DNA from: a virus
Taxonomy: Duplodnaviria > Caudoviricetes
DNA: 29,918 bases
Strand: one strand, 5' to 3'
IMG/VR virus record: IMGVR_UViG_3300027007_000024
Coordinates: 1-29,918 of that record
Made by a program: the position numbers and the translations under genes. The notes under the pieces are model-generated. The model ran no database searches. It was not told where the DNA came from and saw only the letters and a list, made by a program, of their open reading frames with translations. Positions 1 to 29,918 of this stretch are shown here, one piece after another; the stretch's first letter is position 1; each line of letters begins with the position of its first letter.

Positions 1-858
1 ATGCTGGAGACCAGCCAGTTCCTCGGCACCCACCACTACGAGGAGCCCGAGGACCTCGGGGCACGCCTCGGCTACTCCGACCCGCCGACGCACGTCTCGC
101 TGTTCAGCGGCGTCGGCGGGTTCGACCTCGGGTTTGCCCAGGCGGGCTTCGAGAACCTCGTCGCGGTCGAGGCCAACCAGCAGGCCGCCGACACCTACCG
201 GGCGAACCTCATCAACGACTGCGAGAACTACGGCCAGGAGGAGCCGCCGGTCCTTCTGGAGCGCGACATTCGGGACATCGCGACCTGGGAGATACTCGAG
301 GCGGCGGGCGTCGGCGTCGGGCAGATCACCGCGATCTCCGGCGGGCCGCCCTGCCAGGGCTTCAGCCACATCGGGAAGCGCGAGGAAGACGACCCGCGAA
401 ACGAGCTCTACCTCGAGATGGCCCGGATCGTCCACCAGGCCAAACCTGTGTTCTTCGTCATGGAGAACGTCCCCGGCCTGGCGACGATGAAGGACGGGAG
501 AGCTATCATGGAGGTCTGCGAGACCTTCGAGGCCGGCGGCTACCAGGTCAACTGGGACGTCCTCAACGCCGCAGACTACGGCGTCCCCCAGAAGCGAAAG
601 CGGGTGTTCGTCATCGGCAAGCGCGTCGACGTGATGGGCCTCCCCGAGGAGGGTAACCCCCAGCTGCACATCGGCGCGAAGCCCGGCGGGATCGAGCACC
701 CCGAGTTCTTCCGGGAGCGTCACGACCTGAACGAGCCCGACCAGGCACGGCTCGACGCCTTCGGCGACGATCCGGAGACGCTGGACGAGATCGTCGAGCG
801 TCTCGCGAAGGATGGTGTCGACGGACTCGGCGGATTTGAGGGGGGTGCAAAGGCGTGA
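1..858 (+). CDS. DNA (cytosine-5) methyltransferase, motifs I-VIII only
   Basis: Motif I SLFSGVGGFDLG, motif IV GGPPCQGFS, motif VI MENVPG, motif VIII YGVPQKRKRVF. No recognisable motif IX or X. The true start could lie upstream of the window. Confidence 0.92.
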   Translation: MLETSQFLGTHHYEEPEDLGARLGYSDPPTHVSLFSGVGGFDLGFAQAGFENLVAVEANQQAADTYRANLINDCENYGQEEPPVLLERDIRDIATWEILEAAGVGVGQITAISGGPPCQGFSHIGKREEDDPRNELYLEMARIVHQAKPVFFVMENVPGLATMKDGRAIMEVCETFEAGGYQVNWDVLNAADYGVPQKRKRVFVIGKRVDVMGLPEEGNPQLHIGAKPGGIEHPEFFRERHDLNEPDQARLDAFGDDPETLDEIVERLAKDGVDGLGGFEGGAKA

Positions 859-866
859 GGGGCTTA

Positions 867-1016
867 TTAGCGGTTTGCGCCTCTTCGTCTCGACGAGTTA
901 CTGAACACTCGGTCGAGCCGTCGACGAATCTTCACCCCCAACCGGCCACCGAGATAGAGGCCAACCACGAAGAAGGTGACAAACGTGACGAGTATCATCA
1001 ATTCGAGGGGCGTCAT
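867..1016 (-). CDS. 49-aa single-TM membrane microprotein (not in ORF track)
   Basis: Manual translation MTPLELMILVTFVTFFVVGLYLGGRLGVKIRRRLDRVFSNSSRRRGANR. TTATAA lies about 26 nt upstream, which fits a leaderless transcript. Confidence 0.6.
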   Translation of the reverse strand: MTPLELMILVTFVTFFVVGLYLGGRLGVKIRRRLDRVFSNSSRRRGANR

Positions 1017-1040
1017 GTAGATGAGAAAGAGCGTTCCCCT

Positions 1041-1048
1041 CTTATAAC
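1041..1048 (-). promoter_or_regulatory. TATA box for the leftward microprotein
   Basis: TTATAA at 1042-1047 in a GC-rich background, at archaeal spacing from ATG 1016. Confidence 0.55.
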
Positions 1049-1254
1049 CGGTGGGTGGGGGTGGTGGGCGTGAGTGACCCAGAGCCCGGAGACGCCCGAC
1101 AGAATGCGGAGATTACGCACGGCACCAATCAGATACTTTACCATCCGAAAACGGCGTTTCTCGACAACGCCTATTTCTTGGAAAACAAGCCCGTCAGCAA
1201 GAATACGGCGGGGTTAGCACTAAGGAATTGGCGGCCCTATGGATATACGCAAAT

Positions 1255-1383
1255 ATGTCAGGAAAACCAGACACAAGCGGATGCGAACGGTGCGGCTCGG
1301 AGAACGGCGTCGAAACGGTGGCGGTCACGTCCCACCCGACGCGGCCGAACGAACACCGAAACCTCTGTGAGGGGTGTCGCTGA
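1255..1383 (+). CDS. 42-aa CxxC...CxxC zinc-finger microprotein (not in ORF track)
   Basis: MSGKPDTSGCERCGSENGVETVAVTSHPTRPNEHRNLCEGCR; TGATG overlap with the next gene. Confidence 0.65.
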   Translation: MSGKPDTSGCERCGSENGVETVAVTSHPTRPNEHRNLCEGCR

Positions 1384-1601
1384 TGGGGGACGGATTCAAC
1401 AAACACAGAGAAATGACCGTCGCTCTAATCGAGCAACATCGCCAGGAAGATGGGCCGATGGGGTACGAGGGGGAGGCCGAGGAGTGTCCAGTCGATGGTT
1501 GTCCGAAGGAATTCAAGGTGGAAACGAGCGAATTGGACGATCACGTCTTGGACGATCACAACCCCGAGAACTGGCCGCCGATTTTCCTCGAAGGGGAGTA
1601 G
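1383..1601 (+). CDS. small C2H2-like zinc-finger protein
   Basis: ECPVDGC...LDDHVLDDH; acidic; TGATG-coupled start. Confidence 0.7.
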   Translation: MGDGFNKHREMTVALIEQHRQEDGPMGYEGEAEECPVDGCPKEFKVETSELDDHVLDDHNPENWPPIFLEGE

Positions 1602-1661
1602 GCTTCTATCCGCAGCACCTCATCCGTAGCAGCCGCTCAGTAGCCACGGGAGGTGGGGCCG

Positions 1662-1883
1662 GTGGCGAGTGAGCGACACGCGGACGAGGTCGGCCGCGAG
1701 GAGTACGGCCCGATCCACGGCTACGGGTGTGCCGACTGCGAGGTCTGGTGGCCCAAGGGATCTGACACCCATCCGCTGACGGAGGCCAACGACCACGCCC
1801 GACGTCGTCACGACGGCGACAGGGAGCCGATCGTCATCGTCCGCGACGAGACGGCCGTCGCGACGTGGGAGGTGGCCGAGTAG
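1662..1883 (+). CDS. small zinc-binding hypothetical protein
   Basis: CADC...DHARRRH; GGAGGTG Shine-Dalgarno before the GTG; stop abuts the next ATG. Confidence 0.65.
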   Translation: MASERHADEVGREEYGPIHGYGCADCEVWWPKGSDTHPLTEANDHARRRHDGDREPIVIVRDETAVATWEVAE

Positions 1884-2570
1884 ATGTCCACGCTCTCCCG
1901 GTCAGACCTGGAGGCGATGGACCGCGACCAGCTCATCGAGGAGATCCTCGACCTGGACCGCCGGGTGGCCGACCTCGAGGAGGAGATCGAGTCCCACCGG
2001 GAGCACGCCAACCGGGACCGCGCGAAGATCCGCGCCGAGCGCGACGAGCTCCTCGAGGACCTCCGCGACGAGATCGCCGACCTTCAGGACGACCTCGACC
2101 GGTCCGAACGCCGCCTCCACCAGGAGCGCTCGAAGGTCGTTCGCCGCGTCGCCAACATCGAAGACGAACTCGGCTTCGAGGACGAGGACGTCATCGCCCT
2201 GGCCGAGGGTGGCGAAGCGGCCCTTCGAGAGAGCCCACTCTCTCGACTCCTGGAGGCGGGCCCGGAGGCCGTCGACGACCGCTCGTCGGAGACGCTCTAC
2301 CGAGCGGAGACGCTCGCGCGCAACTGGATCCGCTGGGGAGGGTCGAAGGAACAAGATGGAGAGATCGTCGAGCGGACGCTGGCCTCCAGTCGCGACGACC
2401 TCCGAACGCGCCTCGAGGACGCCCGCAACGAGACCCTCCGGTGGAAGCAGGTCTACCGCGCCATGCTGAAGATCGCCGAGATGGGGCCGGAGAACATCCG
2501 CCTCGTCGAGCGGGACGACTGGGGGAAGACGCTCGTTCAGGACTGCCGCGGAGGTGACCGTCTCCGATGA
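1884..2570 (+). CDS. coiled-coil protein with probable C-terminal winged-helix DNA-binding domain
   Basis: About 100-aa acidic heptad-rich N-terminus; the C-terminal helix-turn-helix/wing pattern (WKQVYRAMLKIAE...IRLVER..WGKTLV) is inferred. Confidence 0.75.
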   Translation: MSTLSRSDLEAMDRDQLIEEILDLDRRVADLEEEIESHREHANRDRAKIRAERDELLEDLRDEIADLQDDLDRSERRLHQERSKVVRRVANIEDELGFEDEDVIALAEGGEAALRESPLSRLLEAGPEAVDDRSSETLYRAETLARNWIRWGGSKEQDGEIVERTLASSRDDLRTRLEDARNETLRWKQVYRAMLKIAEMGPENIRLVERDDWGKTLVQDCRGGDRLR

Positions 2571-2795
2571 CGCTCACTGACAGCCGTCGTCAGTGGCGGT
2601 CCAGGGGTGACCGTCAGAGAGGGGGGTGGTTTGGCCGAAAACCACCCCCCTGACCACAACCGCACCTTACCCCCACCGCAACCGCATTTGTGTTTGTGTG
2701 GGTTCGCTACTGACGGGTAAACCGGCAGACAGCCGGCGACAGCCATGTCGTCTGCCGGTTTCACCGAATCGCTCACTGACGACGGCTGTCAGTGG
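2571..2795. repeat. nested inverted-repeat region (origin- or recombination-site-like)
   Basis: 21-bp exact inverted pair 2575-2595/2774-2794; 13-bp hairpin 2620-2632/2639-2651; 12-bp hairpin 2719-2730/2750-2761; ACCGCA short repeats. Confidence 0.85.
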
Positions 2796-2815
2796 ACCAG
2801 CTCCAGAGACCACCG

Positions 2816-3013
2816 ATGAGCAAAGCACACCACGGACGTCAGAACAGTGGCGCGAGTACCCTCTCGTGGCGATACGCCTGCCCGGCGGCTCGTCACCAGG
2901 GGGTTCGACGGCGGTCGGACGGCATCTACTGCCAGTCCTGCGACCGGCGATTTCAGCAGGTCATCGACCTCCGGGACGACGTCGCGATCCCGGTGGAGGA
3001 GACCACGTCGTGA
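2816..3013 (+). CDS. small zinc-ribbon protein
   Basis: YACPAARH...YCQSCDRRF; GTGA overlap with the next gene. Confidence 0.65.
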   Translation: MSKAHHGRQNSGASTLSWRYACPAARHQGVRRRSDGIYCQSCDRRFQQVIDLRDDVAIPVEETTS

Positions 3014-3222
3014 CGGTCCTCACCGCGGAGGACCTCGAGGGAGCGCACACTTATCTCGCTGAAGCGCGGCCAGACTGGTCGCGATCGATGGCCGCCATCA
3101 GGAACGTCGGCGGGCCCTGGGAGTGTCCGGGGTGCGGTGCGGCCAGTCTCCTCGTCTACCGCTGCTCGCAGTGCGGCCGGGACCTCGCCGGGAGTGGCAC
3201 CTCTCACGGTCGCCAATCCTGA
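3010..3222 (+). CDS. small CPxCG zinc-finger protein
   Basis: ECPGCG...YRCSQCGRDLAG; this is the C-terminal part of track ORF 2626..3222. Confidence 0.7.
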   Translation: MTVLTAEDLEGAHTYLAEARPDWSRSMAAIRNVGGPWECPGCGAASLLVYRCSQCGRDLAGSGTSHGRQS

Positions 3223-3269
3223 CCCACCCCCCATCCCCCCGGCAGAGGGCCTGAAACGGCAGCCTACAC

Positions 3270-3286
3270 GAACCCTTATAAGTTAT
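3270..3286 (+). promoter_or_regulatory. BRE/TATA promoter, candidate late-operon promoter
   Basis: GAACCCTTATAAGTTAT in an intergenic gap; downstream leader has a hairpin at 3338-3360; a long co-directional gene run follows. Confidence 0.6.
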
Positions 3287-3370
3287 CGGGCACGAGCATC
3301 TGGTAAGGAGCCTGTCAGAGGGCCCCGGTTCTCCCCCCGGCGGCGTTCACAGCGCCGTCGATACCCAGCC

Positions 3371-3943
3371 ATGTCTGTCACACCCATGACTCAGGAGCCG
3401 CGCGTCCAGTGTGCTCACTGCGACGGGCCGCGCGACCCGAACGCCTCGGTCGCGGGATCGTACTGCTCGACGGAGTGCTACTACCGCGACAAGGGCGAGG
3501 GCATCCTCTCGGAGCTGGAGCACGACCACACGGTCTGTTCCACGTGTTTCGCGACGCTGAAGGAGATCGAGACGCCCCGGCAGGACGATCCAGACTGCTA
3601 CGTGGGCATCGAGCACCCGACCGTCAACGCCACCAGGGCGGACGGCGCCCCCCATCCTGCAGACACGGACGAGCTGGGCGTCCTGCGACCGGAGCCGTCG
3701 ACGCACACGCCGCTGGCCTGCCGGTGTGGCGCCATCGAGAACGAACGCGACGAGACGATCGAGCGCATCGAGGGCGCGGACGTCCTGCTGAACCTCTGGG
3801 GTCAGCTCTGTCGCCTCTACACCCAGGGCGCGATCGACAACGCCCCGAGCAAGGACCGGCTGTTCGACGGCCTTCGCGAGCAGGGCCGCGACTGGGCGTA
3901 CGCCATCGGCGTCAGCGTCTGGGGTGGCGACGAGCAGACATGA
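3371..3943 (+). CDS. multi-Cys zinc-binding protein (CxxC...YCSxxC, TRASH/MYM-like N-terminus)
   Basis: CAHC, YCSTEC, CSTC and CRCG motifs; acidic composition from ATG 3371 onward. Confidence 0.75.
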   Translation: MSVTPMTQEPRVQCAHCDGPRDPNASVAGSYCSTECYYRDKGEGILSELEHDHTVCSTCFATLKEIETPRQDDPDCYVGIEHPTVNATRADGAPHPADTDELGVLRPEPSTHTPLACRCGAIENERDETIERIEGADVLLNLWGQLCRLYTQGAIDNAPSKDRLFDGLREQGRDWAYAIGVSVWGGDEQT

Positions 3944-4194
3944 GCACGCAGATCAGCATCTCCCGGGACCCGCAGGACTACCGTCTCTCGGTCCACGCCG
4001 GGCAGCGTCACAAGGAGCGAGACATCCCGAAGGAGGCCATCGCGGACACGATCGCGACGGGCGAGGTCCGCCACACCGACGACGCCACGCTACGGCTGTT
4101 CGTCAAACAGCACCCGGGCGATCCGGCACCCATCGGCGTCACGGCTGACGTCGAGACAGGCGAGGTGGTCACGGTGACCTGGCGAGACACCTGA
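3940..4194 (+). CDS. DUF4258-like protein (RelE/BrnT-type RNase-fold candidate)
   Basis: LSVHAGQRHKERDIPKEAIADTIATG...VVTVTW matches the HA..R..ER.I...I..G...V.TV pattern; ATGA overlap. Confidence 0.65.
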   Translation: MSTQISISRDPQDYRLSVHAGQRHKERDIPKEAIADTIATGEVRHTDDATLRLFVKQHPGDPAPIGVTADVETGEVVTVTWRDT

Positions 4195-4199
4195 CCCCA

Positions 4200-4530
4200 C
4201 GGCCGAAACCCGACGCGACGGCGCCGACATCGAAAGACCGTCGCGTGTGACGCTCCGGACGCGGCGAGGCCAGACCACACTCCAGAGACCTCGAGCTTGG
4301 TCCGTCATCGTCGAGAGCGAACGTCCCGCTACACACCCGCGACCCGCGTCCGACCCGTGCCGGGATTGCTCGCAGGCCGACCCACCCTCGGGACAACCGA
4401 GACGCGTCGGCGTACCCACTGCGGGCGGCCGAGAGGCCCCGGCACACGTTCCATTCCACCCCTTTCGACTCGCGACAGGTTCACCGGGTTCGACTCCCGG
4501 CGCGAACGTGACAGACTCCCTTTCGGGAGG
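4200..4530 (+). ncRNA. putative multi-domain structured RNA ending in a mini-tRNA element
   Basis: Many nested helices, GAAA/GAGA tetraloops, canonical T-arm CCGGG-TTCGACT-CCCGG; no acidic ORF in any frame. Confidence 0.6.
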
Positions 4531-4617
4531 ACCTCGAATGCCATGCCGAAGCCAACGCCAGACCCGAAACACAGAGCGAGTATCGAACTCAAATGCCTCG
4601 GTCGGTCGGTGATTCCC

Positions 4618-4821
4618 ATGCCGGAGGACAACGGTCGGAAAGCCGCGAAGGCCGTCGCGCTGATACTCGTCTCAGTGTGGTCGGTCATCACCCTAAGCCT
4701 CACCCTCGAGGGCGTCGCCGCCGTCTCGCCACCGTTCTACGGCGTGTTCACGGCCGTCGTCTTCGCCCTCGTGGGCAAGCTCTGGGACATCGAAGTCAAG
4801 CAGTATCTCGGGAGGCGTTGA
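4618..4821 (+). CDS. 2-TM membrane protein (holin-like candidate)
   Basis: Two hydrophobic segments, basic C-terminus, GGTGA SD. Alternative in-frame start at 4543. Confidence 0.7.
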   Translation: MPEDNGRKAAKAVALILVSVWSVITLSLTLEGVAAVSPPFYGVFTAVVFALVGKLWDIEVKQYLGRR

Positions 4822-4824
4822 CGC

Positions 4825-5100
4825 ATGGGCTACAACCTCGACGAGTTCGCCGACGACCACGAGGAGCAGCACGCCCTCGGGACGGGCTTCGGCGTGGGCG
4901 TCCTGCTCGCCGCCGGGCTCCAGTTCGCCCTCGGCCCGGCACTGGCCGGCCTGGTCCTGGTCTTCGTCGTCCGCATCGTCCGGCAGAAGCGGCCCGCCGC
5001 CGCAGACACGCAGGACCTCCTGAACGACATCCGCCGCGAGCCTCACTACTTCGCCACCGCCCTCGGCGCTGGCCTGCTCGCGGCACTGGCCGTCATCTGA
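4825..5100 (+). CDS. small multi-TM membrane protein
   Basis: Two to three hydrophobic segments; tight gene packing. Confidence 0.75.
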   Translation: MGYNLDEFADDHEEQHALGTGFGVGVLLAAGLQFALGPALAGLVLVFVVRIVRQKRPAAADTQDLLNDIRREPHYFATALGAGLLAALAVI

Positions 5101-5103
5101 CCC

Positions 5104-5325
5104 ATGCACCGGACCATCACGAACGTCGTCGCGGGCCTGGTCGTCCTGAGCGTCCACGGCGCCTGGCTGGCGATGGAGTGGACGGGCCGAGAGCCCGACT
5201 CGATCATCATGCTCGGTGGCGTGGCGATCTCGATCGGCGCCGCGTACCACCTCTGGGACGGCAGCATGGACTCGGGCGTTGAGGCGGTCGGAGAGCTGCA
5301 GGGCGAAGAGGGCGGCGAGGAGTGA
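5104..5325 (+). CDS. 2-TM membrane protein
   Basis: Two hydrophobic helices and an acidic tail. Confidence 0.75.
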   Translation: MHRTITNVVAGLVVLSVHGAWLAMEWTGREPDSIIMLGGVAISIGAAYHLWDGSMDSGVEAVGELQGEEGGEE

Positions 5326-5329
5326 GGGC

Positions 5330-5524
5330 ATGACCTACATCTTCGAGTGCGACGGGTGGTGCGGCGAGACGCACACCGACGACCCGCCGGCACTCACCTG
5401 CGAGTTCTCCGAGCGGTGGTTCAAGACCTCCGAGCACGCTGCCGCCCTGAAGTCCCTCGGGTACTCCCCGGGCGACCTCGTCACGCTCTGCGGTCCCTGT
5501 GCCCGCCGACTTCTCGAGGCCTGA
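5330..5524 (+). CDS. small zinc-binding protein
   Basis: CDGWC...LCGPC. Confidence 0.7.
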   Translation: MTYIFECDGWCGETHTDDPPALTCEFSERWFKTSEHAAALKSLGYSPGDLVTLCGPCARRLLEA

Positions 5525-5526
5525 CC

Positions 5527-5796
5527 ATGCCCGACGACTACCGCGACCGACATCGGGAGCGGACCCACGAGGACAGTTCCGCCAACTACTGCCCGGGCTG
5601 TGGCCGACCGCTCGACACTGCCGACCGCGTCGACGTCCACCACCGCGACGGCGACCCCACCAATGGCAGTCCGGACAACCTCCGCGTCCGCTGCCTGCGC
5701 TGCCACCTGAAGGGCGAGCACGATCGCAACGTCGAACCGGGCAGCCCGTCCGGTCCCCGGAGCGGGCCTCGGCGGCCGCGGACGGCGCCGCGGTGA
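5527..5796 (+). CDS. HNH endonuclease (terminase-associated position)
   Basis: CPGCG...DVHHRDGDPTNGSPDNLRVRCLRCH; directly upstream of the terminase genes. Confidence 0.9.
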   Translation: MPDDYRDRHRERTHEDSSANYCPGCGRPLDTADRVDVHHRDGDPTNGSPDNLRVRCLRCHLKGEHDRNVEPGSPSGPRSGPRRPRTAPR

Positions 5797-5833
5797 GGCC
5801 GTACCGCTGTCCCCACGACGGACACCCCATGCC

Positions 5834-6310
5834 ATGACATCTGACGAGCCACTCCCCGACCGTTGCGGCGCCGAGTGCCGCGACAGTGGGTACTGCACGC
5901 AGTATCCCGTTCAGGGGAGCGAGCGCTGTCGGATGCACGGCGGGTCGTCGCCGAAGGGCAAGGACCATCCGAGCTACGAGCACGGCGCCTACAGCGAACA
6001 CCTCCGGTCGGACCTCTCGGACGACGAACGCGAGGCGATGGACGACCTCGTCGACGGCCTTCAGGACGAAGAGGCCAGTCTGGACGTCGTCCGGGAGATG
6101 GCGGCGGAGGCGGCGCTGAAGTACAAGCGCTCGGGTGACCACCGCTTCCTTCGGGAGTTCCGCCAACTGGTCTCTGAGTTCAACCTGGCTCCGAACGCCG
6201 ACCACCTCGAGGTCGACGCCAACGTCGACGCCGAGCACTCCCTGGACGACGAGACGCGCGAGGTCGTCCGGGACGTCCTGAACAAGCGCCGGGAGGCCAG
6301 CGATGAGTAG
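5834..6310 (+). CDS. terminase small subunit (putative)
   Basis: RCRMHGG...HGAYS motif; immediately upstream of and overlapping TerL. Confidence 0.75.
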   Translation: MTSDEPLPDRCGAECRDSGYCTQYPVQGSERCRMHGGSSPKGKDHPSYEHGAYSEHLRSDLSDDEREAMDDLVDGLQDEEASLDVVREMAAEAALKYKRSGDHRFLREFRQLVSEFNLAPNADHLEVDANVDAEHSLDDETREVVRDVLNKRREASDE

Positions 6311-7877
6311 CGTCGAGCAGATCGAGCAGGCAGTCGCCGACCCCGAACTCCGGCGAGACGTCCTCAACCCCTTCGAGGACTGCCCGTGGGACGAGTTCCT
6401 GAACGAACTCACCTACGGGTACATGAAGGGCGAGCGCGACCCGTGGACACCCGTCGCGGACGTCCACCTCGACTGGGTCGACCGGTTCACCTCCAACACC
6501 AACGTCGGCATCCTGGCCCACCGTGACTCACTGAAGACGACCATCACGCTGGGCATCCTCATCGCCCACCTGGAGTACATTGACGGGTTCCGAGCTCACT
6601 GGATCACCAACACGCAGGGGCAGGCCCACAAGAAGGCCGACACCGAGTTCTGGAAGCTCGTCGAGCGCAACGAGTGGCTGACGAACCTGAACGCCCAGCC
6701 AGTCCAGGACACGAAGGAGGTCAAGGAGTTCCAGAACGGGTCGGTCCTCCACGCCGGGTGGCTCTTCGGGGCGATCGAGGGCGACCGCTCGCACCTGCTC
6801 GTCCTCGACGACGTCATCAAGGAGCACGGCGACGGCGAGACGGAGAACATCCTCACCTGGATCGAGGGCGTCACGGTTCCGATGGTCAAGGACAGCGGGA
6901 AGACGGCCGTCATCGGGACGCGCAAGCGCCCGGACGACATCTACTCGCACCTGATCGACCGCGACGCCTACGACTTCACCGAGTACCCGGCCGTCCTCGA
7001 GGAGTGGGACCGCGAGTTTTCGGACGACGACTCCTGGGAGGCTCGCCGCCCGCCGGAGGACGTCTACACCACGGTCGACGGCCGGCCGCTCGTCGACGAC
7101 GAGGTCCACGTCCTCTGGCCCGACGCTCGAGGCCCAGAGTACCTCGCCTCGAAGTTCGACCAGATGTCTCGCCACCTCTTCTGGCGGGAGTTCTGCATGG
7201 TCATCCGCGGCGCCGAGGGAAACCTTATCGACGCCGGTGACGTCAACGAGCTGGTCGACGACGGTGGGTGTTCCATCCGCAACCAGACCCCACCACGCAC
7301 CCTCACGCCGGGCGCCGGCGAGGCGACGATCGTCGCTCACGACCCGGCGCAGTCCTCGACGGGCGACAAGGCGGCCTTCGTCGCCTTCCGCGTCGGCCGT
7401 GACGGCCGTCGCACGCTACTGGACGCCCACGCCGAGACGGGCATGTCGCCCTCCCGGATCAAGGCGACGCTGGCCGACCTGGACGAGCGCTACGACCCCG
7501 CCATGGTCGTCATCGAGTCCAACGGCATCCAGCAGTACGTCGCCAACGACGCCATCGAGTTCTCGGCGTCGCTGCGCTCGAAGGTAACCGGCATCCCGAC
7601 GACCGGGAAGAAACACTCCTGGGAGAACGGCGTGCCCCGGCTCCGAACGCTCGTCGAGAACGGCGGCATCCAGTTCTTCAGGGGCCACGACGGCACGGAG
7701 AACTTTATCCAGGCGGCGCTCTCCCTCGAGCTTCGAGATGGCAAGCTGCGGGGCCACACACCGGACCTCATCGCGGCGTGGTACATGGCCGAGCAAGGGA
7801 TCCGCCGACTGGAGAAAGTCGGTGCACTGGACCCTGAGGAAGAGACCGACAGCAGCGGAGGCATTTCGTACCTATGA
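6303..7877 (+). CDS. terL: terminase large subunit
   Basis: Walker A-like AHRDSLKTT, Walker B LLVLDD, coupling motif VIGT, nuclease IVAHDPA, IESNGIQ, C-terminal PDLIAA. Confidence 0.93.
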   Translation: MSSVEQIEQAVADPELRRDVLNPFEDCPWDEFLNELTYGYMKGERDPWTPVADVHLDWVDRFTSNTNVGILAHRDSLKTTITLGILIAHLEYIDGFRAHWITNTQGQAHKKADTEFWKLVERNEWLTNLNAQPVQDTKEVKEFQNGSVLHAGWLFGAIEGDRSHLLVLDDVIKEHGDGETENILTWIEGVTVPMVKDSGKTAVIGTRKRPDDIYSHLIDRDAYDFTEYPAVLEEWDREFSDDDSWEARRPPEDVYTTVDGRPLVDDEVHVLWPDARGPEYLASKFDQMSRHLFWREFCMVIRGAEGNLIDAGDVNELVDDGGCSIRNQTPPRTLTPGAGEATIVAHDPAQSSTGDKAAFVAFRVGRDGRRTLLDAHAETGMSPSRIKATLADLDERYDPAMVVIESNGIQQYVANDAIEFSASLRSKVTGIPTTGKKHSWENGVPRLRTLVENGGIQFFRGHDGTENFIQAALSLELRDGKLRGHTPDLIAAWYMAEQGIRRLEKVGALDPEEETDSSGGISYL

Positions 7878-9766
7878 GCAACGACGACAGCAAGGTTTCA
7901 GTCAACGTCGAGGGTGTCGGGGGCGAGAGCCAACTATCGAAGGCCACCAACAGCACGCAGCTGGCCGACCGGCGCATCCGGCACCTGGGGAAGGGCATCA
8001 AGCCACCCTACAACCCAGACCGGCTCGCCGCCTTCCTCGAACTGAACGAGACGCACGCCGCGGCCGTCCGGAAGAAGGCTCGCTACGAGGTGGGCTTTGG
8101 CTTCGAGATCGTCCCGGTCGACGACGTCGACCCGGACGACGCCAGCGACGAGGAACGCGAACTCGTCGAGGACTTCTGGCGATCCCGAGAGTCGCGCTGG
8201 CAGACCGGACCGCAGCGGTCGGCCGAGCCGACCACTCCAGAGGAGGTGAAGGAACTCGCCCGGCAGGACTACCACTCCATCGGGTGGTGTTGCCTCGAGA
8301 TCCTCGCGAACGCCGAGGGCGACCCCGTCGGCCTGGCGCACGTCCCTGCGAACACCGTCCGGGTTCGCAAGCCCCGGACCGGCGAGGACGACGACCGCGC
8401 CATCGACCACGACTCACCCGACGGGATGGATGCCCGAGGATACGTACAGGTTCGCCACGGCCGTCGTCGCTTCTTCGGCGTCGCCGGCGATCGCTACCGC
8501 GGCCAGGGCGAAGACGACACCCGCGAGCCCATCTTCGTCGACAAGGAGAACGGCGACGTCGCGATGGGAAGCGCGGAGCCGCTGGACAACGAGCCCGCGA
8601 ACGAACTCATCTTCATCCGCAACCCCAGTCCGCTGGAACAGGACTACGGCGTCCCCGACTGGGTGAGCGCCATCCGGACGATCTCCGCCGACGAGGCGGC
8701 CAAGAGCTACAACCGGGACTTCTTCGACAACGACACCATCCCGCGGTTCGCCATCAAGGTGACCGGGGGCGAACTCTCCGAGGAGTCCCGGAAGGACCTC
8801 CGGCAGATGCTCGACGGTCTCCGCGAGGAGAACCACCGGGCGGTCATCCTCGAGGTGGAGAAGTTCGTCGACGAGCAGGGCTTCGGCGACGATGGGACTG
8901 ACCTGGAGATCGAACTCGAACCGCTGGGACAGGGCATCTCCGAGGAGATGGACTTCCGGCTGTTTCGCGAGAAGAACGAACACGAGATCGCCAAGGTCCA
9001 CGAGGTCCCGCCCATCCTCATCGGCGTCACGCAGACCTCGAACCGGAGCAACTCTCAGGAGCAGGTCGCTGACTTCGCGAACAACGTCATCGCGCCGGAG
9101 CAGCACAAGTTCGCCGAGCGCCTGTTCCAGATCATCCACCAGGAGGCACTGGGCGTCACCGACTGGACCATCGAGTACGAACTCCGCGGCGCCGACCAGC
9201 CCAAGGAGGACGCGTCGGTCGCAGAGCGAAAGATCCGCGCCGTCCGTGGGGCCGTCCCCGTGAACCGCGCCCTCGAGATGATCGGCGAAGACCCACTGCC
9301 AGAGGACCACCCTGTCGACGGCCAGACGCTCGTCGCCGACGTGGGAAGCGACACGCAGCCGGTCGGCGGCGATGACGGCGGCCCCGGGCAGACAGCGGCG
9401 TACCTTCCCCCGCCAGAGAACAAGATCGGCGAGCGGGACTGGGACGAGGTCAAGGAGCAACTGATATCGAAGGACCCGATCGAGACGGTGCAGTTCAACA
9501 GCTCGAACCTCGACGAGGGGCTGTACGACTTCGGGGAGCAGGAGCTATACCTATCCTTCCTGCGGGAAGAGGGCCAAAGCAGCCTCTACGCCTACGTCGA
9601 CGTCCCGACGACGGAGTGGTCCGGGCTGGTGAACGCCAGCAGCGCGGGCGGCTACCACTACGATTCCATCCGGCTGGAGTACCCCTACATCGAGATCACG
9701 AACTTCCACGACCGACTGCCCGAGGGGCAGATGCCGGACGATCCACCGGAGGACATCCCGCTATGA
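7874..9766 (+). CDS. portal protein with C-terminal KTSC domain
   Basis: Follows TerL; portal motifs YGVPDW, YNRDFFDNDTIP, EIAKVHEVPPILIG, SNRSNS; KTSC signature from about aa 534. Confidence 0.9.
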   Translation: MSNDDSKVSVNVEGVGGESQLSKATNSTQLADRRIRHLGKGIKPPYNPDRLAAFLELNETHAAAVRKKARYEVGFGFEIVPVDDVDPDDASDEERELVEDFWRSRESRWQTGPQRSAEPTTPEEVKELARQDYHSIGWCCLEILANAEGDPVGLAHVPANTVRVRKPRTGEDDDRAIDHDSPDGMDARGYVQVRHGRRRFFGVAGDRYRGQGEDDTREPIFVDKENGDVAMGSAEPLDNEPANELIFIRNPSPLEQDYGVPDWVSAIRTISADEAAKSYNRDFFDNDTIPRFAIKVTGGELSEESRKDLRQMLDGLREENHRAVILEVEKFVDEQGFGDDGTDLEIELEPLGQGISEEMDFRLFREKNEHEIAKVHEVPPILIGVTQTSNRSNSQEQVADFANNVIAPEQHKFAERLFQIIHQEALGVTDWTIEYELRGADQPKEDASVAERKIRAVRGAVPVNRALEMIGEDPLPEDHPVDGQTLVADVGSDTQPVGGDDGGPGQTAAYLPPPENKIGERDWDEVKEQLISKDPIETVQFNSSNLDEGLYDFGEQELYLSFLREEGQSSLYAYVDVPTTEWSGLVNASSAGGYHYDSIRLEYPYIEITNFHDRLPEGQMPDDPPEDIPL

Positions 9767-9981
9767 CACTCACCGATACCGAAATCGAGCAGATCCGAAC
9801 CGTCGTCCGTGAAGAACTCCGACGAAACAAGATCGGCGGTCTCTGTCCGAACTGCGACGGGAGTGCTGGCATCGAGGCGCATGAACTCGACCGCGCAGAC
9901 GAGTCCGACGCCGTCTGGGAGTTCGCCTGTATGCAGTGCGGGCACTCCGACACTGCTGAAGCGTTCGATCCAACGAGATAA
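9763..9981 (+). CDS. small zinc-ribbon protein
   Basis: LCPNC...FACMQCGH; ATGA overlap with the portal stop. Confidence 0.7.
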   Translation: MTLTDTEIEQIRTVVREELRRNKIGGLCPNCDGSAGIEAHELDRADESDAVWEFACMQCGHSDTAEAFDPTR

Positions 9982-10059
9982 GCGACACACCGATGACCCA
10001 GGGAGCGCCCCGACTCCCCTGGTGAGGTTCGACCGGGCAACAGGATTCTTCGACCACAC

Positions 10060-10176
10060 ATGAGCAACGACACAGCACGCGGCGAGAAGCGCGGCGTCCT
10101 CTCGACCGGTCGAGCCAAGAAGCTCGGGAAGACGAAGGACGCCGACGCTGACGCCGACGACGATGACGAGGGCTGA
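10060..10176 (+). CDS. 38-aa basic/acidic microprotein (not in ORF track)
   Basis: MSNDTARGEKRGVLSTGRAKKLGKTKDADADADDDDEG; same ACAC-ATG context as the next gene and in frame with it. Confidence 0.55.
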   Translation: MSNDTARGEKRGVLSTGRAKKLGKTKDADADADDDDEG

Positions 10177-10179
10177 CAC

Positions 10180-11616
10180 ATGCCACCCGTGACCAAGGCC
10201 GGCGGCACGGCCTTCCGGAAAGACGTCGCCTTCGTCACGAAGGACGACGACGAACAGGTGGCCGCCGGCATCGTGATGGTGCCGGACAAGGTCGACCTCC
10301 AGAACGACTTCGCGAGCGAGGACACCATCCGGGCGTTCGCCGAGCAGTTCGGCACGTTCGAAGAGGCGGGCCAGGCCGGCGGCGGCATCATGCACGCCGT
10401 CTGGCCGGACGGCTGGATGGAACTCGACCGCAACGAGGTCCTCGACGAGAGCGAAGAGATCGGCGGGCAGACTGTCGACGCCGGTTCGTGGGTCCAGGAG
10501 TGGTCCGTGGAGAACGGCGACCTCTGGAACCTCATCGACGACGGCATCCTCGAGGGCTACTCCATCGGCGCCATCCAGGTCGACTGGGACGGCCCCTACG
10601 AACAGGACGAGGTCGACGACGTCGACACGTCCGAGGTGCCCGACGACGAGCTCGTCTGGGAGCTGACGGACGGCATCATCCGGGAGGTCAGTGCAGTCGA
10701 CATCCCGGCGGTGCCGGACGCCGAGATCCTCGAGGCGAAGGCCGACGCCGAGAAGCGCCTGGCCGAGCACGTCGGCAACCAGGACGCCTTCATCGAGGAG
10801 GCACTGGAGCGCGGCCACAGCGAGGCCGAGGCCGAGCGCCTCTGGGACGTGCTCAACGATGCGATGGAGGCCGACGGCTCGTCGGAGCCGGGCAAGCAGA
10901 CAGTGCTCTCCCGGGCCGGCAAGGCGTTCCTCTCGGTCCTCTCTGGCACCGATGACGGGGCAGACGACCGTTCGTCCCCCGAGGCCCCGGACCAGACGGC
11001 CGCGAAGGCTGGCCGAACGCTCTCGAAGGCCAACCGCGACAGCCTCATGGCGTCGATCGACGCCAGCCTGGACGTCCTCGAAGACGCCGGCGTCGACCAC
11101 GGCATGACGCGGTTTACCGACCAGGACTCGGTCGACTTCGACCTCTCCGAGCACGACGCTCGCGAGTGGGCCGGTGACCACGGCGACGACGGAGAGGACG
11201 AAGACGAGGACGAGGAGGACGAGGTCGACAACGACGCCCCCGCGGGCGACACCGCGGACGACACCACAGACATGAGCAACGACGACGACCCGATGGCCGA
11301 CGCCCCGGAGTGGGCGAAGGCCCTGAACGACCGCATCGACGACCTCGAGGCCGAGAAGGACGCCGACGAGGACAGTACCGACGACCCGATGGCCGACGCT
11401 CCGGAGTGGGCGAAGGATCTCGCCGAGCGCGTCGACGAGATCGAGGCCAAGGCGACCGACAGTGAGACCGAGGAGAAGCCCGAGTGGGCGAAGAACCTCG
11501 AGTCTCGCATCGACGCCATCAGCAAGCAGGCCGGCTACAGCGACCAGATCGACGCCGGCGCCGAGACGGACGAGTCCGACAGCGGGCTGGATGGCCTGGG
11601 GAAGGCCCTCTCCTGA
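10180..11616 (+). CDS. XkdF-like prohead serine protease fused to acidic scaffold
   Basis: GIVMVPDKVDLQND, IMH, GSWV, GILEGYSIG, EVSAVDIPAVPDA; acidic C-terminus with PEWAK repeats; upstream of MCP. Confidence 0.88.
   Translation: MPPVTKAGGTAFRKDVAFVTKDDDEQVAAGIVMVPDKVDLQNDFASEDTIRAFAEQFGTFEEAGQAGGGIMHAVWPDGWMELDRNEVLDESEEIGGQTVDAGSWVQEWSVENGDLWNLIDDGILEGYSIGAIQVDWDGPYEQDEVDDVDTSEVPDDELVWELTDGIIREVSAVDIPAVPDAEILEAKADAEKRLAEHVGNQDAFIEEALERGHSEAEAERLWDVLNDAMEADGSSEPGKQTVLSRAGKAFLSVLSGTDDGADDRSSPEAPDQTAAKAGRTLSKANRDSLMASIDASLDVLEDAGVDHGMTRFTDQDSVDFDLSEHDAREWAGDHGDDGEDEDEDEEDEVDNDAPAGDTADDTTDMSNDDDPMADAPEWAKALNDRIDDLEAEKDADEDSTDDPMADAPEWAKDLAERVDEIEAKATDSETEEKPEWAKNLESRIDAISKQAGYSDQIDAGAETDESDSGLDGLGKALS
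11281..11493 (+). repeat. intragenic repeat DDPMADAPEWAK x2 plus a third PEWAK
   Basis: GACGACCCGATGGCCGACGCnCCGGAGTGGGCGAAGG occurs twice. Confidence 0.85.
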
Positions 11617-11628
11617 GGTGACTTCGAC

Positions 11629-12681
11629 ATGAGTACCAACTCCATCGACGCAGTGCGACAGCAGAATCAGAACTCGCTCCACTACGGCAAGGACGTCGAC
11701 CTGGCGACGCTGGACGGCTTCCAGCTGCCGTCGGACGTCACCGAAGAGTTCCTGGAGCGGATGCAGAAGGAGGTCAACATCCTCGGCCTCTCGGACACCA
11801 TGACGCTGGCGCGCCTCGAACAGGAGGTGCCGCAGTTCGGCGTGCCCGTCCTCTCGGGCAACCAGCGCAGCGAGGAGGGCTCCCGGACGACGAACTCCGG
11901 CGTCGACTCCGGCTACGTCAAGTTCAACGCGACGGACAAGTCCTACTACGTCCTCGTCGAGCCGACGCGTGACGCGCTGAAGAACACGCACTACGGCCCC
12001 GAGGAGTTCGGCTCCTACATCGTCGACCAGTTCGTCCAGCGGTGGGCGAACGACGTCGGCATCATCGGCATCCGCGCCGGTGCCTCTTCGGGCGACCTCC
12101 AGTCCACCTACTCCCAGGTCGGCAGTTCCACCCTCGACGACACCTGGGACGGCTGGATCGCCCGCGCCGAGGACGACACGCAGAGCGACGACGGGTCCTC
12201 CACCCGGATCGGTCTCGAGGAGACCGGTGCCTCGGAACTCTCCTCGATGCCGACCTACGACCAGGCATCTGCGGCCCCCGACACGCAGATGTTCAACGAC
12301 GCCATCCAGACGCTGGACTCGCGCTACCGCGACCCCGACAACGTCGTGTTCCTGATGAGTCCGGACAAGGTCCAGGAGTACGTCTTCTCGCTCACCGAGC
12401 GGGAGGACCCCCTGGGCTCGGCCGTCGTCTTCGGTGACTCCGAGATCACGCCCTTCAGCTACGACGTCATCGGCATCAACGAGTGGCCGGACGAGTACGC
12501 CATGCTCACGGACCCCTCGAACCTGGCCTTCGGCCTGTTCGAGGAGATGGAGCTCGACCAGACCACGGACACCGACAAGGTCCACGAGGACCGGCTGCAC
12601 TCGCGCAACTGGATGGAGGGCCAGTTCGACTTCCAGATCAAGGAGATGCAGGCCGGCGTCCTCGTCAACAACATCGGGTGA
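11629..12681 (+). CDS. major capsid protein (HK97 fold inferred)
   Basis: 350 aa after the protease; LTDPSNLAFG and DFQIKE...V.V C-terminal pattern; strong SD GAGGTGA; extreme GC3 bias. Confidence 0.88.
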   Translation: MSTNSIDAVRQQNQNSLHYGKDVDLATLDGFQLPSDVTEEFLERMQKEVNILGLSDTMTLARLEQEVPQFGVPVLSGNQRSEEGSRTTNSGVDSGYVKFNATDKSYYVLVEPTRDALKNTHYGPEEFGSYIVDQFVQRWANDVGIIGIRAGASSGDLQSTYSQVGSSTLDDTWDGWIARAEDDTQSDDGSSTRIGLEETGASELSSMPTYDQASAAPDTQMFNDAIQTLDSRYRDPDNVVFLMSPDKVQEYVFSLTEREDPLGSAVVFGDSEITPFSYDVIGINEWPDEYAMLTDPSNLAFGLFEEMELDQTTDTDKVHEDRLHSRNWMEGQFDFQIKEMQAGVLVNNIG

Positions 12682-12690
12682 TCGGTCGCC

Positions 12691-13050
12691 ATGACCGAAC
12701 CCACCACGAACGCGCGGATTCGTGACCACTTCGAGGGCTCTGACGGGTCCTACGTCGAGACGCTGTCGCCTGGGAACGGATCCGCCGTCGCGCCGGGTAC
12801 CGACACACGGACGGCCGTGGTCAACCCCGACGGGACCAACGGCGTCGACCTCTCGAACAACGAGCGAGCGGGTCACGTCGTCACCGTCATCCACAACGGC
12901 GGATCGAACACGCCGGTACTGTCGTTCGACGATGCCGACTTCGTCGGGACCGGCCCGAGCAACATCAACAGCGCTGGTGCAACGGCGACCCTGCTGAACA
13001 TCGACGGCAGCGCGAGCGGCTGGGTCGTCCTCGCCACCGGGAGCGCCTGA
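12691..13050 (+). CDS. virion protein, possible capsid decoration
   Basis: Gly/Ser/Thr/Asn-rich beta-type sequence directly after MCP. Confidence 0.65.
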   Translation: MTEPTTNARIRDHFEGSDGSYVETLSPGNGSAVAPGTDTRTAVVNPDGTNGVDLSNNERAGHVVTVIHNGGSNTPVLSFDDADFVGTGPSNINSAGATATLLNIDGSASGWVVLATGSA

Positions 13051-13052
13051 CC

Positions 13053-13313
13053 ATGCCCACGGTTGAGAAGACGGTGGGCGGGCGCGTCAACGTCCGCGGC
13101 ATCGGCGAGTTCGAACGCGGCGACACGGCCGACGTCTCCGAGGGCGACGCGGAGTACCTCGTCGAGGAGCGCGGCGACTTCGAGTACGTCGAGAACAGCA
13201 GCGACGACCAGGAGGACGACGTCGACGTGTGCGGCGCGGATCTCTCCGACGGCGGCACGTGCGACCGGCCCGCTGACGAGTGTCCCTACCACGGCGACGA
13301 CCAGGAGGACTGA
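13053..13313 (+). CDS. small acidic protein with C-terminal C3H motif
   Basis: CGADLSDGGTCDRPADECPYH. Confidence 0.7.
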   Translation: MPTVEKTVGGRVNVRGIGEFERGDTADVSEGDAEYLVEERGDFEYVENSSDDQEDDVDVCGADLSDGGTCDRPADECPYHGDDQED

Positions 13314-13316
13314 CCA

Positions 13317-13622
13317 GTGGGTTCGCGTACCGCCAACGAGACGATCGACATCGAGGACGCCGGCAACACCGTGTCCGTTGAGATGGCGGGCGCGACGATC
13401 GTCTCGCTCCACATCCGCGGCGAGGCCGCAGCCTCCTACCAGTGGGACGCGAAGCCCCGTGGCGGGAGCTGGATTCAGAACGTCGGCACCGAGCACACCG
13501 GTAGCGCGGACTACGACGAGGTCTTCGAGACCGGCGTCGAGGAAGTCCGTATTCGGTGCTCCACCGGATCCGGCGGAGCCGGTGACTCGGCGGACATCTA
13601 CCTGTCAGCCGGGGGCGGGTGA
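13317..13622 (+). CDS. small beta-rich virion protein
   Basis: Acidic ORF in the structural operon; GTGA overlap. Confidence 0.65.
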   Translation: MGSRTANETIDIEDAGNTVSVEMAGATIVSLHIRGEAAASYQWDAKPRGGSWIQNVGTEHTGSADYDEVFETGVEEVRIRCSTGSGGAGDSADIYLSAGGG

Positions 13623-14821
13623 CCGTGCCCCGCGACGCGTTCGGGAACGACGTCACAGCACGGACGAACGTTCTCGACGTCGCGGCGCACTACCCGTACA
13701 ATCCCGAGCGCCACCGGCTCTACGTCGACGGCAGTCGGGTCTTTCCGGAGTACGGAAGCGTAAGCCAGTACACGCACTCGGACGACACGCACGAACTCTC
13801 TCCTGCGGCGGGCGAGACGGTCACGCTCGAGAGCGCGGAACGTCCACGCTACGTCGTCCAGTACGAACTCGCGACCACCTGGGCGTTCGCCATCAATCAG
13901 TCACTTCAGTCCGGCGACAGCATACGGGTCGGCCTCTACGACGGGACTGACGGCTGGTACATGGAGCAAAACGGTAGCCACGCCGACGACGAGGCGGACT
14001 TCGTCCTGGAGCGAGCTGGATCGGAGGTCTACCGCGAAGAAGACCTCGACATCCGCATTCCGTCGACGGTCTTTGGCCGACTGAAGCTTCAGACCGGGTG
14101 GTACGATGTAACTCGGCAGCGCTGGGAACGCTCCTATCCGAACAACGGCGACCAGGAAAATCCCGTCATCGGGAAGTTCTCGGCGGACACCAGCCGCGGT
14201 TCGCGGACCGGCAACCTCCCGTGTCACTTCTCCGTCACGGCGTCCGGCTCGACGACCGGTCTGGTACTCGAGGCCGGTTCATTCGCACAGGTCAACCTCG
14301 GAACGACGACGCCGCAGACGCGGACGAAGGCGGCACTCTTCGAGGGCACTACCACCTCGACCGACGTGTGGGAGCCCGTGCGAGCATTCCGCGTCGACCC
14401 TGACCGGTCGATCGTGAATGTCCAACTGTCGGAACTATCAGCGCTGAGTTACAGTGCGGATACGACGGTAAAGGTCGCCATCTACGCGTTCGCCGATTCG
14501 AACGTCGCCTTCGGCGGTGGCGACTCCTGGGGAACGCCGGCGTCCTGGACAAGTTCGAACAACGTCATGCAAACGAGAACTGATGTCGACACGATCGTCG
14601 ACGACTCTGGCTCAACCTCGTCGGGTCCGACTGATCCCGGCGGGTATCAGATGGGCCACGCGGTGTTGACACCAACAGGGACACAGTTCCAGAAGGGCGC
14701 CAGCAGCGAAGGATTCGAAGCAAAGCGCAACCTGCCCCGTGACGACATCGCCGTCGTCTGCATCAACGCCGGAACCACCGGCGACGCGGAATACTCCACA
14801 ACCTGGGAACAGGACTGGTAA
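13619..14821 (+). CDS. 400-aa beta-rich protein, possible head fibre or lectin-like
   Basis: Long acidic ORF rich in Thr/Ser/aromatics, between capsid and adaptor genes. Confidence 0.75.
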   Translation: MTVPRDAFGNDVTARTNVLDVAAHYPYNPERHRLYVDGSRVFPEYGSVSQYTHSDDTHELSPAAGETVTLESAERPRYVVQYELATTWAFAINQSLQSGDSIRVGLYDGTDGWYMEQNGSHADDEADFVLERAGSEVYREEDLDIRIPSTVFGRLKLQTGWYDVTRQRWERSYPNNGDQENPVIGKFSADTSRGSRTGNLPCHFSVTASGSTTGLVLEAGSFAQVNLGTTTPQTRTKAALFEGTTTSTDVWEPVRAFRVDPDRSIVNVQLSELSALSYSADTTVKVAIYAFADSNVAFGGGDSWGTPASWTSSNNVMQTRTDVDTIVDDSGSTSSGPTDPGGYQMGHAVLTPTGTQFQKGASSEGFEAKRNLPRDDIAVVCINAGTTGDAEYSTTWEQDW

Positions 14822-14823
14822 TC

Positions 14824-15690
14824 ATGGCCGAAGGCTACTGCACACTGGAGGATCTTCGGCGAGCGCTGCGGGAGGCCGACCTCCCGGGCGACCTCTCGCA
14901 GGACAACGACATCGCCGTCGACGCGATCGCCTCGCAGTCCATCTGGCTGGAGCGCACCTACAAGCGCCACTGGTACGCCTCCACCGGAGACGACATTCTC
15001 TCCGAGGCGTCGACCATCACCATCCCGCAGGACCCAAAGACCAGGGACGACGAGCACTCAATCCCCCGGCACGGCGGGATGGTCCACGGCGCCAGCGAGG
15101 AGGAGCGCTACCGCCATCGCGAGAACAGCGACGCGCTTCTCGAGTCCGACCCGCGGTACGACCGCCGTCGACGCGAGCTGCGTCGCGATCCGAAAGAGGA
15201 GATCCGAATCGCCACCGGCGAGTACATCGAGGGCTACGACGAAAGCACCCCGGCCTACACGCGCATCCGGCTCGACCGGAAGGACGTCGACGCCATCAAC
15301 TCGTTGCACATCATCGGCGAGGACGGCTCGTACACCGACTGGGTCAGCGACAGCGGGTACGATGGTGGCGCGGGGCTCACGCACCGCGGCGAGGACTTCT
15401 GGGCCCGGACCAACAACGACGGCATCTCCGAGCTGTACATCGACGTCCACTCGCTGGACGACGACATCGCCAGCCTGAGCAACGCCGTCTACATCGACTG
15501 GCACTACGGCCACGACGGCATCCCGCGGAATATCCGGCGGGCGGTGGCCTGCTTCGCGGCGGCGGAGTTCGCCCAGGAGGCGGCCATCCAGATTCCCGAG
15601 AACGCCACCATCTACAACGTCGAGACGCTGGCCGAACAGTTCCGCGAGAAGGCCCAGAAGCTCCTCGAACCCGACGCGGTGACACCCTGA
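14824..15690 (+). CDS. head-tail adaptor
   Basis: N-terminal YCTLEDLRR and C-terminal YGHDGIPRNIRRAVA, typical of gp6/gp15-type adaptors. Confidence 0.78.
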   Translation: MAEGYCTLEDLRRALREADLPGDLSQDNDIAVDAIASQSIWLERTYKRHWYASTGDDILSEASTITIPQDPKTRDDEHSIPRHGGMVHGASEEERYRHRENSDALLESDPRYDRRRRELRRDPKEEIRIATGEYIEGYDESTPAYTRIRLDRKDVDAINSLHIIGEDGSYTDWVSDSGYDGGAGLTHRGEDFWARTNNDGISELYIDVHSLDDDIASLSNAVYIDWHYGHDGIPRNIRRAVACFAAAEFAQEAAIQIPENATIYNVETLAEQFREKAQKLLEPDAVTP

Positions 15691-16178
15691 TGACCACGCT
15701 CGCCAGCGACTTCGAGGACTCGCTCCGCGACGCCGTCCTCGACGAGGTGGAACACGAACTCACGGGTCGGCAGGCGAACCTCGTATTCCAGTTCGTCGAG
15801 CTCGTCCACTCGAACCTGCGCTCCTACGGGAAGCGGCAGGGCTACGACGTCGAGAGTACCATCGACAGCCTGGGGACGCCCGTGGTCGACCGCAGCGGCG
15901 ACACGATCTCGGTGACCGTGGGCTGGGTGTCCGAGCAGATGAGCCGCTGGGAGTTCGGTGTGAGTCCACACACGATCGACGGCAACCCCATCCTGAGCTT
16001 CGTCTGGGAGAACCCGCCCGACTGGGTGCGCGAGGAGTTCGACCAGGCGAGAGGCGCAGGTGGGCAGTTCGAGTCCGGCTGGCGCGTCTTCTTCCCCTCG
16101 GTGGACCATCCGGGCATCCCCGAGTCCAGGGCCATCCGCGACGCGCTGAACGGCCTGCAGCAGGTGCTACGCTCGTGA
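15690..16178 (+). CDS. neck/tail-completion protein (HK97 gp10-like)
   Basis: WEFGVSPHTI...VDHPGIP motif; TGATG overlap. Confidence 0.72.
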   Translation: MTTLASDFEDSLRDAVLDEVEHELTGRQANLVFQFVELVHSNLRSYGKRQGYDVESTIDSLGTPVVDRSGDTISVTVGWVSEQMSRWEFGVSPHTIDGNPILSFVWENPPDWVREEFDQARGAGGQFESGWRVFFPSVDHPGIPESRAIRDALNGLQQVLRS

Positions 16179-16672
16179 CAGCCCCAGAGGTCCAGTTCGT
16201 CCTCGACGCGATCGACAGCAACTACGGGACGCCGCTGGCTGACGTCCCGCTGGAGCGCATCGACCGCGACGCCTCGGAGATTCTCGAGCAGGACGTCCAC
16301 ACGGTCACGGCCGAGTTACGGGGCAGCAACTACGTCGGGGCGACGCTGGCGGATCGGACGACCGACGCCATCGGGACGGAGTACGACCACGACGTCCAGG
16401 CGGTCGTCGGCGTTCGCATCGAGGGGCTGCACCACTCCAAGTGGGGCCACGTCGACGCCGATGGTTCCGATGGCGTCCCGTGGGACGACCTGGTCCAGAC
16501 CATCCGCAGGGCGATCCTCCAGGAGCGGACGTTCCCCAGCGTCTCGGATCGGCCGAACACGACGTACACGGACCTGCGGACGGCGAACGACCAGGACCTC
16601 TCCAGCAACTATGCGGACTACTACCGCTACGACTTCGACGTTCTGTTCAACGGCTTCGAGGACCTGCCGTAG
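16175..16672 (+). CDS. tail terminator/completion protein (putative)
   Basis: Size and position upstream of the tail tube gene. Confidence 0.62.
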   Translation: MTAPEVQFVLDAIDSNYGTPLADVPLERIDRDASEILEQDVHTVTAELRGSNYVGATLADRTTDAIGTEYDHDVQAVVGVRIEGLHHSKWGHVDADGSDGVPWDDLVQTIRRAILQERTFPSVSDRPNTTYTDLRTANDQDLSSNYADYYRYDFDVLFNGFEDLP

Positions 16673-16677
16673 AGCCT

Positions 16678-16717
16678 GAAAAGTATTTATTTCTCGAAGG
16701 CATTACCCCTGGTAATG
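16678..16717 (+). promoter_or_regulatory. internal BRE/TATA promoter with palindrome over the start codon
   Basis: GAAAAG-TATTTAT about 25 nt before ATG 16715; CATTACC-cct-GGTAATG at 16701-16717. Confidence 0.6.
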
Positions 16718-16975
16718 GAGCCCCCTTCGCTTTCAGAGTTGCCTGGCTATGCGTTAGGCCTCTTCGTGGCCCTCACAATCGGAGGGGAGGTAGCGGCGAA
16801 GGTGACTGATGCCGTACTTTCCATCCTCTCTGGAGTCCCGGCAGCTCTAATCGCAGCGATTGGTGGAGATCCAGCTTCGCTCGCCAAAGTCGCTCTTCTC
16901 GTGCTGGCGGCTGGCATCCTCTACATCGCCACTCCAAGCAGGCTGGACTTCTTCCGCATGTTCAGGCCAGACTGA
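16715..16975 (+). CDS. hydrophobic membrane protein, moron-like insert
   Basis: Two to three TM segments, visibly lower GC, own promoter. Confidence 0.7.
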   Translation: MEPPSLSELPGYALGLFVALTIGGEVAAKVTDAVLSILSGVPAALIAAIGGDPASLAKVALLVLAAGILYIATPSRLDFFRMFRPD

Positions 16976-17100
16976 TCCAGGCATCCAGTTTTCAGTACGC
17001 CACCGACGCGTCCGTCGCCGCGGCGGGCGTCGAGGCGACCACGCGGCAGTTTTCAGGAGTTCATCATGATGAGCACAGCGTACAGTAGCGGAGGTATCGC

Positions 17101-17994
17101 ATGACGGGGGCCGGCTCTGCCGAGGTGGCCTTCGCGTCTGAGAACAGCTACGGGTCCCTCCCGGCCGATCCGACGTACTACCAGCCGGGCATCGACGTCG
17201 AGGTCAGTGAGGCCAGTCTCGACAACGCCCTCACGCGAGCCCGCCAGCCGGACGACCCCAGGCCGGCCGGCTCTCGCGAGGGCAACCTCGAGGGGGCGCT
17301 GTCGGTCACGTTCACGCTGACCGATACGAACTTCCACGATCTCGTCTTCGCCGATGCCGGGACGGCACTCGCGAGCGAGGCGATGCTCGCGCCGACGGCC
17401 ACGTGGTATCTCGGCGCGGACGTACTCGGCAGCACGGAGGAGCGGTTCCTGGCCGGCGCGGCCGTCGAGTCGGTCACGTGGAACTGGCAGCAGGGCGAGG
17501 ACGTCACGGTCGACCTCACGATCATCTACGGGACCGAGAAGGATCTCACGACGCCGGCGAGCATCACGCAGCCGTCCGTCGCGGACGCCGTCCCGTCCCA
17601 CGCCTGCGACGTGCAGCTGGACGCCACGTCGGTCAGCAAGCTTCAGAGCTTCTCGCTGGAAGTGGCTGGCATGGCCCGCTTCCGACGTGGGCAGCAGCGC
17701 GAGCCCGTCGACGCGGTGGTCGGGGCCTACGAACCCTCGGCGTCGCTGCAGGCCATCCTCGAGGACGGCACGCGTCGGGAGTTCGCCTACGGCTCGAGTA
17801 CGGCGACGACGCCCCAGGACAGCATCGACAAACAGAGCGGGTCGTTCGAGGTGGCCAACAGCAGCGGGACGGTCGCGACGTACAACCTCAGTGGTCTCCA
17901 GCCGACGTCGTACAACTGGAGCGACCTCGTCGCGGCGGACACGGACATTACCGACCCGACGGACTTCCACGTGACCGACATCGCGGTGGCCTGA
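17101..17994 (+). CDS. major tail tube protein
   Basis: GGAGGT SD; N-terminal VAFASENSYG; Thr/Ser-rich 297 aa; precedes the chaperone and TMP; no sheath gene. Confidence 0.8.
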   Translation: MTGAGSAEVAFASENSYGSLPADPTYYQPGIDVEVSEASLDNALTRARQPDDPRPAGSREGNLEGALSVTFTLTDTNFHDLVFADAGTALASEAMLAPTATWYLGADVLGSTEERFLAGAAVESVTWNWQQGEDVTVDLTIIYGTEKDLTTPASITQPSVADAVPSHACDVQLDATSVSKLQSFSLEVAGMARFRRGQQREPVDAVVGAYEPSASLQAILEDGTRREFAYGSSTATTPQDSIDKQSGSFEVANSSGTVATYNLSGLQPTSYNWSDLVAADTDITDPTDFHVTDIAVA

Positions 17995-17997
17995 TCC

Positions 17998-18567
17998 ATG
18001 GCGCTCAGAACGAAGACCATCGACTTCGAAGCCGAGAAGGAGCGCCTCCGCGGCGAGATGGAAGACGTCGCCGAGGACCTCGTCGAGTGGCAGCACAACG
18101 CCCAGAAGGCACAGGCCTTCGCGGAGGCGGGCGAGGAACTCCGCAGCCAGATCAACGCCCTCGAGTGGGCCGAGGAGCAGTGGGGCGTCGACGAGATCAC
18201 GCTGGCGGAGCTTTCGGAGGGCGAGCGCAAGCGCGTCGAGGACTTCTGCGACGAGCACGACGAGCTCCCCGAGCGCGTCCCCTTCGTCGCCATTGGGACG
18301 CACGAGGCCCCCTACCTCGAGCACGACCCCGAGAACGTGACGGCGGAGGACTTCAAGGAGACGGTCCACACGCTCTACGACGAGGTCCGCATCACGTTCC
18401 TGGAGTGGGCCGAGGGCAAGATCGCGTCGCTGTCGGGACTGAGCGAGGAAACGGGAAACGAATTTACAGAATTGGTACGGGAGAAGCAGGCCGAGGCGTC
18501 ACAGAGCGAGAGTGGCGAGACTACTGCCGAGCAGTCGCCCTCGCCCACGGACACAGCCCCGCGGTGA
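17998..18567 (+). CDS. tail assembly chaperone (gpG equivalent)
   Basis: Lies between tube and TMP; contains in-frame G GGA AAC slippery site. Confidence 0.8.
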   Translation: MALRTKTIDFEAEKERLRGEMEDVAEDLVEWQHNAQKAQAFAEAGEELRSQINALEWAEEQWGVDEITLAELSEGERKRVEDFCDEHDELPERVPFVAIGTHEAPYLEHDPENVTAEDFKETVHTLYDEVRITFLEWAEGKIASLSGLSEETGNEFTELVREKQAEASQSESGETTAEQSPSPTDTAPR

Positions 18568-18665
18568 TCGAGGACATGTCGCTCCGCGACATGGACCTGC
18601 TGGCAGTCTACGCCAGCGTCGAATCCCACGATCGCCGCTGGCACCCCTTCCTGGAGGACACTTGA
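18453..18665 (+). CDS. -1 frameshift extension of the chaperone (gpGT equivalent)
   Basis: The -1 frame reads KRIYRIG...HGHSPAVIEDMSLRDMDLL...FLEDT and stops at 18665, abutting the TMP ATG at 18666. Confidence 0.75.
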   Translation, partial: GKRIYRIGTGEAGRGVTEREWRDYCRAVALAHGHSPAVIEDMSLRDMDLLAVYASVESHDRRWHPFLEDT

Positions 18666-19838
18666 ATGGCGAGTTTCAGCACCGAGGCCGAACTGAGCAT
18701 CGTCCTGCCGGAGAGTGAGGTCCGCTCCGCGAGGAGCAAGCTGGAGAGTGGCCTCTCGGACATCGCCATCGGCGGTGGCTCTGGCCCGGCGTCGCGAGCA
18801 GTCCGGAGTGACGGCGGCACGTCCGGCATGACCGGTCGCCGAGGCCGGCGGATGTTCCGCATGGCACGCGAGCGAACGGCGCTCATGGACACCGCCGTCG
18901 AGCTGCTGGAGAGCATCGACGACGGCGGTGGCGGTGGCGGGCTCGGCGGCTTCTTCGGTGGTGCCGGAGCCAGCAGACTCATCTCGGGTGGCGCGGGTGG
19001 CCTGATCGGCGGGCTCGGCGGCGGAACCATCGCCAGCTTCCTCGGCAAGGCCTCGCTGGGGACGCTCGTCAGAGGCGCGTCTTCGATTGCGGTGCTGTTC
19101 ACGGGCAAGGCCATCCTCGAGAACCTTGTCACTGGAGAACTCGAGGCGGCCGACGTCATCAACCCGCTGAACAACCTGGGCGACCTCATCACTGGCCCGC
19201 TACCGCTGCCCGACTACGTCGAGACGGTGACGGGCCTGGGCGTGTTTATCACTGGAACAGCCTCCATCGCGTCGTTCGTCACGGGGACGAGCGTCGGCAC
19301 GCTCCTCACGAGCGTCAGCGTCTCGTCGCTGCTCAGTACCGGCGGGGCGACGCTCGCGACGCTGTTGGCTCCGGTCAGCATCAGCACGCTCATCCTCGGT
19401 GGCGCAACGCTCGCGACGGTCATGGGCGCCGTCCACATCTCCGAACTCGTCGAGGGGAAGATCGAGGATCTCACCGGCAAGGAAGTGCCCGACGTCACTA
19501 AGGAGGGGCGACGGTACACGGGCAACGAACGGACCCAGTCGAACCTCTCGAAGGGTACGCGGAAGGCCATCCGCCGCAACCAGGAGCGGACGGGCATCCT
19601 CGACCCCCTTCCTGACGCGCCGGAACGGCAGTCGGGCATGCGAACGCTCCCCGACGACGTGGGCACTCCATCGTCAGCCAGCCCGCAGATCCGCTCGAGT
19701 CCCACCTACGACGTGACCGTCGAGGGCGCAAACCGCGATGAAATCATCGAGGAGGTGCGGCGCGAACGAGAGGACGAACTGAGTGATCTGGAGCGCCGTA
19801 TCGAGAACGCATCGCGTAGTGGCGGGGGTCCGCGGTGA
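18666..19838 (+). CDS. tape measure protein (short)
   Basis: Follows the G/GT chaperone; Gly-rich with hydrophobic repeats; C-terminal PTYDVTVEG. Confidence 0.75.
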   Translation: MASFSTEAELSIVLPESEVRSARSKLESGLSDIAIGGGSGPASRAVRSDGGTSGMTGRRGRRMFRMARERTALMDTAVELLESIDDGGGGGGLGGFFGGAGASRLISGGAGGLIGGLGGGTIASFLGKASLGTLVRGASSIAVLFTGKAILENLVTGELEAADVINPLNNLGDLITGPLPLPDYVETVTGLGVFITGTASIASFVTGTSVGTLLTSVSVSSLLSTGGATLATLLAPVSISTLILGGATLATVMGAVHISELVEGKIEDLTGKEVPDVTKEGRRYTGNERTQSNLSKGTRKAIRRNQERTGILDPLPDAPERQSGMRTLPDDVGTPSSASPQIRSSPTYDVTVEGANRDEIIEEVRREREDELSDLERRIENASRSGGGPR

Positions 19839-20503
19839 CGCTCACCAACTACGCGTACCTCGAGATCGAGGGCGAGAGTGCGACGGCCACGTTCGAGTTC
19901 AACCGCGGCCTGGAGATCTCCGGCAACCTCGTCAAGTCCTACCTGATGGGCGAGCGGGGCAACTATCTTCGCGAGGTCATCAACCAGACGCCAGGGACGG
20001 GTAGCTTCGACGCCGACCGTCGGACGGGGTTCTGGATCGACGGCGGCGCTGGCGACTGGCAGGTGACGCTCGCCTTCGAGACTGGCGTCGAAGACATCCA
20101 GTGGGGCGACGGTGACGGCGGCACCGGGCCAGGAAACGTCACGACGACGGACGCCTCTGGCGCGGACGTCAAGCCCATCACGCGGCTGCAGATCCTCCAG
20201 TACTGGCTGGCCAAGTCAAAGAGCGACTCCGGCGGGACGACTCGCCTGCACCACGGCGAGTGGACCGACGGGGAGATCTCGAACGTCGACAGTAGCAACA
20301 TCGACGCCGGTGCGTTCGGACAGCCGATGCCGGTCGCGATACGGGAGACGAACGTCGACAAACCCGTGGACGATCCGCCGTCCATGACGGGGTCGATCAC
20401 CATGTCCCACGTCGCTCTCTGGGGCGGTGCCGAAGCACCTGATTGGATACAGGACGCCATCGGTGCGGCGCAGGACGCGGCGGACATCATCCCCGACGAG
20501 TAA
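19835..20503 (+). CDS. distal tail protein (putative)
   Basis: Position after TMP; GTGA overlap. Confidence 0.6.
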   Translation: MTLTNYAYLEIEGESATATFEFNRGLEISGNLVKSYLMGERGNYLREVINQTPGTGSFDADRRTGFWIDGGAGDWQVTLAFETGVEDIQWGDGDGGTGPGNVTTTDASGADVKPITRLQILQYWLAKSKSDSGGTTRLHHGEWTDGEISNVDSSNIDAGAFGQPMPVAIRETNVDKPVDDPPSMTGSITMSHVALWGGAEAPDWIQDAIGAAQDAADIIPDE

Positions 20504-20506
20504 GCC

Positions 20507-21736
20507 ATGACCACGCAACTTTACCTCGTCCCACTGCCGGATAGCCAGGCGACCACGCCGCCAGCGCAGGGCGTCTCCTCGCGGGTCGACGTCGCCGGGC
20601 TCCTCGAGGAAGGCGGCGTCGCCACGGAGAACATCGCCACCGAACGCGTCGATCTCCGCCTCCGGGGACACTTCCGACTCGGCCCGACGTTCAGCAAGAA
20701 GCTCGCCGACGAGCTGGACAGCCTCGGCGAGAGCGACTACTCGGGCGTTGCGCTGTACGATCCCGACGCAGCCACCCTCGGGGACCGGCGGGGCTACTAC
20801 GAGCTCTCCAGCGTCGACGTCAACCCGGCCCACCAGACGACCACTGACGCGTTCCAGTACGACGTCCGCCTGGACAAGGCCGGAACGCGAGAGACGCACT
20901 GGCGGGCGGTCAAGACCTCGCTCCAGTACGCCAACACGGGGCTGTCGGCCACAGGCTCGGGCACCTACGGCGGGGGCATCCTCGGCGGTGGGATCCTCGG
21001 GTCCGGACGAATCACCGCTCGCGAACTGGACGCCAGAGTCTGCGTCCCGGCGGAGGCATCGAAGGTTCGGTGGTTCGACGCCAGGCAGGGAAGCGAGGTT
21101 GCGTCGGTCGAGGAGACGGTCGCCGCGGAGTTCGGCAACGTCGACCGCTACGATCCGACGGCGGCGAGTTTCGACGACCCCACGCTGGTCTACGAACTGC
21201 CATTCGATGCCGAGGGGAGCGTGGACGTCCGAGTCTGGGACGACGTCGGCGAGCCCGACGCGAAGTACGCCAGCTTCGCGGATGGTAGTGGCGGCACCGT
21301 CGAGATCACGCAGTGGACCCACGCGTTCCACACCGGATTCGAGTTCGACGGCGCCCCGATCGTCGACAACGGTCTCCTGCGAGTCCGCTTCGACGAGCCC
21401 AACGGAGTCATCGAGGCGTGGACGTGGGACGATGGGTCCAGCTCGTGGACGAGTGTGAGCCTCGCCCACGGCGACTACGCGCTGTTCGACGCCGACCTCG
21501 AAACCATCGGCCCGGCGCGGGTGCAGGTCTTCGCCGAGTTCGAAGACACCACGACGGGCGACATTCACGCGACGGTGCTGTCGATTCAGCGCGGCCTCGA
21601 GCGCCTCGTGGTCAGACAGCCATCGAACGGGACCGTCCCCACCGACCTCGAAGACGTTCTCGCACCCATCGCGTCCGACCAGCACTTCGACGCGGCGCCG
21701 AGTCAGCGGGTCCTCGCCCGCTCTGAGGTGAAATAA
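20507..21736 (+). CDS. minor tail protein
   Basis: Acidic 409 aa in the tail module; internal YGGGILGGGILGSG motif. Confidence 0.7.
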   Translation: MTTQLYLVPLPDSQATTPPAQGVSSRVDVAGLLEEGGVATENIATERVDLRLRGHFRLGPTFSKKLADELDSLGESDYSGVALYDPDAATLGDRRGYYELSSVDVNPAHQTTTDAFQYDVRLDKAGTRETHWRAVKTSLQYANTGLSATGSGTYGGGILGGGILGSGRITARELDARVCVPAEASKVRWFDARQGSEVASVEETVAAEFGNVDRYDPTAASFDDPTLVYELPFDAEGSVDVRVWDDVGEPDAKYASFADGSGGTVEITQWTHAFHTGFEFDGAPIVDNGLLRVRFDEPNGVIEAWTWDDGSSSWTSVSLAHGDYALFDADLETIGPARVQVFAEFEDTTTGDIHATVLSIQRGLERLVVRQPSNGTVPTDLEDVLAPIASDQHFDAAPSQRVLARSEVK

Positions 21737-21739
21737 CAC

Positions 21740-22606
21740 ATGGTACTCGATCAAACTGAGAACTTCGTCACCGGCGCGGTATCGGCATCGATCAGCAGCG
21801 GCGCGACGACCATCTCGGTCGCCGACGCAAGCGTGTTTCCGGACCCGGCGAACGGGCAGTACAACCTCGTCCTCTGGGATCCGGCGGCGAACGGGTCGCC
21901 CTACACAGACCCGGACGTCGAGATCGTCCGCGTCACCGGGCGCGACCTCACCAACGACGAACTGACCGTCGAGCGGGGTCAGGAGTCGACGAGCGACGTC
22001 GCCCACCCGGAGACGGCGGAGTTGAACCTCGACCTGACGGCGAAGACCATCGACGACATCGACGCCGACCTGACTGCTCTCGACGGCCACGGCGACTCGG
22101 AACACGACGGGACCGTCCTGCACGACGGCCAGGACTTCGACGGCCAGGGGTCGAGCAGCTTCTCGAACGTCAACGGGATGGACGTCACCGGCGAGACGCT
22201 GGTTAGCGTCTACCCGAGTGCCGACACGTCACTCGCGGCAGGGGCCTGGGAGACGCTCCAACTCGACACCGAGAAAAAGGACGAGAACGGCGAGTTCGAC
22301 ACCTCTACCTATCAGTTCACGCCGGCGAAAACTGGCTGGTACCTGATCGATGCGCAGGCAGAGATCAGGGTGGCGTCGACGGGCGATGACGTGGCGATCA
22401 GGTTCCGGGACGTGACGAACGGCGCGAACGTCCTGTACAACCAGATGCAGAATGTCCAAGACACCTACGACCCACAGATATTCGGCATCCGCGAACTGAC
22501 GGCGGGCGTCAACTACGAAGTCCAGGTGCGGAACGCCAACTCGTCGGACGACACGAACGCTTCCGAGGACAGGGAGTACCTCGACATTCGCTTCATGTTC
22601 CGATGA
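21740..22606 (+). CDS. tail fibre / receptor-binding protein with C1q/TNF-like C-terminal domain
   Basis: N-terminal VEIVRVT...LTVERGQE anchor-type motif; C-terminal FDTSTYQFTPAKTGWYLI resembles a C1q-like jelly roll. Confidence 0.68.
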   Translation: MVLDQTENFVTGAVSASISSGATTISVADASVFPDPANGQYNLVLWDPAANGSPYTDPDVEIVRVTGRDLTNDELTVERGQESTSDVAHPETAELNLDLTAKTIDDIDADLTALDGHGDSEHDGTVLHDGQDFDGQGSSSFSNVNGMDVTGETLVSVYPSADTSLAAGAWETLQLDTEKKDENGEFDTSTYQFTPAKTGWYLIDAQAEIRVASTGDDVAIRFRDVTNGANVLYNQMQNVQDTYDPQIFGIRELTAGVNYEVQVRNANSSDDTNASEDREYLDIRFMFR

Positions 22607-22848
22607 CACTCTACATCGTGAAGCACGGCGCGGACGACTACCGGATGCACGCCGTGGACGGCACGGTCCTGGGCCAGGGATCGGCCCACCCGGACGCGAG
22701 GACGAAAGTCGACTGGCTCTCGGAGTACCACAACGGCGCGAGCATCCTCGCGAACCCCACTGCCCGTGCGCAGTACACCGACATCGTCACCGGGTCGGTC
22801 AAGTACCGCGACCTGACCAGAGACGGAGAAGGCGTCCCCTGGGAGTGA
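22603..22848 (+). CDS. small protein, possible fibre chaperone
   Basis: ATGA overlap; position after the fibre gene. Confidence 0.6.
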   Translation: MTLYIVKHGADDYRMHAVDGTVLGQGSAHPDARTKVDWLSEYHNGASILANPTARAQYTDIVTGSVKYRDLTRDGEGVPWE

Positions 22849-22851
22849 CCG

Positions 22852-25056
22852 ATGCACCTCGTGAAATCACTCGGCTGGACCGTCGAGATCGTCCACCCGG
22901 AGACAGGGCGAGTCCTCCGGCCGGACGTCCTCGACGACCCGGTCGTCCTCCCGAGCCTGAACGCCCTCCCCGAAGTTCGCATCCCCGTCCGCAAGTCCGA
23001 GGCGTGGCTCGACCCGGCGCTCGAGGGCGAGACGGACATGGCCGTCTACCTGGACGGCGTCAAGGCACCCATCGACACCCTGCGGGAAGTCGAGCAGCGG
23101 ACCGACCGAACCATCCTCCACGGCATCGGCGGGGAGGAACTCCGCGACAGGGTCCAGGTATCCTACCGCTCGGAGCGACCGAGTGTCGCGGTGGAGAACC
23201 TTGTCGACACGGAGACGAGCTATTCGCCGGACGTCGACGAGCCAGAGAGTGGCGATCTCACCAATAGCCTCCTGCAGGACCCGGACACCCAGCAGGAGTT
23301 AGAGAGTCTCGTCAACCCGGCGAGCGACCTCCCGCTGACGATCACCAACGGCGGGATCGAACCGCTGCAGACCTGTTGGCTGGGCCTCCTGGGGGATTGG
23401 TCGCTTCCCGAGCCCGATCTCGTGAGCCTGGAGTCGAACGACGCCTTCGAGCAGGGTGCTGCACAGGGGCTGTTGCCCCAGGACGACGTCGATAACGACG
23501 GCAGTCCGGAACTCGCCGCCATCGAATTTGACTTCGAGGTGGACTACACGATTCCCACCTACGACGTGTCCGGGTCAACCCTCGACGAGGTCTGGGCCGA
23601 GGTGCGTATGACGTCGAAAGACGTCACGACGAATCCAACACTGCGCGTCGACATCGACGGACAGGTGATCGGGGACATCACCGTTGGTAACGATGGGTTC
23701 GACGAAGTCCAGTGGGAGCGGGCCGATCCGACGGACAGCTTCGGCGAACTGCAGCCAGGAACGCACACCTGCCGAATCCGGCGCATCGACTCGCTGGATA
23801 CCGACGAGATCTTCATCGACTGCGTGGCAATCTACGACGCCGGTCAGCGCTTCGGCTCCTTCGACTACACCTTCGACAACACGCTCAGTTCCCCAGGTGG
23901 GTATCTCGACGGTCCGGAGACGCACCCGGACGTCGTCACCGTGGAGCCATCGGCGGCCGACACGCCGTTTGCCGTGCTCTCCGCGAATGCCTCCCTCACC
24001 ATCGACGACACCTCGAACGAGCAACGCCTCCAGGTGAGCAACGACGGCGGCCAGACCTGGCTCCCTGACGACGGCACTGAAGACAACACCAGCACCGTCG
24101 ACGTGGACTTTCCCAACGAGAGTCCGTCCGTGCGGCTTCGCGTCGACCTCTCGCGGTGGTCGCCGAATGGCGCCAGAGACGAGACGCCCAGGTACGGCTA
24201 CGCCGGCCAGCGAATCGACGCATGGGAACTCTACGGCGACCTTCGCCTGGAGACGTTGCTGGTGGACCGGCGCTTCGACAACGACCTCAAGACGGTCATC
24301 ACGGACATCGCTGGCGAGGACTTCCTCTGGAGCTACAACCTCGACGCGAACGGCAATCCGCAGGTGAGTTTCACGCAACCCGGGCAGCGGGTCGCGGACT
24401 CCGACCCGGACCTCGGCGACGTCACCATCAAGAAGAATATGGACGTCTGGGAGTCGGTCACCATCAAGGGCGCAAGCCAGCAGGTCTCAGGCGAGACGTT
24501 CCAGGCGAGTACGTCCTTCGAACCGCTGAACAACGACGGCATCGTCCCGGGCTCGGAGTCCGTCTACGACGACAGCCAATCCTACGACCGCGGCGTCGAC
24601 TACGAGATGGACTACACCGACGGCGAGATTCGGGCGGTCGACACGGGTGCACTCACCACTGGAACCGAGTACACCATCGACTACCGCCGGGAGATCTCGG
24701 GCAGCTACACCGTCCAGGACGCGTCGGCCAACCCGCGTGAGCTCGTCAAGACGGTGCCCGCGGTCACGAGCGAGAACACCGCCGAACAGGTCGCCTTCGC
24801 GATTGCCACTCGCTACTCGGAACCGAGATACACGGCGAACCTGTCCATCCCGCGGGCAGACGTCACCTTCGACCCGCTCGAGGCGCTGACCCTCGACAAC
24901 CTGGACCTGCCCGCGGCAGCCACGCCGCTCGAACTCCGGGAACAGCCGGACGTCACGCCCAGCGGGATCGAGGCCAGGCTGGGGTCCAGGGGTCGGATCG
25001 AGGGGGCGCTCTCGGAGATCAGCTCCACGCTCCGGCAGGTGAGTGACCGCGCCTGA
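22852..25056 (+). CDS. large tail-tip/hub protein
   Basis: 734 aa, acidic and beta-rich; GVDYEMDYTDGEI Ig-like motif; last gene of the structural run. Confidence 0.75.
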   Translation: MHLVKSLGWTVEIVHPETGRVLRPDVLDDPVVLPSLNALPEVRIPVRKSEAWLDPALEGETDMAVYLDGVKAPIDTLREVEQRTDRTILHGIGGEELRDRVQVSYRSERPSVAVENLVDTETSYSPDVDEPESGDLTNSLLQDPDTQQELESLVNPASDLPLTITNGGIEPLQTCWLGLLGDWSLPEPDLVSLESNDAFEQGAAQGLLPQDDVDNDGSPELAAIEFDFEVDYTIPTYDVSGSTLDEVWAEVRMTSKDVTTNPTLRVDIDGQVIGDITVGNDGFDEVQWERADPTDSFGELQPGTHTCRIRRIDSLDTDEIFIDCVAIYDAGQRFGSFDYTFDNTLSSPGGYLDGPETHPDVVTVEPSAADTPFAVLSANASLTIDDTSNEQRLQVSNDGGQTWLPDDGTEDNTSTVDVDFPNESPSVRLRVDLSRWSPNGARDETPRYGYAGQRIDAWELYGDLRLETLLVDRRFDNDLKTVITDIAGEDFLWSYNLDANGNPQVSFTQPGQRVADSDPDLGDVTIKKNMDVWESVTIKGASQQVSGETFQASTSFEPLNNDGIVPGSESVYDDSQSYDRGVDYEMDYTDGEIRAVDTGALTTGTEYTIDYRREISGSYTVQDASANPRELVKTVPAVTSENTAEQVAFAIATRYSEPRYTANLSIPRADVTFDPLEALTLDNLDLPAAATPLELREQPDVTPSGIEARLGSRGRIEGALSEISSTLRQVSDRA

Positions 25057-25099
25057 TAGTGGCCCTACACTTAAGCCACAGACCACTCGATTACCGAGT

Positions 25100-26107
25100 A
25101 TGTACCGACGCCGGTATCTGGTCGCCGCTGGGTCGGCCCTTCTCCTCGCCGGCTGTAGTGATGGCGAGGCCGAGGAGACGCCGACCGAGACGAACACGCC
25201 GACGGAGACGTCGACACCAACAGCGACGGCCACGGAGTCCCTCGAAACCGAGGATGACGTCGAGATAGAGACCGAGACCGAGACGGACACGGAAACCGAG
25301 ACGCCGTCCGATGCTGAACTCGCCCAGAATCACCTCCAGGAGTCGCGGGCGCTGGTCTCGCAAGCACACGAGGCGTACCTCGACCAGGGACCAACCGCCG
25401 AGACACTCGTCGACGTCGGCCCGGGGACGATGAACTTCCGGGCGAGTCCCGTCGTCGAACTGTGTAACCAGGCCGAGGACGCGCTCGACGAGGCGGCTGA
25501 CGTGGGCGTCGAGGACCTCGAAACACAGATCGGGTACCTCCGGACGTCCATTCAGTGGTTGGCCTTCGTGGCCGAATTGCAGGAGCGCCTCAGTGTCGTC
25601 GCCAGCGAGTTCGATGCAGCGGCCGAAGCGGCCGGCGAGCGGTACAACTTCGACGCGACGGTCTCCGAGTTCGAGGACGCCGTCGACGCGATCGACGCCG
25701 CCGGCTCGATCCGTGCCCAGGACCAGTCGCTCAGTGCGCCGGCCTTCCGCGAGATCGACGGCGTCGACGCGGACGAGATGAGCGAGAAAAATACGCAGAT
25801 CAACAGGCAGACACTCGCCCTCGAGTCTCGCCTTCGCGACGACATCCTCGCCACCGCCTCCGCGACGGAGCAACTGACCGACGCCCAGCTCGACAACGAG
25901 GCAGGGGCATATGAAGACGCTCGGCAGACGGCTCGCGACTCGCGGGACAGGCTGGAGTCCGCTATCGACGCCTTCGAAGGCGAGTCCACCACTAACTTCG
26001 AGGACATCGGCGGGCTGTTCGTCGACGCTGCCGACCGCGTCGTCGACAGTGCCGACCGGATCATCGCGGTCGCGAATCGCGGCATGGAAGACTCGGAGTC
26101 GGGATAG
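25100..26107 (+). CDS. Tat-exported lipoprotein with Thr/Glu linker and helical domain
   Basis: MYRRRYLVAAGSALLLAGC carries a twin-arginine motif and LAGC lipobox; TTAAG at 25071 fits a leaderless promoter. Confidence 0.85.
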   Translation: MYRRRYLVAAGSALLLAGCSDGEAEETPTETNTPTETSTPTATATESLETEDDVEIETETETDTETETPSDAELAQNHLQESRALVSQAHEAYLDQGPTAETLVDVGPGTMNFRASPVVELCNQAEDALDEAADVGVEDLETQIGYLRTSIQWLAFVAELQERLSVVASEFDAAAEAAGERYNFDATVSEFEDAVDAIDAAGSIRAQDQSLSAPAFREIDGVDADEMSEKNTQINRQTLALESRLRDDILATASATEQLTDAQLDNEAGAYEDARQTARDSRDRLESAIDAFEGESTTNFEDIGGLFVDAADRVVDSADRIIAVANRGMEDSESG

Positions 26108-26230
26108 GGACCACCTGGGCTGAAATCGGACAGTGGTTTGGCTCCTTCTCTCGCCGTTCTGACGACCCACACGTAGCTTCTCGTGGGCTCGTCACAAACA
26201 CCGACGCAGAAAACACGTAGTGGCGACGCT

Positions 26231-26533
26231 CTAATCCGCCAGTGTACTCTCGCCGTCTGCCTCTGCCGTGACCGGCGCGTCCATCCCGGCCGTCCCGAGG
26301 AACGCCTCGCGCCAGGAGTCAGTTCGCGCGTAGCGCTGCGGGCAGTCGCGCTCGTGCTGCAGCTCGTCGATGCCGGGGCTGGGTTCCTCGGTCAGGAGGA
26401 CCGAAGCACCACAGGCATCACACTGCAGCAGCTTGGGCTCTCCGATCTTGTAGCCGTCCTCGGAGACTGGTGATTCACTCCGGACAATCTCGAACTGCGT
26501 GCGCCGGTCGTAGACGGACTGAAAGTTCTGCAT
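26231..26533 (-). CDS. zinc-binding hypothetical protein
   Basis: CDACG...HERDCPQ; coupled leftward operon. Confidence 0.7.
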   Translation of the reverse strand: MQNFQSVYDRRTQFEIVRSESPVSEDGYKIGEPKLLQCDACGASVLLTEEPSPGIDELQHERDCPQRYARTDSWREAFLGTAGMDAPVTAEADGESTLAD

Positions 26534-26730
26534 TATCGCACCTCCGAGACGTCGACGTGACTCTCTGGCCCGGCGACGACGGCCGAATCGTGTCGGATTT
26601 CGTCTTCGTCGTCGGGGAGGAAGACGAGGACATCGTCCGGTCCCTGGTACGTGTGGACGGTCGCGTCGAGGTAGCCCAGGTCAGCGGCGCGTGGCCGCTC
26701 TGGACGGTCGACGTGGGCCGTCTCAGGCAT
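26533..26730 (-). CDS. small hypothetical protein
   Basis: MPETAHVD...SEVR, acidic; overlaps both neighbours. Confidence 0.65.
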   Translation of the reverse strand: MPETAHVDRPERPRAADLGYLDATVHTYQGPDDVLVFLPDDEDEIRHDSAVVAGPESHVDVSEVR

Positions 26731-27205
26731 CGTCCTCACCATCCCCGAACTGCTCCTCGACCTCAGCCAGCTCCCGCGCCTCGTCGACGAGGTCCTCCGG
26801 AAGGCCGGTGTGGTGAGCGAGCGCGTCGATGTCGTCCTCCGAGAACATCCCGCCCCGGTGCATCGCATCGAACACCGCCTCGAGGACGCCCACGGCCAGG
26901 TCGTGCTGGTGGCGCCGGAGATCGTCGTTGGCCTCCTCGACGGGTACGCGGGCCAGTCGCGACGCGGGAAAGTCGTAGGTCCCGGAGAAGCTGGTGCTCG
27001 GCTCGTCGGGGAGGTAGACCACCGAGAAGACGGGCTCCGGCCTGGAGACGTCCAGCAGCGCGTTCGCCTTGTACTGGGCGATGTCGTAGTCGTTCTGGTC
27101 CTGGTGGGCGCCCACGGACGGCGCCGGCTGTCCCACGACCTGGACCTTCCCGCGCTTGACGAGGTCGATGCAGACGTCGCCGACCTTGATGTCGGCGTCG
27201 GTCAT
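26723..27205 (-). CDS. hypothetical protein (SH3-like N-terminus inferred)
   Basis: IKVGDVCID...YDFPASRLAR pattern; acidic. Confidence 0.75.
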   Translation of the reverse strand: MTDADIKVGDVCIDLVKRGKVQVVGQPAPSVGAHQDQNDYDIAQYKANALLDVSRPEPVFSVVYLPDEPSTSFSGTYDFPASRLARVPVEEANDDLRRHQHDLAVGVLEAVFDAMHRGGMFSEDDIDALAHHTGLPEDLVDEARELAEVEEQFGDGEDDA

Positions 27206-27405
27206 GCGTCACCACACTCCGGGCAGACGAACAGGTCGTGGTCCTCTGACGTTTCGTCTACCTCGCTGAAGCGCAGGACCAGCTCGGGCTCGCCCTCGAA
27301 GCCACAGGCACAGACCATGGACTCGTGGTCGCGCGGGCTCGGATCGTAGCCGTGCTCTCGAAGCCAGTCGGCCTGTTTCCGGTAGCGCCGCATCATTCCG
27401 TTCAT
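27202..27405 (-). CDS. small CPxCG zinc-ribbon protein
   Basis: VCACG...FVCPECG; GGAGGTG SD; ATGA overlaps. Confidence 0.7.
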   Translation of the reverse strand: MNGMMRRYRKQADWLREHGYDPSPRDHESMVCACGFEGEPELVLRFSEVDETSEDHDLFVCPECGDA

Positions 27406-27581
27406 CGGCCACCTCCCTGCTCGCGGGCGTACTCGCGTAGCTCCTGCTTCGCCTCGCGGACCTGCTCGTCGGTGTACTTCTGCAGCTCGGTCTTCGCCAT
27501 GGCCCACGCGAGCCACGCGAAGACGACCGCCGCCGCGCCGATGCTGGCGCCGCCGACCAACAGCTCCCATGCGGCGGCCAT
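27402..27581 (-). CDS. 59-aa single-TM protein (not in ORF track)
   Basis: MAAAWELLVGGASIGAAAVVFAWLAWAMAKTELQKYTDEQVREAKQELREYAREQGGGR; coupled at both ends. Confidence 0.7.
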   Translation of the reverse strand: MAAAWELLVGGASIGAAAVVFAWLAWAMAKTELQKYTDEQVREAKQELREYAREQGGGR

Positions 27582-27727
27582 CAGTTCTCACTCTCCAGCG
27601 CCGCCTGGACGTCCTCGAGGATCGTACTGGCGTCGGACAGCCGCGCATCGAGGACGTCGTTTGCTCTGTCCTCGCGGACGATCTCGATCTGTTTCAGCGC
27701 CTCGTCGAGGCGGGACTGTGGATCCAT
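27581..27727 (-). CDS. 48-aa helical microprotein (not in ORF track)
   Basis: MDPQSRLDEALKQIEIVREDRANDVLDARLSDASTILEDVQAALESEN; TGATG overlap. Confidence 0.65.
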   Translation of the reverse strand: MDPQSRLDEALKQIEIVREDRANDVLDARLSDASTILEDVQAALESEN

Positions 27728-27728
27728 C

Positions 27729-28166
27729 TCAGTTCCCCTCCTCGCCGCCGGCTATATCTTGCGCCAGCCGGCGGATGTACTGCCTGACCTGCGAGGGGTC
27801 CGGGCGGGTGTCGATGCTCGTCAGGACTTTCGCCGTCAGCACGTCGATGAGCTCTCGGCGTTCGATGCGGTCAGCCTCGAGCAGCCGGTCGCTGTAGTCG
27901 TCGACGTAGGAGGTGGCCGTATCACTCCAGTCGGGCAGTTCCTCGTCGTCCAGCGCCTCGAGCGTCGCGGCGTGGACCTGTGGTTCGGGGACGTCGATCT
28001 GCAGCGCGAGCTCGGGGACGTCCACGTCGGGGATCTCGATGTCGACGTTCAGCTTCGCGAGGAGTTCGTTCGTCCCCAGACTGTCGGGCTTGGACTTCCG
28101 CGTCCGGTGGCTACCCTGCTTCCAGTCGATGACGAGCCAGCCGGTGATGGTCTTCTGATTCGACAT
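27729..28166 (-). CDS. hypothetical protein
   Basis: MSNQKTITGWLVIDW..., acidic; TGATG overlap. Confidence 0.75.
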   Translation of the reverse strand: MSNQKTITGWLVIDWKQGSHRTRKSKPDSLGTNELLAKLNVDIEIPDVDVPELALQIDVPEPQVHAATLEALDDEELPDWSDTATSYVDDYSDRLLEADRIERRELIDVLTAKVLTSIDTRPDPSQVRQYIRRLAQDIAGGEEGN

Positions 28167-28456
28167 CAGGCCGCACCCCCGAAGTCGATCTTCTCGTCTT
28201 CGTAGTGGAGCCACGCACGCTCTTCCTCGGTGAGCTCGGCGACGTCCACGGTGCCATCTTCGAACAGCGTCAGGCACTCCATCGGCAGGCGGACGCTCGC
28301 GTGATACGCCTCGGTGAACGTCCGGCCGTGCTCGACGTGGTTGTAGCTCGCGATGAGCTGCCCGTCGCGAACGTCGCGCAGTTCGATGTCGTGCCGGTTC
28401 GAGTCGTCGGCCGTCGTGGGGTCACAGTTTTGACCCTGGGATTCGGATTTGCTCAT
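28166..28456 (-). CDS. hypothetical protein, first gene of leftward operon
   Basis: Acidic 96-aa ORF. Confidence 0.72.
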   Translation of the reverse strand: MSKSESQGQNCDPTTADDSNRHDIELRDVRDGQLIASYNHVEHGRTFTEAYHASVRLPMECLTLFEDGTVDVAELTEEERAWLHYEDEKIDFGGAA

Positions 28457-28633
28457 GCTTCAGCTTGGTCTCTGGAGCACGGTCGGGCGTGGGCCAACAC
28501 GCCCCGGCCTTTGATTCTGGCCGGCGTCCCGCGCTTCCTACTTACAACTCTATTCGCCAGCACCATAAGTCTTACTAAGAATTACTAAGCACAACAAAGA
28601 CTAAGTAACACCACCGGCTACTAAGAAACGCTA
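28457..28633. promoter_or_regulatory. divergent promoter/operator region
   Basis: AT-rich gap between divergent operons; ACTAAG at 28574, 28584, 28600 and 28620; leader hairpins 28485-28504 and 28504-28524. Confidence 0.75.
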
Positions 28634-28927
28634 ATGGAAGTGGCGAAAACAGACGAGGACATGGTCAAGTATCAGTTCCAGGCGGAGGACGACGACTGGC
28701 AGGCGTGGAAGAACACGGTCCCGCGGAGCAAGAGCCTGGAGCAGCGCATCAACGAGCTCATCGAGGCTGACACGGAGGGCCGCGTCCTTGCTGGTGAACT
28801 CGACCTCGGCCAGCTCGACGAGACTCTTGAGCGTGCGCTATCGGAACTTCCGGAGGGTACGCCCGGACGTACAAGCGTCGAGGACGCCCACCGCATCGTC
28901 CAGGAGGCGCTCGACGAGGACGCATGA
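28634..28927 (+). CDS. putative ribbon-helix-helix-like regulator (repressor candidate)
   Basis: KYQFQ strand followed by helices DDWQAWKNTVPRSKSLEQRINELIE; adjacent to the operator-like repeats. Confidence 0.65.
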   Translation: MEVAKTDEDMVKYQFQAEDDDWQAWKNTVPRSKSLEQRINELIEADTEGRVLAGELDLGQLDETLERALSELPEGTPGRTSVEDAHRIVQEALDEDA

Positions 28928-29322
28928 ACGTCAGAACCCAGCGCGAGTTCCACCACCGAAAGACGCTCAGGGACGCCGGCTGGGACGTCCCCCAGCGGGA
29001 CGCCGTCGCGTTCAATTCGGGATCTGAGTCCGCCCGGCACTTCTTCGCCAAGTGTGCCGTGGCCCACCACCTCAAACAGGAGGGCTACCGAATCGCGTCG
29101 GAGGTCGACGGCCCAACAGGCGAGATCGACATCGTCGGCTACGGCACGGAGGACGAGCCGATCGTCGTCGAGGTGGAGACGGACGTCTCCGATGACGTCA
29201 CCAGGGACAAGCTCGAGCGCTACGTCTTCGGCCAGCCGTTCCGGGATATGTTCCTCCTGGACGTTGACGAGATGCCGACGGAGATGGACGAGGCGCTGGC
29301 GTGGATTGACGAGCAGTTGTGA
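28924..29322 (+). CDS. PD-(D/E)XK-fold nuclease-like protein
   Basis: ES..H..AK...GY....E....GEIDIV...IVVEVET. Confidence 0.7.
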   Translation: MNVRTQREFHHRKTLRDAGWDVPQRDAVAFNSGSESARHFFAKCAVAHHLKQEGYRIASEVDGPTGEIDIVGYGTEDEPIVVEVETDVSDDVTRDKLERYVFGQPFRDMFLLDVDEMPTEMDEALAWIDEQL

Positions 29323-29364
29323 GCATCGAGCGGGAACTATCAGCGATCCAGAGACCAACTGAAG

Positions 29365-29598
29365 ATGACAGACACAAGCGATACAACGGCGGAAGATACG
29401 GAAACCGGTGTTGCGCAGGCTGAGACGGAGAAGATGGGAGCGCCGAGCAAGGTCGACACAGTCGAAGAGCCTTGCCCAAATTGCGGTGTCGTCCAGCAGA
29501 TGGATGTGATGGAGCAGCTCTACGACGGCGCACCGACCGCCTACTACGTCGATCGGCACTGTCCGGTCTGCGGCAACCACATTGAGGACCCGTGGTAG
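29365..29598 (+). CDS. small CPxCG zinc-finger protein
   Basis: CPNCG...CPVCG. Confidence 0.7.
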   Translation: MTDTSDTTAEDTETGVAQAETEKMGAPSKVDTVEEPCPNCGVVQQMDVMEQLYDGAPTAYYVDRHCPVCGNHIEDPW

Positions 29599-29599
29599 A

Positions 29600-29776
29600 A
29601 TGACGGGTACGCATCACAAACTTCTCACCGATGGAGGCGCTGCCGAGTGCCCCGTTGACGGATGCGGAAACCAAGAACTCGATGACGTCTCAGACGAAGA
29701 CGACGAGTTCGACTGGTTCTGCGTCTGGTGTGGGAACCTCTTTGTCGAAACGGAGGGTGGTCTTGATGTGCAGTGA
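29600..29776 (+). CDS. small zinc-ribbon protein
   Basis: LLTDGG, CPVDGCG...FCVWCG. Confidence 0.68.
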   Translation: MTGTHHKLLTDGGAAECPVDGCGNQELDDVSDEDDEFDWFCVWCGNLFVETEGGLDVQ

Positions 29777-29918
29777 CGACGTGCGCACCTCCGGGAACAC
29801 GTCTATCAGCAACCTCCACATCGACGAGATTCCCGTGTCTATCGGGGAGCACGACCGGCTTTTCTGCGAGGACGGTCACGAGCCGGTCGAATGCGAGCGC
29901 AGCGGGAAGCTGTGTGCT
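29766..29918 (+). CDS. partial hypothetical protein running off the window
   Basis: MCSDDVRTSGNTSISNLHIDEIPVSIGEHDRLFCEDGHEPVECERSGKLCA, open to the end; GGAGGGTGG SD-like upstream. Confidence 0.5.
   Translation, partial: MCSDDVRTSGNTSISNLHIDEIPVSIGEHDRLFCEDGHEPVECERSGKLCA

Follow-up and report, generated by a model that had tools for sequence, protein, structure and literature searches.

Introduction

Transfer RNAs that lie within a longer transcript must be cut out of it by RNase P and tRNase Z. In lambdoid phages, tRNAs are located between the late promoter and the lysis genes, and the multi-domain structured prophage RNAs GOLLD and ROOL occur near tRNA genes. Haloferax volcanii has a tRNA-like t-element upstream of its 5S rRNA that serves as a substrate for tRNase Z and RNase P, and an RNA flanked by t-elements is released in vivo (PMC4326828). 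For the cultured virus ChaoS9, a tRNA was annotated whose function the authors left open, considering a regulatory function possible and a role in att; the available text of PMC6471424 describes the tRNA only, not the surrounding 500-nt structured region with its kink-turn.

The window analysed here (29,918 nt) is DNA from a tailed virus of haloarchaea, whose large terminase (TerL) is 56–58% identical to those of phiH1 and phiCh1. Upstream of its packaging genes lies a gap that is a genuine structured non-coding locus. It very probably belongs, as a divergent member, to a modular family of tRNA-like RNAs of phiH1/phiCh1-related viruses that is apparently undescribed. The motifs of this family are known but newly arranged, and they are located at the head of the lysis–packaging genes. 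A full-text literature search yielded no description of this locus or of a structured ncRNA family in haloarchaeal tailed viruses. The locus is undescribed in the available text of PMC6471424, PMC6210493, PMC7911831, PMC8651126, PMC4326828, PMC4946936, PMC5737381, PMC12550061 and PMC6298567, and the terms tRNA, non-coding, intergenic and stem-loop do not occur in the accessible part of the phiH1 paper (PMC6210493). In the accessible content of six supplementary files of PMC10690425, the two Halobacteria rows were Haloruvirales, not tailed viruses; files 1, 2 and 4 could hold related motifs.

Genomic setting and limits of the gap

Table 1 Features of the window around the structured gap (positions in nt of the window)
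Feature	Position	Strand	Evidence and remarks
TATA-like box	3275–3283	+	Candidate operon promoter; sole TATA-like site within 2400–6300
CxxC (zinc-finger-like) protein	3371–3943	+	tblastn, phrog_18924, annotation
DUF4258-like small protein, adjoining the gap on its 5′ side	3940–4194	+	PF14076, E 2e-4, under the curated cut-off
Non-coding gap, 348 nt, carrying the structured RNA	4195–4542	+	No codon periodicity, no tblastn matches
Domain A hairpin, 9 bp	4213–4246	+	z −2.74, pair probability 0.98
Conserved block CGCUCCGG and long-range helix P (4256–4264/4344–4352) around a variable interior (domain B)	4251–4352	+	Comparison with relatives
Domain C with linker, tRNA-shaped three-way junction	4346–4451	+	Top match of model R3, covariation, z −4.30
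GACAA pentaloop hairpin, tip of the long arm, anticodon position	4387–4401	+	19-element comparison, enrichment
Pyrimidine/U tract after domain C	4459–4466	+	Possible terminator or cleavage signal
Mini-tRNA (t-element-like): 5-bp acceptor-like stem, ACAGG linker, canonical T-arm 4484–4500	4470–4505	+	Sole T-arm match in the window
Small hairpin; GGAGG in 3′ arm possibly the ribosome site of the next gene	4516–4530	+	Pair probability 0.98
Three small membrane-protein genes, putative lysis cassette	4543–4821, 4825–5100, 5104–5325	+	ORFs, homologues
HNH gene, small terminase (5834–6310), large terminase (6303–7877)	5527–7877	+	Domain and homology matches

The genes around the gap (Table 1) are arranged in the order CxxC, DUF4258-like, gap, three small membrane genes, small ORF, HNH, TerS, TerL, portal, protease and capsid, in a same-strand operon of roughly 20 kb with the gap near its head. 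No TATA-like, i.e. promoter-like, box was found immediately 5′ of the gap and, since the region 2400–6300 holds a single such site, at 3275–3283, the gap probably lies inside the operon and not at its start. For the CxxC-gene homologues, a comparable box was located 81–100 nt upstream in 6 of 15 cases; these homologues stand upstream of the RNA slot in many relatives, the positional counterpart in phiCh1 being ORF89. A sigma-70 scan, which gave no promoter, was set aside, as that model is inapplicable to archaea. In the slot of the window's small membrane genes, phiH1 and phiCh1 carry a gene annotated as holin, and the first ORF of at least 45 aa after the last RNA module encoded a strongly hydrophobic stretch in 16 of 34 loci (two of the misses being wrong-frame calls).

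The leader between the TATA-like box and the CxxC gene (3284–3370) contains a GC-rich hairpin by eye, and phiH1 and phiCh1 have a gap of roughly 280 nt at the matching position. The first membrane gene (4543–4821) has in-frame starts at 4543 and 4618, the second preceded by GGTGA; with its two starts and conserved N-terminal extension, it resembles dual-start holins. At the record start, a C5 cytosine DNA methyltransferase is encoded (1–858; PF00145, E 9e-52).

Because this N-terminal extension is conserved in homologues, the start of the first membrane gene was assigned to the ATG at 4543, which sets the gap at 4195–4542; the gap of about 330 nt that the first-pass annotation had placed at 4200–4530 is thus present, with its limits corrected and its length raised to 348 nt. 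GC content at codon positions 2 and 3 of the gap was 0.65–0.72 in all six frames, versus a GC2 of 0.39–0.58 and a GC3 of 0.80–0.95 in nine genes, and the translated gap gave no tblastn match (E ≤ 0.01) in 215 loci. The conserved protein-coding signal that would have spoken against an RNA was absent from both analyses, which support the gap as non-coding.

The gap was identical in two further assemblies (L167 and L176; related loci are cited by L numbers), which possibly represent the same DNA as the window, and no variant across it was found in three DNA contig sets. Searches with blastn and nhmmer against 69 loci returned nothing significant (best E 0.02, inside the coding extension), and blastn against 50,697 phage records gave just three chance matches of 29 nt. 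An exact 16-mer scan returned 77 loci, five of which were true members by eye and the remainder chance. ARAGORN detected no tRNA in the window. Rfam covariance models, applied to positions 3500–5500 at E ≤ 10, gave two chance matches to mir-3150 outside the gap and nothing else, tRNA included; in 5, 5 and 8 related loci, they gave true tRNAs or nothing. No match to GOLLD, ROOL, pRNA, tmRNA, SRP, RNase P, self-cleaving ribozymes or C/D or H/ACA guides was obtained, nor was a box C/D or H/ACA guide architecture seen, and the absence of any Rfam match in the gap bears out the initial impression that the RNA belongs to no known family. Readings as hammerhead, HDV-like ribozyme, tRNA intron (bulge–helix–bulge), H/ACA RNA or 11-nt receptor were dropped by eye, as the required strand order or bulges were missing, and were negative in Rfam.

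Folding of the gap

All stems listed in the first-pass annotation were present at their coordinates: domains A (4213–4221/4238–4246) and B (4256–4264/4344–4352) pair at 9 of 9 positions each, the outer helix of domain C joins GTGCCGG from 4357 to CCGGCAC at 4439–4445, and its inner helix (4368–4375/4419–4426) pairs at 8 of 8. The stem of GCCGAC (4376) and GTCGGC (4406), the GACAA hairpin (4387–4401), the GAGA hairpin (4427–4438), the T-arm (4484–4500) and a hairpin at 4516–4529 were likewise confirmed. As a whole, the gap, which had been described as almost fully pairable, folded no better than chance (z about −1.2 to −1.27 on the + strand and −1.43 on the − strand), and 11 of 100 (+) and 9 of 100 (−) shuffles were equally good. 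The same comparison set domain C apart from its shuffles (z −4.30, 0 of 200 as good; minus strand z −2.68); domains A and B and the mini-tRNA gave −2.74, −2.02 and −0.12. These z values are inflated by domain limits picked by hand, and the lowest value among 100 unselected 91-nt windows was −3.45. The structured feature is real, though extensive pairing, the main argument first offered for it, fails to show this; the signal comes from domain C and from the relatives.

Two smaller elements were upheld in part. The CGAGG/CCTCG stem proposed within domain B is pairable but lies outside the minimum-energy fold, in which GACCA/TGGTC and CTC/GAG replace it. The mini-tRNA has its T-arm (5-bp stem, canonical T-loop, pair probability 0.95), but its 5-bp acceptor (4470–4474/4501–4505) is not part of the predicted fold, competes with a rival pairing (4445–4451/4504–4510) and was reached by 42% of shuffles; among 26 elements with a T-arm, the other 25 have a 6–7-bp helix here. 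Linkers like its ACAGG were found in L022, L038, L039, L053, L195, L254 and L286.

On the 5′ side, domain A occupies the position of the relatives' kink-turn hairpin, and no homologue of domain A was found. The family's kink-turn pattern was absent from the window, where a generic scan gave four loose candidates, none resembling the family consensus. The block CGCUCCGG is common to 12 of 13 relatives, and helix P was 100% paired in eight relatives, with one-sided changes only. On the 3′ side, the motif TTT(T)C(C)A(G)TAC was enriched upstream of TerL in the relatives (22/2/5/1 for upstream +, upstream −, downstream + and downstream −); the pyrimidine tract of the window has just its CCCCTTTC part.

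Domain C and its counterparts in relatives

Domain C, preceded by an ACCC linker, has the outline of a tRNA: a 7-bp acceptor-like helix (4357–4363/4439–4445), followed by A, encloses a long arm (4368–4426) and a hairpin (4427–4438) at the T-arm position, which in the window is capped by a GAGA tetraloop and in other members is a true T-arm. A tRNA cloverleaf with D arm, 7-nt anticodon loop and T arm is not formed by the window's RNA, whereas neighbours in the relatives' slot do form one. The first-pass annotation, which had recognised a mini-tRNA further 3′, overlooked the tRNA shape of domain C itself, as well as the modularity of the locus, which in relatives includes true tRNA genes and, on the 5′ side, a kink-turn. 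The window's long arm ends in a GACAA loop (4392–4396); across 19 elements, the loops were GACAA (11), GAUAA (4), GGCAA (3) and GGUAA (1), on stems of varied sequence that had been selected for pairing.

In L061, L005, L025, L056, L067, L015, L203 and L204, a 4-bp helix of the long arm lies between an asymmetric internal loop (UAU-N-GG facing AC) and a UACC-like bulge. The window's long arm has a degenerate form of this arrangement, which may be a protein site or a tertiary contact.

Three models were built, from six elements of the L061 subtype (R1), from eight elements of the L054 subtype (R2) and from five relatives sharing the window's junction sequence, with the window itself excluded from training (R3). 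R1 recovered six held-out elements in relatives at E ≤ 0.01, and 21 of its 32 pairs change on both sides; domain C was absent among its 84 window matches at E ≤ 10, the best of which was a false positive inside terL. R2 found the held-out elements of L193, L057 and L062 and three strong matches in genomes unflagged by the TerL search; its weak genome matches L214 and L215 were rejected as coding sequence, and the gap was matched only at E 0.66 (rank 5 of 7). R3 ranked 4346–4451 first in the 30-kb window (30.1 bits, E 0.00075) with no non-standard pair and, over 607 kb, returned the window at E 0.015 plus the held-out L160 and L028. A three-block profile from 13 relatives placed position 4349 first in the window with 37.6 bits, the next score being 26.4 and the maximum among shuffles 33.1 (0 of 200 as high); for this profile and for R3, the training sets were picked with the window's motifs in view.

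Covariation in syntenic gaps, a check that the first-pass annotation had proposed, was found where alignments were fitted to the structure: in the 8-row R3 alignment, both partners vary in 23 of 28 pairs, and 99.5% of cells are paired. Without such fitting, alignments of close members had double changes in only 2 of 26 and 4 of 28 pairs. The compensatory changes of the fitted alignment show the fold of domain C to be common to the relatives, and the window's RNA is very probably a member of their family, albeit a divergent one.

Survey of the slot in related viruses

Of the loci gathered via TerL and the CxxC protein, 78 extended at least 3 kb upstream of TerL; 51 of these, including the window, were non-redundant. 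Three patterns were counted in 244.5 kb upstream of TerL (sense, then antisense strand) and in 219.9 kb downstream (again each strand in turn). Kink-turns occurred 29/0/0/0 times, GRYAA pentaloops with a closing G-C pair and a stem of 5 bp or more 19/0/1/0 times, and T-arms 37/8/4/4 times; five of the matches lay in coding sequence by eye. With at least one motif in 40 of 51 loci, and a kink-turn followed by a GRYAA hairpin or T-arm within 550 nt in 20, the locus is present in the majority of the relatives examined, and three cultured viruses (phiH1, phiCh1 and ChaoS9) have it too. The 11 loci without any motif include three of the four closest TerL relatives (L001, L003 and L019); the element is thus either replaced or dispensable.

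As the patterns had been defined partly on the same loci, a held-out test was run on 74 loci fetched by the kink-turn pattern alone, 59 of which were new. Among 18 with an acidic, halophile-like proteome, 10 had a GRYAA hairpin, T-arm or core motif downstream and none had a GRYAA hairpin or T-arm upstream; the other 41 gave 4 downstream versus 1 upstream. The sense-strand-only enrichment, the held-out test, the covariation and the lack of an Rfam match together favour an undescribed haloviral structured ncRNA on the + strand, as first proposed; its transcription is predicted.

In the T-arm elements, a 6–7-bp helix directly follows the T stem in 25 of 26, a helix length that shuffles often attain (sum of fractions 8.7 across the 26 elements). 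The relatives' kink-turns have C-stem, GAU bulge and tandem GA/GA in 29 of 32 cases, at least two following pairs in 27 of 32, and −1b:−1n = C:G with 3b = C in 26 of 32; kink-turns of this last type fold in metal ions alone (available text of PMC6298567). A pairing of CGAUG with a downstream CAUCG, suggested by RNAalifold, was not accepted, because these pairs never vary and the downstream partner reads CACCG or UACCG in several relatives.

True tRNA genes were also located in the slot, namely Phe(GAA) in L016, L064, L203 and L204, Asn(GUU) in L172, and Tyr(GUA) with Phe(GAA) in L205. The forms grade from such tRNAs over a tRNA with altered anticodon arm (phiH1, called 'tRNA-???' by ARAGORN) and elements with acceptor, long GRYAA arm and T-arm to the form of the window.

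The slot tRNAs are biased to Phe(GAA), present in five loci. Very long versions (400–600 nt), which contain either a further kink-turn-like motif or several tandem tRNA-like units, occur at L043:1704–2320, L217:2036–2575 and L268:2063–2480. A second clean mini-tRNA (6-bp acceptor, short linker, T-arm) lies directly after the portal stop codon at L022:9483–9525, L038:5370–5412 and L039:9497–9540 and is absent from the window. In G274:C1, equal-scoring copies of provirus TerL plus kink-turn at 531525 and 592267, about 60.7 kb apart, represent a tandem provirus or an assembly duplication.

Among the cultured viruses, the phiH1 region at about 54,790–55,120, under the hypothetical ORF PhiH1_455, combines a kink-turn with a GGCAA element and a tRNA-like 3′ module, and phiCh1 has a kink-turn and a T-arm under the hypothetical ORF91. 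PhiH1_455 (L147:4795–5148) and phiCh1 ORF91 (L148:3465–3686) are probably spurious gene calls. In ChaoS9, a kink-turn lies in the gap and the 3′ module is the annotated tRNA-Arg, to which the phiH1 3′ module is 71.7% identical.

Proposed processing and alternative explanations

In the leading reading, which we favour tentatively and at slightly less than even confidence, the gap RNA is a tRNA-derived leader within the late transcript that is cut by host RNase P and tRNase Z. As part of the late message, it would be transcribed from the TATA-like box near 3280, and its modules would descend from tRNA genes. RNase P would cut 5′ of the acceptor-like helices and tRNase Z 3′ of them, the likeliest cut site being the mini-tRNA at 4470–4505, which retains a T-loop; these cuts would liberate short stable RNAs, and the message of the packaging and membrane (likely lysis) genes would begin at a new 5′ end. 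A protein may bind the GACAA loop, and L7Ae may bind the kink-turn in relatives that have one. The true tRNA genes in the slot (L016, L064, L203, L204, L172 and L205) and the ChaoS9 tRNA-Arg are consistent with processing, as are the graded series from tRNA to the window's form, the held-out matches and 21 of 32 double-changed pairs of R1, the sense-strand T-arm enrichment upstream of TerL (37 vs 8/4/4), the 6–7-bp helix in 25 of 26 elements, and the Haloferax volcanii t-element as precedent (PMC4326828, available sections). Against it, domain C presents a GAGA tetraloop hairpin instead of a T-loop and may thus be a poor substrate, the window's mini-tRNA has an acceptor of only 5 bp that the fold does not predict and 42% of shuffles match, 11 of 51 relatives are motif-free, and R1 and R2 miss the window's RNA. 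Processing also leaves the conservation of the GRYAA loop and kink-turn unexplained; these features point to protein binding, which gives rise to the tRNA-mimic and antitermination alternatives. A wider proposal, possible but doubtful, is that of a tRNA-derived ncRNA family of temperate haloarchaeal tailed viruses whose anticodon arm has turned into a protein-binding arm and whose products, cut by host enzymes from the late transcript, are mostly L7Ae/kink-turn-capped RNPs that mimic tRNA to disarm defences or time lysis. If true, it would reveal a widespread archaeal-virus ncRNA class hidden under spurious phiH1/phiCh1 ORF calls.

A trans-acting role of the RNA after its release, as a mimic of tRNA or a protein decoy that would, late in infection, soak up a host defence or RNA-binding factor (a tRNA-cutting toxin, L7Ae, or factors of tRNA processing or translation), is unlikely on present evidence; it is compatible with processing, which would then be the release route only. 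Anti-defence cargo is often modular and comes with spare tRNAs, as does the slot, which is highly modular; the tRNA outline is kept while the anticodon arm is swapped for a conserved GRYAA-capped arm, and the ion-folding kink-turn type (26 of 32) suits a free-standing RNA. The GACAA pentaloop has, besides, a known protein-binding GNRA-like fold (available text of PMC12550061). An arm without anticodon would, however, not imitate the substrate of an anticodon nuclease, and no promoter-like box directly precedes the gap. We consider it quite unlikely that the gap is a nut/put-like antitermination or attenuation site in cis, at which the viral CxxC or DUF4258-like protein or L7Ae binds the GACAA loop or kink-turn and RNA polymerase reads through the U-tract into the lysis and head genes. 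Its location at the head of a roughly 20-kb same-strand operon, a loop sequence identical to that of P22 boxB, the U-rich motif enriched upstream of TerL (22 vs 2/5/1) and alternative pairings around helix P, seen by eye in L054-type members, would fit; yet a 5-nt loop match is weak, the GRYAA hairpin and kink-turn occur in only 19 and 29 of 51 loci, and antitermination needs neither acceptor/T-arm geometry nor true tRNAs. Little credence is given to a functionless decaying tRNA array or integration-site relic, the helices of which survive because of recent descent from tRNA genes: the slot holds degenerate as well as true tRNAs, the modules are very unlike between viruses, the gap is missing in some close relatives, and an att role was considered for the ChaoS9 tRNA (PMC6471424, available text), but the features foreign to tRNAs (long arm, GRYAA loop, kink-turn) show the strongest conservation and covary, and they recur in held-out loci (10/18 downstream vs 0/18 upstream).

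Chance pairing in a GC-rich spacer, with a coincidental likeness to the relatives, is very improbable. The whole-gap z of about −1.2, the failure of R1 and R2 and training sets chosen with the window's motifs in view would allow for it, but domain C has a z of −4.3 and is the top match of R3 across 30 kb, all modelled pairs being standard, no shuffle exceeds 33.1 bits with the three-block profile, for which the window reaches 37.6, and the RNA occupies the same genomic slot as in the relatives. An equally remote prospect is a packaging or virion-associated RNA that binds portal or terminase, one of three functions offered by the first-pass annotation. KTSC domains have a nucleic-acid-binding role, and the virion RNA of phiCh1 is reportedly host-encoded. 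The packaging genes are nearby, the window's portal (7874–9766) has a C-terminal KTSC domain (residues 542–603; PF13619, E 5e-11), a mini-tRNA follows the portal gene in L022 and L039, and phiCh1 is described as containing DNA and RNA by a reference title. KTSC matches were found in 24 of 30 non-redundant relatives, and not in the phiCh1 stretch examined; the RNA motif occurs in 19 of the 24 KTSC-bearing loci (5 without) and in 3 of 6 KTSC-less ones, so there is no tight coupling. One RNA subtype, moreover, goes with a different terminase, not picked up by the window's TerL search (L211), the phiCh1 pac site lies in terS, and the modules vary far more than the motor, too much for a motor component, with the close TerL relatives L001, L003 and L019 motif-free.

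Comparison with known systems

The locus bears on how archaeal viruses time late and lysis genes and why odd tRNAs are carried, and it offers defined sites in genetically workable hosts. With phi29 pRNA, it shares the position of a structured viral RNA near packaging genes; there is no Rfam match, the virus is of the TerS/TerL kind, with a pac site in phiCh1, and the RNA does not track the motor genes. Compared with GOLLD and ROOL, the haloviral RNA, which again has no Rfam match, is much shorter (150–600 nt), modular and variable, and is not one large conserved fold. Its GACAA pentaloop on a GC-rich stem resembles P22 boxB (PMC12550061, available text); unlike in P22, the loop tips the long arm of a tRNA-shaped domain and the host is an archaeon. 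The genes upstream of the gap encode CxxC and DUF4258-like proteins. The relatives' motifs fit the definition of the standard kink-turn, an L7Ae site, given in the available text of PMC6298567, whereas the window's own RNA has no kink-turn. The ChaoS9 tRNA-Arg occupies the same slot as the window's gap, and this hitherto unexplained tRNA is thereby placed in a wider context; unlike it and other phage tRNAs, most modules have no anticodon loop and cannot decode. As with the t-element, a tRNA-like structure would lie inside a longer transcript in a haloarchaeon, and the window's mini-tRNA, with its T-arm and short acceptor-like stem, is predicted to be cleaved; unlike the t-element, it is viral, stands before protein genes and forms part of a larger modular RNA that has a GRYAA arm, with a kink-turn added in relatives.
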